This document shows, piece after piece, positions 1-64,000 of a stretch of DNA of 64,000 nt. The stretch comes from Pristiophorus japonicus (Eukaryota): NCBI RefSeq assembly GCF_044704955.1, contig NC_091982.1, positions 111,972,001 to 112,036,000 of the forward strand. Direction: 5' to 3'. Both the position numbers and the translations under genes were made by a program. The notes below the pieces were generated by a model. It was not told where the DNA came from and did no database searches. It saw nothing but the letters and a program-made list of their open reading frames with translations. Position 1 is the stretch's first letter, and each line of letters opens with the position of its first letter.

Positions 1-64
1 AGAACTCATGCTAAGAGTGGAAGCAAGTCTTCCTCGATTCCGAGGGACTGCCTATGATGATGAT
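1..64 (+). mobile_element. RTE-clade LINE 3' end with (GAT)n tail (cut by window start)
   Basis: AAGCAAGTCTTCCTCGATTCCGAGGGACTGCCTATGATGATGAT is the same terminus as the RTE copies ending at 59517 and 30240 and starting at 20270 (-). Confidence 0.85.
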
Positions 65-1377
65 ATGATGCTGCCCATGTGTGCTCAGGTTGCGCACCGG
101 AGCCATGAGCCAGGATGTCAGCCCGTGTCACCCAGTAGCCACCCTCAGGTTTGTCATGGTGGCTCAAATGTAGCTGGCACGGCGAACTGTCGCAGAATTA
201 AGGCATCATGACTGCTGCCAGGATACCAGGCATTGACCTGCATGATGCGCTGAGTATGGTCGCACACCAGCTGGACATTGGGCGAGTTCTCCGAATGGAG
301 ATGGGGCACATGGAAAGCGATGTGTGTGCAGTCAATGGCACCATGGGGAAGCCTGCTATCGAGGCAAAACCGTGTGCTTGCTCCACCTGCTTCTTTTTGG
401 CAAGTTAGAATGAAATGTATTTACTTCTCCTTGCATACAGGGCCTCACTCACCCACCATTACACAAGAGTAGACAGCGAACTGGAAGGGGTTACAGATGT
501 CTCCTGTTCTATGCTGGAAGGAGCCCGACACAAAGAAATTCATGGCCACGGTCACCTTTACAGCCACTGGCAATGGCGTCGTCACCCTGGGCTGAGGCTG
601 CGGGCCTGTCTGCAGCAGGAGGCAGAATTCAGTGAGCACAGAGTAAAACAATGACGTCACACACACACTTCCTCGCTGAGGTAGGAGAATTTCTCGCTGA
701 AGATCCTGGGTGGATATAGCCTCTTGCTAAGAGCACTTCCCCCCCTCCACCCGTCCCTCCCCCTCCTCCTCCTGCCTCTTCGAGCAGCTTGTCCTGCTCT
801 GTGTCACCTCTGCTCATTCTTCCTGTCATGCTGCAGGCCAAGGGGAATACAAACTATTGCACTATGTTTGGATCAACTGGGCTGAGCAGAAGACTTGCAA
901 GTCAGGGCCAAGTACTTGATCATGTGCTACACCACTCCATGTAGAATTTAGGCAACTTTAAAGAAGTCTAGAAAGCACCAAACACTTGTACAAACTCCGC
1001 AACAGCCAGTAGAAATCAATCTACAACTAACCTGTAAGTAGGTGGTGAGCCCTTTAAATAGTGCTGGTGGGGGCTTCTTCCTGTTGCTGAACGCATGTTC
1101 AGCTGTGGGAGGTTAAGAGAGGGTGTTAGCTCCAGTGTTGAGGTCGAAAATGGTAGCGCGGCATCAAATCAGCCTTACACACTAATTGTCATCACAATCA
1201 GCATACTCTGCATATTCAGGCGGACACTCCCAGTACCGATGCTAACACCATCACCAAAATGGCATTTGGCCCGGCCCACATCAGAAGTATGTGCGTGTTG
1301 CTCAGACGCAATTTTTGACCTAAAATGGCACCCGTAGTGCCCAGACAACAGGCACTACACGACCAAATTTTTAGCCC
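65..1377 (-). mobile_element. Degenerate PIF/Harbinger DNA transposon (HARBI1-like transposase N-terminal half)
   Basis: Minus-strand peptides PLPVAVKVTVAMNFFVSGSFQHRTGDIC (445-666) and AHGFASIAGFP (198-386), frameshifted; TIR-like end AAATTTTTAGCCC at ~1365-1377. Confidence 0.75.
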
Positions 1378-1710
1378 ATTGTGTTTTACCTGGTATAATG
1401 CATCTGTCATGAAACAGGACATTCTCTTGGGATATGGAGGTTTCGGGGAATATCAAAGTGTCCTACCTCAATATACAAAGTACACATTACCAGAATTAAA
1501 TCGCAATTATACTTTTAAATGCAAGCTCTCAATAAACTGGGAGTTTAAGAAATATTTGTTTTCTTTTAATTTTCTGAAATTCCACCTTTTTTAGTGTGAT
1601 TAAGGGGATGTGTTTAAATGTATGTGAAGTCAAAGAAAAATAATTTTACTAAACTGCATTTGATTTATAATTGTTCAGGACTGTACACAGAGAAAATAAC
1701 ACTTTTGATT

Positions 1711-4700
1711 AGCAAGAGACTCCAAGATGGTATGTTGCCTCCCTGGTGCAAGGGGCAAGGATGTCTCGGAGCGGCTGCAGAGCATTCTGAAGGGGGAGGG
1801 TGAACAGCCATCTGTCGTGGAGCATATGGGTACCAACGATATAGGTAAAAAATGGGATGAGGTCCTATGAGACGAATTTAGAGAGCTAGGAGTTAAATTA
1901 AAAAGTAGGACCTCAAAGATAGTAATCTCAGGATTGCTACCAGTGCCACGTGCTAGTCAGAGTAGGAAAAGCAGGATAGTTCAGATGAATATGTGGCTTG
2001 AGGAATGGTGCAAGAGGGAGGGATTCAAATTACTGGAACATTGGAATCAGTTCTGGGGGAGATGGGACCAGTACAAACCGGACGGTCTGCACCTGGGCAG
2101 GACCGGAACCAATGTCCTCGGTGGAGTGTTTGCTAGTGCTTTTGGGAAGGGTTTAAACTAATATGGCAGAGGGATGGGAATCTATGCAGGGAGGCAGAGG
2201 GAAGTAAAAAGGGGGCAGAAGCAAAAGGTAGGAAGCAGAAAAGTAAGAGTGGAGGGCAGAGAAATTAAGGGCGAAAATCAAAAAGAGCCACATAATTCTA
2301 AAAGGACAGAGTTTTAGGAAAAAAAGCCTGAAGGCTCTGAGTCTCAATGCGAGGAGCATTCGTAATAAGGTGGGTAAATTAACTGCGCAGATAGCTGTTA
2401 ATGGATATGATGTAATTGGGATTACGAAGACATGGCTCCAGGGTAACCAAGGCTGGAAACTCAACATCCAGGGATATTCAATATTCAGGAAGGATAGACA
2501 GTAAAGAAAAGGAGGTGGGGTAGTGTTACTGGTTAAAGAGGAGATTAATGCAATAGTAAGGAAGGACATTAGCCTGGATGATGTGGAATCTATATGGGTA
2601 GAGCTGCGAAACACCAAAGGGCAGAAAACGTTAGTGGGAGTTGTGTACAGATGAGCAAACAGTAGTAGTGAGGTTGGGGATGGCATCAAACAGGAAATTA
2701 GGGATGCATGCAATAAAGGTACAGCAGTTATCATGGGTGACTTTAATCTACATATAGATTGGGCTAACCAAACTGGTAGCAATATGGTGGAGGAGGATTT
2801 CCTGGAGTGTATCAGGGATGGTTTTCTGGACCAATATGTTGAGGAACCAACTAGAGGGCTGGCCATCCTAGACTGGGTGATGTGTAATGAGAAAGGACTA
2901 ATTACCAATCTTGTTGTGCGAGGCCCTTTGGGGAAGAATGACCATAATATGGTAGAATTCTTCATTAAGATGGAGAGTGACACAGTTAATTCAGAGACTA
3001 AGGTCCTGAACTTAAGGAAAGGTAACTTCGATGGTTTGAGGCGTGAATTGGCAAGAATAGTTTGGCGAGTGATACTTAAAGGGTTGACAGTAGATAGGCA
3101 ATGGCAGACATTTAAAGATCACATGGATGAACTACAACAATTGTATATCCCTGTCTGGCATAAAAATAAAACGGGGAAGGTGGCTCAACCATGGCTAACA
3201 AGGGAAATTAGGGATAGTGTTAAATCCAAAGAAGAGGCATATAAATTGGCCAGAAAAAGCCGCAAACCTCAGGAGAAATTTAGAATTCAGCAGAGGAGGT
3301 CTAAGGATTTAATTTGGAGGGGGAAAATAGAGTATGAGAGTAAGCTTGCAGGGAGCATAAAAACTGACTGCAAAAGCTTCTATAGAAAAGTGAAGAGAAA
3401 AAGATTAGTGAAGACTAATGTAGGTCCCTTGCAGTCAGAATCAGGTGAATTCATAATGGGGAACAAGGAAATGGCAGACCAATTGAACAAATACTTTGGT
3501 TCTGTCTTCACTAAGGAAGACACGAATAACCTCACGAAAATACTAGGGGACCGAGGGTCTAGCGAGAAGGAGGAACTGAGGGAACTGAGGGAAATACTTA
3601 TTAGTCAGGAAATGGTGCTAGGGAAATTGATGGGATTGAAGGCCGATAAAACCCCAGGGCCTAATAGTTGGCATCCCAGAGTACTTAAGGAAGTGGCCCT
3701 AGAAATAGTGGATGCACTGGTGATCATTTTCCAACAGTCTATCGATCTGGATCAGTTCCTATGGATTGGAGGGTAGCTAATGTAACCCCACTTTTTAAAA
3801 AAGGAACGAGAGAAAACACGGAATTATAGACCGGTTAGCCTGACATCGGTAATGGGGAAAATGCTGGATGTAATAGCAGCGCATTTGGAAAGCAGTGACA
3901 GGATCGGTCCAAGTCAGCATGGATTTATGAAAGGGAAACCGTGCTTGACAAATCTTCTAGAATTTTTTGAGGATGTAACGAGTAGAGTGGATAAGGGCGA
4001 ATCAGTGGATGTGGTATATATGGACTTTCAAAAGGCTTTTGACAACGTCCCACACAAGAGATTAGTGTGCAAAATTAAGGCATATGGTATTGAGGGTAAT
4101 GTATTGACATGGATAGAGAACTAGTTGGCAGACAGGAAGCAAAGAGTGGGAATAAATGGGTCCTTTTCAGAATGGCAGGCAGTGACTAGTGGGGTACCGC
4201 AAGGTTCAGTGCTGGGACCCCAGATATTTATCATATATATTAATGATTTAGACGAAAGAATTGAATGTAATATCTCCAAGTTTGCAGATGACACTAAGCT
4301 AGGTGGCAGTGTGAGCTGTGAGGAGGATGCTAAGAGGCTGCAGGGTGACTTGGACAGGTTAGGTGAGTGGGCAAATGCATGGCATGGCAGATGCAATGTA
4401 ATGCGGATAATTGTGAGGTTATCCACTTTAGTGGCAAAAACAGGAAGGCAGATTATTATCTGAATGGTGACAGATTAGTAAAAGGAGTGGTGCAACGTGA
4501 CCTGGGTATCATGGTACATCAGTCATTGAAAGTAGGCATGAGGGTACAACAGGCAGTAAAGAAAGCAAATGGAATGTTGGCATTCATAGCGAGAGGATTT
4601 GATTATAGCAACAGGGAGGTCTTACTGCAGTTGTACAGGGCCTTGGTGAGACCACACCTTGAGTATTGTGTGCAGTTTTGGTCTCCTAATCTAAAGAAGG

Positions 4701-5212
4701 ACATTCTTGCTATTGACTGAGTGCAACGAAGGTTTACCAGACTGATTCCCAGGATGGCAGGACCGACGTATGAAGAAAGACTGGATCGACTAGGCTTATA
4801 TTCACTGGAATTTAGAAGAATGAGAGGGGATCTCATAGAGGCATATAAAATTCTGATGGGATTGGACAGGTTAGATGCAGGAAGAATGTTCCCGATGTTG
4901 GGGAAGTCCAGTACTAGGGGACATAGTCTAAGGATAAGGGGTAAGCCATCTAGGACCGAGATGAGGAGAAACTTTTTTAGAGAACTGTAAACCTGTGGAA
5001 TTCTCTATCACAGAAAGTTGTTGAGTCCAGTTCATTGGATATATTCAAAAGGGGGTTAGATGTGGCCCTTATGGCTAAAGGGATCAGTGGGTATGGAAAG
5101 AAGGCAGGAGCGGGGTACTGAAGTTGCATGATCAGCCATGATCATATTGAATGGTGGTGCAGGTTTGAAGGGCCGAATGGCCTACTCCTGCACCATTTTC
5201 TATGTTTCTATG
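1711..5212 (+). mobile_element. CR1 LINE, 5'-truncated: ORF1 esterase-like C-terminus plus disrupted ORF2 (APE + RT)
   Basis: LPVPRASQSR..DGLHL (ORF1); MGDFNLHIDW (APE); [33 protein letters not shown] (RT); (TTTCTATG)n tail; stops and frameshifts. Confidence 0.95.
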
Positions 5213-5304
5213 TTGTGAGGAAGCCTCAGATGGCCCACGCTGTAACTATACAATTACCAGTAGGTTGCTTGTGCAATCTTTGCTTCCACTGCGTCTCCAA
5301 TCGA

Positions 5305-5655
5305 GGAACATAGGAGCAGGAGAAGGTCATTCAGCCCCTCGAGCCTGTTCTGTCATTCAATTAAATCATGGCTGATCTGTATCTTAACTCCATTTACCGG
5401 CCTTGGTTCCGTAACCCTTGATACCCTTACCAAACAAAATCTATCAATCTCAGCTTTGAAATTTTCCATTGACCGAGCCTCAACAGCTTTTTGGAGGAGC
5501 GACCCAGATTTCCATTAGTTTTTGCTTCCTGGCATCACCCCTAAATGGCTTAGCTCTAATTTTAAGGTAATGCCCCCTTGATCTGACCTCCCTCCCCACC
5601 AGAGGAAATAGTATCTACGCCATCTCCCCTATCAACTCCTTTGAGCAACTTCAAC
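5305..5655 (-). mobile_element. CR1 3' fragment
   Basis: GAACATAGGAGCAGGAG...TTCAGCCCCTCGAGCCTG is the reverse complement of the CR1 3' UTR/tail seen elsewhere in the window. Confidence 0.8.
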
Positions 5656-6212
5656 ACCTCATTCATTTCACCCCATTTCCTGCTCAGTCAAGTGTTGCAG
5701 CACCAAAATAACATGGTTTTGTGGAAAGTTACTCAGAGAGGGAGCTGACTAAGCTGTGAAAGCAGAAGCAATTACACGTCATGTACATCTGTAAAAAATC
5801 AGTATTGGTACAGGAACATAGGGAGCAGGGTAGCTTTACAGTTTGTGTTTGTGTAGGCATTGAACAGAGGAAGAGATTGGTAAATATTGAGGGATGGGGG
5901 TCAACTTTAGACATGATTTTGCACCTGATTCATTTTGCCCATGATTTCCCCCCATCCCCCCATCCCCCCCTCCCACCAATCCTTCCCTTCTTTACCTCTC
6001 CTTTTCTCTTCTGGCGAGATTCCAGTGCCAATCCGAATATTGGTCAAGTGTTGGCCCCTGCTTTGAAATGAGGCTGACCTGGAAGTTCATAGGAGGAGGG
6101 AGGGTGTGGTAGTCAGCTCTCATCTAATGGGAAGGGAGTTAATCCTGCTCTGCTCACCTCCCACCATGTCCATATATTTGAAACCGTGTGATGTAAATCC
6201 AAGTTCACACCG

Positions 6213-7055
6213 AGGCAGGAATTTTACCCTGGAGTAGCTCGCTGTTTGGGTTTGGGTGGAGGTGTCAACACCGCCAAATATGTGAGCGTGTCGGGAAGCC
6301 GGCACCAACCCGCCAATTTCTGCGTTAGGCTGGTTGCGTGCCACGGATCCGGGAGAGGCGGGTTACTGATTAACATATGCTAATCGCTCAATTGGAGCGA
6401 TATTTCAACTGACTTTCAAATTTAACGGCACATCCATGGGTTTCCTGGCGCTCGCCAGTGAATGCAAGGCGAGAGCAGAGTGGCTATTCAGAGGGCTGAG
6501 TCAATCTCGAGGAAATTCTGCAATAAATATTCCGTACTCGCGGCTGCATTCTTACCGAGAAAAGGGTTTGTTCAGAGTAGTTTTACTGAGAGTTTACTTT
6601 CTATACTTTGGAGGTTTTCTCAATCACACCAGGATGGATGGTGCTGAGGCTGCCTTAGATTGGACCTCGGACGAGGACCAATATGACCAGCACCAGCAGC
6701 ACCACCAGCTTGCTCTTGAGAGACCTCTCGCTAGACAACAGAGAGGGAATCTGCCGAAAGGAGGGCAGCGGAGGAGCGCAGTTCGAGCGCACCGTGACAC
6801 AGTGTGTACAGGCAGAGGCTGAATTTCCTTGACATGTTGGACATACAGACATCTGCACCCTGCTGGACCTGGTGGCCACACATTACCAGTGGCTGTCAAA
6901 GTCACCACCACCATCAAATTTCTAGTTTCCGTATCCTTCGAGGGCTCTGCCGGAGACATAGCCAGGATCTCCCAGTTGCCGGCACAGAAATGCATAAGAC
7001 AGGTGACTGATGGCTTGTTGGGCAGGGCCGGCAACTCTGTAAACTTCACCTTAGT
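6213..7055 (+). mobile_element. PIF/Harbinger fragment (transposase N-terminus)
   Basis: GPGGHTLPVAVKVTTTIKFLVSVSFEGSAGDIARISQLPAQKCIRQVTDGL resembles the HARBI1 helix-turn-helix region; TIR-like start GGCAGGAATTTT. Confidence 0.7.
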
Positions 7056-7294
7056 AAGTCGTACACTTACAATATATCCCAGTATGCTGAGAGCACACAA
7101 AATAATCACTGCTTATTTCAATTTTCCCAATTTATAACCAAACATTGTTCCTGTCTCACACAATCTTAACCCTGGCGAGGACTTCGCAAGAAGCATATGG
7201 AGCAAATGAAACTCTTCTCCCGGCATGAGGTCTGGGTCCCCACAGTCTCTCTGCAAGTCTACCGTACTTTGCAAACTGCCAAGGCTTGGCTCAA

Positions 7295-8109
7295 AGGTCA
7301 TTGGCCAGCAAGTTGGGAGATGTTGGAGATATATCCCCTCCTGAAGCCTGGAAGCAGCTGGTAGCGTAGAAGCTCAGCGCTACTGTCACCTGAACTGCCA
7401 CTGTGAGCGAAGTCCTGGTCCTGGTGTAAGGCTGGAGGTCTGCCTGCAGGAGGTGGCAGAGCTCGGTGACCACCTCCTTGCTGAATCTCAGCCTTCTTTT
7501 CAGCACTGCTCCTCCAACAGATTAATGTAGGAGAAGGGGGTAAGGCCTCCTGTTGCAACCTCTATGGGGTCTCCTCATGCCTCGCCCCACATTTCCCAGA
7601 TTCAGTCCCTGCAGCCACCGCCTAGGCAAGGTGGAGTGTCAGTACGGCCCCCATCAATGGGCACAGGGAGGAGATGCAAATGGGTTGGTAAATGCTAAGG
7701 AAAGCAATTTAATAGCCGCAGCAAGGCAAGAGCTACAAATTGTGTATGAACACTAGCTAGCACTCACTCTGACCTCTCAATGACCCGGTTGCTCATCCCT
7801 TTAAATAGCGCCCCAGCAGCGGCAGTCGCTGGTATGGACACCTGCTTTCTGTGGCGTGTTTAGTGCCAGGCAGTAAGTGAGACAAAGCAACTGAAGTTCG
7901 CGTCCGAGGCGTTAAAGGGGCGTTGCACACTCTGTAACCTCACGATCTGTGGAACGCTACAGGGTGAGGTGCTAACTGTTAGCGCCACCGCTAATACTCA
8001 ACTGAAGATCACGCAAAATTTTCCGCACCCGGGCAGTAAGCCATTAGCGACGTTTTACCACCTCGTCCGAGCGCTAACGGGTGGTGCTAACCAATTGAAT
8101 TTCTAGCCC
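7295..8109 (-). mobile_element. PIF/Harbinger fragment (transposase N-terminus), convergent with the previous one
   Basis: RRLRFSKEVVTELCHLLQADLQP..SLTVAVQVTVALSFYATSCFQ; TIR-like end GAATTTCTAGCCC at ~8097-8109. Confidence 0.75.
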
Positions 8110-8134
8110 ATTAATGATTCCTTTAAAAAACATC

Positions 8135-8372
8135 AAAGAAGTCTTCCATTTATATAGCGCCTTTCACGACCTCAGAGCACCCCAAAGCGCTTTACAGCCA
8201 ATGAAATACTATTGAAGTGTAGTCACTGTTGTAATGTGGGAAATGCAGCAGCCAATTTTTGCACAGTAGCTCTCAAAAACATCAATGTGATAATAATCGG
8301 GTAATCTGTTTTAGCAATATTGGTTGAGGGATTAATGTTGGTCTGGACACCGGGGAGAACTCCCCTGCTCTT
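8135..8372 (-). mobile_element. Deu-domain SINE (SacSINE1/AmnSINE-like), 3' half
   Basis: Reverse complement of the 3' half of the full-length copy at 32364-32815 (AAAGGCGCTATATAAATG tail). Confidence 0.75.
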
Positions 8373-8629
8373 AACTGCTTTTAATGTGCTGTAAATGCCA
8401 AAGTTGGGTAACAGCAAGGAACAGGCTCTAATTCTCCTCCTCCCCTCATCGCTTCTCCTCTTGGCATGTTCCCAGGGACAAACTCAGCAGGAGCATGCTG
8501 AAACATTTAAATTGGGCTTAACCCAGAAAAATTCACCAGAGTCAACAGCATATCTGTTGGACTGGGTCTTCCAGAGGAATTGTTAGGTCATTAATGCAAA
8601 AATATATAATTTTATTAAGCTACATAACC

Positions 8630-8830
8630 ACCAGCCTTTCACCCGTGAGGCCTGGGTTCAAATCCATCTTGTCCTGGTGGGATCAATGTCTGCTCTCTCC
8701 GCTGGTTGTAAAACTCGTCTGTGGCTCAGTTTATGTATGATGGCTACCATCAGCAGTCAGGGGAGACATTTGTCCCCTCGGGCTGTGGTGAAGTTGAACC
8801 CAAGTTCTAGGAATGGCAACGCACTGTGTT
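8630..8830 (+). mobile_element. Old tRNA-derived SINE remnant (LF-SINE-like head)
   Basis: AGCCTTTCACCCGTGAGGCCTGGGTTCAAATCC contains a B box; family assignment is from memory and weak. Confidence 0.35.
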
Positions 8831-9095
8831 TGTCTGCCTCCATTAATGTTAAATATGTAAATCTAGATCTCTCATTTGAATGTAATTTTCATTTCAGTAT
8901 ACAGCATACAGTACTCCTATTGTGCATTTCTGGGTTTAAATCACAAGGTTGAGCACTTTTTTTCTGGAATGTGGCCATCACTGGCAAGGCCAGCATTTAT
9001 TGCCCATCCCTAATTGTCCTTGAGAAGGTAGTGGTGAACCGCCTTTTTCAACAGCTGCAGTCCCAGTGGCGAAGGTATTCCCACAGAGCTGTTAA

Positions 9096-9447
9096 ATGCA
9101 GGAAGAATGTTCTCGATGTTGGGGAAGTCCAGAACCAGGGGACACAGTCTAAGGATAAGGGGTAAGCCATTTAGGACTGAGATGAGGAGAAACTTCTTCA
9201 TTCAGAGAGTTGTTAACCTGTGGAATTCCGTACCGCAGAGAGTTGTTAATGCCAGTTTGTTGGATATATTCAAGAGGGAGTTAGATTTGGCCCTTACGGC
9301 TAAAGGGATCAAGGGGTATGGAGAGAAAGCAGGAAAGGGGTACTGAGGTGAATGATCAGCCATGATCTTATTGAATGGTGGTGCAGGCTCGAAGGGCCGA
9401 ATGGCCTACTCCTGCACCTATTTTCTATGTTTCTATGTTTCTATGTT
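9096..9447 (+). mobile_element. CR1 3' fragment nested in family B LINE
   Basis: LGKSRTRGHSLRIRGKPFRTEMRRNFF; (TTTCTATG)3 tail; TGTTA repeated at both junctions; host sequence resumes at ~9448. Confidence 0.9.
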
Positions 9448-10267
9448 AGAGAGGGAGATCCAGGATATTGACTCAGCGACGATGAAGGAACGACGATATA
9501 ATTCCAAGTCAGGATGGTGCGTAACATGGTGAGGAACTTGCAGGTGATGGTGTTCCCATTCGCCTGCTACCCTTATCTTTCTAGGTGGTAGAGGTCGGGG
9601 GTTTTGGAGGTGCTGTTGAAGAAGCCTTGGCGAGTTGCTGCATTGCATCTTGTAAATGGAACACAGTGCAGACACGGTACGCCAGTGGTGGAGGGAGTGA
9701 ATGTTTAAGGTGGTGGATGGGGCACCGATTAAGCGGGTTGCTTTGTCCTGGATGGTGTTGAGCTTCTTGAGTGTTATAGGAGCTGGAGCTGCACTCATCC
9801 AGGCAACCAGAGAGTATTCCCTCATACTCCTGAGTTGCGCCTCACCGATTGTGGAAAGGCTTTGAGGAGTCAGGAGGGGAGACACTCGTCGCAGACTACC
9901 CAGCCTCTGACCTGCTCTTGTGGCCACATTAATTATGTGGCTGATCCAGTTATGTTTCTGGTCAATGGTGATCCCCAAGATGTTGATGGTGGGGGATTCA
10001 GCAATGGTAATGCCGTTGTGGAGATAGTCATTGCCTGGCACTTGTGTGGCGCGAATATTAATTGAAACTTATCAGCCCAAGCCTGAATGTCGTCCAGGTC
10101 TTGCTGCATGCAGGCATGGGCTGCTCCATTATCTGAGGAGTTGCAAATGGAACTGAACACTGTGCACTCATCAGTGAACTTCCCCACTTTTGACCTTACG
10201 ATGGAGGGAAGGTCATTGATGAAGCAGCTGAAGATGGTTGGGCCTAGGACACTGCCCTGAAGAACTC

Positions 10268-11604
10268 AGTCCATTATTAAGGAAGCAGTAGCGGGACATT
10301 TGGAAAACTATGATTCAATCAAGCAGAGTCAGCATGGTTTATGAAAGGGAAAGCATGTTTGACAAATTTACTGGAGCACTCTGAAGATGTAACAAGCAGG
10401 GTGGATAAGGGGGAACCAGTGGATGTGGTGTATTTGGATTTCCAGAAGGCATTCAATAAGGTACCACATAAGAGGTTACTGCACAAATAAAAGCTCACAG
10501 GGTTGGGGGTAATATATTAGCATGGATAGAGGATTGGCTAACTAGCAGAAAAGAGAGTGTCGGGATAAATGGGTCATTATCCGGTTGCCAAACAGTGACT
10601 AGTGGGGTGTCGCAGGGATCAGTGCTGGGTCCTCAAATATTTACAATCTATATTAATGACTTGGGTGAAGGGACTGAGTGTAATGTAGCCATGTTTGCTG
10701 ATGATACAAAGCTGGGTGGGAACCAAAAGTGAGGACACAGAAAATCTGCAAAGGGATATAGACAGGCTAAGTGAGTGGGCAAACATTTGGCAGATGGAGT
10801 ATAATGTGGGAAAATGTGAGGTTACCCACTTTGGCAGTAAAAATAGAAGAGGAAATTATAATTTAAATGGAGAAAAATTGCAAAGTGCTGGAATACAGAG
10901 GGACCTGGGGGTCCTTGTGCATGAAACACAAAAAGTGAGTATGCAGGTACAGCAAGTAATCAGCAAGGCAAATGGAATGCTGGCCTTTATTGCAAGGGGG
11001 ATAGAGTATAAAAACAGAGAAGTCCTGCTACAACTGTACAGGGTATTGGTGATGCCACACCTGGCGTACTGCATACAGTTTTAGTCTCCGTATTTAAGGA
11101 AGGAGAAACTTGCATTGGAGGCTGTTCAGAGATTAGGTTCACTAGGTTGATTCTGGAGATGAGGGGGTTGACTTATGAGGATAGATTGAATAAGCTGGGC
11201 CTATACACATTGGAGTTCAGAAGAATGAGAGGTGATCTTATTGAAATTTAGAAGTTAATGAGGGGGCTCGAAAAGGTGGATGCAGAGAGGATATTTCCAC
11301 CCATAGAGGAAACTAAAACTCGGGGACATAAGGGGCCGCCTATTTAAAATTGACATGAGGAGAAATTTCTTCCTTCAGAGAGTTGTAAATCTATGGAATT
11401 CTCTGCCCCAGATAGCTGTGGAGGCTAGGTCATTGAATATATTTAAGGTGGAGATAATCAGATTTTTGAGCGATAAGGGAGTAAAGGGTTATGGGGAGCG
11501 AGCAGGGAAGTGGAGCTGAGTCCATGATCAGATCAACCATGATCTTATTGAATGGCAGAGCAGGCTCAAGGGGCCAAATGGCCTACTCCTGCTCTTATTT
11601 CTTA
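10268..11604 (+). mobile_element. CR1 RT/3' fragment (subfamily with TTCTTAT tail)
   Basis: Decayed RT (QHG, DFQKAF, FADD regions); 3' UTR GGGAAGTGGAGCTGAGTCCATGATCAG. Confidence 0.9.
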
Positions 11605-12522
11605 TATCTCGAAGTTTGCAGATGACACTAAGCTGGGTGGCGTTGTGAGCTGTGAGGAGGACGCTAAGAGGCTGCAGGTGACTTGGACAGGTTAGGTGAG
11701 TGGGCAAATGCATGGCAGATGCAGTATAATGTGGATAAATGTGAGGTTATCCACTTTGGTGGCAAAAACAGGAAGAATATTATCTGAATGGTGACAGATT
11801 AGGTAAAGGGGAGGTGCATTGGGACCTGGGTGTCATGGTACATCAGTCATTGAAGTTTGGCATACAGGTACAGCAGGCGGTGAAGAAGGCAAATGGCATG
11901 TTGGCCTTCATAGCTAGAGGATTTGAGTATAGGAGCAGGGAGGTCTTACTGCAGTTGCACAGAGCTTTGGTGAGGCCACACCTGGAATATTGTGTTCAGT
12001 TTTGGTCTCCAAATCTGAGGAAGGACGGTCTTGCTATTGAGGGAGTACAGCGAAGGTTCACCAGATTGATTCCCGGGATGGCCGGACTGACATATGAGGA
12101 GAGACTGGATCAACTGGGCTTGTATCCACTGGAGAGGATCTCATAGAAACATATAAAATTCTGACAGGATTGGACAGGTTAGAGGCAGGAAGAATGTTCC
12201 TGTTGCTGGGGGGTTCCAGAACCAGAGGTCACAGTCTAAGAATAAGGGGTAAGCCATTTAGGACTGAGATGAGGAGAAACTTCTTCACTCAGAGAGTGGT
12301 TAACCTGTGGAATTCTCTATCGCAGAAAGTTGTTGAGGCCAGTTTGTTAGATATATTTAAAAGGGAGGTAGATGTAGCCCTTATGGCCAAAGGGATCAAG
12401 GGGTATGGAGAGAAAGCAGGAAAGGGGTACTGAGGTTGAATGATCAGCCATGATCTTATTGAATGGTGGTGCAGGCTCGAGGGGTCGAATGGCCTGCTCC
12501 TGCACCTATTTTCTATGTTTCT
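11605..12522 (+). mobile_element. CR1 RT/3' fragment (subfamily with TTTCTATG tail), tandem with the previous copy
   Basis: Starts at AAGTTTGCAGATGACACTAAG (KFADDTK); VRPHLEYCVQFWSP; AACTC repeated at 10263-10267 and 12523-12527 around the pair. Confidence 0.9.
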
Positions 12523-14689
12523 AACTCCTGCAGCGATGTCCTGGGGCTTGGATGATTGACCTCCAACAACCACAACCATCTTCCTTTGTGCCAGGTATGT
12601 CTCCTGATTCTCATCAACTTCAATATTAATAGGGCTCCTTGATGCCACACTCGGTCAAATGCTGCCTTGATGTCAAGGGCAGTCACTCTCACCTAACCGC
12701 TGAATTCAGCTCTTTTATCCATCTTTGGACCAAGGCTGTAATGAGGTCTGGAGCTGAGTGGTCTTGGCAGAACCCAAACTTAGCATCGGTGAGCAGGTTG
12801 TTGGTGAGTAAGTGCCGCTTAATAGTACTATTGACGCCATCTTCCATCACATTGCTGATGATTGAGAGTAGACTGATGGGGCAGTAATTAGCCGGATTGG
12901 ATTTGTCCTGCTTTTTGTGGACAGGACATACCTGGGCAGTTTTTCACATTGTCGGGTATATACCAGTGTTGTAGCTGTACTGGTACAGCTTGGTTAGAGG
13001 CGCATAAGTCTTCAGCACAAGTCTTCAGCACAACAGTCGGGATGTTGTTGGGGCCCATAGCCTTTGCTATATCCAATGTGCTCAGCAGTTTCTTGATATC
13101 ATGTGGAGTGAATCGAATTGGCTGAAGACTAGCTTCTGTGATGGTGGGGACCTCAGGAGGAGGCCAATGTGGATCATCCACTCAGCACTTCTGGCTGAAG
13201 CTGGTTACAAATGCTTCAGCCTTGTCTTTTGCACTTGTATGCTGGGCTCTGCCATCATTGAGGATGGGAATATTCGTGGACCCTCCTCCTCCCGTTAGTT
13301 GTTTAATGGCCCGCCACCATTCACCTGGATGTGGCAGGACTGCAGAGCTGTGAAGTGATCCGTTGCTTGAGGGATCGCTTAGCTCTGTCTATAACGTTCT
13401 GCTTCCGCTGCTTAGCATGCACATAGTCCTGTGTTGCAGCTTCCCCAGTTTGGCACCTCATTTTTATATATGCCAGGTGTTGTTCCTGGCATGCTCTTCT
13501 GCACTCCTTATTCAACCAAGGTTGCTCCCCTGGCTTGATGGTAATGGTAGAGTGAGGGATATGCCGGGCCATGAGGTTACAGATTGTGGTGGAATACAAT
13601 TCTGCTGCTGCTGATGATCCACAGCACCTCACGGATGCCCAGTTTTGAGCTGCTAGATCTGTTCTGAATCAATCCCATTTGGCACGGTGGTAGAGCCACA
13701 CAACACGATGGCGGGTGCCCTCAGTGTGAAGACAGGACTTCGTCTCTACAGTGACTGTGCCATGGCCACTTCTGTCGATACTGTCATTGACAGATGCATC
13801 CGTGATGGGTAGATTGTTGAGGACAAGATCAAGTAGTTTTTTTCCCTCGTGTTGGTTCTCTCACCACGAGTCACAGACCCAGTCTGGCAGCTGTGTCCTT
13901 CAGGACTCAGCCAGTTTGGTCACATGGTGCTACAAATCCACTCTTGGTGATGAGCATTGAAGTCCCCCACCCAGAGTACATTCTGTGCCCTTGCTACCCT
14001 CAATGCTTCTTCCAAGTGGTGTTCAACATGGAGGAGGACTGATTCACCAGCTGTGGGTGGTAGGTGGTTTCCTTGCCCATGCTTGACCTGAAGCCATGAG
14101 ACTCCGTGGGATTCAGAGTCAATGTTGCGGACTCCCATGGCCACTCCCTCCTGACTGTATACCACTGTACTGGTACCTTGGGTGGGTCTGTCCAGTCGGT
14201 GGGACAAGACATACCCAGGGATGTTGCTGGAGGAGTCTGGGACATTTGCTGAAGGGTATCATTCTATTCATATGACTATGTCAGGCTGTTGCTTGACTAG
14301 GCTGTGTGACAGCTCTCCCAATTTTGCACAAGTCCCCAGATGTTAGTGGGGAGGACTTTGCAGAGTCGACTGGGCTGTGTGTGTCATGTCTGAAGGTTGA
14401 TGTCAGGTGGTCCGTCCGGTTTTATTCTTATTATTGTTTTCAGTAGCAGTTTGTTACAACTGAATGACTTGCTAGGCCATTTCAGAGGGCAGTTGAGAAT
14501 CAACCACGTTGCTGTGGGTCTGAAGTCACAGGTAAGCCAGACCAGGGAAGGACGACAGATTTCCTTCCCTAAAGGACATTAGCGAACCAGATGGGTATTT
14601 ACGACAATCCGATAGTTTCATGGTCACTATTATGATACCAGCTTTTTCTTCCAGATTTATTTAATTAACTGAATTTTAATTCCCCAGAT

Positions 14690-14780
14690 TCTGTGGTGGG
14701 ATTTGAACTCACGTCTCTGTATCATTAGTCCAGACCGCTGGATTACTTACTAGTCCAGTAACATAACCACTATGTTACCA
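14690..14780 (-). promoter_or_regulatory. tRNA-derived internal Pol III promoter at the 5' end of family B LINE
   Basis: Minus strand: A-box-like TAACATAGTGG; anticodon-arm-like CTGGA-CTAGTAA(GTAA)-TCCAG; B box GAGTTCAAATCC. Confidence 0.75.
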
Positions 14781-14802
14781 TTGCTGCATTTGTTTAAATA
14801 TT

Positions 14803-15504
14803 AGGCTCAATTTTGGCCAGGAGTTGCTCCATTTTTTTTGGAGTAACTTGATTTTTCTGGTGTATCTTAAAAATCCTCATTTTGCACATTCAATTTGCAT
14901 CAGTGTAAGTGAGTTAGTTACGACTTTTTTAGATTCATTTTTTTTCTCAATAGTTACTCCAAATCTACTTAGGCCAGCATATGTGGCCACTTCAGAAAAC
15001 CCTTGTGGAGAGTTAAGAAATCAGCGCAGGTAGATACATCGGAGGCCACTCGGCCTGGGATAGGTGTGAGATGACAACGCACCGGGAGACCACTCGGCCA
15101 GGGCTAGGGGCGGCAGCGATTGAACTGCTGACATCGGAGCACACACAGCGGCTGCAGGAAGCAAAATCACCGGAAAGGCTGCAACAGGCTGCAGCAAGCA
15201 AACGGCAAAACACAAGCAGCTACGTATCCCTTTAAAAATGGGCAATTGCCAAATTTCGGCGCCACTGCGCATGCACGGACATCGCGACCTGACTCCAATG
15301 CGCACATGCAGACGTCCTGGCACTGTTTTCAGTGCAGGACGCTGGCTCCGCCCCCGACTCAACTGGCCACACTGCGCAATGACTGGGGAGAGGCCAGACA
15401 GCGGCCAAAGTGGGGAGGAAATTTTTCGGCGCACTTCTGAACCGAGAAAATTGGCGCATCTCCGGTAAGTGCGCCAAAAAAGGGGGTGGGACAAAATTGA
15501 GCAC
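14803..15504. mobile_element. Harbinger-type MITE
   Basis: TIRs AGGCTCAATTTT / AAAATTGAGCAC; first ~150 nt homologous to 30550-30690; 3-bp flanks ATT/AAT. Confidence 0.7.
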
Positions 15505-15714
15505 AATGTAGTTACAGCAAAATAATTGCTCTGATGGACGTCTAACAGCTGCTAGTCTATTACAGCTATCAGTGTTACGTTAAAATATCAACATTTTCAA
15601 ATGGAACCATTTTTCTGTGGATAATAAAACTAATGTTCCTAGCAAGACCTCTGTTACTTTCTTGTGGAGATGGTACAAGGAGGGAGAGTCAGTCTGTGGG
15701 ATAATTTAGGGCAC

Positions 15715-16170
15715 AGCACTCAAGAAGCTTGGCTCCATCCAGGACAAAGCAGCCCGCTTGATCGTCAGCCCATCCACCACCTTCAACATTCACTCCCTCC
15801 ATTAACACAGCACAGTGGCTACAGTGTGTACTGCCCACAGGATGCACTGCAGCAACTTGCCAAGACTTCTTCGGCAGCATCTCCCAAACCTGCGACCTCT
15901 ATCACCTAAAAGACAAGGGCAGCAGGTGCATAGGAACACCATCCCCTCCAAGTTCCCCTTCAAATCACACACCATCCTGACTTGGAAATATATCGGCCGT
16001 TCCTTCATCGTCGCTGGGTCAAAATCCTGGAACTGCCTCCCTAACAGCACTGTGGGAATACCTTCACCACAGGGACTGCAATGGCTCACCACCATCTTCT
16101 CGAGGGCAATTGGGATGAGTAATAAATGCCTGTCTTGCTAGCGACGTCCATATCCCAAGACTGAATAAAA
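15715..16170 (+). mobile_element. Family B LINE 3' fragment
   Basis: HCSNLPRLLRQHLPNLRPL; ends GGCAATTGGGATGAGTAATAAATGCC. Confidence 0.85.
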
Positions 16171-16214
16171 GAATGGAGAGAGGTATGTGAGTGTGGCAGG
16201 GAGTGAGTATCAGA

Positions 16215-16560
16215 TACATTTAACACTGAGCCACAGAAGAAATTAAGGCAGATGATCAAAAGCTTGTTTAAGGAGATGGGTTTTAACAAGCATCTTAAAG
16301 GACAGAGAGGTAGGGAGACGTAAAGGTTTAGAGAGGGAGTTCCAGAGTTTAGGGCCCAGGCAGCTGAAGGCACGGCCACCAATGGTTGAGCAGTCATAAT
16401 GAGGGATGTTTAAAAGGCCAGAATTTGAGGAGGGCAGACATCTTGTGGGATTGTGAGGCTGAAAAAGATTACAGAGATAGGGAGGGGCAAGGCCATGGAG
16501 TGATTTGTAAACAAGGATGAGAATTTTGAAATCAAGGCATTGTTTAACTGGGAGGCAATG
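16215..16560 (-). mobile_element. L2-like LINE 3' fragment
   Basis: Homologous to 24691-25615, 41855-42740 and 49565-49880. Confidence 0.65.
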
Positions 16561-16959
16561 TTGGTCAGAAAGTGCACAGTACTTCTGCCTGAACAGTGAG
16601 CGAGCTGCTCACAAAGTATCAAAACTAAAAGGCAAATCATCGGGAAAAGTGGGAGTAAGGCCTCTTTGGATTCTTGTATGTGGTGAAGTCACTGCTGTCT
16701 ACAGTGTGAAAAAAGCAGTTTTGTTCACATTTACCATCTCCCTCTGGGAGCTGAGATCGCTGACACCATCAGATCAAGTTGGATGTAATATTATTATACT
16801 TGCCAAATATAAATAATCTTGTTTATTTATGTAAGATAAGCATCTCAGTTAATCTTGAAAATCTGTTTCCAATAATTTCTGAGCCAAGGGTGGATCTTTG
16901 TAGATCTGGGGGAAAGAATTGGATCTAACAGAAGCCAAAGTAAGTCACCCGTGGACACT

Positions 16960-17697
16960 TTTTGGGGCCTGGTGCATGCTGCCATTCTTTAACATGACAT
17001 GGTGGTGACCTTAAGCACAGGCCTGCTCCCTGGCACAGCCTTACCACTGGCAATGGGGGAACTAACAGGAGGGTAACTGTAGGCCTGAGCGGTCTGTAGC
17101 TGTCAGTCCGTCTGCCAGCCTCAGGATCTCTTGGCTGTCGCGAGGCTCCAAGGCCTGGAGGCCTGATGAGAGCTCAACAAGATCCTCCCCACCTTTTGGG
17201 TGCTCTGTGGCATACTGCCAGACCCTTCCCTTCCCCTCACATCCTCCATACCTTTCTTGTGCCACCCCTGTATCTAAGCCCCCCAGCCTCGCCCCAACCC
17301 TCTTGGTTGCAATTTGAGGACGTTGAGGTGGGAGACGAGGAACACTCCCTCATTAGCATCTGAACGCCAGGTACACACACAGCTTCGCCTCTTGGAGAGG
17401 CCTTGGAAATCCCAGGGCAACGTAAAGGGGGCAGAGATGGAAATCTGGGGCAATGTAAAGGGGCAGAGATGGAAATCTGGGGCAATGTAAAGGGGCAGAG
17501 ATGGAAATCTGGGGCAATGTAAAGGGGGCAGAGATGGAAATCTGGGGCAATGTAAAGGGGCAGAGCATCAGTTTTGATACTTTGTGAGCAGCTCACTCAA
17601 TTTCCAGACGGGTATTGTACGGATTGCCATCACCTTTTTTCTTTGTGCCTGTTTATTAGGCTTTGCCGGAGGGCAGCGGTCAAGAAAATCGGCCCCC
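16960..17697 (+). mobile_element. Highly degenerate Harbinger remnant
   Basis: GC-rich sequence resembling the transposase C-terminus at ~17170-17350; TIR-like end AAAATCGGCCCC followed by TTA. Confidence 0.4.
17415..17565 (+). repeat. Minisatellite, ~4.7 copies of a 32-33 bp unit
   Basis: Unit GGGGCAATGTAAAGGGG(G)CAGAGATGGAAATCT, near-identical copies. Confidence 0.95.
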
Positions 17698-18614
17698 TTA
17701 AGATAGAATGCCTGCAGTTGGGCACTGACCCTTAATTCAATTTGTTTTAGAAGTGGCGTGAGCACACGGGGTTAATGAAACATCTGACTCCAGAGTTTCG
17801 GTGCTACGAATCCAAGTCTGCGGCAGTGTTCATGAGCAACAGGTGAAGAAACTGAAACCAGAAACTAATGGAATTGCACAGCCGGTCTCTGCATCCGCAA
17901 AGGCAGGTCATCATTTCAGCTGGAGTGCAGCACCTCGACCAGGAACATCTGAGCTTTTAGTCCTCATGGGCCACTTTGGTGCATACAAGGAAACCTTGCC
18001 GACCACATGTAAAGGTGAAACGACGCACCCATTAATTAATGTAGATCTCAGTTTGCGGACAATAAGAGACCTTGATGTTTTGGTTTGGGATTTTCCTAAA
18101 GTGAGGCAGTGTGTTCTTTCCATTCCTCCAGTTGCATGAAATTCAGCCAAGATAAAGCAATGAGTAGGCTATTTAACCACAAGTAGGTCTGTTGATGGGC
18201 TGCATTGCCATGGTCATAGTTTGGACATTCTTGTCACCAGGGAACATGGACAACCCTCTCTTCCACGTTCCCGCACACCGGCCTCCCAGGTCACCAGTGC
18301 TCTGTTTAATTCATCAAAAATACTTGAGATTTTAGAAGCACCTTTTGACACACATGGTGGCCATTTTGTAAATTAAGCCATGAAAATTCTCCAGTTGCAA
18401 ATTTCCTTGCACCTACCTGAGACCTGGACCAGTTTTAAGTGCTAAATAGGAATTAGGCACATGGACTTCACACTCAAATAGCACTCACCTTTTTCTTTAA
18501 AAATAACCTGACTGCTCCTGCCCTGCCCCAGTAGCGTGGTCCTCTGTACAGCAATTTCCCCCCAACATAACCTGAGGTGGAATGGCTAAAGAAATCTCAA
18601 AAACAAAACATGAA

Positions 18615-19720
18615 GGGCTGGGTTTTGGGCTTTTTGGATTTCAGGGTGTTAATCGTGGCAGGACGTTAAAGTTAGCGCCTGAAAATAGTCTGCGCTTCCA
18701 ACTACAAGTTTCAGTGAAAATGTAAGTTGGAGGAGCGTTGGCGTTAAGTCGGGCATTACACAACGGACTTTGTGCGCCTGAGCCGAAACTTGCAGTGGTA
18801 AAGAAGTTTCATTGTTGTTTAGTGCCCTGCAACATAACGTTGTATATTGAATGGTTTTATTTTGATTGGGGGTGTTTTTGTGACTTTGTTGCAGTAAATT
18901 TGTGAATTATCATTTGCCATTGGTGTCTTGTGCATCGTTCCAATGTTCACTGGAGATGTGCCTTTATGTCGGCACATAGCGTGTCCAGTATTAGCTCCAT
19001 CCCTCAGTTTCCTTCATTTAGGAGAGCCGGTCCATTACAAGCCGGCGACGTGCAAGTGTTGGTCTGGCAATATCTCCACGCTGCCTCCCCCGTGGATGGG
19101 TGGCTATCCATTGGGGGCCTCACCAGGCTCCTCTTCATCATCCTCCTGCTCCTGAGGTGGGCCTGCAATCCCCACTGGCAATGTCTGGCCCCTCATCATG
19201 ACCAAGCTGTGCAGCATGCAGCACACCATAATGAATTCAGAAACCAGGTGAGGAGAGTATTGAAGGCTGCCTTCAGAGCGATGCAGGCATGGGTCTGCCT
19301 GTCGGAGATGGCATATATCTGTCACACTTCCTTTCAGAAGCACAGCATTCTCACACACTGCTCCTCAAAGAGCTGGAGGTCTAAGCATTGGTGCCTATAA
19401 ACCCATGGTGAGGTAAGCCCTCCTCCCCGGATGTCTTCAGCCTCTCATCATCCGTGGGCTGACATGGCCAAGGGTCCTTCCTCTAACTTGACACTGCCTG
19501 ACAATAGCATGGAGCATGATACACTGGCGAACTAGTGATGCCTCCATTAAATTCTCTCACTGAAGTTGTAAGGGCACTGTAATGGCAGATAAAAGTGAAG
19601 TTTGCAAGTTGGAGCTTCACACAGTATTGTGTGCGCAACCGTTGTAGTCAATATGACCTGCGATGTAGGATCCTCATCCCTCTATTTAACAGAGGCGCAA
19701 GTGAGCTGAAAATCCAGCCC
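18615..19720 (-). mobile_element. Internally deleted Harbinger element carrying the transposase C-terminus
   Basis: TIRs GGGCTGGGTTTTGGGC / GCTGAAAATCCAGCCC; peptide PCLHRSEGSLQYSPHLVSEFIMVCCMLH plus acidic tail (19104-19358). Confidence 0.75.
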
Positions 19721-20269
19721 AAAGGTTTGAGAAAACAAATGCTATCCACGCTGAAACATATGAGAGTGTTTAACAACTTTTCAATTAAGATGTCTTTTAA
19801 TTTTGAGCTATGTCCAGTGCCGCAGCCAAACTTGGTGAGTGAGAACTCTTGTGATAGCCAAATCATTTCTTCTCGAGCTAGTGGTTTGTAAAACTGCCCT
19901 GCTGTAAATTGAGGCATTCTGTAAGCAGGCCAAAACACACAAAACAAAATCATTCAATTAATCCATCCAGTCCAATAGTAAATGGGTAACTGAGACCCAG
20001 CCTCTGCCTGAGCTCATGCAGGGAATGTTGAATCAGATACTTTGCTCCACACTCCAATCTCCATCACTACTACACCACTAGGCAGCTTGGAGCCAAACTA
20101 ATTATACACACAATATGTTGTCTCTCACTTCACAGCCCTCCTCAGCCATCAATCAGGTCCCTAGAAGGTATTTTTCCCTTTCTTTCCTCCTCCCAGAGGA
20201 GTGTCTCTGTTCTTCCCTTACATTACCCCTCACAAAAGCATCATTTTCTCTTCTCTCCGGTACTGAAGT

Positions 20270-20972
20270 CATCATCATCATAGGCAGTCCCTCGGAATCG
20301 AGGAAGAATTGCTTCAACTCTTAAAATGAGTTCTTAGGTGGCTGAACAGTCCAATACAAGAACCACAGTCTCTGTCACAGGTGGGACAGATAGTCGTTGA
20401 GGGAAGGGGAAGGTGGGACTGGTTTTTTCGCACGCTCTTTCCACTGCCTGCGCTTGATTTCTGCATGCTCTCGGCGTTGAGACTCGAGGTACTCGGCACC
20501 CTCCTGGATGCACTTCCTCCACTTAGGATGGTCTTTGGCCAGGGACTCCCAGGTATCAGTGGGGATGTTGCATTTTATCAGGGAAGCTTTGAGGGTGTCC
20601 TTGTAACGTTTCCGCTGACCCCCTTTGGCTCGTTTGCCGTGAAGGAGTTCCGAGTAGAGCGCTTGCTTTGGGAGTCTCGTTTCTGGCATGTGAACTATGT
20701 GGCCTGCTCAGCAGAGCTGATCAAGTGTGGTCAGTGCTTCAATGCTGGGGATGTTGGCCTGGTCGAGGACACTAATGTTGGTGCATCTGTCCTCCCAGGG
20801 AATTTGTAGGATCTTGCGGAGACATCGTTGGTGGTATTTCTCCAGCGACTTAAGGTGTCTACTGTACATGGTCCATGTCTCTGAGCCAGATAGGAGGGCA
20901 GGTATTACTACAGCCCTGTAGACCATGAGCTTGGTAGCAGTTTTGAGGGCCTGGTCTTCAAACACTCTTTTC
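20270..20972 (-). mobile_element. RTE LINE 3' fragment
   Basis: YRAVVIPALLSGSETWT, RLPKQALYSELLHGKR; (GAT)n tail; TSD-like TACTGAAGT on both sides. Confidence 0.9.
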
Positions 20973-21574
20973 CCTCTTCTCTACTGAAGTAAATGGACGA
21001 AAGCGGAAGTTTGTTCAACAGAGATAGACTGGGACATACTACTGAGGTTGGGGTTGAATCGCATTGGGGCAGATTAAACGGAATTCTGCTCTACATCTAA
21101 CCTGACCCAGGGGTGCTTGATATTGGGAACATCATTTGGAATGTGTTCCATTTCCCAACACTAACAACCTGCACAATAATCACAAGAAAGTGTTTTCAGA
21201 TAGGTTCTTTTAATGGTTCTTTTCGAGATACAAGTAGAACTGCTTTATAGTTTCACATGCATCAAGCTATCAGTCCATTCCTTGAATACTGCGATTTAGT
21301 GAATCAAAGGGCTTTTTGATGACTAGGAATTTAGTCCATTTACATTCCCAATATCAATACCATAACAGTTCAGATTTGTACAATTCAAAATAAGGTGTTG
21401 TTCAAGCTAGGTTCCAACATCCTTGAGGCTGATTGGTTTATCATGAATTTCTCAGAAATAATTGCAACTTCTGAGTCCATCCATGAATTGTACTTGTTTT
21501 CTTTTTTTAGACAACTTTATTGCTAGTGGTGCACAAAGCATGTGTCAGCTCTGGCTTTTACCTCTGAAATACGC

Positions 21575-22670
21575 AAGAACCCAGTGAACCGAAGAATGGA
21601 AAGTTGGTTGATAGACAAGAACGAAAGAGTTAATATTAATGGGTGTTGCTTGAATTGGAGACGGGTCGGCAATGGTTCACCCTCGGGCTCAGTGCTGGGT
21701 CCATTTTCGTTAGCAATTTAAATACAGGGAGATTTGGACATGGACGTGGAGAGCACAATATTGAAATTTGCCAAGTGCACAAAGGTTGGGGTATCCACAC
21801 ACAATACGGTGGATGGCCAAAGACTTAAGGAGGACACTGACAATTGAGGGGAATGGATATATCGCTGACAAAAGCAGTTTAATACAGAGAATACATGTTG
21901 AGAGCACAAGCACTGGGACTGTAAACTCGATGGAGAGAAGCTGTAGGCTGTAGAGGAACAGAGGCACCTAGAGGCACAAAGACAGAATTATGCATGAAAA
22001 TATACACATCATTGTTCTCCAAACAGCAGAGAAGGTTAAGGGGAGATTTAATAGAGGTGTTTAAAATTATGAAGAGTTTTGATGAGTAGCTAACTGTTCT
22101 GATGACAGGAGGGTGATGTAACCAGAGGATACAGATTACAAATAATTGGCAAAAGAACCAGATGGGAGATGAGGAGATTTTTTTATGCAGTGAGTTGTAA
22201 TGATCTGGAATGCACTGCCTGCAAGGGTGAAGGAAGTAGCTTAAAGCAATAGAGTGTGTATAGTGTAGATTGACCAGAATGATACTGGGGATGAGGAGAA
22301 ACTCGAGATACTGGGATTATTTCCACTAGAATAGAGGAGGCTAAGAGAAGATTGAAGAGGTTTTTATGATTATGGACGTTTCATTAGGGTGAATAGGGAA
22401 AGACTATTTCTTCTGGTTGGGGAGTCAGTGGTGACGGGGTGATCAATTTTAAATTGTCACTAAGAGAGTGAGGAGAAGGGTTAGGAGACATTTATTTACA
22501 CAGAGGATCTGTTGGTGCATGCAATACTTTGGCACAAGGAGTGATTTAGGCAGAGACCATTGCTGCTCTAAAGGGAGGAGCAGATCAACGTTTGAAGTAA
22601 AGGAAGATACAGGACTATGGATTGAGAGGAGGGCAGTAGGATTGGTTTGGGATTGCTCGAACAAAGACTA
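21575..22670 (+). mobile_element. Old, highly diverged CR1 fragments
   Basis: Degraded GSVLGP and RGDLIEVFKIM-type segments, plus 3'-region similarity. Confidence 0.55.
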
Positions 22671-23945
22671 GGTCTCCCTTAGTGCTGATAACTTTGGATT
22701 CTAAGTAATGATTGTGCAAATAAAAGCAACATAAAGACCAAAGTGAAAGTGCAATGAGAATAACTGGCCAGCAGAGGACAGAAGAGAGCTCTTTTTTTTC
22801 GAATACAAAGGAATACTCCAAAGCTGGAAAATGAGTGAGAATTTGAGCAAAGTCAGGCATGGAAATAAAACACAGCGATTTCAGAAACAGTAAGGGGTTG
22901 GAAGCATAGACCCTGGACCATTAATGCTACTGAACAGATGACCTGCATATCTCCAAGGCTACTCTGAAAACCAGATATACAGATACTCACAAATCTCCCA
23001 GGGAGATTGCACACTGATAAGACGGTTTGCCTTGTTACATTTTCAGTTCTGACAAAGGGTCTTTATCTGGAACGCTAATTCCCACATCCTTGCCAAGCTA
23101 CACTCACACCCTGAACCCCAGTGAATTGATTTCAAGAGCTTTCTGGAGGTTTAATCACAAAGGTTGGGCCTCCTGTAGTTGAATATCCTTGCTTGTGGTT
23201 TCGTGCCAGCAGCTGTTGTCCGAGAAGTTCAGAAGGCAGAGAAGGGAAACCGAAGGTAGGGAAGCAATATTCAAAGGGGAAACCAGAGATGGGATGAACT
23301 TTTGATTCCACCAGTAACTAATAGTAACTCACTGAAGTTGCACTGTTAACTAATAGTAATATTGGTGACACTCAGACTTTCCTCATAAGCAACAGTAGTA
23401 CAAGTCACTGATAGTCTAGGTAGCAAAATGTGTAACATCCCGATATCCTACCTGTAACTGGGAATAATCTAAAATCCTGCTGATATCTACCCTGAAACCG
23501 TAGCCCCAATCTCCCTGCACCGCACATGGTGGGGATCAGACTCCCCGGTCGATGACACTTCTAATAAGCCCGATCTCTCTCCTCGGCTCCTTTGACTTGA
23601 GTTTGTGTGAAAGTGACAACTCTAATCTGAGAAGCTCAGTCAAAGCTGATCTGTACTTGGACCACACATCAAAACCAGGCGGCACAGACCGACCCGAACC
23701 AAACCAAGAGACTGGCCGAAGGTCAGCGGGTTCAGTGTTTGGGGCACTTCCCACAGGACACATTGTCCCAGACACAGCTCAGCACCAAAACTTCCAAACC
23801 ATCTCGACCACACACCTAATGCTGGCTTTCTGCTTCCCTGCCCAATCTCTGACTTAATGCTGACACTCTCCACAGTTAAAACTGGCATCCTCCTTCACCA
23901 GAACCTCCCACTCCAATCTTGCAAGAATTCCTACTCACAGTCTGC

Positions 23946-24622
23946 TTTTTAGAACACATTCTCAGAATGTGGGCTTCCCTGGCAAGGCCGGCATTTATTG
24001 CCCATCCTTAGTTGCTCTTAACTGCTCTTACTAGGCATCTTCAAAGGGCAGTTAAAAGTCAACCACGTTGGTGTGAGACTGGAGTCACATATAGGCCAGA
24101 CTGGTTAAGGACGGCAGGTTTACTTCCCTAAAGGGCATTAATGAACTAGTTGAGTTTTAATGACAATCCGGTAGTTTCATGGTCACTTTTACTGATACCA
24201 GCTTTTTATTTCCAATTTCTTTTACAACTGGCTTCAAATTCTCAAACTGACATGTTGTGATTTGAACTCCCTTTCTCTGGATTATTAGTCCGGTAATGTA
24301 GCCTTTAGCTGGACTGGTTCTTGACTGGGGCAAAGATGGCATCTTACAGAAGGTAAATGGATTAGCAGATAACACATGATCCACGGGATCTTTTCGACAC
24401 ATCTCGATTGCCTGAGGGGATCGGAGAGGAATTTCCCACAGTTTTTTTCTCCCTTGTTGGCCCTGGGTTTTGCCTCTCCCAGGAGATTATACGCCTGTGA
24501 TGTGAGGTAGGAAGTGTCGAGTCACGATGCTCTGGCCATCATGAGTGTGGGGCAGGCTTGATGGATCAGCTGGTCTTTTTATGCCTGTCATTTTCATATG
24601 CTCGTATAACCATTGCACTATT
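23946..24622 (-). mobile_element. tRNA-derived SINE = family B LINE 5' ~320 nt + family B 3' tail (head interrupted by a CR1 3' piece)
   Basis: 24020-24300 aligns by eye with 14460-14760; 23946-24019 aligns with 8957-9022; B box GAGTTCAAATC on the minus strand at ~24259-24269. Confidence 0.85.
24303..24604 (+). mobile_element. CR1 3'-UTR fragment inserted in the SINE head
   Basis: CGATTGCCTGAGGGGATCGGAGAGGAATTT...GGGTTTTGCCTCTCCCAGGAGAT is a reverse-complement match to ~50210-50325; CR1-like terminal hairpin. Confidence 0.65.
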
Positions 24623-24690
24623 GCATGCTGCAATGTTTGGTCGCCTGCAGCTGCGACAGCAGGAGGTGGAGGGCTGAGAACAGCACTGAA

Positions 24691-25615
24691 ACAACAACTT
24701 ATATTTATATAGCGCCTTTAACATAGTAAGATATCCCAAGGTGCTTCACTGAAGCATTATCAGACAAAATTTGACATGGAGCCACATAAGGAGATATTAG
24801 GACAGGTGACCAAAAGCTTGGTCAAAGTGATACTGTTACCCGTCAATCTCCTTTCTCCTCTGGATCACCATAACACGTTTTGAATAAGTGCGAGACTTCG
24901 TAGTGGAGGATATGGAACAGACTTTAGTGATACACGGTAAAGGTGATCACCCTTAACTGTATACAGAGAGTGGCTTTTTGGTTACAAGTTCTATCTTTCG
25001 AGCCGTCTGATATACTGTTGAAAGCGATGATCCGTTATACACCATATTTTGACTACATCGAAGGAAAATGCCATAGATAAGACTGTATGACATATCTGCT
25101 CATAAACATTTTTTTTAAACTATTCATGTAAACAGTTATAGTTTGTTTACTTCAAAACTACTTCCCTTAAACAAGATTTCCTGAGCTAACTGTCTCTAAA
25201 CCCTTTGAAGAATAGGCTTTCTCAACCGTCATCTTTCCATACAATAGCTAATGAATACTCTAGCTATATTTATTACTTTAAAACTAAACCGTAACCACTC
25301 ATAGTGACACCATTACTGTCATGTATTTGCTTACACAAACACTTTTTGCATCAGAAAACAAGTCATGCTTTCTTCTCAAGACACTTCAAAGGCATCCTGT
25401 TTATTTTGGAAAGCCTGGGAAGCCTGTTGCCTCAAGACACAAAGAAGTTCGACTGTTGAACTTTAACTCCCCAATCTCTCCAGGATGTTCAACAGATAGG
25501 TATTAAGAAGTGTCTTAAAAGAGGAGAGAGAGGTAGCGAGGCGGAGAGGTTTAGGGAGGGAATTCCAGAGCTTAGGGCCTAGGTAGCAAAGGCATGGTCG
25601 CCAATGGTGGAGTGA
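24691..25615 (-). mobile_element. L2-like LINE 3' end, split by a solo LTR
   Basis: Tail AACAACAACTTATATTTATATAGCGCC; ...GGTCAAAG resumes as ..AGGTATTAAGAAGTGTCTTAAAAGAGGAG at 25495, matching the uninterrupted copy at 42070-42110. Confidence 0.75.
24834..25494. mobile_element. Solo LTR (661 bp)
   Basis: Termini TGTT...AACA; flanks GATAC/GATAG (5-bp TSD, one mismatch); cleanly interrupts an L2 copy; no coding sequence. Confidence 0.7.
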
Positions 25616-26270
25616 TGTTGTTGTTTCATATGACGGGAAAAGCTTATAATGGAATGTCTATCTATTCAGTGACCTCCTGAGATGCCATGTGGAGAAATGA
25701 GGTGCCTAGTGTGACAGATCTTACTGGGCAGGTTGGTGTGATGTGTTGCATGGTCTGGGACTCAGGCTGGGACTCAGGGCCACAGGCGTACTTCGGGTCA
25801 TCCCTCATCTTCCACTTGCGGATCGGGTCGAACGCTGTCCACTGTCTTCGAGAGAGGTCGAAGCCAGGGACCTCTGCTACTGGGTCAGTGATGAGGTGCT
25901 GGTTCTCTATGTAGCATGTGTCTCACGATTCCATCCCTCTGGATAGTGGGTTGAAACCAACTGCCTGAATATTGGCTACTGTTTCCCAGAATGTCCGACG
26001 AGATTTTAAGTGCTTTCGTGGTGGATTTTTCCAAGTCTTCGCGAATGGGGAGGTCGATGTTGCTCATGATATTTTTCCATTTCATAGAGCACGGTGGTGT
26101 TTCGGCGAATAACAGGAGGGGCGATGTGGGATAGCACCGGGAGCCACTCAGGTGGAGCGATGAAAATCGGGGATGCGGAAGATGCCAGAAAACTCCAAGG
26201 GTTGAGGGTCTTGAAGGCTTCAGGGGAGCTCTATCTGAATCAAATAAGCTCGGAAACAAGTTCCACAATT
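25615..26270 (-). mobile_element. Vingi/Ingi-like LINE 3' fragment, degenerate
   Basis: Frameshifted minus-strand peptides EWLPVLSHIAPPVIRR, NIDLPIREDLE, LITDPVAEVPGFDLSRRQW, CGPE..QTMQHI..TCP; (CAA)n-like tail. Confidence 0.6.
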
Positions 26271-26649
26271 TCCTAAATGCTGAATTGATGCGAGCTGGAC
26301 CAATTCAGATTGTTTTTGCATTGAGCTTGTTGCTTGCCCCTAATTGTTGCCAATCTGCCACTTGAGATTCAAGATAGTCAGGAACAACATTTTTACTGAG
26401 AAGTATGAGTGCTGCCTCTCCAAGTTACTTTTGACCCTGGTACTGCAGGTCCAGTGCAAGCTAGAGTCTCAATCTCCCAGTCACAGCATCATTCAGACTG
26501 ATGCTATTTAAATAGAAGCTTAGATGCTAATTGGAAAATACAGGCCTGGAGCAATATCTGTTTTTTCAGTCTTGAGGAGCTCCTGGAAGATTTAATGTTG
26601 ATGATTATGCAAATGAATTTGAAAGGAAACTTGTACCATAACTTCACTT

Positions 26650-27654
26650 CAGAAAACCAGCGCAATGCTGAGCGCAGTTTGCATCCGATTTGCCAATTAC
26701 ACCCAAAGCCGAAATTCTACCCCATGAACTCCCGTACCTCGTAAACCCACGACCTCTACCATCTAGAAGGACAAGGGCAGCAGGCGCATGGGAACACCAT
26801 CACCTCTACATTCCCCTCCAAGTTACACACCATCCTGACTTGGCAGAATATCGCCGTTCCTTCATCGTTGTTGGGTCAAAATCTTGGAATTCAATACCTA
26901 ACAGCATTATGGGAGTGCCTTCACCACCCGGACTGCAGCGGTTCAAGAAGGCGACTCACCACCACCTTCTCAAGGGCAATTAGGGATGGGCAATAAATGC
27001 TGGCCTTTCCAGCGACACCCACAACCCAGCAATGAACAAAAAACAAACCAAAGTATACTGGAGCAGCTTCCCAAAATGATTCAGTTGATTCTTGACAAAC
27101 ACACACTAGATTGCCAACTTGATGTGCATTGTTGGAGCAGCCCACTATGGAAGTCATGTGCTTGAGAGGTTTACTCTGAGCCAAAGCACTTCTGCAAGCT
27201 TTCTGGAGGAGTTTTGCTACTTCTTGCTTGGCTTGCTGATGGGAGAATTGCAAAATAATGAGAGCCTCTATTTATGAAAAGCCAAAGCTGAGGCACTCCA
27301 ACTAACTTAATCGATTCACACCTCTTTCTGGCCAATCGTAGGGCAGTTGTGAACATGGTTCAGGAAGGATGCTGAGGTCTAAACCAAAAGGGAAACCCAA
27401 AGTAACTCAAATGAAACTCTTTCATGTTAGTTTGTGAATATGGAAACTAACGATATACTGCCAAGTCAGGATGGTGTGTAACTTGGAGGGGAATGTAGAG
27501 GTGATGGTGTTCCCATGCGCCTGCTGCCCTTGTCCTTCTAGATGGTAGAGGTCGTGGGTTTACGAGGTACGGGAGTTCATGGGGTAGAATTTCGGCTTTG
27601 GGTGTAATTGGCAATTCGGATGCAAACTGCGCTCAGCATTGCGCTGGTTTTCTG
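26650..27654. repeat. 204-bp inverted repeat (arms 26650-26853 and 27451-27654, 597-bp spacer)
   Basis: Arms are reverse complements with 2 mismatches by eye. Confidence 0.95.
26735..27045 (+). mobile_element. Family B LINE 3' fragment
   Basis: NPRPLPSRRTRAAGAWEHHH; ends GGCAATTAGGGATGGGCAATAAATGCTGGCC plus A-rich tail. Confidence 0.85.
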
Positions 27655-28196
27655 GAACTTTTATCCAATTCAGGTGCTTTTGGTTTTCACAAGACAGGCT
27701 TCTTCCCTTCGTGCTCCCACTTTTCCTTCAGTACCAGGCCTCCTCTGCAGTCACCTTAATGTTGTTCCTTGACTGGTTCCATTATTGTGCTTCAGTTTTA
27801 AATTCTCTTCCCTCTGTTGCTCCCCCTTTTAGATTTGCATTGTTATAGTTTGGTGAGGGATGTTCTTACTGGGGAATGGAGTATTTTTCTGTTCTGGGCA
27901 TCCAGTGTCTAGTTTAGCAATTAGTTCAGGTCTATCAAACAATTGGCTCTAGCCCCAATTCCAGAAAAGCCCATATTAGACCAATGTAACGTATCCCATA
28001 GGTGCCTCTCCCCCAGCAGTAATACTGCCTTTTTAATTTCACTGCGTTTTTGTTAAACTCAGGGTGCTTCTTTGCCAGTGATGTAAAGTGAATGGGACAA
28101 ATGTACTATTGGGGTTTTATTTAGGTATGCTTTTAATAGTTTATAATGTGTGCAGTACATTTTGTGATGTTCAGTTCTGTTATAGGTTATTTAGTC

Positions 28197-28993
28197 ATAA
28201 GAACATAAGAACATAAGAAATAGAAACAGGAGTAGGCTATTTGGCCTCTTGAGCCTGCTTCACCATTTAATAAGATCATGGCTGAGCTGATCATGGACTC
28301 AGCTCCACTTCCCTGCCCGCTCCCCATAACCCTTTATTCCCTTATTGCTCAAAAATGTGTCTATCTCCGCCTTAAATATATTCAATGATCCAGCCTCCAC
28401 AGTTCTCTGGGGCAGAGAATTCCATAGATTAACAACCCTCTGAGGGAAGAAATTTCTCCTCATTTCAGTTTTAAATGGGTGGCCCCTTATTCTGAGACTA
28501 TGTCTCCTAGTTTTAGTTTCCCCAATGAGTGGAAATATCCTCTCTGCATCCACTTTGTTGAGCCCCCTCATTATCTTATATGTTTCGATAAGATCACATC
28601 TCATCCTTCTGAACTCCAATGTGTATAAGCCCAACCTACTCAACCTATCTTCATAAGCCAACCCCCTCAGCTCAGGAATCGACCTAGTGAACCTTCTCTG
28701 AACTACCTCTAATGTAAGTATATCCTCCCTTAAATACAGAGACCAAAACTGTATGTAGTACTCCAGGTGTGACCTCACCAATATCCTGTACAGTTGTACC
28801 AGGACTTCTTTGCTTTTATACTCTATCCCCCTTGCAATAAAGGCCAACATTGAATTTGCCTTCCTGATCACTTGCTGCACCTGCATACTAACTTTTTGTG
28901 TTTCATGCACAAGGACCTCCAGGTCCCTCTGTACTGCAGCACTTTGCAATTTTTCTCCATTTAAATTATGATTTGCTTTTCTATTTTTTCTGA
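28197..28993 (-). mobile_element. CR1 3' fragment
   Basis: ORF 28299-29063 carries QRDLEVLVHETQK..RSHLEYYIQFWS..GYGERAGKWS; (CATAAGAA)n tail. Confidence 0.9.
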
Positions 28994-29726
28994 CCTGTTG
29001 GGAGAGGGGAGAATCTCTGGCTGCTGAGTCTGAATCCATTTTCCCAAATGACAGGATGGTCAACTATTTGCTTGTCGCTGTACTAAATGTTTGGGGTGGT
29101 ACGGAGGAAGGTCTGTGCTGGTGTAGGGTTAAGTATACATTAGTTTCCCCAGTAGTGCAGTTCCAGATACACCCATGCTCTTTGGTATCCAGGGACAATC
29201 ACATACCAGTTATTGGAACTGAGGGTCGACTTTGTGACAAATGAGAGCAAAGCTATTTCTGATATCACCTGACGCTAACCCAGTGAAGACAATTTAACCT
29301 CAAATTTGTATTTGTGCAAACTGAGGCTCGTCTTCTTCCAATCAGCTCTCTCCCAGTTGGCTCTGGATCTTGGGAATCCTCCCCATCTGACTTGATTTCT
29401 TACCAAATCCTTCACGTTGATTTCCCCTCCTAGCTCTCCCGCCAACAGCTCCTCTTACCTGGTCTTCATCCTACAAACAGTATGTCTAGTGCATATATTG
29501 CACTTTGCAACTAAGATTCAGATGCACTTCAGTTGATCTTTCTTAAAGGTCAGAGTGTGGGAGGGTGAGTGCACATGTTCAGCTCTGTGCAAATCTATTT
29601 TCTGATGCACCGAGAGTTTAGTTTCTCAAGGTGGGCTGGCTGCTGGCACTGAATGTTGCACTGACTTGTTTTTACTTTAGCTGTAGTTCAGTGATTTGTG
29701 CCCATTTATATTGGTGGTCTCACATG

Positions 29727-30240
29727 CAGACGCACCAACGTCAGTGTTCTCGACCAGGCCAACATCCCCAGCATCGAAGTACTGACCGCACTCGACCACC
29801 TCCGTTGGGTGGGCCACATTGTTCGCATGCCTGACACAAGACTCCCAAAGCAAGCTCTCTACTTGGAACTCCTACACGGCAAGCGAGCCCCAGGTGGGCA
29901 GAGGAAATGTTTCAAGGACACCCTCAAAGCCTCCTTGATAAAATGCAACACCCGCACTGACACCTGGGAGTCCCTGGCCAAAGATGCCCTAAGTGGAGGA
30001 AGAGCATCCAGGAGGGCACTGAGCACCTCGAGTCTCGTCGCCGAGAGCATTCAGAAAGCAAGCGCAGGCAGCGGAAGGAGCGTGCGGCAAACCAGACTCC
30101 CCACCCACCCTTTCCTTCAACCACTGTCTGTCCCACCTGTGACAGACTGTGATTCCCGTATTGGTCTGTTCAGTCACCTGAGAACTCATTTTTAGAGTGG
30201 AAGCAGTCCTCGATTTCGAGGGACTGCCTATGATGATGAC
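29727..30240 (+). mobile_element. RTE LINE 3' fragment with 15-bp TSD
   Basis: LRWVGHIVRMPDTRLPKQALY; (GAT)n tail; TGGTGGTCTCACATG at 29712-29726 and 30241-30255. Confidence 0.92.
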
Positions 30241-30549
30241 TGGTGGTCTCACATGGGAGAGGGAAATATATGGCTGCCCAACGGCTGGTATTGGCCTACT
30301 GCGGTCTGTGGGCAGGCAGCCTAGTGATGATACGCCACCAAGTGTTGAGTCTCTGGCACCAGAGTAGCAACAAACACTTTAAAATTCATAGCTCAACACC
30401 AGACCGTGGCAGAGCCTCCAGACCTGAATTTAAACTGCACCCGGGAGTGTTCCCAGTCACAATCTGTACCCCAGGCCTGAAATGTACAAACTTTAGTCAG
30501 TGGCCTTCAGTGCAGTCACCAACATATCATCTTTGTTACCAAACACCAA

Positions 30550-31045
30550 GGTCTCAATTTTCACCAGTATTTGTGCCATTTTTTTTGGAGCAGGCTGCTT
30601 TTTCTGGCCCAACTTAAAAATCCCCAATTTCCCCAATCAATTTGCACCAGCGTAACTCAGTTAGTTACGAATTTTTTAAGTCATTTCTTTTTTCAGCCAA
30701 AGGGGGCGAAAGAGAGACCCGAACTGGCGACTGAGAATGGGCCCGCCCGGACAGCCTTCGGGCGGGGTTCGAGGTAAGGTGGTGTTTTTCAATTCTTTTA
30801 ATGTGCTGCGAGGTGGTTGTATGCTTCACTTTGCAGCCTCAGCTCGCATTATGACCCTGGTTACCATGGCAGCCCGATCTGTTTGACGCAGATCAAGGCT
30901 CCACCTCCCTCGGGTTAGGCCACGCCAAAATGAAGAGATCCAACGGGGAAACTTACAACACTTTTTTGGGGCATATTTGGGCCCCAAAAAATCAGGTGTA
31001 AATCTTCAAGTACGCCAAAAAAATGCTTTGGAGAAAATTGAGCGC
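30550..31045. mobile_element. Harbinger-type MITE (same family as 14803-15504)
   Basis: TIRs GGTCTCAATTTT / AAAATTGAGCGC; 3-bp TSD CAA. Confidence 0.75.
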
Positions 31046-31254
31046 CAAGATTGAGTTGTTGATGTGTTCATATCCATTCACGTTTAACACTCACGGGAAC
31101 TGCGCAGGTCAGGACCTTGTCCGACTCTGCTGCCGAATCTCACATAGTGTGTAATGATGCATCACAGTTAAGGTTATGGAAGCAGGCTTTCAAGTGACGA
31201 CATGTCCTAATTCATAATTATAAATTAAATATCGTAAATCATAACACATAATTC

Positions 31255-31662
31255 AGTTATGTGAAGAGACTAGACAGGCTGTGATTGTTCTCCTTGTGCA
31301 AAGAAGATTAAGGGGAGATTTAATAAAGGTGTTCAAATTTATGAGGGCGTTTGATAGAGTGGATCGGGCAAAACTGTTCCCACTGGTAGGAGGGTCAGAG
31401 CCAGAGGACACAGATTTAAGATAATTGGCCAAAAAAACCAGGAGGGAGATGAGAATGTTTAATACTCGCCAAGTTGTGATCTGGAATGCATTGTTGGAAA
31501 TTGTGATGGAAGCAGATTCAATAGTAACAAGAGGGATAACTACTTGTATAGGAAAAAAATTGCCAGGCTATCAGGTAAAGGCAGGGGGAGTGGGACTAAT
31601 TGGACAGCTCTTTCAAAGACACGATGGGCTGAATGGTCTACTTCTTGTTGTATGATTCTATG
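31255..31662 (+). mobile_element. Old CR1 3' fragment
   Basis: AGAAGATTAAGGGGAGATTTAATA...CCAGAGGACACAGATTTAAG...GATGGGCTGAATGG tail. Confidence 0.7.
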
Positions 31663-32363
31663 TCCACTGGGTTGATGCTATCCTGCATATTTCTGCAGTG
31701 AAGTTCCACACATAAGAAGTAATGGCAACATGTTACCAAGTAATTAATAGTGTTCATGGCACAGCATTACTGGGGAAAGTGAAAAGGACAGAAACAAACA
31801 AATCTTTTGAATTTGTGCTTATTTTCTTCATTTTTTTTAAACCTTTTTGACTGAAATAGAATTGTACGTTCATTATCTTTACAAAAATATGACACTATCA
31901 AATGGTAAATGACAAAACCAAACTTCTATTCTTGGTGATGTATCATATAAATGTTGACGTGTTTGCATCAATTGTCTCTCTTTGATATTTTAATGGAGAT
32001 GTTCAAATAAACAGGCTGAAGCCGTTGTTAAAATAGTGTGAAGTGGCATTTGATATGGATGCATTAAGTTTTCAGATGATAACATGGCTAATATGAATTT
32101 CGACTTTTATATTTCAGCAGCTTAACAGTGACAAATGAATGAACAGAGAGTACAATTAGCATTTATTACAGCAGACAGCATTCATGAAGCAGTGATACAG
32201 ATTTTGCTGCTGAATAGTTACTTGCCAACAATATTTTGTACTAGTCTACAGAATTTGCTTTAAAACCATTAGCTTATTTAAAATGGTCTCAGTGAACTGA
32301 GGCCACCATATTTTATAAATGCTATCTACAACAAGAATATCACACTACCAAATTTTACAGTTG

Positions 32364-32815
32364 GTGTCAGCTGTGGCTCAGCGTGTAGCAATCTCGCTTC
32401 TGAGTCCGAAGGTTGTGGGTTCAAGCCACATTTCAGAAACAGGAGCACAAAATCTAGGCTTGACATTTCAGCACAGTACTGAGCGCTGCACTGCGGAGGT
32501 GCCGTCTGAGATGTTAACACGAGGCCCTGCCTGCCCCCGCAGGTGGTTGTAAAAGATCTCGAGGCACTATTCGAAGAAGAGTAGGGGAGTTCACCATGAT
32601 GTCCTGGCCAATATTCATCCCTCGTCCAACATCACTAAAATAGATTATCTGGTCATTACCACATTGCTGTTTGTGGGAGCTTGCTGTGCTCAAATTGGCT
32701 CTTGCGTTTCCTACATCAATGACTGCACTTCAAAAATATTTACTTGGCTGTAAAGAGCTTGCGGACATCCTGAAGTCATAAAAGGCGCTATACAAATGGC
32801 AATCTTTCTTTTTCT
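32364..32815 (+). mobile_element. Full-length tRNA-derived Deu-domain SINE (SacSINE1-like)
   Basis: A box TGGCTCAGCGTG, B box GGTTCAAGCC; Deu-like core TAAAAGATC..GGCACTATTCGAAGAAGAGTAGGGGAGTT..TGTCCTGGCCAA; L2-type tail AAAGGCGCTATA. Confidence 0.8.
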
Positions 32816-33087
32816 TTTGCAGCTGTAATTATATTCAGGATCGCTGATTCATAGCTTTCATTGGAAAATAAATTGAATCATGGAATACGATCTGCTAAGA
32901 ATCTGGGAATCCAATATGGTTGAAAACATAATTTGACTTTTTCAGAGGCCACAAACAAGTGGGCCAAATTACAAAGTAACCTCCCAAAACACAGCTAAAA
33001 TCTCAGAATCCCTTGTGGAATTTGACTTGTACCATCACTGTAAATCAGTAGCCCTAGTTACATGCTAGAGAAACATTCCAATAATGG

Positions 33088-33370
33088 TTGGGTCGGTAAC
33101 CAGAGGACACACATTTAAGATAATCGACAAATGAACCAGGAGAGGAGGAGAAATTCTTTAACGCAGCGAGTTATGACGATCTGTAATGCACTGTTGAAAG
33201 GATGGCATAAATAGATTCAATAATACCTTTCAAAAGGGAATTGGATATCTACTTGAAAAGGAAACATTTTCAGGGCTATGAGGGATGTGGAACTAATGGG
33301 ACAGCTCTGTCAAAGAGCCGGCACAGGCACAAAGGGCCGAATGGCCTCCTTCTATGCTGTAAGATTCTAT
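33088..33370 (+). mobile_element. CR1 3' fragment
   Basis: AACCAGAGGACAC...GGGCCGAATGGCCTCCTTCT tail. Confidence 0.7.
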
Positions 33371-33371
33371 G

Positions 33372-33605
33372 AAATTGCATTTATATAGCATATTTCACAA
33401 CCTCAGGGCATCCCAAAGCACATTACAGCCAATTAAATTATTTTTGAAGTGTAGTCACTGTTGTAATGTAGGAAACACAGCAGCCAAATTGAACACAGCA
33501 AGCTCCCACAAACAACAATGTGACAACGACCAGATAATCAGCTTTAATAGTTGGTTGAGGGATAAATATTGGCAGGGACAATGGGGAGAACTCCTCTGCT
33601 CTTTT
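33372..33605 (-). mobile_element. Deu-domain SINE 3' half
   Basis: Reverse complement of 32580-32800. Confidence 0.75.
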
Positions 33606-34573
33606 TCAAAGCATATGAGGGGTACCGTCTGTACAGTTTTGTCATGGGATGAATTATGTTCCCTTTATTGCCCCATTCCAAAGCCTGGCTTTGCTACAAT
33701 GGTGTCCTCGGCTCCCAATACCCACACACAGCCATTCATGGTGGTTGGAAATCTGCTGGGTGGTATCCAAAAGCTCCTCAGCCATCTACACGTCATTTGT
33801 TTTGACAATAATTATTTACACAACTTGCCCCGTGCAGAGTTTTGAAAGCTCGTTAATGAGGAAACCACATGATGCAAATAAATCTTATCTTGATTTCCTG
33901 TTTCTGATTCCCACAAGCAGGTCTTCACAAAAGTTTGCTTGAATATTGATTCCTTCTCACACTGGAGTAGCAAAATATTGATTCCCACTGTAAAAACTGA
34001 ATGCTGTTGCAAACATGAATAACAAAACGTTTTTTACTTTCATACCGCTCCAAACACTGCTTCCACTAGCAATCCAGCCATCGAGAGACCAACAGGAATT
34101 GCTCTCAGTTTTGCGTTCCCCTTCCTCCCTACCCCATCACCCCCCCTCACCTCTCCCCCAAGTACAATGCACAGCTCTTGGGAAGCTAGATACATGCATG
34201 AAGGAGAAAGCAATAGAAGGGCATGCTGAGAGGATTTGATGAAATAGTTGGGAAGTGGCTCATGTGGAGCAGAAACAACGATATGGATCAGTTGGTCCAA
34301 ATGGCCTGTTTGTGTGCTGTAAATTCTATGTAATCATCAACTGACTTAAGTCATCCCAGCTGTGATCAGATCAGCAGTCAGCCCTCAGAATAGAATTCAT
34401 GATCATTGACTAGTTGGGCCACTGCACACTTACCCCCTTTATTGTGAATTTAGGATGGGATATCCAACTGCTGCAGCTGAGATATGATAAACAACACCAG
34501 GTGCAGACATCACTTGACATATAAAAATATAATTTCTAACATTCTGGCAGTTTCACAGAACCCTACTTTAGTG

Positions 34574-34710
34574 GATGTTAGCTGTGGCTTAATGGAAACA
34601 CTCTCGCCACTGAGCCAGAAGGTTGTGGGTTCAAGACATACTCTAGAGACCTGAGCACAAAATCTAGTTTGACATCCTAATGCAGTACTGAGGGACTGCT
34701 GCACTGTCGG
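34574..34710 (+). mobile_element. Deu-domain SINE 5' (tRNA) head fragment
   Basis: GCTGTGGCTTAATGG..GAAGGTTGTGGGTTCAAG..GAGCACAAAATCTAG matches 32364-32500. Confidence 0.7.
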
Positions 34711-36396
34711 ACTTAATGGATGAAAAATCATGGGGGGGAAATTCCCTGAATTCCCAGTATGCACTCACAGAACAAGAGTCTGCACTGTGAGCACGATTTA
34801 GTAAAATCTCCCCTTTAATGTACAAGAATGAGAGCTGTCACAAATCGGAATCAAATTACATCCTACTTCAACTGCTCCCCTTAGAGGGTGTCTAATAAAA
34901 ATACCAACAGGGTTTTGCACTGTCAACACCAAGCACAGAAGCTGAAAACACTTTCTGTCACCAGCCCAAAGTCACTCTCTGATATTGACTCATGCAGGGT
35001 TTTCACTTGTAAATCACTGGTGCAATGATTTCCCAGTAATTATAGATGTTGTGCATAATACAATGTGCACAAACACTGGGGCTGCACAGTCTACTCATGC
35101 ATTTAAAAAAAAGGAAGCACTCCTCCCATTGCTGGAGAAGTACTGGGTCAGTAAGTATGATCAAAATTTCTACACTGCAACATGTGATGCTGCAGGAGAT
35201 AGGTCAGTAAGGCTGACAGTGACCATTTTGTATTGTGGCCAAACTAGAAAGACACACTGCTGTAACTGGGGATGTTATCTGAAGTTGGGGTTAAGGCATA
35301 TTGCTTGGGTGCTAAAGGATGGACTGATTTTCGAACACAAAGCACTTCCATTCCTCACCTTGATGGGCATAAAATTCTGCAAAGGAACGGGTGAGAGGAG
35401 GAATTATCCCCAACTATGAAACTTTTTTTGAGGTGTGATTTTCTGTTATACCAGCAGATCTCCCATAATGCTCTTGATGAGTCAGAGGATATGCTGCTTG
35501 ATAACAACAGAGGACTTTATCAATGAAGTGTGATGGGTGAAGTCTTACAAGAAGTAAGCTTAGAGGTTGGGTTGTGAGCAGACATCCTGTAATAAATGGA
35601 TATCACTGCAGGGAATTTAATCCACAAAATCAGCTGCATTGTTTCGAGGCAGTGCTGAAATATATCTGCAAATATATCTCTCCTTACTACATTTAGAATA
35701 GTCTGGTAACTCCAATCAGCAAACTTCCTTGCAAGCAAAAAATATTTCATCAGCTACAGATGCAAAGGTCTGTATATAAGGCCAAAGTGCAATATAGCTG
35801 GAATGAAATATCCTCTTGCTTGTTGGTGCAACTGGTTTAATATACACCCACAGTTGTTTGAATTGAACACCTTTATTGATAATTGAAGGTGTCATCCCTA
35901 TCCTTGTATATCAATTTATTAACGGTGTCCTGTGGGAGATAGAGCTCTTCCTGAATATTTGAGAAGAGAACTACCTCTCCTAAAGGTTCCGTGAATCGGG
36001 CTCATTGATTGTCTCTGACTATTTATTGGAATAATGGTGCAACACGATTGCATATTTGTTGTTGCTCATGGTAAGTTGGAGGATACAGATTTTATAAGGA
36101 CTGGGACATGACCCCATGTAACGCCAATGAATAATTATGCTACTGTGGTTGTACTGTGCTTAAGTTGACCTGTCCCCGTAAAGCCACATGGGGCTATTGC
36201 TGTAAATCATCACACTCAGGTCAATTAGAAGATAATTTCTGTTGGAGAAGTTTCTCCGTAGATTGGCAGCTGCTCGTAAATCATTAGCTCCTTCCCAAGG
36301 TTAGAGGTAACCAGCAGGAGATACCTGGCTTTCTCTATCTTTTCAAAGTGACACCGAAATTTGCATATGTGCTGTGTGACACCTAAAATGTGATTC

Positions 36397-36745
36397 ATTC
36401 ATAGGTAGTCCCTCGAAACGAGGATGACTTTCTTCCACGCCAAAAAAGGATGAGATCACAGGTGTTTCAATGAAGGACCCGAACTACATCCTGAAGGGTG
36501 GAAGATGCCTGTGCGTGGATTTTTTTAACGTGTGGTGGCCGTTGCACACCAGCCACCACACGGGCTTGACACAGCTAGGTCTTGGCCCTGTGGCAAGGAT
36601 TACCCAAGACGACTGGAGACCAGCTCTGCTGCACGGACCTAGTGCTCACATATATCGCAGTGTGGGCTGGCCCGTGCTGTCCCTGGGCCCTTGGCGCCGA
36701 ACTCACGCCTCCCCTGGGCCCTGATCACGTCCCTCTACAGTCTCT
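36397..36745 (-). mobile_element. Non-autonomous RTE derivative (non-coding body + RTE 3' tail)
   Basis: Tail CCTCGTTTCGAGGGACTACCTATG matches the RTE copies; body AAAAAATCCACGCACAGGCATCTTCCACCC shared with 44743-45074. Confidence 0.75.
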
Positions 36746-37384
36746 TATGATACTTGAACAATGAAGAACATACACTAGATATGGGACATTTTAATATGTA
36801 GATTATACTAAAAGATTTAAACTGAATTGCAGGGCAAGGGGTCAATTTATGTTGCTTCTGTATTTATTACCTGGGAATAGCTTTTTTTTGTGCCAAGCTC
36901 AGAATGTGGTTCCTGGCAGAGACCCAAGTGAAAGAACAGGCCTACCTGCCCTTTTCACATGCCAGGACTCTGGTAATGCCACAATCTCAGTAAGCAATGT
37001 CACTACTGGGTATGTAACTGTCACAATCTCTGTGTAGGGGAAATCTGTGTGGGCTCAGTTCCTGGAACAGGCAGCTTCACAGTCCATATTGCCAGTTCCT
37101 GAACTATGTTGACCTCTGGGTAATTTTTTTTTCCCCTAAGGTAACCCTCTTTTAACATTTTGCGACTTTTAAAATTTTATAAAATTCAGCTAAAAATATT
37201 CTAAATGTGGTGCAGAAATTTCATATCAAATAATTCTATCACATATCTAAAATGCTACTCTAACAACCACATTTCTTTATTAGCTTCTCGTCACAGAGCA
37301 GGGAAGTTAAAGCTGTTTTTATTTAACAGGCTGGAGGCTCTTCCATGGCATTTAATGCCAAATGTATTATTCTGCTGCTAAGGT

Positions 37385-38255
37385 GCATCTGGAAAAAGTA
37401 GTATGTCTTGGTGGGTTAGTGTCAGAGAACGGGAATTATGAAGATGACATAAAAACAAGGAATGGACCAGTTTATGCTGCTTTTGGAAGATTAAGCAGGT
37501 TCTCGAAGGCTAACGATATTGGGGCCAAAATTGCCCCGTGTGGATTTGCAGCACATAATTTTAATTAGTACTTCGCTTATCGCCAGCGCGGGAAACGTCG
37601 GGGCCGGCGTGGATTTGTCCTCTTTTAGAAAAAAGTGGCGGGGGCGGTAACCCTGTGTTCTTACGACGCTTCTGGGAGGCAATTTCCCTCGCGGGGGTGA
37701 TAAGGGGCCGCGCGCGTGGCGATGACGATATCGCTGGGGCGCATCCCAAACCCCTTTTCACCCGCCGCCCTGGGGACAATTCTGGGGGGAGCGCATCTGT
37801 GCGCTGCGCTCGGGCGAAAACCCTTTAGCGCCCCGTTAGCACAGGCTGGCACCGCTAACAGGCTTTGCTCAAAGGGGAAATTTCAGCCCCATTTAGTTTA
37901 TGAAGCATTGGTTATCCTCATATTATTATGGATCTGAGCGTTGGAAACATGAAAAAGGTTGAAGAACAAAACATACTAATGGCAGAGATGAGTTGGTTGA
38001 GAGGAACATTGGAAGTATTCCAGGCTGCAAAGAATCAAGAATGGGCTTGGATGGGAAACAGCGATGGTTTGGGCACATTTCAGGAATGGAAACAGCTCGA
38101 ATATCTTTCATGGCCCTGCATAAAGAGGTACATGGAACAAGAAGCTGAGGAAAACCAAAGAAGTGTTAGAGGAAATGTGTAGAGTGACTAGTCACAGGAA
38201 GGGACACAGATGACTGAAGCGGCCAGCTAGCTGAGAACCAATAACAGCGGAGTGA
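37385..38255 (+). mobile_element. Old RTE-like RT 3' fragment, split by a MITE
   Basis: CLGGLVSENGNYEDDIKTR..AAFGRLS, resuming VYEALVILILL..EQNILMAEMSWLR. Confidence 0.6.
37521..37890. mobile_element. Harbinger-type MITE
   Basis: TIRs GGGGCCAAAATTGCCCC / GGGGAAATTTCAGCCCC; perfect 3-bp TSD ATT; CpG-rich. Confidence 0.8.
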
Positions 38256-39966
38256 ATTCATTAGGCCTCATCGTTGCTGCAGAGCTGACTGACTGGAGTT
38301 TAGTAGCAGTAGAAGTAAAATGCAGGTCTAATTGCTGTAAATAAGTACATTCTGAGGTTAATTTAGAAGGAATTGTTTTTCTCCAGATTAGCATCAGTAA
38401 AATACCAGTGCCTTTCCTTTTTATCATGTGATGCGGCTCACAGTAGATCAGAGGTGTTGCTGCTTAATAACGGCAGGAACATTATACCATCGAGCGCAAT
38501 GTATTACTCTGCTGCTAAAGTCTATTTTAAGGCTACCAGGTGTAATTGGTCTGAATTCTTGAAATGAATGGTGGGGTCAGTTACACATGAGAAAAAGATC
38601 TACTATGGTATTAAGTAAACACAGATCCCTAGCAGTTTAACTGTTTGGTGGAGGGAACTGTTGAGATAGTGCTGGACAGATTCAGGCTGGAGATGAGAGG
38701 GACACAGCACCTTAGGTTAGATGCTGGATTAATTAACATTGTTCAAGACTGTGGTCAACAGATTTTTATTAGGTAGAAGTTACTAAGGGATATGGAGCAA
38801 AAGTGGGAACCGGAGGTAAGGTACAGATCTAATTGAATGGCTGAACAGACTTGAAGGGCTGAATGGCCTACTCCTGTTCCTGTGTTCCTTCTGCTTGTGT
38901 AACAGCGTGAAATATCTGGAGCGTAACACACCATTTTACAGTGTAGGCGGAGGGAGCAGTTAGGATTTGAACTTTTTGTTGTGTGTGGTGATTTTCCTGT
39001 AGCTCAAGCTCGGCTGGAATCTTTTTGCATCAGGTTGGGAATAGCATGCGGCGGTTTCGTGGATCAGACGCACTGCCCACTTGTTTGCCGGTTTGCGCCA
39101 AACAAGTCAGCAAACCATTAGCAAGAAATAGCTGCATCTTTTGGTTTGCTCCAATGTTTGATAGTTACACGGATATTTTCATTTCCACAACTGTCTGCCC
39201 TCAAATCGGAGGAAAGTTCCTTAAGATTTCAGGGAGCAACACATTTAACCCCAAACACGCAGCACTAAGCAAAAAAAAAGCTCCAATAATAGCATAAAAT
39301 ACTTGACGCTGCTGCAAACATCTGAACACCAGCACTGAATCAGTCCTGAGAGCTTTCAGAGAACCTACAGCCTACACACTGTACCTTAATCTCTGATACA
39401 ATCACCAGTTTCCTATTTAGAAATGATTACTATTGCTTCTTATTTCTATCAGTTTCCAACCAGAATAAGTAGCTCCTAGCTTACAGATTTTTGTGTGGGT
39501 TCTGAACTGTAACATTTTGTTGAGATAAATGTAGCTAATCCCATATCGTGCAGGTTCATAATTGGCCACGATCATTGTCCAAATGCTTAAGTGAAAGCTA
39601 CAAAAGCCAAGGTTCGTCCTTATGGGAAAATGTCGCAGGAAAAGCCATTCGGAGTCTTTGCTTAGCAGGGAGAGAATACATAAAACACACAATTTCAGGA
39701 AAGTAAGAAACTGAGTTTTTTTTAAACCTAATCGTTCAAGCACTACCTCTGCTGGTCGTTGAAATCCTTTTCGCTACCAAGCAATGAGCCGGAGATTGTT
39801 GGAAAATGAATGACGCATTAAACATCCCTCGCAACCTGATGCGCCATTGCAGCGAGTTCTGACCCTATAACATCTTCAACGCTCGCTGGTGTCCTGCTGC
39901 GAGACAGGGCAGTGGCAAGGACATACCCCGGACCGCTCCTCTGAAGTGTTTGAACCTGGCGGGGAT

Positions 39967-40115
39967 CTTAACCGATAAGGGAATAAGGGGTTATGGGGGG
40001 CGAGCAGGGAAGTGGAACTGAGTCCATGATCAGATCAGCCATAATCGTATTGAATGGCGGAGCAAGCTCGAGGGGCCATATAGCCTACTCCTGCTCCTAT
40101 TTCTTATGTCCTTAT
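39967..40115 (+). mobile_element. CR1 3' fragment, antisense in the P2RY10 3' UTR and abutting the stop codon
   Basis: GATAAGGGAATAAGGGGTTATGGGG...CCTATTTCTTATGTCCTTAT; GAT at 39964-39966 and 40116-40118. Confidence 0.85.
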
Positions 40116-40117
40116 GA

Positions 40118-41080
40118 TTACCGGCTCGTGGTGCTTTCCCTGCTCAAGTGCCGGCTCCGCACAAGGAAGCTTCCTGTCCGTGATAGCTGCTCTCTGAATT
40201 CGGAGGTGACAAAATAGTAGATGATCGGGTCCAAGCAAGCGTTCATGCTGGCTATGCACAGTGTGAATGAATGCAGGATCTGGATAGTCATCCGCACAGA
40301 GCAGTCCGTAATGATGTTCAGGCGTCTCAGCTGGTTCAGCGGGAAGAGTATGTGGTAGGGAGCAAAGCACACCAGGAACACGAGCGCACACATCAAGACC
40401 AGCTTCAGAGCCCGCCTTCCGCCTTGGTCGTTGTGCAGCGTACACTTCTGCTGCAATGACTGCATCGTTTTCCAGGTACAGGTGATGATGATGATGATGG
40501 GCCCCACAAAGCCCAGGAGCTCTGCCGCCGTCAGCATTAATACAGAGGATCCTAGGTTGACTTGCTTCATGGGTAGGTCAGCAAAACAGAGTGTGCTGTT
40601 GAAGGAGTCAGTGTTCCGCATGACGGGGAATGGCAGGCATATGACGATGACGACCACCCATCCAATAATGCTCAGGCACACATCGTACCTGCGTCTCCAG
40701 CTGTTGTATCTGAAGGGGTAGATGAGGAAAATACAGCGCTGGATGCTGATGCAGACTAAAAATAAGATGCTCGCGTACATGTTGACGAACTTTAGGTAGA
40801 AACAGAACAAGCACATGAATTTTCCAAACGGCCAGGTATGGGTTATATAGTAAAAGATCCTCAGCGGCAAGGACAACACGTGTGCCAAGTCAGCAAAGGC
40901 CAGGTTTATCATGAATATCACCGCCTTCTTCTCCCTTTTGATGTTCCCAAATAAAACCCACAAGGCCACGCTATTGCCGAAGAAGCCAGGAATGACGATT
41001 ATTCCGTAGACAATCGCGTACAGGCGCAGCTCGCCATCCCAGTGTTCCTCTGCGCACGGAACGGATGCATTGACTGACAT
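40118..41080 (-). CDS. P2RY10: P2Y purinoceptor 10-like class A GPCR (lysophosphatidylserine receptor), 320 aa
   Basis: Intact 7TM ORF. KAVIFMINLAFADLAHVLSLPLRIFYY, CFYLKFVNMYASI, CISIQRC (QRC in place of DRY), WRRRYDV, CLPFP, CFADL, CFAPYHI and LDPIIYYFVTSEFREQLSR closely match my recollection of mammalian P2RY10. Confidence 0.92.
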   Translation of the reverse strand: MSVNASVPCAEEHWDGELRLYAIVYGIIVIPGFFGNSVALWVLFGNIKREKKAVIFMINLAFADLAHVLSLPLRIFYYITHTWPFGKFMCLFCFYLKFVNMYASILFLVCISIQRCIFLIYPFRYNSWRRRYDVCLSIIGWVVVIVICLPFPVMRNTDSFNSTLCFADLPMKQVNLGSSVLMLTAAELLGFVGPIIIIITCTWKTMQSLQQKCTLHNDQGGRRALKLVLMCALVFLVCFAPYHILFPLNQLRRLNIITDCSVRMTIQILHSFTLCIASMNACLDPIIYYFVTSEFREQLSRTGSFLVRSRHLSRESTTSR

Positions 41081-41141
41081 TTTCCCCGAGCGTCAGGTTC
41101 TTTTTTTTTTGAGAGAAGTCTTTTACCAACTGCACGAGTTA

Positions 41142-41170
41142 CTGAAAAAAAAGAAAGTTTGGAGGGTAAT
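41142..41170 (-). promoter_or_regulatory. Splice acceptor of the P2RY10 coding exon
   Basis: Minus strand CTGATTACC..AAACTTTC(T)nCAG|TAACTC; AG at 41143-41142, 61 nt upstream of the ATG. Confidence 0.7.
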
Positions 41171-41854
41171 CAGTTTTTTTCTGATAAACAGCAATTATAT
41201 ATTATTACTACTACCAAATTACCATCCGCCATCTCAGCCACAACGCTGGGGACCAATTAATTCACATATGATATATGGCACAGAAACAGGCCATTCGGCC
41301 CAACCAGTCCATGCTCCACTCGAGCCTCCTCCCATCTTTCTTCAACTAACTCTATAAGCCTAACCCTCTATTCCCTTCTCCCTCACATGTTTATCTAGCC
41401 TCCCCTTAAATGCATCAATTCACCCCGCTGTTGCCAGTTCTCAACTAGCCTGGTCACTTCGGTCATCTCTGTCCCTTTCTGTGACGAGTTACTCTGAACA
41501 TTATCTATCCAGTGCTATCTTGGTCTTCCTTGGCTTCCTGTTCCACGTACCTCTGTTCGCAGGGCCATGAAAGGTGTTTTCATTCTTGAGATGTGCCCAA
41601 ACCATCACACTTCCATTTATAGCGCACAACAAAATCTCCAAAAAGGCCGTGTCATGAGGGGAGCAGCAAATGTCGTGCAGGAAGTAGGAGAGAAGTTTGC
41701 TCTGGGAGAACGAAGTAGGGGTGGAAAAGGCTTTTGAAGGTGAGAGAGCGAGAAGTAGCATGGCCAAGAGATTTAGGAAGAGAGTTCCAGAGGGCTGGGA
41801 CACAGAGGTTGAAGGCGATCGAGAGTGATACAAAACGTGCAATGAATCAACATT

Positions 41855-42740
41855 AACAACTTGCATTTATATAGCACCTTTAACGCAGTAAAAGTCCCAA
41901 GGCGTGTCACAGGACTGTAATCAACAAAACTTGACACCCAGCTAAAGAACAGCAAGAACCTGTATTTATATAGTGATGTAATGTAGTGAAGGTGCTTCAT
42001 GGAGTATTATGAGACAAAAGATTTGACACCAAGCCACATAAGGAGAAATTAGGCAGGTTGTCCAAAAGCTTAGTCAAAGAGGTATGTTTTAAGGAGCGTC
42101 TTGAAGGAGGAAAGCGAGGTAGAGAGGCAGAGAGGTGTAGAATCATAGAGTCATAGATTCTAGGCAGGGAATTCGACCAAGGCAAGAGAAGGTACGGCCA
42201 CCAATGGTTGAGCGATTATAATCAGGGATGCTCAGGAGGGCAGAATTAGAGGAGCGCTGGCATCTCGAGGGGTTGCGATGCCATGGAGAGATTTGAAAAT
42301 ATGGATGAGAATTTTGAAATTGAGGCGTTGCTTAACCAGGAGCCAATGTAGTGCCTTTAATGTAGTGAAGGTGCTTCATGGAGTATGGGAGTACAGAGGT
42401 GATGGGTGAGTGGGGCTTGGTGCGAGTTAGGACACGGGCAGCCGAGTTTTGGATCATCTCTACTTTACGTAGTGTAGAAACTTGGAGGCCAGCCAGGAGT
42501 GTGTTGGAATAGTCAAGTCTAGAGGTAACAAATCCATGGATGAGGGCTTCAGCAGTGGATATTAGGTCAGGTGACTAACGGTTGGTCAAAGAGGTAGGTT
42601 TAAAGCAGCGTCTGAAAGGAGGACAGAGATGGTTAAGAACCGACCATCTCACATCAGTCAAGAGGAGATGCGAGATAGGATGTGGAGTGAGAAAAGATTG
42701 CAAAGGGAGGGAGGGGGGAATACAGCCATGGAGGGATATG
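41855..42740 (-). mobile_element. L2-like LINE 3' fragments (rearranged)
   Basis: Tail AACAACTTGCATTTATATAGCACCTTTAAC; body homologous to the other L2-like copies; short internal duplication at ~42358-42386. Confidence 0.65.
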
Positions 42741-42906
42741 AAGATGAAGGTAAGGATTTCAAGCTGATATACCAGGAGACATGGAGGTTGGTGATGACTG
42801 TATGGGGCTTTATCAGGATAGATATAGGCAATGAATTTCAGGATGGGTTAGAGTTTGTGTAGAGCAGAGATGAGGAGCACAATAAGCAATCGTGCCTTGA
42901 AGTAAT

Positions 42907-43190
42907 GAAAGAAAGAAAGACTTGCATTTATATAGTGCCTTTCACGACATCCGGACGTTCCAAAGCACTTTACAGTCAATGAAGTACTTTGTGAAATGTA
43001 GTCATTGTTGTAATGTAGGAAAGACGGAAGGCAATTTATGCACAGCAAGCTCCCAAAAACAGCAATGTGATAATGACTAGATAATCTGTATTTTAGTGAT
43101 GTTGATTGAGGGATAAATATTGGCCAGGACACTGGGGATAACTCTCCTGTTCTTCGAAATAATACCATGGGATCTTTTACGTCGGCCTGA
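42907..43190 (-). mobile_element. Deu-domain SINE 3' two-thirds
   Basis: Reverse complement of 32545-32815, including CCATGGGATCTTTTAC. Confidence 0.8.
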
Positions 43191-43549
43191 AACTCACCCC
43201 GCAGTTAAACTATAAATGGGGATGGTGCACCTGTGAATTCAGCCTGAGTGAGCAGCCAGAGAAGGAGATAAAGTCGATGCCTTGGTGTGATGTTCCTGGT
43301 GGAAACTGAACTGGATGTCGAGCTAGAGAAAGTTCTGGTTTGCCCAGGACTCGATGTTAGACAGGGAGTCAGACAGCGTGACAGTTGTAATGGAATGGAG
43401 AGTGGAGGTACTGAGGAAGAAAATCTCTGGGACTTCCCATTGATGGAAAGGCAGCTTACATCAGTTTAGTGCTTTATTTCATACAAATCCTGCATTGAAC
43501 TGCTGGAATTGAATTATTAAACACTGTTTATATCCTATAGCTAGTTATT

Positions 43550-44270
43550 AGTTTTATGAAGACAAGACAAATCGAGTTGGATTTAATAACAACTTGTATT
43601 TAATTATTACCCTGCAAATAAATGGCAATTTGATATGGTTAGCATAAGTAAACTCATAGTGCGATGATTAGCGGATGAGCTAATGCACAGGACAATTGAG
43701 TATCCTAGGAAATGTTTTGAGATACATAGGAAATTGGCTGAAAGAGAGACATCAGCGGGTTCTGATTGGAGGAATGATGATTAGGCTGGGAAGATGAGGT
43801 GAATGGAGTGTCCCAGAGATCCGTACTACAGCCACTGATCTCCATAAATCAACTGGATTTAGAAACACAATGTAAGTTGGTGACGATATTAAACTCAGGG
43901 AGCAGTAGAGTCTGATAAAGCAACCCTGAGAATTACAGAAGCATCCAGACAAAATTTGCAAGTGAGCAGAACGATGGTAGAAGAAGTTCAATGCAGATAA
44001 TTGCAAAGCTTTATAAATAGGAAGGGAAAAACTGGGGGCATACTTATTGAATAGCATTAAATTAAGTAGTGCAGAGGCTGAAAGAGATCTGAGAGTGATA
44101 GCAAACCATGCTGGGTCACTGCGGAGCAGCAGTTAGCAAAGCAAATAGGATGTTGAACAGTATTGCCAAACTGAAAGAGCTCAATCTGAGGGCACCGTGC
44201 ACTTATCAGACCACAGCTCAAATACTGCATGTAGTTCCAGTCACGAAGGCCCAAGTGACAGACACAAGCC
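43550..44270 (+). mobile_element. Old CR1 RT fragment
   Basis: Degraded segments including HCGAAVSKANRML. Confidence 0.5.
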
Positions 44271-44653
44271 CTCAAAGCTCGATGAACCTCCTCAACTGTA
44301 CGTATCTCTGTGAAACGCTTCCATCGTCTCTTTGCCAGCAGTCACAGTTATGTTTTTTTCTATTAATTCAGCAAAACAAGTTTCAAAATGAATATTTCCA
44401 CGAAGAGAATATCTACCTGATAATGACACCATATTCACTAGTGTCCCCCACTTTTCACATTAAGACACAGACAATCCTTCCACTTACTCACCAGTAACAA
44501 CTTACTTTTAACAAAATCCAACTGAACAACCCTCCTGGCCTGGTATTTATATTTTACCTATATATTTCAGTCAGTAGCAGTGAGCTTGTATACTCTAACG
44601 ATAAAACAATCTGGAGTAGAAACTGTTATGCGTTGTACCCATTTTCCATGAGC

Positions 44654-44710
44654 AGTGTGTGTTTGTGTTGGCTGTGTGTGTGTGTGTGTGGGCAGTGTGT
44701 GTGGGTGTCT

Positions 44711-44742
<32 letters not shown>
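44654..44742 (+). repeat. (TG)n microsatellite
   Basis: Imperfect TG dinucleotide run. Confidence 0.95.
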
Positions 44743-44743
<1 letters not shown>

Positions 44744-45074
44744 GGCCCATGCGAGGTGTGAGTTCGGGGCCAGAAAAGGCGAGGGCCCAGGGGCACTGTA
44801 ATATGTGTGTACACTAGGTCCGTGCAGAAGAGCTGGTCGTCTTGGGTAATCCTTGCCACTGGACCAAGGCCTAGCTCTGTCAAGCCCATGTGGTGGCTGG
44901 TGTGCAATGATCACCACACGTTAAAAAAATCCACGCAAAGGCATCTTCCACCCCTCAAGATATAGTTCGGGACCTAGAATATTAGGTCCTTCATTGAAAC
45001 ACGTATGAACTCATCCCTTTGTGGCGTGGAAGCCAGTCATCCTTGATTCGAGGGACTGCCTATGATGATGATGA
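44743..45074 (+). mobile_element. Non-autonomous RTE derivative
   Basis: Homologous to 36397-36745; ends GATTCGAGGGACTGCCTATGATGATGATG. Confidence 0.75.
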
Positions 45075-46354
45075 TTCCATGTGTAAAATGGACGTATAGA
45101 ATACCACTTTAGCTGTGGGTCAACCAGCGGTCAAACTGTGCAGGCATTGGTCATTCTGCTAAATCCAAGGGCACCATTTTTAGGGGCCCAACACTTGTTG
45201 AAGGAGCCCTGTGTAAAATTTGTTCCCAATGAGCATGGGCCTGCTTGGATTCTACAGCCCCGCCCCTCCTCCCCCCAGCAGCTAGAGATTCCCCCATCCC
45301 CGACTCCACAGTCCTGGCCCACCCTCCAATTGCTCGAGCCAAACCCCCTTCCGAGAACTTACTTGAGGTCTGTTGCCAAGGGTCCAAAATTCATTCTCAC
45401 AGGGCGAGCTGCGTGTGAAGCTTGGTCCGCAGATGCGGATGAGGTCCAAGGCCCAATTTCAGGCCAGTCTCGGGCCTCCCTGTTTGGGCCTGAAAACGAG
45501 GCCCAGACTAATTTCTATCCCTCTGAGTATTTCCCAGCAAATGGCTGTCTCTGTAAGTGGAAATCATTTACCTTCTTTTTGCTACATGCATGAAAATATA
45601 ACATTGAATTTGTGGATAAACTCACAGATTTGAGAAACAGAAAAAGATCAGAGTTTGTTATTTCTTCTTTATTTTTTAAAGAAAATCCCCTTTGTTTTTT
45701 TTATATAGAAATACCAAGGCTGAGGCTGTGGTGAAAACCTTAGCCGGCAAATCTGGACCAGGTTAGACTTTGTTGGTTCATTTGTGCAAGATGTACAAAC
45801 GAGTCTGCCTGGTTTTGGCTCCCAGTTGCCTGAATTGTAACTAAAACATTATGCTGTTCTGGTCTGAAGTAGCATTCCCACAGAAATAAAAATGCTAAAA
45901 AGCGAAGGACTGACCACATCTTTTGGGTATTTCAGCACATGGGCCCTCGAGAGGAAAAATAGAAAGGGGATTTTTCTGGTGGAAAAGCGTATTGGCCCAG
46001 AGATTATACCATTGAATCCGAGCACAGAACTGTTTATCTCAGTCACCTGAAATTACTGTCTATTGCTATTTTGGGGGCAGCTTTAGTGCATTAAATTTAA
46101 ATAGCTTAATGGCCTTGCTAAGACAGTGGAGAGAGGGACTTGAACGCAATGTGCTACGCAGTTCTCTGACTGTATTTTCCGTGTCTCTCTCTGTATCTAT
46201 CTGACTGTCATTGTGTCCAATTGCCTGTCTCTATGTCTACCTGTCTATCTCGCTCTCGTTCTATTTACTCTCTACTTTTTTTAACTCTATTTTATATTTC
46301 TGTCTCTCTATTCTCTTTCGCTCTATTTTGGTATTTTCTCTGTCTAAATTTTCT

Positions 46355-47990
46355 GGACGGAATTTCCCTTACTGAGTCAGGTCGGGTGCGTGCGGGCTGT
46401 GTAGCAGGTCGTTACAGTGATGTATCGATCAGCCCATTTCTCAGAGCGGCTTTAGTGTAATGGCCCCTATTAAGGCAGACATGTGCATTTCCCGGCCCTA
46501 TTAGTTGGTGCGCGTCTGATGATGTCTAATTTCCAGCGATGACATCGGATTTAACGGTTCATGCAGGAGTGTGGAGGGAGGATTGGAGAGGAATGTCTTG
46601 TGGAGAAATAGAAACATGACTTCCCAAAGTCCGAGGGCTGCACCCAGGTTTTCAGAAGACTCCCTACATATTCTTGTGGAGAGAGTCAGAGCATGCAGGG
46701 AGGTCCCAGGGCAGAAGAGACCTCCCCAAGAGACAAAAAGAGCCTGGCTCCAAATTGCAGAGGAGGTGAAGAGCAGGGATGTGGTGAGGCGGACCTGGGT
46801 GCAGTGCAGGAAGATCTTCAATGATCTGATGAGATCAGGAAAGGTGAGTGCAAAGCCACACTCACCCTCATCCTGCTGTGCCTCTCATCACATCCCCATC
46901 ACTCTGCCTTCCAAAGCCTGCTCCTGTACATCCTTACTCACACCAACCTACCTTGCAATTCCACCCATCCCTCTCTCTCTACGTCCATACTCACACCCCC
47001 ATCTAACTAACCACCCCTCACACTCACCCTCATCCGAATGCAATCATACCAACTAACACCACAGGAAGAGACCATTTGGCATTGGCACCACACTCCCTCA
47101 CAGTCACCCTCCACAAATGTAACCCACACATTCCTTATGCTCATGCTACTACTCTCACTCAAATTTGTCTTCTTTCCCTCCTTGCAGAAGAGAGCGCACA
47201 GCAGCAGGGAATGGGAGTGAACCAGGGGTGTCCTGCCATTCTTCAGTACTATAACTGCAGCAGAGGAGGAGGCCCTGGAGGTGTCAGGGGCTGTGGAGCA
47301 GCTGGCAGTGGAAGAGGGAGCGAGGGGGACATCTCAGCAACCAGATGACAGAATTACATCTCATACAGCCACAGGACATACAGCAGTCACTCATAGGGGC
47401 ACTGACATCAGCAGCCAGTGAATGTTCATCATGTGCATAATGGTATAATTAACCATTCTTAACAGAACATTTCAAAATCATTTCTTTACTTTCCCATGGG
47501 TTCATCAAGAACCCCCCCACCACTCCCCCTCTCCCACTGTCCAGCTGGAGAAGGAAGACGACTCCTCAGAGGAGCCTCCAGCCTCTGAGGGTGCAGCGTC
47601 GGCAGACCCAAGCATGGTGGGTCCTGTGAGAGAGAGAATAATGCTGTCACCTGGTGTCTCACACTTCACAAGTGAACAAGAACAGATGATGTTGACAGGG
47701 ACAGCGGAGAGTGCAGAACGCTCCAAGCTCTGCTCAACTACATGCAGGATCACAATGAGCAAGTCTGCCCCTGCACAGTCTGAGGGAGCAGATTTTGGCG
47801 GGGCCATCAGAGGCTCCAAAACTCAGAGGACGTCCGCCAAAAATGTTTACGCTGTTGCAGCAGGGAAATGAGCAGCCTGCCTCTAGCTCTGCTGAAGCCA
47901 CAGGGGTTGCACCTCGTAGAAGCATGAGTAAGAGAAAGATGACACAGAAGTAGGTGCACACGGTAAGCACATAGGCGTTTAAAAAATGTT
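46355..47990 (+). mobile_element. Harbinger element fragment with spliced Myb/SANT-like DNA-binding gene (degenerate)
   Basis: RAAPRFSEDSLHILVERV..KRAWLQIAEEV..RRTWVQCRKIFNDL (46620-46843); donor AAG|GTGAGT at ~46843; acceptor TTTCCCTCCTTGCAG at ~47188. Confidence 0.7.
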
Positions 47991-48002
47991 ATTGTTGGGC
48001 TT

Positions 48003-49008
48003 CATAAGAACATAAGAAATAGAAGCAGGAGTAGGGTTTTGGCCCTCGCGCCTGCTCTGCTATTCAATAAGATCATGGCTGATCTTTGACCTCAACTCCA
48101 CTTTTCTGCACTATCCCCTTAATTCCCTTAATATCAAAAAATCTATCAATTTTCAAAGATTCACCACCTTCAAGGGTGATGAAATTTCTCCTCATCTCAG
48201 TCCTAAATGGCCAATCCCTTATTCTGAAGCTATGACCCCTGGTTCTATACACACCAGCCAGAGGAAACATCCTCCCTGCATCTATGACGACAAGCCCTGT
48301 AAGAATTTTGTATGTTTCAATGAAATCACCTCTCATTCTTCTAAACTGTAGAGAATATAGGCCTGGTCTGCTCAATCTCTCCTCATAGGACAATCCCCCC
48401 ATCCCAGGAATCAGTCTGGTGAACCTTCATTGCACTCCCTCAATAGCAAGTATATCCTTCCTTAGGTCAGGAGACCAAAACGGCACACAATACTCCAGGT
48501 GTGGTCTCACCAGGGCCCTGTATAATTGCAGTGAGACCGCTTTACTCTTATACTCAAATAATCTTGGAATAAAGACCAACATATCATTTGCTTTCTTAAT
48601 TGCTTGCTGTACCTGCATGTTAACTTTCAGTGATTTGTGTACCCAGGTCCCTTTGAACACCAACATTTCCCAATCTCTTACTATTTAAAAAATACTCTGC
48701 TTTTCTATTTTTTCTACCAAAATGGATAACCTCATATTTCTCCATATTATACTCAATTTGCCATGTTCTTGCCCACTCACTTAACCTGTCTATATCCCCT
48801 TGAAGCATCTTTGCATCCTCTTCACAACTTCCATTCTTCAGCAAACTTGGATATATTACATTTGGTCCCCTCATCCAAATCATTGATATAGATTGTGAAT
48901 AGCTGGGGCCCAAGCACCGATCCTCGTGGGCCCTCACTAGTTACAGCCTGCCAACTCGAAAATGACCCCTACTCTCGGTTTTCTGTCCGTTAACCAATCT
49001 TCAATCCG
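48003..49008 (-). mobile_element. CR1 RT/3' fragment
   Basis: VRPHLEYCVPFWSP; (CATAAGAA) tail. Confidence 0.9.
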
Positions 49009-49312
49009 TGATGAAGCAGCTGAAGATGGATGGGCCTAGGACACTGCCCTGAGGAACACCTGCAGCAATATCCTGGGGCTGAAATGATCTGGAGCACAAG
49101 TCTTCAGGACTACAGCTGGGGTGTTGACGGGACCCATAGCCTTTGTTGTATCCATTGCGCTCAGCTGTTTTTCGATATTACGGGGAGTGAATCTAATTGG
49201 TTGAAGACTGGCATCTGTGATGGTGGTGACCTCAGGAGGAGACTGAGATGGATCATCCACTCAGCACTTTTGGCTGAGGATGGTTGGAAACTCTTCAACC
49301 TTGTCTTTTGCT
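49009..49312 (-). mobile_element. Family B LINE internal fragments
   Basis: DDPSQSPPEVTTITDASLQPIRFTP..KAMGP; homologous to 10218-10267 and 13015-13230. Confidence 0.8.
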
Positions 49313-49564
49313 GGTTTCCCAGTCATAGGACGGAGTCTAGAATCTTGCCTGTTGCCTTTATTTGGTCCAACTCTAATGCATCAAGTGTCTTTGTAGCTAG
49401 GATCCCCAAACCTGCAGAATATTCCAATATTGGCCCTACATATATGTTACAAATTTTGGATATTCTCTCGGGTTCAGCATCACTGGTTCCCACCCCTCGG
49501 TAAGTGAACTTCATGTCCCCTATGATCAGGGGTTTATCACTATGGCCTCTTGTGAATCCTCAAT

Positions 49565-49880
49565 TTCCTTTGCTCCACCACTGGTGGCTGTGCCCAAAGA
49601 TGTCTAGGCCCTAAGCTCTGGAATTCCCTCCCTAAACCTCACTGCTTCTCTGCCTCTCTCTCCTTCTTTAAGATACTCCTTAAAACCTACCTCCTTGACC
49701 AAACGTTTGATCACTTGTCCTATAGCCGAGTCCGGTGAAAGCAAATTCAGCAGATGGGGTGAGGCAGGAGCTGAGGTGGGCAATGTCGTGTAAGTGGTCT
49801 TTGTTATGGAGAGGATATGGGGTCGGAAGCTCAGCTCAGGGTCAATTCGGATGCTGAGGTTGCGAACAGTCTATGTCAGT
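49565..49880. mobile_element. L2-like fragments
   Basis: CTAGGCCCTAAGCTCTGGAATTCCCTCCCTAAACCTC..CCTTAAAACCTACCTC is the reverse complement of the other L2-like copies. Confidence 0.6.
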
Positions 49881-51982
49881 GTCTGGGACGGATATGGAAT
49901 CACTAACGTGTGAATAAAGTTTTTGGTAGGAATCAAAGACAATGGCCCAGATAGTGCCGGGGGAGGGTTAGAAACACAGAAACATAGAAATCTACAGGGC
50001 AGAAGGAGGCTAGTTCAGCCCATCGTGTCCGCGCCGGCCGACAAAAAGCCACACGGCCCTCAGTCAGCAGCCCTGAAGGTGAGATATAAACCTATGAACA
50101 ATGAACAATGGCGGAAAGGTAAAAGCATCCGGCCCAACCAGTCCGCCCCATACAACTGCGATACCCCCTGCACCGTATCATTCTACACTCCATCCCAACC
50201 AAAGCCATGTGATCTCCTGGAAGAGGCAAAAAAAGATAAAAATCCCAGGCCAATTGGGGAAAAGAAATTTGAAAAAATTCCTCTCTGACCCATCCAGGCG
50301 ATCAAAACTAGTCCAGGAGATCACCCTGGTGGTATTCGATTCCCTGCAGTATCTGCCCCAGCCAACAAGAGGTTATCCAGTCTAATCCCAGTTACCAGCA
50401 GGTTACGGCACTTCAAGTGCCCATCCAAATGTGGTGAGGGTTTCTGCATCCACCACCCTTCCAGGCAGTGAGTTCCAGACCCCCACAACCTCTGCTTGAA
50501 GAAGCCTCCCCTCAAGTCGCCTCTAAACCTTCCACCAACCACCTTAAAACTATGACCCCTCCACCAAGGGAAAGAAGCCCTTGCTATCCACTATATCCAG
50601 GCCCCTCAAAATTTTATACACCTAACTGAGGTCTCTTCTCAGCCTCCTCTGTTCCAATGAGAACAAACCCAGTCTATCCAATCTGTCCTCATAGCTATGC
50701 TTCTTCATTCCAGGCAGCATCCTAGTAAATCTCCTCTGCACTCCCTAGTGCAATCACGTTCTTCCTATAATAAGGTGACCAGAACTGCATGCAGTACTCC
50801 AGCTGTGGCCTAACCAGAGTACTATACAATTTAAGCATAACCTCCCTGCTCTTATATTCTATGCCGTGGCCAATAAAAGCGAGCATTCTATATGCCTTCT
50901 TAACCACCTTATCCACCTGGCCTGCTACTTTCAGGGATCTGTGGACAAGCACTCCAAGATCCTTTTGTTCATCTACACTTTTAAGTGGCCTATTGCTTAA
51001 TGTGTTTACCCTTTCCTTATTAGCTCTCCCAAAGTGCATCACCTCACACTTCTCTGAATTAAATTCCATTTGCCACTGTTCTGCCCACCTGACCAGTAGA
51101 TTTACACGCTCCTGCAGTCCATGACTTTCCTCTTCATTATCAACCACACAGCCAATTTTAGTGTCATCTGCAAACTTCTAAATCATACTCCCTATATTCA
51201 AATTTAAATCATTGATATATACCACAAAAAGCAAGGGACCCAGTACTGAGCCCTATGGAACCCCACTGGAAACATCCTTCCAGTCACAAAAACATCCATC
51301 AACCATAACCCTTTGCTTCCTACCTCAAGCCAATTTTGGATCCAACATGCCACTTTGCCCTGTATTCCATGGGCTTTATCCTTCATGACCAGTCTACCAT
51401 GCGGGATCTTATCAAAAGCTTTGCTAAAGTCCATATACACTACAGCGTACGCACTACTCGCATCAACCCTCTTGGTTACCTCCTCAAAAAATTCTATCAG
51501 GAAGTCAAACACGATCTTCCCTTAACAAATTCATGCTGACTGTCCATAATTAATCCTTGCCTTTCTAAATGTAGATTTATCCTGTCTTTCAGGATTTTTT
51601 CCAATAATTTTCCCACCACTGAGGTTAGGCTGGCAGGCCTGTAATTGCTCGGCCTGTCCCTTTTTCCCTTCTTAAACAAGGGTACTACATTAGCAGTCCT
51701 CCAGTCCTCCGGCACCATGGCCAAAGACAAAGAGGACTGGAAAATGGTCAAGGCTCCTCTTTTACTTCACTTCATCTTTACTGCATTTCATCCAGGCCTG
51801 GAGACTTATCTACTTTCAAAGTTGCTAAACACCTTAATACTTCCTCTCTCACTATATTTATTTCATCCAGAATATCACACTCCTCCTCTGGAGCAGTACA
51901 AAATATTCATTAAGAACCATAGCAACATCTTCCGCCTCCACACCAAGATTACCATCATGGTCTCTAATAGGCCCTACTCTTT

Positions 51983-53626
51983 CATAAGAATTAGGAACAG
52001 GAGTAGGCCATCTAGCCCCTCAAGCCTGCTCCGCCATTCAATAAGATCATGGCTGATCTGGCCATGGACTCAGCTCCACTTACCTGCCCGCTCCCCGTAA
52101 CCCTTAATTCCCTTCTTGGTTAAAAATCTATCTATCTGTGACTTGAATACATTCAATGAGCTAGCCTCAACTGCTTCCTTGGGCAGATAATTCCACAGAT
52201 TCACAACCCTCTGGGAGAAGAAATTCTTTCTCAACTCGGTTTTAAATTGGCTCCCAAGTATGTTGAGGCTGTGCCCCCTAGTTCTAGTCTCCCTGACCAG
52301 TGGAAACAACCTCTCCACCTCTATCTTGTCTATCCCTTTCATTATTTTAAATGTTTTTATAAGATCACCCCTCATCCTTCTGAACTCCAACAAGTAAAGA
52401 CCCAGTCTACTCAATCTATTATCATAAGGTAACCCCCTCATCTCCGGAATCAGCCTAGTGAATCGTCTCTGTACCCCCTCCAAAGCCAGTATATTCTTCC
52501 TTAAGTAAGGTGACCAAAACTGCACGCAATACTCCAGGTGCGGCCTTACCATTACCCTATACAGCTGCAGCAGAACCTCCCTGCTTCTGTACTCCATCCC
52601 TCTCGCAATGAAGGCCAACATTCCATTCGCCTTCCTGATTACCTGCTGCACCTGCAAATTAATTTTTGGGGATTCATGCACAAGGACGCCCAGGTCCCTC
52701 TGCACCGTAGCATGTTGTAATTTCTTCCCATTCAAATAATATTCCCTTTTACTGTTTTTTTCCCCAAGGTGGATGACCTCACACTTTCCGACATTGTATT
52801 CCATCTGCCAAACCTTAGCCCATTCGCTTAACCTATCCAAATCTCTTTGCAGCCTCTCTGTGTCCTCTACACAACCCGCTTTCCTACTAATCTTTGTGTC
52901 AGCTGCAAATTTTGTTACACTACACTCTGTCCCCTCTTCCAGGTCATCTATGTATATTGTAAACAGTTGTGGTCCCAGCACCGATCCCTGTGGCACACCA
53001 CTAACCACCGATTTCCAACTCGAAAAGGACCCATTTATCCCGACTCTCTGCTTTCTGTTCGCCAGCCAATTCTCTATCCATGCTAATACATTTCCTCTGA
53101 CTCCGCGTACCTTTATCTTCTGCAGTAACCTTTGGTGTGGCACCTTATCGAATGCCTTTTGGAAATCTAAATACATCACATCCATCGGTACACCTCTATC
53201 CACCATGCTCGTTATATCCTCAAAGAATTCCAGTAAATTAGTTAAACATGATTTCCCCTTCATGAATCCATGCTGCGTCTGCTTGATTGCACTATTCCTA
53301 TCGAGCTGTCCCGCTATTTCTTCCTTAGTGATAGTTTCAAGCATTTTCCCCACTACAGATGTTGAACTAACCGGCCTCTTGTTACCTGCCTTTTGTCTGC
53401 CCCCTTTTTTAAACAGAGGCATTACATTAGCTGCTTTCCAATCCGCTGGTACCTCCCCAGAGTCCAGAGAATTTTGGTAGATTATAAGGAATGCATCTGC
53501 TATAACTTCCGCCATCTCTTTTAATACCCTGGGATGCATTTCATCAGGACCAGGGGACTTGTCTACCTTGCGTCCCATTAGCCTGTCCAGCACTACCCCC
53601 CTAGTGATAGTGATTGTCTCAAGGTC
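51983..53626 (-). mobile_element. Young 5'-truncated CR1 with a 507-aa open RT frame
   Basis: ORF 52070-53593; catalytic motif reads FAAD instead of FADD; CTTT repeated at both junctions. Confidence 0.92.
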
Positions 53627-55321
53627 CTTTCTTTACTTATCCTCTTGCACTTAATATATTTATAGAACATCTTTGGGTTTTCCTTAATTTTAATTGCCAA
53701 GAATTTTTCATACTCTCTCTTTGCATTCCTAATATAGTTTTTAATTTTACCTCTGAACTTTCTGTATTCCTCCAATGATTCTACAGTATTTAGCCATTGG
53801 TATATGACATAAGCTTCCCTTTATTTCTTTATCCTCCCCTAGACATCCATGGGGCTCTAGAATTGTTATTACCATCCTTTTTCTTTAAGGGCACATGTTT
53901 GGCCTGAGCCCTCTGGATCTCCTCTTTGAATGCCTCCCACTATTCTGACACTGATTTACCTACAAGTAGCTATTTCCTGTCCATTGTGGCCAAATCACTC
54001 CTGATCAAAGTTAGCTTTTCCCCAATTTGGGACTTTTATTCCTGGTCTATCCTTGTCCTTATTCACAACTAACTTTAGTCTGACTAAATTATGGTCACTG
54101 GCACCCAAGTGCTCGCCCACTAATAACCCTTCCACCTGCCCAGCTTCATTCCCCAAAACGAAATCCAAGACCGCCCCCTCTCGTGTTGGGCTTGCTACAT
54201 ACTGACTAAACAAGTTCTCTTGAATGCATTTTAAGAATTCTGCACCCTCTATACCCTTCACACTATATTTGTCACAATCGATATTAGGATAGTTAAAATC
54301 CCTTACTATTACTGTCCTATGGTTTTTGGATTGCACAGAAATTTGCTTACATATTTGCTCCTCTATCTCTCTCCCATTGTTTGGGGGTCTATAATAAACG
54401 CCCAGCAATGTGATCAGCCCTTTTTTATTTTCCAATTCGACCCATATGGCCTAATTTGATGATCTCTCTAACATATCATCCCTCCTCACAGCTGTAATAG
54501 TTTCTTTAATCAATACCGCGACCCCCACCTCCCGTTTTTACCCCCGTCTCTGTCTTGTCTAAAAATCCTGTAGCCAGGAATATTGATCTGCCAAACCTGC
54601 CCCTCTTTCAGCCATGTCTCTGTAATGGCTATAATACCATACTCCCAAGTGTCTATCTGTGCTCTTAGCTCATCCGCCTTATTTGCTATACTCCTTGCAT
54701 TAAAGTATATACCATTTAGCACAGAAAGAACTCCTTGATTACTACTTACTAACCCTTGTTTCCTCTGTCTTACAGATTCACTTTCTAAATTATTGCTATC
54801 CAATTTCAGTTTTACTTCCTTCCCGACTGAATTTGTTCTCAGGTTCCCTTCCCCATACCAAGCTAGTTTAAACTCTCCCCCACAGCACTACTAAAACTTC
54901 CCGCAAGGATATTGGTCCTGGCGCTGTTGAGGTGCAATCCATCCGGTTTGTTCAGGTCCTATCTCTCCCAGAAGCAGTTCCAATGCCTCTGGAATTTAAA
55001 GCCCTCCCTCCTACACCAATTCTCCAGCCACGCTTTCATCCTCTCTGTACTTCTATTCTTATACTCAGTAGCACGTGACACCGGTAGTAACCTGGCGATT
55101 ACTACCTTTGAGGTCCTATCCTTTAATTTTTCTCCTAGCTCCCTAAATTCTGTCTGCAGTTCCTCATCCCTCTTTCTACCTATGTCTTCGGTCCCGATAT
55201 GGAACACGACCTCTAGCTGTTTACCCTCTTCCCTCCAGAATGCCTAATATCCACTATGTGTCATCCTTGACCCTGGCACTAGAGAGGCTCCATACCATTC
55301 TGGAGTCACGTCTATGGCCGC

Positions 55322-55801
55322 AGAAACATAGAAAGATAGAAACAGAAAATAGGAACAGTAGTAGGCCATTCGGCCCTTCGAGTCTGCACCGCTATTCAAT
55401 ATGATCATGGCTGATCCGCTATCTCAATACCATATTCCCACTTTTTCCCCAAACCCTTTGATGCCTTTTGTTTCTAGAAATCTATCTATCTCCCTCTTAA
55501 ATATATTCAGTGACTTGGCCTCCACAGCCTTCTGTGATAGAGAATTCCACAGATTCACCAGCCTTTGAGTGAAAAGATTTCTCCTCATCTCAGTCATAAA
55601 TTTCCTACCCTGTATCCTGAGACTGTGACCCCTTGTTCTAGACTTCCCAGCCCAGAGGAAACATCCTCCCCGCATCCAGTCTATCCAACCCAGTCAGAAT
55701 TTTATACATTTCAATGAGATCCCCTCTCATTCTTCTAAACTCTAGTGAATACAGGCCTAGTCGACCCTATCTCTCCTCATACAACATTCCTGCCATCCCA
55801 G
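55322..55801 (-). mobile_element. CR1 3' fragment nested in ORF1 of the long CR1
   Basis: GKSRTRGHSLRIQGRKF; AGAAACATAGAAA tail. Confidence 0.88.
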
Positions 55802-55967
55802 GACAGAGGAAACAAGGGTTAGTAAGTAGTAATCAAGGAGTTCTTCCTGTGCTTAATGGTATATACTCTATGGCAAGTATATCTTCTCTGTTCCCCTAAC
55901 TATTGAATCCCCTACCACTACAGCTCTCTTATTCTGCATCCCTCGCCCCTGTGCAGCTGAGCCACAC

Positions 55968-56697
55968 GGGGTGTCAACCGCGAGGGTCTTTGGAGCATCC
56001 TCCTCCGTTTCAGATGCCCCCAAAAGATTGTCACCATCCTCCGCCTGCTCCACGACAACATGCAGGCCGTGATCTTTACCAATGGATCCATCACAGACCC
56101 AATCAACGTCCGGACCGGGGTCAAACAGGGCTGCATCATCGCCCCAACCCTCTTCTCAATCTTTCTCGCCACCATGCTCCACCTCACAGTCAACAAGCTA
56201 CACATCTGTATCCACCCTCCTGTTTGGTCAGAGATATGGACCATGTACAGTAGACACCTCAAGTCACGAGAAAAATATCACCAACGATGTCTCCGCAAGG
56301 TCCTACAAATCCACTAGGAGGACAGACACACCAACATCAGCGTCCTCGTCCAGACTAACAGCCCCAGCATTGAAGCACTGAACAAACTCGATCAGCTCCG
56401 CTGGGCAGGCCACATAGTTTGCATGCCAGACACGAGACTCCCAAAGCAAGTGCTCTACTCGGAGCTCCTTCACGGCAAACAAGCCAAAGGTGGGCAGTCG
56501 AAATCAAGCGTAGGCAGCGGAAAGAGCGTGCGGCAAACTAGTCCCACCCATCCCTTACCTCAGCAACTATCTGTCCCACCTGTGACAAAGTCTGTGGCTC
56601 TCGTACTGAACTGTTCAGCCACCAGAGAACTCACTTCAGGAATGGAAGCAAGTCTTCCTCGATTCCAAGGAACTGCCTATGAATGACTATGAATGAA
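55968..56697 (+). mobile_element. RTE LINE fragment with internal deletions
   Basis: VRTGVKQGCIIAPTLFSIF; RLPKQVLYSELLHGK; RTE tail. Confidence 0.85.
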
Positions 56698-56789
56698 TGT
56701 CTTGGATGTGGCTCTGGCTGCACTCCCCAGAGGCAACATCGCCCTCACTGGTGCTCAGAAGAGAATATCGGTGGAAAGCGAAATGGACT

Positions 56790-57440
56790 CACGGGTGGAC
56801 TCCTGCACTACATGCCTAACGTTTTTACTCCATGTGGTTCCGAGCCGGGGGGAGGAGTTTCGGGCCCCGCATGCTGTAGTGATATGACTCCACAGCATAT
56901 GTCTTTTTTGTTCGACAGGATCACCCCAGAGCAGGCCGCAGGAGCAGGAAGGAAGCCTGCAGCTGCTACGAGGAGTGTGGGGAGGTCTGATCCGATTCTG
57001 AAGGAAGGGGGGGGTCTTTGGATGGGGTCGGGTGGGTCTATGATGGTGGTGTCGGAGGGGGTCAGATGGTAGAGAAGAAGTTAAGCTTGGGGAGCTGGGG
57101 GAAGCACTCCTGTTCCTCCTGACCCACAAGCAGTGCTGTAAAGCCACTTACCTTTTCGCCAAAACTGTCCTCGCCTCCCTTCATCTGCCCGGTTTCCCAA
57201 GGCCCTGGAAACATGGCTGTAGAGGATTAAACCTGTAAACAAGTTAAATGTGAGGCTCCCAGCCTCATTATAGTAGGTAAATGGCCAACCCACCTCCTGG
57301 GAGCGGGATGCCTGCCCACCCCTTATCCCACTTCCAATAAACCCTGGTTGGAGGAAGACTGGGGTGGGTTCGATATTTAAAAATATTTCAGATCTTACCT
57401 GACCCAAACCCAACCATTTTTGGGGGTTAAAATTATCCCC
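56790..57440. mobile_element. Harbinger-type MITE-like element
   Basis: End GGGGGTTAAAATTATCCCC; body is a reverse-complement match to ~63137-63660. Confidence 0.5.
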
Positions 57441-57689
57441 TATGATTCTATACCAGCCTCTGGGGATCCCATTGGATACTGTCCTCTAGTCAGAAAATCT
57501 TCCATTCACCACTACTCTCTGCCTCCTATCCCCATTTGTACCCAAGTTATCATCATCCCTTTAATACTAGGCACTTCTATTTTCCAAATAAGTCTGTTAA
57601 GTGACACTTTATTAAATTCCTTTTGAAAGTTCATATATACAACATCTACTGCACTGCCTTCACTAACCCTTTCATAAGTTAAACAGAAG

Positions 57690-57930
57690 TCTGTCCTCTC
57701 AGGTGGATGTTACAATTCTATCGCAATATTTGAAGGAGAGCCGGGGAGTTCTCCCCAGTGTCCTGGTCAACATCAGTAAAACATTACCACACTGCTGCTT
57801 GTAGGAGCTTGCTGTATATAAATTGGCTGCCTTATTTCCTACATTACAACAGTGACTATACTTCAAAAGTACTCCATTGGCTGCAAAATGGTTTGAGGCG
57901 CCCTGAGGTCATGCAAGGCGCTGTATAAAA
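57690..57930 (+). mobile_element. Deu-domain SINE fragment
   Basis: CTCAGGTGGATGT..GGGGAGTTCTCCCCAGTGTCCTGG..GGCGCTGTATAAA. Confidence 0.7.
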
Positions 57931-58024
57931 GCTGAGGGTGGGTTGGGGAAAGGTAATGAGGGTTCCTTTAGGGAACTGGATAATGAGAATGAACGTCAAA
58001 CCTTGTGTATCTATGCTTTCAAGA

Positions 58025-60096
58025 TGAATATTTGGACTACCAGAAGGCATTTGACAAGGTGCCACATAAAAGGTTACTGTACAAGATAAAAGTTCACAGG
58101 ATTGGGGGTAATATATTAGCATGTATAGAGGATTGCCTAACAAACAGAAAACAGAGAGTCGGGATCAATGGTTCATCCTCGGGTTGGCAATCAGTAACTA
58201 GTGGGGTGCAACAGGGATCAGTGATAGGACCCCAACTATTTACAATCTATATTAACGACTTAGAAAAAGGGACTGAGTGTAACGTAGCCAAGTTTGCTGA
58301 CGATACAAAGATGGAAGGAAAAGCAATGTGTGAGGAGGAAACAAAAAACCTGCAAAAGGACATAGAGAGGCTAAGTGAGTGGGCAAACATTTGGCAGATG
58401 GAATATCAGCAAGTGATTAGGAAGGCCAATGGAATCTTGGCCTTTATTGCAAAGGGGATGGAGTATAATAGCAGGGAAATTGTGAAGTCATGCACTTTGG
58501 CAGAAAAAAAATCGAAGAGCAGGTTATTATTTAAATGGAGAAAGATTGCAAAGTGCTGCAGTATAGCTGGACCTGAGGGTACTTGTTCATGAAACACAAA
58601 AGGTTAATATGCAGGTACAGCAAATGATTAGGAAGGCCAATGGAATCTTGGTCTTTATTGCAAAGGGGATGGAGTATAATAGCAGGGAAGTCTTGTTACA
58701 GTTATACAGGATATTGGACCATTTCCCATACCTCGGGAGCCTCTTATCAACAAGAGCAGACATTGACGACGAGATCCAACATCGCCTCCAGTGCGCCAGT
58801 GCAGACTTCAGCCGCCTGAGGAAAAGAGTGTTTGATGACCAGGCCCTCAAATCTGTCACCAAGCTCAAGGTCTACAGGGCTATAGTAATACCAGCCCTCC
58901 TGTATGGCTCAGAGACATGGACCATTACAGTAGACACCTCAAGTCGCTGGAGAAATACCACCAACGATGTCTCCGCAAGATCCTACAAATCCCCTGGGAG
59001 GACAGACGCACCAACATTAGCGTTCTCGACCAGGCTAACATCCCCAGCATTGAAGCACTGACCACACTTGATCAGCTCCACTGGGCAGGCCACATTGTTC
59101 GCATGCTAGACACAAGACTCCGAAGCAAGCACTCTACTTGGAACTCCTTCACGGCAAGCGAACCAAAGGTGGGCAGAGGAAATGTTACAAGGACACCCTC
59201 AAAGCCTCCCTGAAAAGTGCAACATCCCCACTGACACCTGGGAGTCCCTGGCCAAAGACTGCCCTAAGTGGAGGAAGTGCATCCGCCAGGGTGCTGAGCA
59301 CTTTGAATCTCATTGACGAGAGCATGCAGAAATCAAGTGCAGGCAGCGGAAAGAGAGTGCGGCAAACCTGTCCCACCCATCCCTTCCCTCAACGACTATC
59401 TGTCCTACCTGTGACAGGGACTGTGGTTCTCGTATTGGACTGTTCAGCCACCTAAGTACTCATTTTAAGAGTGGAAGCAAGTCTTCCTCGATTCCGAGGG
59501 ACTGCCTATGATGATGATTGGTGAGACCACATCTAGAATACTGCGTACAATTTTGGTTTCCATATTTAAGAAAGGATATATTTGCTTTGGAGGCAGTTCA
59601 GAGAAGATTCACTCGGTTGATTATGGAGATGAGGGGGTTGACTTATGAGGAAAGGTTGAATAGGTTGGGCCTCTACTCATTGGAATTCAGAAGAATGAGA
59701 GATGATCTTATCAAAACGTATAAAATTATGAGGGGGCTTGACAAGTTGGATGCAGAGAGGATGTTTCCACTGATAGGGGAGACTAGAATTAGGGAGCATA
59801 GTCTTAGAATAAGGGACCACCCATTTAAAACTGAGATGAGGAGGAATTTCTTCTCTCAGGGTGTTGTAAATCTATGGAATTCGCTGCCTCAGGGAGCTGT
59901 GGAAGCTGGGTCATTGAATAAATTTACGACAGAGATAGACAGTTTCTTAAACGATAAGGGAATATGGGGTTATGGGGAGCGGACAAGAAAGTGGACCTGA
60001 GTCCATGATCGGATCAGCCATGATCATATGAATTGGCGGAGCAGGCTCAAGGGGCCGTATGGCTTACTCCTGCTCCTATTTCTTATGTTCTTATGA
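58025..60096 (+). mobile_element. CR1 RT/3' fragment split by an RTE insertion
   Basis: LDYQKAFDKVPH, KFADDTK; resumes VRPHLEYCVQFW at 59518; TTCTTATG tail. Confidence 0.9.
58718..59516 (+). mobile_element. RTE LINE 3' fragment nested in CR1
   Basis: DHFPYLGSLLSTRADIDDEIQHRLQCA; (GAT)n tail; ATTGG duplicated at both junctions. Confidence 0.92.
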
Positions 60097-60528
60097 GTTT
60101 ATGGAGGACCGTGATTAAATCTTGAAGAATGCTCTTACTCAGCAGTATTTGAAATGTGCAAGTTGAATTATTCTCTGGAATGTACCCAAGCCCAAATAGG
60201 CTTGCTGCAGTATTATACCATGTCTCACACTCGTGGACTCCCAGGAGCAGGTCGATCATCAGTGCTTACCTTCACCGTTAGAATAAAGAAAACCCCAAAA
60301 TACTTAATCTTGTTGACTTGAAAAGACTCCAAGACTGTGACCATAGTGGTTATGACGATAAAGCAGAACTGCCTCACAGCCAACCACAAACTGGCGTAGT
60401 GGCACGCAATTTATAGAAGGGAACTGGAACTCCAGCGAGATGTGAACAGGCAGTTTCATGTTATAAATAGTTTGCTACAGATCCTTCCTTCCTCTCACTT
60501 CAGCATCATTATGAATAGTGAACGTGCC

Positions 60529-60717
60529 ATTTGTTCTCTACCTCACAATTTGCTCTGGTCAAATTTATTGGCCCTGATATTTGAAGGGAGACCAGGAGGG
60601 TACTGTGCGAGGGCCAAAATGTCCAGCAATCGCATCGAGGCTGGGAACTCCTGGTCTCCCTTCAAATATCAGGGCCAATAAATTTGGCCAGAGCAAATTG
60701 TGAGGTGGAGAACAAAT
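60529..60717. repeat. 70-bp inverted repeat with 49-nt loop
   Basis: Arms 60529-60598 and 60648-60717; 68/70 Watson-Crick, both mismatches T.G on the + strand. Confidence 0.95.
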
Positions 60718-61328
60718 TTAACTGTCGGATCACGTTAGAATTTTATTATTCTTCCATTTCTCCATTTCCTGCCCAGCAGCCGACCAGATTGACAGGCTGG
60801 CAGATGGTAAAACCAATGCCAGGGGGCCGCAGGTGGGCACCTATGATGTTGGATCCCTGCAATCGGGAAGAGGGGAAGGCCAAAGATCATGACCAGGGGG
60901 CGTGGGGGAGGTTTGCCGTCATTGTGGTGGGGGGGCTGGGGGGTGGAGAGGGGGGGGAGAGAAAGCCAGCGATGCGCAGATGGGAGGCCGAAGGCTTCAT
61001 TGAGGGGGGCCGAGGGGAGATCTCCTGCTCCTACTGGCCCACAAAGAATGCTGTAACAGGCACTAACCTTGGTGAGCCGACAGCTCCCACCTCCCTCTTG
61101 CTGCCGGGTTTCCCAAACCTTGAGAAATCTGAGTGGCAACTGTTAAATTTAAATCAGGCTCCAAATTGCACTGTCTGAACCTGATTTAAATATGTTAATG
61201 AAGTGTCCCAGCTCTTCACGGTGGAGCAAAACCCAATGCCGTAAGCAACTTTTTAACCCACCCCCAACTCTCTCCTGCTCATCGGTGAGCAGGGGTGACA
61301 GGGGGAGGGTGGTTTTGATATCGAGGCC
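60570..61328. mobile_element. Harbinger-type MITE
   Basis: TIRs GGCCCTGATATT / GATATCGAGGCC; 3-bp TSD ATT. Confidence 0.6.
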
Positions 61329-61931
61329 ATTATTTCTGAGTTACGCCCTGTGGAGTTGCTGATGGGGTGATTGGAGAGAGTGGGACAGCCCCAGCCTTGG
61401 ACACACAGCTCAGCAACAGTGTACAGAGGGTCAGAGAAGAGTGTCAAAAAGGCAGGAAGGAGGAACAAAAAGCATACATGTAGGGAAACGATAAAAGCAG
61501 CATTCAGTCCCACAGAGTTGGCACAGCAGCGAAGGGCAAGGAAAGAAAAGGAGCTCTGGGAATTGAGGGCGGAGAAAATCAGACCCAAGGCCCCGAAGAA
61601 AGGCAAGGCCTTTGGCTGTACAGAGGTTACAGCCTAACGGTATGCCATACAGTGTTCTCCATTATTAACATAAATTGTAGGAACAATTGTTGGAGAATTG
61701 GAGAAAACAGAGTAATCAGCGGCTGCGCTTGTGAGAGTTGTACGTAAATTCTGAAAGTCCGACTGAGGAGAGAGACCGTTTTTATTCCGGTTGTGCAATC
61801 AGGAAGTTACTTTGTTAATTCTTAATCAATAAGCTGCATCAAGTCATTTGTGGATTTTCTGGGCTTTCAGTTCATTTTGCAGTTCAACACACTCATCCGG
61901 GTCATTTTTATCCTCAAAAAGGGGTGTGATT

Positions 61932-62265
61932 ATAGAATCATAGAAATTTACAGCACGGAAAGAGGCCACTTTGGACCATTGTATCCACGCTGGCCGACAA
62001 AGAGCTCTCCAGCCTAATCCCACTTTCCAGCTCTTGGTTCGTAGCCCTGTAGGTTACAGCATTTCAAGTGCATATCCAAGTACTTTTTAAATGTGGTGAG
62101 GGTTTCTGCCTCTACCACCCTTTCAGACAGTGAATTCCAGACCCCCACAACCCTCTGAGTGAAGAAACTTCCCCTCAAATCCCCTCTAAACCTCCTACCA
62201 ATTACTTTAAATCTATGCCCCCTGGTGGTTGATCCCTCTACTAAGGAAAATAGGTCCGTCCTAAC
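61932..62265 (-). mobile_element. CR1 3' fragment
   Basis: STTRGHRFKVIGRRFRGDLRGSFF; ATAGAATCATAGAA tail. Confidence 0.85.
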
Positions 62266-63320
62266 CATCCAGTTTGGGTTGAATGGGATTTAAAATGTAA
62301 AAAATCTGAAATAGGAACCCAAACCCCCGCGAAACCGCCCACTTGCGGTTTTAACAGAGGCAGGACAAGGGGCAGGCGATCAATCTGGCCTCAGGAGGTG
62401 GGTCCTGGTCACTTAAACTATTTTCAGGAAGCTGCGAGCCTCCATTTTAACGGGATTTCTATTTTTAACCCATGTTGGCCGTGTTTCCCGGGACTTGTGG
62501 AACCCGACATGTAAAAGGTGGCGAGAGGAGCTAAATCCTTCAGGTCAGTGCCTTTACAGCACTGCTTGTGGGCCACGTGGAGCTGGAGTGTTGCCTCCAG
62601 GCCTGACAAGCTTACCTTTAAACCCCCCACCGTCACCTCCACGTTCTCCACACTGAATCCCACCCCCCCACCACTGATCCCCTTTCGGTCTCCCCCTTCC
62701 CCTGCATCACCGACTCCATGACTTTCGGGGAAACCCGCAGTTCCGAGCTTCCCGAACGGAACCCCTCCCCCTCCGCTCCGAAATCCTGCTGCGGTGATTA
62801 TGGAGGCCAACCTTTCAGTTAGGTTTGTGTCTGGCCCTTTTATCTGGAACTGATTCTTGGAAGATGTGAAAGAGGAATTTGGGGCTGTTTCACCTGCTTG
62901 TTTGCATTCTCTGCTTGTGCTTACTGCGTGATGCACCCTCGGCACCGCCTCCTGATGACTCAGTAATCGGCAACTGCTGCCGTGTAACGCCACGTGCTTC
63001 AGCTTTGCCCTAGATCTAACGAGCAAAGCCTTCTTCTCACTCCACCCCCCACGCTCCCGCCACAGGATGGCCAACACAGACCTTCCTCGTGGTGCACTGC
63101 CTTCCCGCGCCAACTGGAAAGCGAACAGACTCATTGGGGTAATTCTAACTCCCATCCAAGATGGGTGGGTTTGGTTCAGGTGGGTGGTTTAAAAAACCAA
63201 AAAAAAAAAATTCTAACACAGGAACCCAAACTGCCTCGATCACGCCCACTTCCAGTTTTAAGAGGCGGTTTCAGCGATGGGCAACAATCCATTCTCAGGA
63301 GTCGGGTTGGTCATTTAAAT

Positions 63321-63480
63321 AGAAACATAGAAAATGAGTGCAGGATAAGGCCATTCAGCCCTTCGAGCCTGCACCACCATTCAATAAGATCATGGCTGAT
63401 CATTCACCTCAGTAACCCTTTCCTGCTTTCTCTCCATACCCCTGATCCCTTTAGCCGTAAGAGCCATATCTAACTCCCTC
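63321..63480 (-). mobile_element. CR1 3' fragment nested in the MITE-like element
   Basis: AGAAACATAGAAA tail; TTAAAT repeated at both junctions. Confidence 0.85.
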
Positions 63481-63699
63481 TTAAATATTATAATGGGGAG
63501 ACAATGCCTCCATTTTAACAGTGATTCTATTTTTAACTACAGTCCGCCGGCTTTCTTCAGCCCTGGGAAAACCGGCAGCAGAAAGGAGGCAGGAAAGGCG
63601 GCCGATGAGGTAAGCGTCTTACAGCACTGCTCATGGGCCAGGAGAAGTGGGCGTGTTTCCTACAGGCCCAACAAGTATACCTGTAAACTCCGCCTGCTG

Positions 63700-63915
63700 C
63701 CTCCCCCCACCACCCACCCCGTGATCAGACCCCTAACCACACCTTCCCCCCCCCCATGATCAGACCCCTAACCACACACCCGCACCCACCCCCCCGTGAT
63801 CAGACCCCTAACCGCACCCCCGCACCCACCCCTCCCGTGATCAGACCCCTAACCGCACCCCCGCACCCACCCCTCCCGTGATCAGACCCCTAACCACACC
63901 CCCCCCCCACCCCCC
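63700..63915 (+). repeat. C-rich minisatellite, ~5 copies of a ~40 bp unit
   Basis: Unit CCCGTGATCAGACCCCTAACCGCACCCCCGCACCCACCCCT. Confidence 0.9.
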
Positions 63916-64000
63916 ACTACACCTATCCACTCTCAGCTCCGCTGCAGCCTTGTGCTGCAGAGTTCCCGCCCAACAGGCAGCTAAGCTGGCCTGTCAATAG

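Follow-up and report, generated by a model that had tools for sequence, protein, structure and literature searches.

The window, a 64,000-nt stretch of the Pristiophorus japonicus genome (GCF_044704955.1 NC_091982.1:111972001-112036000), carries at 8957..~14785 on the minus strand a decayed APE-RT LINE that lacks ORF1, with its parts in the order head, leader, APE, RT, stop codon, AATAAA and A7 (table 1). The original prediction had recognized one ~3.2-kb minus-strand element interrupted by two nested CR1s, and this reading held: each insert is bounded by a 5-bp TSD, and subtracting both leaves 3222 nt. The larger insert was assigned to CR1 by tblastn, and the smaller is 91% identical to the end of the larger. 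The APE frame runs from 14359 (KVL..NIWGL..KQQPDIVI), with decay splitting the APE motifs across two frames. As had been predicted, the head is joined directly to the ORF; no SINE tail lies between them in the window copy. A by-eye match to published consensuses suggests that the locus is a dead copy of an abundant elasmobranch Zenon-type (CR1-Zenon) LINE.

Table 1. Features of the headed LINE, its nested inserts and a short derivative in the window.
Feature	Position	Strand	Remarks
tRNA-derived head	14698..14785	-	family 5' end ~14785, about tRNA position +1
A box	14777-14767	-	within head
Anticodon-like arm, with private 4-nt duplication	14758-14738	-	within head
Second, duplicated anticodon-like arm	14733-14717	-	within head
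B box GTTCAAATC	14708-14700	-	within head
Leader, ~340 nt	14360..14697	-	up to ~14450 common to short head+tail derivatives
Decayed ORF part 1: APE endonuclease, linker, RT start	12523..14359	-	Pfam on natural sister copies
Nested CR1 (two CR1 3' pieces)	10268..12522	+	TSD GAGTT (5 bp); foreign to element
Decayed ORF part 2: remaining RT and C-terminal region	9444..10267	-	
Nested CR1 3' fragment	9095..9443	+	TSD TAACA (5 bp); foreign to element
ORF end, ~50-nt 3' UTR, A7 tail	8957..9094	-	
Stop codon	9012-9010	-	
AATAAA	9001-8996	-	in ~50-nt 3' UTR
A7 tail	8963-8957	-	
Short SINE-like head+leader+tail derivative, older single-arm subfamily	23965..24310	-	

The tRNA-derived 5' head with A and B boxes is the feature expected of a SINE2 element, but the other part of that definition, being short and non-coding, fails for a 3.2-kb coding element and is true only of its short derivatives. 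The arm CTGGA-CTAGTAA-TCCAG that had been read in the head is correct as the family form, while the window copy itself carries a private 4-nt duplication, CTAGTAAGTAA. The proposed likeness to tRNA-Thr(AGT) proved not to be secure: there are two anticodon-like arms, with loops reading AGT and AAT, and the donor tRNA of the head is uncertain. ARAGORN and Rfam found no tRNA in the window itself. When the Rfam tRNA model was run on 15 other loci, one single-arm head scored 29.1 bits (gathering threshold 29) and two double-arm heads 23.6-24.5 bits, the other 12 giving no match; Rfam thus sees the family heads as tRNA weakly. Strict A-box and B-box patterns were each matched in 16/32 copies, the level predicted by ~8% decay. 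The start of the family coincides with tRNA +1, and by eye the acceptor stem of the head is unpaired.

A query spanning the head-leader-APE junction returned 13,422 candidates in the 5.9-Gb genome, and all 40 that were scored span the junction, although the query itself selects for it. Thirty junction loci were fetched; they share an abrupt start at the head and represent 27 independent upstream flanks, unrelated to one another save for two duplicated groups, so the junction is shared by many copies, as predicted. To escape junction selection, we used head-free queries, one with APE only and one with a mid-ORF protein. Among 29 other copies selected on APE, 12 extended as far as the head start, two of them with an insertion in between; 14 ended within the head or leader and 3 at or in APE. 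No other 5' end was shared among these 29, and collinearity continued past the head in one duplicated pair only. The 30 loci selected on the mid-ORF protein gave the same start in 6 cases, a stop in the head or leader in 11 and a stop in the ORF in 13, with flanks judged by eye. The longer copies of both sets have neither an ORF1 nor any other 5' UTR upstream, in line with what had been proposed. Head and tail were both present in 23 of 40 longer stretches, ~3.15-3.33 kb apart where uninterrupted. The TSDs expected to bracket head and tail did not exceed controls in these old copies, with 4/24 scoring 8+ against 9.6% in a mismatched-pair control, and 9/24 at 5+ against 5.9 expected in a second test. 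These results confirm the observation of a headed LINE: the tRNA head is the real, family-wide 5' end.

To assess coding capacity, 25 copies were aligned, of which 24 begin in the head, with a median of 8% of positions off the column majority. Read by column majority, the frame runs uninterrupted from the APE start for 935 codons until the stop, and Pfam recognized Exo_endo_phos_2 and RVT_1 on natural frames. Variants private to a single copy had an N/S of 1309/403, as expected under neutrality, while those found in four or more copies had 43/44 (Fisher P 1.4e-7); CpG changes, and variants that occur two or three times, did not enter this count. The depletion of amino-acid changes among shared variants was alike in APE, linker, RT and C-terminus. 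Because the shared variants show purifying selection in headed copies, several coding masters bore the head, which supports autonomy of the headed form. All copies examined are decayed, and no intact ORF or intact young copy occurred among those scored. The head, the leader, the single APE-RT frame and the AATAAA/poly(A) tail form one 3.2-3.3-kb unit, several masters of which were under purifying selection.

Sharks and rays have Zenon LINEs, all described as lacking ORF1 and ending in poly(A) (Stuart et al. 2026, PMC13343379); the absence of ORF1 is accordingly an already known trait of all Zenon LINEs, and family consensuses are published. For the stingray family, that article counts 3 intact ORFs out of 612. 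Three CR1-Zenon traits are present here: no ORF1, a single APE+RT ORF, and a poly(A) rather than a microsatellite tail. We compared the published consensuses, including hagfish and coelacanth, by eye over their first 400 nt. All seven from elasmobranchs (four sharks and one ray: SquAca_Zenon-1/2/3 and CarCar, RhiTyp, ScyCan and HypSab Zenon-1) open with an A box, one or more arms, a B box and the leader seen here, and share the ORF1-less APE-RT structure, ~3.3-kb length and poly(A) of our element, with no visible sequence difference. The first 400 nt of SquAca_Zenon-1, head included, are nearly identical by eye to the copies here. The inter-box sequence differs among the seven, and the ray B box is short by one base. 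Two hagfish consensuses and one low-quality coelacanth consensus start differently. The head goes unremarked in the available text of PMC13343379, which has no matches for 'tRNA' or 'Deu'; according to that article, elasmobranch Zenons are absent from repeat repositories.

The closest proteins are ~950-1000 aa long at 33-41% identity, several on 3.2-3.8-kb contigs; those with a named source come from lancelet and moth. Our tree spans APE, linker and early RT only and includes no clade-labelled Zenon reference, and the DNA of non-shark relatives consists of one partial contig that lacks its 5' end. With the few outgroups compared (hagfish, coelacanth and moth), the head looks like an elasmobranch acquisition. 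No publication listed in the literature searches concerns a tRNA-headed autonomous LINE. What is new with respect to that literature is a SINE-type tRNA head on an autonomous element of a known family, the elasmobranch Zenons.

The head also occurs on short elements. A head-only query yielded 29 loci: 16 carry head+tail elements, 8 carry LINEs and 5 fall in neither class. In this head-selected set, SINE-like head+tail elements outnumber headed LINEs about two to one. Sixty short elements from 89 loci (30 of which were chosen on one head letter) fell into 42 junction bins; the junctions are variable, often lie at microhomologies, and some retain LINE leader past the usual break. Head type co-varies with a tail letter (12:3 versus 1:28 in 44 scorable elements, P 2.6e-7). 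LINE copies at 3/30 loci, and one more, also bear the older single-arm head, which is recognizable by diagnostic letters of its own. In the two of these that were fetched at full length the tail letter agrees with the head; a further search for such copies returned mostly double-arm ones. As in SIDEs of the Persaeus type, the derivatives consist of the LINE 5' and 3' ends joined by internal deletion. These data fit repeated internal deletion from whichever LINE subfamily was active at the time, and do not say whether a SINE originally donated the head. Lepidopteran Zenon and Persaeus (PMC6740152) likewise combine a single ORF, ~3.3 kb and poly(A) with bipartite 5'+3' derivatives, but Persaeus is described there without tRNA homology or a Pol III promoter, whereas here LINE and derivatives are both headed. 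Bov-tA, AfroSINE and SINE2-1_ACar (PMC5786205) resemble the short derivatives in joining a tRNA head to a LINE 5' part and a LINE 3' tail; in those SINEs, however, the head sits on a non-coding bipartite RTE or Vingi piece, and here on a full coding CR1-group LINE.

How the protein is started is not obvious from the frame. The first in-frame Met beyond the APE start is codon 249, so translation would follow an unusual route under any model. The leader has an ATG at 14480, followed by TAG at 14474 and TAA at 14456, all three in frame with APE when the spacing is the commonest one. Across 58 copies, codon 3 after this ATG is TAG in 28 and codon 9 is TAA in 43, both positions being open together with the ATG in only 6; the spacing from ATG to APE preserves the frame in just 21/45. 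Published consensuses show a second ATG; of the 58 copies, 38 could be read at its site and 1 has it. An Arg-rich open stretch of the leader runs into APE. RNAalifold drew helices in the leader, with covariation at 1/44 pairs, effectively nil, in these decayed copies, and we claim no IRES structure. R2, another non-LTR element with one ORF, is probably translated from an uncapped RNA that is not made by Pol II and has no clear AUG. Our element is like R2 in its single ORF, the idea of an uncapped RNA and the missing AUG; R2 differs in being co-transcribed with rRNA by Pol I, in having its 5' end cut by a ribozyme, in its restriction-like endonuclease and in its site specificity.

LINEs are normally Pol II transcripts, and tRNA heads define non-coding SINEs. 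We looked for runs of four T; the majority columns, 3.3 kb in all, contain none, and neither does the window copy. The individual copies have 0.45 such runs per kb against 3.07 per kb for CR1 in the same loci, a sevenfold difference between copies that are not independent, and a distant relative has 7 in 1.8 kb. The significance of the zero depends on the control: it departs from mononucleotide shuffles (4.5 expected, P 0.008) and from a uniform-synonymous control (5.1 expected, 0/1000), and is not significant against dinucleotide shuffles (1.9 expected, P 0.16) or same-codon shuffles (1.9 expected, P 0.10). Low Phe content is common to the element and its nearest relatives. With P between 0.008 and 0.16, we take the absence of T4 as modest support for Pol III. 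T4 runs are enriched where the A tail begins (16/59 ends versus 22/236 flank windows); they may arise after insertion, and in B2 they lengthen post-insertion (PMC8466645). Zenons as a group end in poly(A), and so do those described without a tRNA head (PMC13343379, PMC6740152). The T+ SINEs B2, Dip and Ves (PMC8466645, PMC10572872), Pol III transcripts polyadenylated via an AATAAA near the 3' end, offer a possible model for the AATAAA and A tail of the element, but they are short and non-coding with a fixed terminator, whereas tail-base T runs occur here in a minority of copies. In a look at expression, all 30 bins were covered by contigs from four runs whose type is unconfirmed, and these contigs give no strand, start or level.

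Because of the promoter boxes, the start position and the absence of T runs, the most likely reading is that the tRNA head served as an internal Pol III promoter of the Zenon LINE, which is probable on sequence grounds. A rival origin, either a SINE that inserted here beside a 5'-truncated LINE or a headed non-autonomous chimera copied by another LINE, might seem to follow from the excess of head+tail elements among head-selected loci. It becomes highly improbable given a junction that lacks a SINE tail and recurs at 27 independent loci, the failure to find an alternative 5' end in copies selected on APE or mid-ORF protein, an ORF under selection, and published consensuses of identical structure (PMC13343379). 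For the window locus, a chance SINE landing beside a LINE is already refuted.

The element could also be an ordinary Pol II LINE with its promoter in the leader or in upstream host DNA, the head being an old captured passenger or having a role in the RNA itself, in its stability or in the binding of RT or ribosomes. Pol II transcription is established for LINEs, AATAAA and poly(A) are compatible with it, and a T-poor, TTC-preferring coding strand can explain the T4 absence. Lepidopteran Zenons, moreover, function without a tRNA head (PMC6740152). Such a passenger would hardly be expected to keep its boxes across the shark and ray consensuses of PMC13343379 while the spacer between them changed, or to set the 5' end at tRNA +1; the unpaired acceptor stem, as judged by eye, is an argument against a read-through RNA being processed by an RNase P-type route, and same-locus CR1 is seven times denser in T4 runs. 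On this evidence we consider Pol II transcription unlikely. Labour might instead be split, with a Pol III RNA reverse transcribed and the protein supplied in trans from capped Pol II read-through of copies in active chromatin. No uncapped RNA would then need translating, and the many short derivatives show that the protein mobilizes non-coding RNAs in trans, but purifying selection on the ORF of copied masters is easier to understand with cis preference and the absent AUG stays unaccounted for, which makes this arrangement quite improbable.

The original prediction, a coding retrotransposon with an internal Pol III promoter and cap-independent translation, is partly supported; on balance we favour transcription by Pol III together with translation that depends on neither cap nor AUG. 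Under this Pol III reading, an ancestral Zenon would have gained its head before the shark/ray split by template switch onto a tRNA or the RNA of a tRNA-headed SINE. Pol III would initiate at tRNA +1, pass through the T4-free body and release an uncapped RNA terminated at or beyond the A tail, possibly polyadenylated via AAUAAA in the manner of T+ SINEs. Translation would proceed with neither a 5' cap nor an in-frame AUG, by a non-AUG start, stop read-through or frameshift. Because the promoter would lie inside the 5' end, an internal deletion keeping head and tail would yield a ready-made SINE, and such deletions may have produced the swarm of short derivatives. If true, this would break the usual split between LINEs (Pol II, coding) and SINEs (Pol III, non-coding), provide a natural example of a long protein from a Pol III transcript, and reveal a direct route of SINE birth, by deletion from a LINE already bearing the promoter. 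Head and leader are short enough for ordinary reporters to probe the type of promoter and whether translation is cap-independent. Even under Pol II, shark and ray repeat libraries miss the fact that both ends are common to one LINE and a large SINE-like family.

The leader was also compared with domains of other SINE classes. Its identification as the Deu domain of SacSINE1 was rejected, the Deu core given in the supplement of PMC7245038 being unlike it, and no Deu motif is present in 14360-14785. One does occur at 43161-43177, in a separate SINE of the window with another tail, and that SINE gave no blastn match to the head, leader or short derivative. Judged against the Deu core rather than SacSINE1's own consensus, the element is not SacSINE1; SacSINE1 and other DeuSINEs, as presented in PMC5499810 and PMC4824008, resemble it in shark host, tRNA head and high copy number, but the Deu domain is theirs and absent from the element. 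By eye, the leader is also unlike the printed alignments of the MetaSINE/UCON3 domain. Among V-SINEs, HE1 is recorded with HER1 as its tail partner.

Both CR1s nested in the tRNA-headed Zenon element (9095-9443 and 10268-12522) lie antisense to their host, and each insertion is flanked by clean 5-bp TSDs. Elsewhere in the genome, the family copy at locus L207 is rearranged, with mid-ORF pieces fused straight onto the head, and that at L121 carries two heads and a tail piece 5' of an otherwise whole ORF; the copies at L125 and L092 are interrupted by LTR-retrotransposon-like protease/RT/integrase fragments.

In undeleted copies, the frame that starts at the second leader ATG overlaps the APE start in a different frame. 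By eye, it is open in two published shark Zenon consensuses and closed in the ray consensus, over the first 400 nt of each (PMC13343379).

The Deu-motif SINE belongs to an abundant family separate from the tRNA-headed Zenon (65 blastn rows in the fetched loci) and is probably SacSINE1-like. The arms of the inverted repeat are 597 nt apart and a Zenon 3' fragment is overlapped. Pieces 62-77% identical to the Zenon ORF were found inside annotated shark genes (proteins P0002-P0004 and P0008: SVEP1-like, storkhead-box 1-like, LRRC32-like and anoctamin-7-like), where they are likely mis-predicted exons.

Window positions of Zenon-family fragments, repeats and the leader frame
Feature	Position	Strand	Remarks
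Second leader ATG	14509 onward	-	~75-codon frame
Zenon-family fragment	15713-16157	+	
Zenon-family fragment	26736-27029	+	
Zenon-family fragment	27452-27568	-	
Zenon-family fragment	49009-49311	-	
Inverted repeat	26650-26853 and 27451-27654		204-nt arms, 99% complementary
5'-truncated SINE	42905-43185	-	Deu-domain motif, TTTC-repeat tail
C-rich tandem repeat	63673-63949		~40-nt unit

Follow-up and report, generated by a model that had tools for sequence, protein, structure and literature searches.

The LINE in the window

The window is a stretch of 64,000 nucleotides of the Pristiophorus japonicus genome. Three of its segments (8957-9095, 9448-10267 and 12523-14780) belong to a single full-length LINE of 3.3 kb that two CR1 insertions have interrupted. 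Its tRNA-like head, which has an A and a B box, is followed by a single endonuclease-RT frame and an A tail. This copy is a decayed member of an abundant 3.3-kb protein-coding family, for which a consensus of 3301 nt was built from 125 genomic copies. Its parts, and the related elements in the window, are as follows.

12523..14779, minus strand: LINE 5' part (head, 5' UTR, endonuclease, first RT part); consensus 1-2318, matched at 88%; collinear with the genomic copies
14685..14779, minus strand: tRNA-like head with a D-arm-like region, two tandem anticodon-arm-like hairpins and a T-arm-like region; sub-threshold Rfam tRNA match
14767..14777, minus strand: A box, consensus TAGCATAGTGG; one substitution in the window copy
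14700..14708, minus strand: B box GTTCAAATC; in the consensus 54 nt after the A box
14460..14684, minus strand: remaining 5' UTR, common to the LINE and the SINE of the P. japonicus genome
12523..14453, minus strand: beginning of the single long frame; frame broken in the window copy
10268..12522, plus strand: CR1 fragments inside the LINE copy; 5 nt of LINE duplicated at the junctions
9444..10267, minus strand: LINE middle part (consensus 2314-3165), RT C-terminal half and C-terminal region; RVT_1, E 4e-10
9096..9443, plus strand: CR1 3' fragment inside the LINE copy; 4-5 nt duplicated
8957..9095, minus strand: LINE 3' end; stop codon 9010-9012, AATAAA 8996-9001, A7 tail 8957-8963
15713..16168, plus strand: 5'-truncated copy of the same family; consensus 2832-3301
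26736..27039, plus strand: 5'-truncated copy of the same family; consensus 2998-3301
49009..49311, minus strand: internal fragment of the same family; consensus 1584-1807 joined to 2285-2364
23967..24291, minus strand: SINE copy in which the LINE tail (3234-3286) follows a head and body that match consensus 45-309 at 82%

Contigs from four sequencing runs span all 30 bins of 12523-14790; strand, ends and level are unreadable from them.

The head of the window copy matches the Rfam tRNA model at 15.9 bits and those of two of ten other loci match at 21.5-22.2 bits, all below the gathering score of 29, and ARAGORN found no tRNA genes in the window. The A and B boxes of the LINE agree with the consensus. 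The tRNA-like head is an integral part of the LINE. First, all three window segments were found, in order, at 21 of 39 head-anchored loci. Secondly, the endonuclease region alone, used as a query, returned 28 new loci, 26 of which have 5'-UTR sequence upstream and 15 of which reach position 4 or lower.

The SINE of this genome consists of LINE positions 1 to about 320 joined to positions 3231-3301, with head and tail present in 26 of 30 loci. The LINE (35 copies) and the SINE (12 copies) share the same 5' start, about 8 nt before the A box. The fold of the 5' region of one LINE copy was unremarkable (z -1.46). The LINE 5' UTR, which the SINE shares, is presumably Deu-domain-like; it had no match in the one supplement file of PMC4824008 that was searched.

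At the other end of the element, AATAAA lies at consensus position 3254, about 45 nt from the end, and in the window copy it falls within a predicted stem-loop. Of 75 LINE ends, 20 have a run of at least four T (T>=4), as have 12 of 39 short ones (32 of 114 together), but the 3' T run is only about twice as frequent as background (15/64 versus 141/1206, P 0.01), and T-before-A junctions are common in the P. japonicus genome.

The family and its coding frame

The family is old in the genome, with copies about 4-12% from the consensus, and no intact copy was seen among the genomic copies examined. It includes 5'-truncated copies that keep an intact 3' end and a simple tail, and it has no LTRs; visual inspection of 17 old copies in which both ends are present showed no clear target-site duplications. 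When a 71%-identical copy was used to look for an older sister family, only the same LINE family was returned, and subfamily phasing gave mosaic variants without clean subfamily consensuses.

The consensus has a single frame open for 973 codons, stop to stop, covering endonuclease and RT, and Pfam Exo_endo_phos and RVT_1 were detected in copies. The consensus frame has no in-frame ATG before the endonuclease motif (about 14344 in the window), and several upstream ATGs precede it. An ORF1 upstream of the EN-RT frame, the canonical CR1/L2 trait, is absent; about 320 nt precede the frame, and the longest other frame there is 99 codons. Among shared non-CpG variants, 26 were synonymous, 12 were replacements and none was a stop (counted at a frequency of 20% or more), while private changes comprised 521 synonymous, 1704 replacement and 83 stop changes. 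The ratio from this comparison was 0.13 (P 3e-9; range 0.13-0.27), and that of the CR1 control 0.17. Apparent segmental duplicates (L064/L068; L461/L465/L467) were removed for this shared-variant test only. Because variants common to copies are mostly synonymous, the frame, which encodes an endonuclease and RT, was under purifying selection in the source elements. By domains, copy structure and ORF selection, the element fits an autonomous APE-type non-LTR retrotransposon.

The RT matches that of the P. japonicus CR1 at 26% and has short 27-40% matches to its L2, in a comparison that used no named reference set. Closer relatives are invertebrate single-ORF endonuclease-RT LINEs, 40-46% identical over 354 aa (P0123, P0002-P0067), with named matches in Branchiostoma, Nematostella and Pinctada. 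These share with the P. japonicus LINE a length of about 935-985 aa, the domain order and a short basic N-terminus, but in most of them a Met stands 9-35 residues ahead of the endonuclease motif, and the P. japonicus LINE has none there. A homolog search with the C-terminal piece of the protein gave one match. Pattern scans returned 148 foreign loci (80 in metagenome and 68 in genome contigs, none in viral contigs), among which L241 is the sole sister-clade locus; 39 nt precede its ATG, too few to show a head. A CR1-Zenon label is a tentative lead taken by description from excerpts of PMC11481361 and a whale shark preprint. No description of such a LINE was found in the searchable literature, that is, outside Repbase and subscription journals.

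Sense-strand T runs

The preliminary description held that the sense strand of this LINE is without Pol III terminators, and its counts were reproduced. The three segments contain no AAAA on the plus strand (0, 0 and 0), nine plus-strand AAA runs (0+4+5) where about ten had been estimated, and, as had been said of the antisense strand, many T runs there (16 T>=4; 2+2+12). The fragments at 15715-16170, 26735-27045 and 49009-49312 have no sense T>=4, and the CR1 at 1711-5212, thought to have about ten or more, has 11. The LINE segments overlap the two longest stretches of the window that contain no AAAA (12358-14868 and 8709-10303). The family consensus, in which an internal T>=4 would have spoken against the preliminary description, has none; it also has no TVTTT, and seven TTT. 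Over all LINE copies, T>=4 occurs 82 times in 215,853 nt (0.38/kb), compared with 2.48/kb in 29 CR1 and 0.96/kb in 30 RTE copies, and no consensus site has T>=4 in more than 9% of the LINE copies covering it. At the family rate, about 30% of copies 3.2 kb long would have no T>=4 by expectation, and the window copy therefore tells little more than the consensus does.

The absence of TTTT alone is weak evidence (P 0.015 by base shuffle, 0.14 by dinucleotide shuffle and 0.10 by codon shuffle). The terminators described in excerpts of PMC8466645 include TCTTT, TATTT and TGTTT as well as TTTT. When T>=4 and TVTTT were counted together, none was observed against 7.2 expected by base shuffle (P 0.002) and 4.1 by dinucleotide shuffle (P 0.015). 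Thus, the claim that the depletion exceeds what composition predicts stands for T clusters against base and dinucleotide composition, while TTTT alone is not significant against matched nulls. When the protein was back-translated with the third-position usage of RTE, of L241 or of the LINE itself, 3.6-5.6 terminators were expected (P 0.001-0.011). Interrupted clusters (four T of five) numbered 2 against 12.5 expected. The synonymous codon shuffle, which had been proposed as a null, was rejected as a discriminating one, since CR1 also falls below it (9 versus 17.7), likely via CpG context. Phe codon usage, also raised at that stage, is TTT/TTC 3/15, only borderline (P 0.049).

Sense-strand T clusters are depleted in the LINE family only, as compared with CR1, RTE and L2 of the same genome, in agreement with the expectation that other families would lack the deficit. 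Observed and expected terminators were 12 and 13.1 in CR1, 6 and 4.6 in RTE (a consensus with frame breaks), and 17 and 15.9 in L2 (a partial consensus of only 1760 nt). Within the LINE the deficit is confined to T and to the sense strand, with sense A runs at 22 versus 23.3 expected. C runs were mildly depleted against dinucleotide shuffles (51 versus 60.6, P 0.016), and no depletion was found for pyrimidine tracts, splice-like motifs or poly(A) signals. For T>=3, observed/expected was 0.29 in the LINE, as compared with a next lowest value of 0.68 and a median of 1.11 among 90 foreign LINE ORFs, which are mostly AT-rich and include some near duplicates. Each of these ORFs has at least five terminators, and the P. 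japonicus LINE is an extreme outlier. A test for avoidance of T-run-creating variants among source lineages gave the same trend in the LINE and in CR1, and so does not set the LINE apart.

Transcription of the LINE

The reading that we favor is an autonomous LINE with a tRNA-derived A/B-box head that a SINE has as well; Pol III likely transcribed its source elements over their whole length. Such transcription would explain a whole sense strand without T-run terminators. We infer selection against terminators as the best fit, for one lineage examined after the fact. The preliminary description had taken such selection as independent support for Pol III transcription; the LINE-only deficit of T clusters partly supports this, within the limits set by the TTTT count alone, the codon null, the borderline Phe usage and the post hoc choice of one lineage.

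The strongest alternative is an ordinary Pol II LINE with a captured SINE as its 5' UTR, or with an internal Pol II promoter, in which T runs are missing by chance and because the sense strand is C-rich, T-poor and Phe-poor. We consider this unlikely. LINEs are described as Pol II elements in the excerpts of PMC10886601, the absence of TTTT has P of only 0.10-0.14 against matched nulls, and the protein has 18 Phe, as few as sister-clade proteins (18-43). In addition, the GC-rich relative L241 has just one TTTT in its ORF. Yet that ORF has five terminators (6.7 expected), with T5 and T7 runs after the stop, and RTE is T-poorer than the LINE (17% versus 20%) but retains three T>=4 runs and is undepleted. 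The four AWTAAA hexamers in the LINE 5' UTR, the agreement of the A and B boxes with consensus, and the identity of LINE and SINE 5' ends also argue against a Pol II element.

Two RNAs may instead have been involved, with Pol III making the terminator-free template and a separate, capped RNA made by Pol II, for instance by host read-through, supplying the protein. This would account for the T-run deficit without translation of an uncapped RNA, and would suit a frame with no ATG before the endonuclease motif. However, a host transcript would contain the upstream ATGs too and would likewise lack the start codon, and strong purifying selection would be most readily explained if the copied RNA supplied its own protein. 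We regard two RNAs as quite improbable. Slightly less probable again is that T clusters were avoided for a cause unrelated to the polymerase; RT might pause or slip on U tracts, or U-rich RNA decay signals or small-RNA defence might be at work. The deficit does reach TT, TNT and TTT (lag-1 and lag-2 ratios 0.75 and 0.79), which are shorter than termination needs, but CR1, RTE and L2 of the same genome have no such deficit, and ATTTA and A/T-rich tracts in the LINE are near expectation. Lastly, a long non-autonomous SINE dragging a relic ORF and mobilised by another LINE, suggested by the missing start ATG and the SINE-like head and tail, is very improbable and largely refuted by the open 973-codon frame, the strongly synonymous shared variants and the absence of stops at 20% frequency or more.

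Under end-to-end Pol III transcription, initiation would occur a few bases before the A box, and the polymerase would read 3.3 kb without a terminator until a T run, located at the 3' end or beyond it, stopped it. As with mammalian T+ SINEs, the AATAAA some 45 nt before the end would direct polyadenylation of the RNA. Translation would have to do without a normal cap or start ATG, and target-primed reverse transcription would return the sequence to the genome. The several upstream ATGs and the missing in-frame start count against translation of such an uncapped RNA. The SINE would likely have arisen, more than once, when this RNA lost internal parts. A LINE without ORF1 would fit, because retrotransposition of Pol III transcripts is reported to need no L1 protein other than ORF2p (excerpts of PMC2666806). 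The full proposal, that is, a retrotransposon made wholly by Pol III as a 3.3-kb uncapped RNA, with T+ SINE-like polyadenylation and non-AUG translation, and the parent of cartilaginous-fish Deu-type SINEs via internal deletion, has in our judgment slightly less than an even chance of being correct in every part.

Comparison with known elements

The following comparisons are with published systems as described in excerpts. The tRNA-headed Deu-domain SINEs SacSINE1, SacSINE1-CM and LmeSINE1 of sharks, chimaera and coelacanth have L2-2_CM or a "CR1-4_DR-like" LINE as tail partner (PMC5499810, PMC3747384, PMC2746220). The P. japonicus system likewise has a tRNA head, a conserved body and a SINE-LINE common tail in a cartilaginous fish, but only tail homology is described for those systems, whereas the P. 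japonicus LINE also has the whole head and body. Mammalian T+ SINEs (B2, Dip, Ves), with T runs ahead of short A tails (PMC8466645), resemble the LINE in the AATAAA near the 3' end, the Pol III-type head and perhaps the variable T run before a short A tail; they differ in being short non-coding RNAs, while the LINE is 3.3 kb with a selected ORF and a tail T run only about twice background. With respect to SINE2 elements, the LINE has the A/B-box head and no internal Pol III terminator, and is neither short nor non-coding.

Bipartite non-autonomous RTE/Vingi elements (PMC5786205) are also short elements formed from LINE 5' and 3' ends by internal deletion. In that case the LINE is taken as Pol II-transcribed and the tRNA head as a later addition to the SINE, whereas here the head is already on the LINE. 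The TRIMp3 elements Cassandra, Helenus and Ajax (PMC10886601) similarly place Pol III promoters in retrotransposons beyond classic SINEs but, unlike the LINE, are non-autonomous, LTR-type and at most about 1.3 kb.

Conventionally, LINEs are transcribed by Pol II as mRNAs and SINEs by Pol III as short RNAs (excerpts of PMC10886601, PMC5786205). If the proposal is true, an abundant LINE with a working tRNA promoter would violate this rule, and nature would offer an example of a Pol III transcript that is both long and translated. In that case the enigmatic SINE body would be a LINE 5' UTR, and possibly a translation-initiation element. What conserved SINE bodies do would also become testable, because here the body lies exactly between the promoter and the start of the selected ORF.

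Organization of the tRNA-headed LINE

Family B, the 3.3-kb tRNA-headed LINE, is a real feature of this 5.9-Gb genome. Copies were gathered with four anchors: the head (39 loci), the RT (29), the 3' end (29) and the endonuclease (28 new loci). Pooling 125 copies gave a consensus of 3301 nt, in which a single frame of 973 codons starts at position 324. Family B is considered abundant because it accounts for 7359 nt of the 579,957 nt in 147 loci that had been retrieved for other families. Contigs from four public runs, representing four organisms, cover the whole 5' segment of the window copy, and related predicted proteins occur in whale shark (69%) and horn shark (73%, short piece only). The three segments in the window are one element, 9% diverged from the consensus and interrupted by two CR1s whose insertion duplicated 4-5 nt.

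Features of family B
12523-14780, minus strand: window copy, consensus 1-2318
9448-10267, minus strand: window copy, consensus 2314-3165
8957-9095, minus strand: window copy, consensus 3161-3294
Consensus 3-13: A box of the tRNA-like 5' end
5' end: two tandem anticodon-arm-like hairpins
Consensus 68-76: B box of the 5' end

Of the 44 copies covering both boxes, 18 retain them intact, and Rfam tRNA scores of the head fall below threshold. The head is integral to the LINE, because 26 of the 28 new loci for which the endonuclease region was the only query carry 5'-UTR sequence upstream; the other two are truncated near the ORF start. ORF1 is absent from family B. The first in-frame Met of the frame is residue 287, and in the leader no single in-frame ATG is shared by more than 2 of 40 copies. 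Most relatives, by contrast, place a Met just ahead of the endonuclease motif.

At the 3' end, a predicted stem-loop with AATAAA is followed by a variable T run and then A's. The T run, found at 32 of 114 ends and about twice background (15/64 versus 141/1206, P 0.01), may arise after insertion. In source-genome loci outside family B (L031-L488), runs of at least five A's had at least four T's before them in 141 of 3286 cases and after them in 8 of 3286.

The window contains several other features. A 204-nt inverted repeat (26650-26853 and 27451-27654, 99% identity, 597 nt between), which takes in part of a family B fragment, has the appearance of a recent inverted duplication, and a C-rich tandem repeat (63673-63949) has six copies of a unit of about 40 nt. 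A single-exon 324-aa frame at 40118-41092 (minus strand) resembles that of a P2Y/lysophospholipid-type G-protein-coupled receptor, and we take the frame at 46523-47056 (plus strand) to resemble the Myb/SANT-like DNA-binding protein of Harbinger-type transposons.

Depletion of terminators

Direct counts bore out the preliminary description: none of the three segments contains AAAA on the plus strand, their nine AAA runs agree with the "about ten" sense TTT claimed, and sense TTTT is likewise missing from the other fragments (15715-16170, 26735-27045 and 49009-49312). The CR1 at 1711-5212, said to have about ten or more, has 11. The pooled consensus likewise contains no run of at least four T's, and seven TTT. 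Taken alone, this absence is weak evidence, because it departs from base shuffles (P 0.015) and not from dinucleotide (P 0.14) or synonymous (P 0.10) shuffles.

TVTTT motifs are also reported as terminators (PMC8466645). With these included, the consensus has none, versus 7.2 expected from base shuffles (P 0.002) and 4.1 from dinucleotide shuffles (P 0.015). A consensus built separately from the 28 endonuclease-anchored copies has one TGTTT, which falls on a CpG decay site; another, built from the copies anchored on the RT and the 3' end, has no such terminator. Runs of at least three T's number 7 versus 20.6 expected, and other LINEs of the same genome are close to expectation (CR1 30/32.6, RTE 13/14.8, partial L2 29/31.8). 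The RTE is poorer in T (17%) and still has three runs of at least four T's. Interrupted T clusters are also deficient (2 versus 12.5 expected). Among 90 foreign LINE ORFs of at least 550 aa from 148 fetched loci, most of these ORFs being AT-rich, the lowest ratio for runs of at least three T's was 0.68 and the median 1.11, compared with 0.29 for family B, and no ORF had fewer than five terminators.

Two suggested checks were less informative. Codon shuffles could not discriminate, because CR1 is depleted against them as well (9 versus 17.7, P 0.002), and Phe codon usage (TTT/TTC 3/15) was borderline (P 0.049). A comparison of T-run-creating variants among source lineages did not set family B apart either, CR1 showing a similar trend. 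C runs are mildly low versus dinucleotide shuffles; no depletion of sense A runs, pyrimidine tracts, splice-like motifs or poly(A) signals was found in family B. The sister-clade LINE L241 has nearly as few TTTT, a single one in its ORF, with five ORF terminators in total; its T5 and T7 runs lie past the stop codon. L241 is an intact 950-codon ORF on a 3099-nt public MAG contig; its presence in a bacterial bin is likely eukaryotic contamination. Animal-type LINEs are present in many GTDB and metagenome contigs.

Selection on the reading frame

Among 122 copies, non-CpG variants shared by at least 20% comprised 26 synonymous, 12 replacement and no stop changes, versus 521, 1704 and 83 for single-copy changes. 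The resulting ratio of 0.13 (P 3e-9; CR1 control, 0.17) indicates that the source elements needed their protein, and an ORF that is only a relic can practically be dismissed.

Origin of the SINE

Of 30 loci retrieved with the window's SINE (23967-24291, minus strand), 26 show the LINE head closely followed by the LINE tail. The commonest junction joins family B position 320 (approximately) to 3231 at a shared CTCA; others include 294/3200, 301/3212 and 333/3164. Because the junctions are several and distinct, they suggest that the SINE arose by repeated internal deletion of the LINE. Two SINE groups (L399-L428) have body and tail in common, with heads that differ over their first 43 nt. One matches the LINE head at 89-93% identity and has the same start base; the other is about 82% identical to the LINE from position 43 on. 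This older group leaves room for the LINE having first taken its head from a pre-existing SINE. The body of LINE and SINE may be a Deu domain.

Proposed mechanism and place among known elements

Family B has most of the LINE features tested. However, canonical CR1/L2 elements have the ORF1 that it lacks, and SINE2 elements are short and non-coding, while family B is neither. Among described systems, SacSINE1 and its tail partner L2-2_CM come nearest; for these, the accessible part of PMC5499810 reports homology of the tail only. No description of a Pol III-headed autonomous LINE was found in the literature searched; Repbase may already hold the family B sequence.

On balance, we favor source elements transcribed by Pol III. 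The polymerase would start from the internal A and B boxes and read through 3.3 kb of terminator-free sequence, the terminal AATAAA would direct polyadenylation, and the RNA would be translated without need of a cap or AUG, after which target-primed reverse transcription would copy it. L1 ORF2p alone is reported to suffice for retrotransposition of Pol III transcripts (PMC2666806), which fits the absence of ORF1. A Pol II LINE carrying its SINE head as a passenger is unlikely; one RNA as template with another as messenger is improbable, as is some other cause of U-tract avoidance. Family B may be a coding retrotransposon made entirely by Pol III and the progenitor of Deu-type SINEs, a reading to which we give somewhat less than an even chance.

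What the first reader, a model, noticed from the sequence alone, without database searches (positions are those of the whole stretch)
23946..24622. SINE that looks like an internal-deletion derivative of the tRNA-headed LINE
Seen: head and body (24020-24300, plus 24605-24622) match the LINE's 5' ~320 nt. They join directly to the LINE's last ~65 nt (GGATGGGCAATAAATGCCGGCCTTGCCAG). Established: SINE/LINE pairs usually share only the 3' tail. Inference: either the SINE arose by deleting the ORF of a tRNA-headed LINE, or the LINE acquired the SINE's 5' part as its promoter. The retained body may be a functional RNA structure.
Basis: partly seen in the sequence, partly recalled or inferred. Interest (0 to 1): 0.7.

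Follow-up and report, generated by a model that had tools for sequence, protein, structure and literature searches.

The report
SINE cut from a tRNA-headed LINE
In this shark-like genome a short non-coding jumping element looks like a 3.2-kb protein-coding jumping element with its middle cut out, and the long element unusually starts with the same tRNA-like promoter, which suggests a one-step way for such short elements to arise.

Summary
Confirmed. The minus-strand element at 23955-24622 (about 375 nt without a 300-nt CR1-type insert in its head) splits with no leftover bases into the first ~328 nt and last ~62 nt of a decayed 3.2-kb, single-ORF APE-RT LINE at 8960-14785. Its identity to the LINE 5' end (82%) equals copy-to-copy identity within the LINE family (83-84%). 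The head-on-LINE layout is not confined to this copy: a 16%-diverged contig from another sample bridges body and LINE-only leader, and two whale-shark gene models carry body-derived peptide upstream of the APE start. Best reading: the SINE arose by internal deletion of a tRNA-headed LINE. No microhomology was found, and folding gave no support for a special body structure. The LINE's sense strand has no TTTT in 4.3 kb, a hint of Pol III transcription that controls weaken. Limits: one SINE copy, no genome, and the SINE head has one anticodon-arm unit where the LINE has two. It does not look like SacSINE1/Deu. Ten literature searches found no description; this scan has flagged the LINE family in other genomes.

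The parts
24606..24622 (-). SINE head, 5' fragment with Pol III A box (24620-24610)
   Evidence: perfect match to the A-box consensus (consensus recalled); weak alone by alignment
24304..24605 (+). CR1-type 3' fragment inserted into the SINE head, opposite strand (ends +/-5 nt); not part of the SINE
   Evidence: its 3' end matches 5 of 5 CR1 3' ends tested, 4 of them with 0 of 500 shuffles as good; no protein-level match found
24259..24303 (-). rest of SINE head: one anticodon-arm-like unit and B box (24267-24259)
24020..24258 (-). SINE body, shared with the LINE 5' leader
23955..24019 (-). SINE tail = last 3 codons, stop and ~50-nt stem-loop 3' UTR of the LINE
14458..14785 (-). LINE 5' module shared with the SINE: A box 14777-14767, two anticodon-arm-like units, B box 14708-14700, body
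14360..14457 (-). LINE-only leader between the deletion point and the start of the APE domain
   Evidence: high summed depth and a bridging contig
12524..14359 (-). LINE ORF, APE and first part of RT, broken by stops and frameshifts; no ORF1 seen
   Evidence: (Exo_endo_phos_2 E 8.5e-5, below curated cut-off)
10278..12523 (+). two CR1 fragments inserted in the LINE ORF (not part of the LINE)
9446..10277 (-). LINE ORF, second part of RT and C-terminal region
   Evidence: RVT_1 E 2.9e-10
9091..9445 (+). CR1 3' fragment inserted in the LINE ORF (not part of the LINE)
8960..9090 (-). LINE ORF end (stop at 9012-9010) and 3' tail; the SINE takes 9021-8960
15717..16170 (+). 5'-truncated copy of the same LINE
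   Evidence: 83.0% identity to the main copy
26736..27041 (+). 5'-truncated copy of the same LINE
   Evidence: 83.7% identity
49009..49311 (-). internal fragment of the same LINE
   Evidence: 83.6% identity over 49093-49311

Best explanation
A ~3.2-kb non-LTR retrotransposon family of cartilaginous fishes begins with a tRNA-derived head (A and B boxes) and a ~240-nt body, followed by a ~100-nt leader, one APE-RT ORF and a short stem-loop tail. The element at 23955-24622 is a bipartite derivative of it: one internal deletion, most likely a template jump during reverse transcription, removed the leader and all but the last three codons of the ORF. What remains is a promoter plus the tail that the LINE protein recognises, i.e. 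a ready-made SINE copied in trans by the parent LINE. A CR1 fragment later inserted between its A and B boxes and disabled this copy. Shown: the homologies, the exact abutment, other LINE copies with the body, the insert. Inferred: direction of derivation, the template jump, mobilisation in trans, promoter activity, and amplification of the short form as a family.
For: No unassigned base at the junction. If a LINE had captured part of an existing SINE, the capture point could lie anywhere in ~310 nt, so landing within 3 nt of the tail boundary has roughly a 2% chance (my estimate). SINE-body to LINE-5' identity of 82.2% matches 82.7-83.7% among four LINE-to-LINE comparisons, so both come from one master lineage of similar age. 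No SINE tail sits between body and leader in the LINE, which a SINE insertion would have left. Run X5 record 19 (268 nt, different sample and study) spans 14394-14622 with 36 other letters, so it is another copy. 2 of 31 fetched proteins (P0009, P0019, both Rhincodon typus gene models) carry body-derived peptide (E 2e-7, 8e-7) upstream of the APE start. The LINE-only leader bin has summed depth 57,744 against 11.9 for a single-copy bin. Precedent for internally deleted LINE derivatives: PMC5786205.
Against: Only one SINE-type copy was seen, so the short form as a family is not shown here; no pile of loose ends or joint at 14458 is among the rows shown (24 loose ends shown, 7262 hidden; 15 joints shown, 1273 hidden). 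The SINE head has one anticodon-arm unit, the LINE head two, and a second copy in run X5 also appears to have two (table 5c): the SINE either lost a unit or branched before the duplication. Only 1 of the 32 listed contig pieces bridges the junction. The whale-shark evidence is from gene models, with the DNA distance unknown. No microhomology and no target-site duplication were found. tRNA origin is statistically weak: Rfam tRNA 15.9 bits, E 2.2; ARAGORN calls the insert-free head only at a threshold where 21 of 300 random pieces are also called.
Confidence: 0.62

Rival explanations
1. Capture: an older SINE with this head and body existed first, and the LINE acquired them as its promoter by template switching. 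A mixed history is possible: capture from an older SINE with another tail, then deletion giving this SINE.
For: The SINE's one-unit head is the canonical tRNA layout (A-to-B gap 40 nt against 58 in the LINE). Six contigs in run X5 leave the shared region at 14443 into a third sequence. SINE-like pieces in LINE 5' UTRs were put down to recombination for Ingi-3_AC in PMC5786205.
Against: Pure capture from this SINE does not predict that 5' homology ends exactly where the tail begins. Equal divergences give no sign that the SINE is older.
Confidence: 0.18
2. One-off: 23955-24622 is a single LINE copy that lost its middle during or after insertion and never amplified, so it is a deleted LINE, not a SINE family.
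For: It is the only head+body+tail copy in the window; database scans gave no second copy; no SINE-type joint among the rows shown.
Against: It keeps exactly the promoter boxes and the tail, as a selected element would. Earlier scan report e1-7806833 mentions such SINEs in another genome (unchecked lead, not evidence).
Confidence: 0.16
3. Chance adjacency: a SINE inserted just upstream of a 5'-truncated LINE at 14.5-14.8 kb, so the LINE family has no tRNA head.
For: The window is dense in nested repeats, and no target-site duplication frames the LINE.
Against: No SINE tail at the junction; bridging contig from another copy; two whale-shark gene models.
Confidence: 0.04

Closest known systems
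Bipartite LINE-derived SINEs and non-autonomous LINEs (Bov-A/Bov-tA, RIME, Vingi-1_EE derivatives, CoeSINE4, SINE2_Gav; PMC5786205)
   Same: Short element made of the 5' and 3' ends of its partner LINE.
   Different: There the tRNA head is added after the deletion, and only RTE, Ingi, Vingi and R2 are reported to give bipartite forms. Here the head is already part of the coding LINE, so deletion alone gives a SINE.
RTE-1_DAn and relatives (one sentence in PMC5786205)
   Same: An autonomous LINE that carries a tRNA-like sequence and hits SINE2 elements.
   Different: RTE clade; no shared body or deletion-derived SINE is described in the passages read.
SacSINE1 / LmeSINE1 Deu-SINEs of sharks and coelacanth (PMC5499810, PMC2746220)
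   Same: tRNA head, body and LINE-derived tail in cartilaginous fishes.
   Different: 463 bp with a Deu domain and an L2 tail, sharing only the tail with L2-2_CM. Here ~375 nt, no Deu motif found, and head and body are shared with the LINE. The SacSINE1 consensus itself was not available.
CR1-Zenon-like LINEs (named for whale shark in bioRxiv 10.1101/443036; SINE partners in bivalves, PMC11481361)
   Same: APE-RT LINE of the CR1 group present in sharks and able to donate SINE tails. The likeness of this protein to Zenon elements is recalled, not tested.
   Different: No tRNA head or shared body is mentioned in the passages read; most bivalve partner LINEs have an ORF1, none is seen here.

Membership tests
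tRNA-derived SINE (SINE2) | Internal Pol III A and B boxes in a tRNA-like head | tested here: met
   Perfect A and B boxes 40 nt apart once the insert is skipped; 0.7 such pairs per shuffled window. Cloverleaf support weak.
tRNA-derived SINE (SINE2) | 3' tail shared with a partner LINE | tested here: met
   44 of 50 and 44 of 52 identical to two LINE 3' ends
tRNA-derived SINE (SINE2) | Short and non-coding | tested here: met
   About 375 nt; longest stop-free frames inside it are under 45 codons
tRNA-derived SINE (SINE2) | Many interspersed copies of the short form | tested here: inconclusive
   One copy in the window; no genome held; contigs too short to show the joint
tRNA-derived SINE (SINE2) | Target-site duplication | tested here: inconclusive
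   None found; the copy is old, so it may have decayed
Bipartite LINE derivative | Consists only of the 5' and 3' ends of one autonomous LINE | tested here: met
   No unassigned base at the best split; one 21-nt head unit differs
Bipartite LINE derivative | Parent belongs to RTE, Ingi, Vingi or R2 (the reported producers) | tested here: inconclusive
   An APE domain argues against R2; no significant match to RTE-like pieces in the window; no Ingi or Vingi reference at hand
DeuSINE (SacSINE1) | Deu domain in the body | tested here: not met
   22-nt Deu motif, up to 3 mismatches: 0 matches in the window; no likeness by eye to the Deu part of BivaMD-SINE1. Limited test: the shark consensus was not readable.
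DeuSINE (SacSINE1) | L2-derived tail | tested here: inconclusive
   Tail scores 70 against this LINE and 15 against the neighbouring 3' end at 24685-24840 that I call L2-like from recall; no L2 reference from a tool
MetaSINE | 66-bp Meta domain right after the head | tested here: inconclusive
   No likeness by eye to bivalve Meta sequences in the supplement of PMC4824008; not aligned by program; vertebrate members not seen
V-SINE (HE1) | V domain and HER1/CR1 tail | tested here: inconclusive
   Tail scores 13 against a window CR1 3' end; V domain compared by eye only with bivalve sequences
CR1-Zenon clade (parent LINE) | RT phylogeny groups with Zenon elements | not testable with these tools
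   No clade references; RT piece only 32% identical to window CR1; nearest Atlas clusters are unnamed eukaryotic ones, commonest Arthropoda
Pol III-transcribed element (parent LINE) | No T4+ terminator on the sense strand | tested here: met
   0 runs in 4323 nt; controls weaken the inference
Pol III-transcribed element (parent LINE) | Transcripts made by Pol III from the head | not testable with these tools
   Only contigs are held, no raw RNA reads

The most novel reading that the evidence does not exclude
The parent is an autonomous, protein-coding LINE transcribed over 3.2 kb by RNA polymerase III from its own tRNA-derived promoter, kept free of oligo-T terminators by selection, and it gives birth to SINEs by a single deletion. 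SINE heads and bodies can then be the 5' ends of Pol III LINEs, and the body may help translate an uncapped RNA.
Probability: 0.3. Interest if true: 0.85.

Novelty: new variant of a known kind. Interest (0 to 1): 0.58.

Why it matters
The origin of SINE bodies is an open question: PMC5786205 notes that no sequence similar to the conserved SINE bodies has been found, and that only RTE and Vingi were seen to contribute 5' parts. A LINE family that shares head, body and tail with a SINE gives a direct, testable one-step route from LINE to SINE. If the head really drives the LINE, it breaks the textbook split of Pol II for LINEs and Pol III for SINEs (stated in PMC10886601) and asks how a Pol III RNA is translated. 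The family is abundant and seen in three named shark genera, so the test is cheap.

Tried and rejected
No whole genome is held, so the genome-wide census was not possible. ARAGORN at default settings found no tRNA in the window. Scans for related loci with alignment A1 confirmed none of 213 pattern hits in metagenomes and none of 58 in viral contigs. DNA motif scans gave 0 in viral contigs, 6 in metagenomes and 3 in prokaryote genomes; all 9 matched little beyond the motif and were dropped as chance. A protein search with the 64-codon frame across the junction found no candidate; a search for full-length ORFs gave one partial hit. No RNA holder listed. Depth ratios between parts of the element were not used as copy number or expression, as the tool warns. 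My first reading, that this is SacSINE1/Deu (stated), was dropped. A special fold of the body was not supported. Target-site duplications: none convincing for SINE, LINE or insert. In one search two of five CR1 control pieces were out of frame; the control was redone and only that one is used. Sequence look-ups in earlier findings gave nothing relevant. Supplements of PMC5499810 could not be read and may bear on the SacSINE1 comparison.

Full report
Setting. The window is rich in CR1-type LINE fragments, and the named close protein relatives of the LINE studied here all come from sharks, so I treat it as cartilaginous-fish-like. No whole genome is held.

The observation. On the minus strand, 24291-24027 aligns to 14731-14468 (blastn E 1.7e-51; 212 of 258 columns). 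24014-23965 aligns to 9016-8967 (44 of 50; 0 of 1000 shuffles as good) and to two more LINE 3' ends. The partner is a LINE running from about 14785 to 8960. Without two stretches of inserted CR1 it is 3225 nt long. It has one broken APE-RT ORF (RVT_1 E 2.9e-10; Exo_endo_phos_2 E 8.5e-5, below cut-off) that starts about 430 nt from the 5' end and stops at 9012-9010. The 300-nt gap in the SINE head is a CR1-type 3' fragment on the other strand: its end matches 5 of 5 CR1 3' ends tested, 4 with 0 of 500 shuffles as good. The 17-nt piece beyond it is weak by alignment (33 of 1000 shuffles) but holds a perfect A box.

The junction. A scan over 40 split points puts the best split at SINE 24020/24019, LINE 14458 and LINE 9021, with no unassigned base, for both LINE tails tried. 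The SINE thus keeps the first ~328 nt of the LINE, drops the ~100-nt leader and nearly the whole ORF, and resumes at the last three codons and the ~50-nt 3' UTR. No microhomology of 2 nt or more is visible, though copies are ~17% apart. The tail folds into a stem-loop of 14 predicted pairs in four copies, one pair with a change on both sides: consistent with a recognition hairpin, weak as proof. SINE body to LINE 5' identity is 82.2%; four LINE-to-LINE comparisons give 82.7-83.7%.

The head. Both elements have A and B boxes (consensus recalled). The pair occurs at two places in the unedited window, one being the LINE head, against 0.7 hits per shuffled window. Whole-tRNA scores are weak: Rfam tRNA 15.9 bits, E 2.2; ARAGORN calls the insert-free SINE head only at 80% threshold, where 21 of 300 random pieces are called too. 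The heads differ: the LINE has two tandem anticodon-arm-like units (A-to-B gap 58 nt), the SINE one (40 nt). A contig of run X5 also appears to hold two units (table 5c). This counts against simple descent from this exact LINE subfamily.

Is the head a family trait of the LINE? Three lines say yes. (1) There is no SINE tail between body and leader, and a retroposed SINE brings its tail. (2) In one search (window 13400-16300, 80% likeness, 4 of the 7 runs listed, all contigs; X1 and X3 are one sample and may be the source of the window) record 19 of run X5, from another sample and study, spans 14394-14622 with 36 other letters and 2 gaps. That is 64 nt on the LINE-only side of the junction, and too diverged to be this locus. 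It is 1 of 32 pieces listed; 243,676 are hidden. The LINE-only leader bin has summed depth 57,744 in X1 against 11.9 in a single-copy bin; I use this only to say it is high-copy. (3) Of 31 proteins tested, two whale-shark gene models carry body-derived peptide upstream of the APE start: P0009 (E 2e-7) and P0019 (E 8e-7). Their DNA could not be fetched. Of 19 distinct hits looked up, 11 are Rhincodon typus models; two more hits are named Heterodontus francisci and Scyliorhinus. Three earlier scan reports from other genomes describe a 3.2-3.3 kb LINE with such a head; they are unchecked leads, not support.

Is the short form a family? Not shown. It is the only head+body+tail copy in the window, database scans found no other, and no SINE-type joint or pile of loose ends at 14458 is among the rows shown, where contigs average under 100 nt and most rows are hidden.

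Direction. Under deletion, the SINE is by construction LINE 5' plus LINE 3', as seen. Under capture of an existing SINE by the LINE, the capture point could lie anywhere in ~310 nt, and landing within 3 nt of the tail boundary has roughly a 2% chance (my estimate). I put deletion with amplification at 0.62, capture or a mixed history at 0.18, a one-off deleted copy at 0.16 and chance adjacency at 0.04. The one-unit head and six contigs that leave at 14443 into a third sequence keep the mixed history alive.

Pol III hint. Prompted by earlier finding e1-7807155, I counted T runs. The LINE sense strand has 0 runs of four or more T in 4323 nt over five copies, against 4.1 expected from dinucleotide shuffles (P 0.01) and 23 in 8761 nt of CR1. 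T4 versus A4 is 0/24 against 23/63 (Fisher P 0.003), and the two longest T4-free minus-strand stretches of the window are the LINE's two large pieces. Against: with synonymous codon shuffles the LINE gives 0 versus 2.7 (P 0.034), in-frame CR1 ORFs are depleted too (12 versus 19.8, P 0.012), and RTE-like copies have only 2 runs in 1927 nt. TTT is depleted in the LINE (8 versus 13.5) but not in CR1 (77 versus 77). This is a lead, not a demonstration.

Body structure. The LINE and SINE bodies fold no better than shuffles (z -0.09, -0.93), their predicted structures differ, and a two-sequence consensus has 2 of 47 pairs changed on both sides.

Comparison with what is known. [quoted passage not shown] PMC5499810 (parts 1-3 of 6; supplement unreadable) and PMC2746220 (passages) describe SacSINE1 as a 463-bp Deu-SINE with an L2 tail. 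I first read the element that way and dropped it: a Deu motif is absent and the body does not resemble by eye the Deu, Meta or V sequences in the supplement of PMC4824008 (parts 2-3 of the text; supplement parts 1-2 of 4). Earlier findings that recalled Deu-type SINEs as closest may share that error. bioRxiv 10.1101/443036 (passages) names CR1-Zenon-like LINEs in whale shark, and PMC11481361 (passages) names them as SINE partners; that this LINE is Zenon-like is my recall and could not be tested (RT piece 32% identical to window CR1; Atlas neighbours unnamed). PMC3747384 (passages) lists shark SINE-LINE pairs as HE1/HER1, SacSINE1 and SINE2-1_CM; PMC10886601 (passages) states the Pol II/Pol III split. 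Ten searches listed no paper on a tRNA-headed shark LINE or its deletion-derived SINE; I judged most listings by title and abstract start, and Repbase, Dfam and subscription journals were not searchable.

Verdict. A real and well-defined feature: a SINE-like element that is the two ends of a tRNA-headed LINE. New variant of a known kind; interest 0.58, limited by a single short copy and by the family having been flagged before in this scan. If the LINE proves to be Pol III-driven (0.3), interest would be 0.85.

Noticed in passing
window 14384-14578 (-): A 64-codon stop-free frame runs from the shared body through the LINE-only leader and is in frame with the APE start apart from one stop. Whale-shark model P0009 shows another frame just before the APE, so this may be chance. 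No clear AUG.
   Followed up: partly
window 14443 (run X5): Six contigs leave the shared region 15 nt into the LINE-only leader and go on into a third, unknown sequence: possibly another element with the same body.
   Followed up: no
window 14742-14745: A 4-nt duplication in the LINE head is absent from many other copies (table 4), so it is probably private to this copy.
   Followed up: partly
window 26650-26853 and 27451-27654: 204-nt inverted repeat at 99% identity, 597 nt apart, that includes a piece of the LINE 3' region: a recent inverted duplication or an assembly artefact.
   Followed up: no
window 40118-41092 (-): Intact 324-codon ORF that reads like a P2Y/LPA-type G-protein-coupled receptor (label from recall).
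   Followed up: no
window 46523-47056 (+): Frame resembling a Myb/SANT-like protein of Harbinger-type transposons (label from recall).
   Followed up: no
window 20271-20884, 29727-29984, 56228-56503, 58740-59518: Copies of an RTE-like LINE (label from recall), also poor in T runs: 2 runs in 1927 nt.
   Followed up: partly
window 14806-15500: Another high-copy repeat lies directly upstream of the LINE head (match to 30553-30695; high depth).
   Followed up: no
window 23951-23967 (-): The SINE's last bases form a perfect 8-bp hairpin not seen in the three LINE tails.
   Followed up: no
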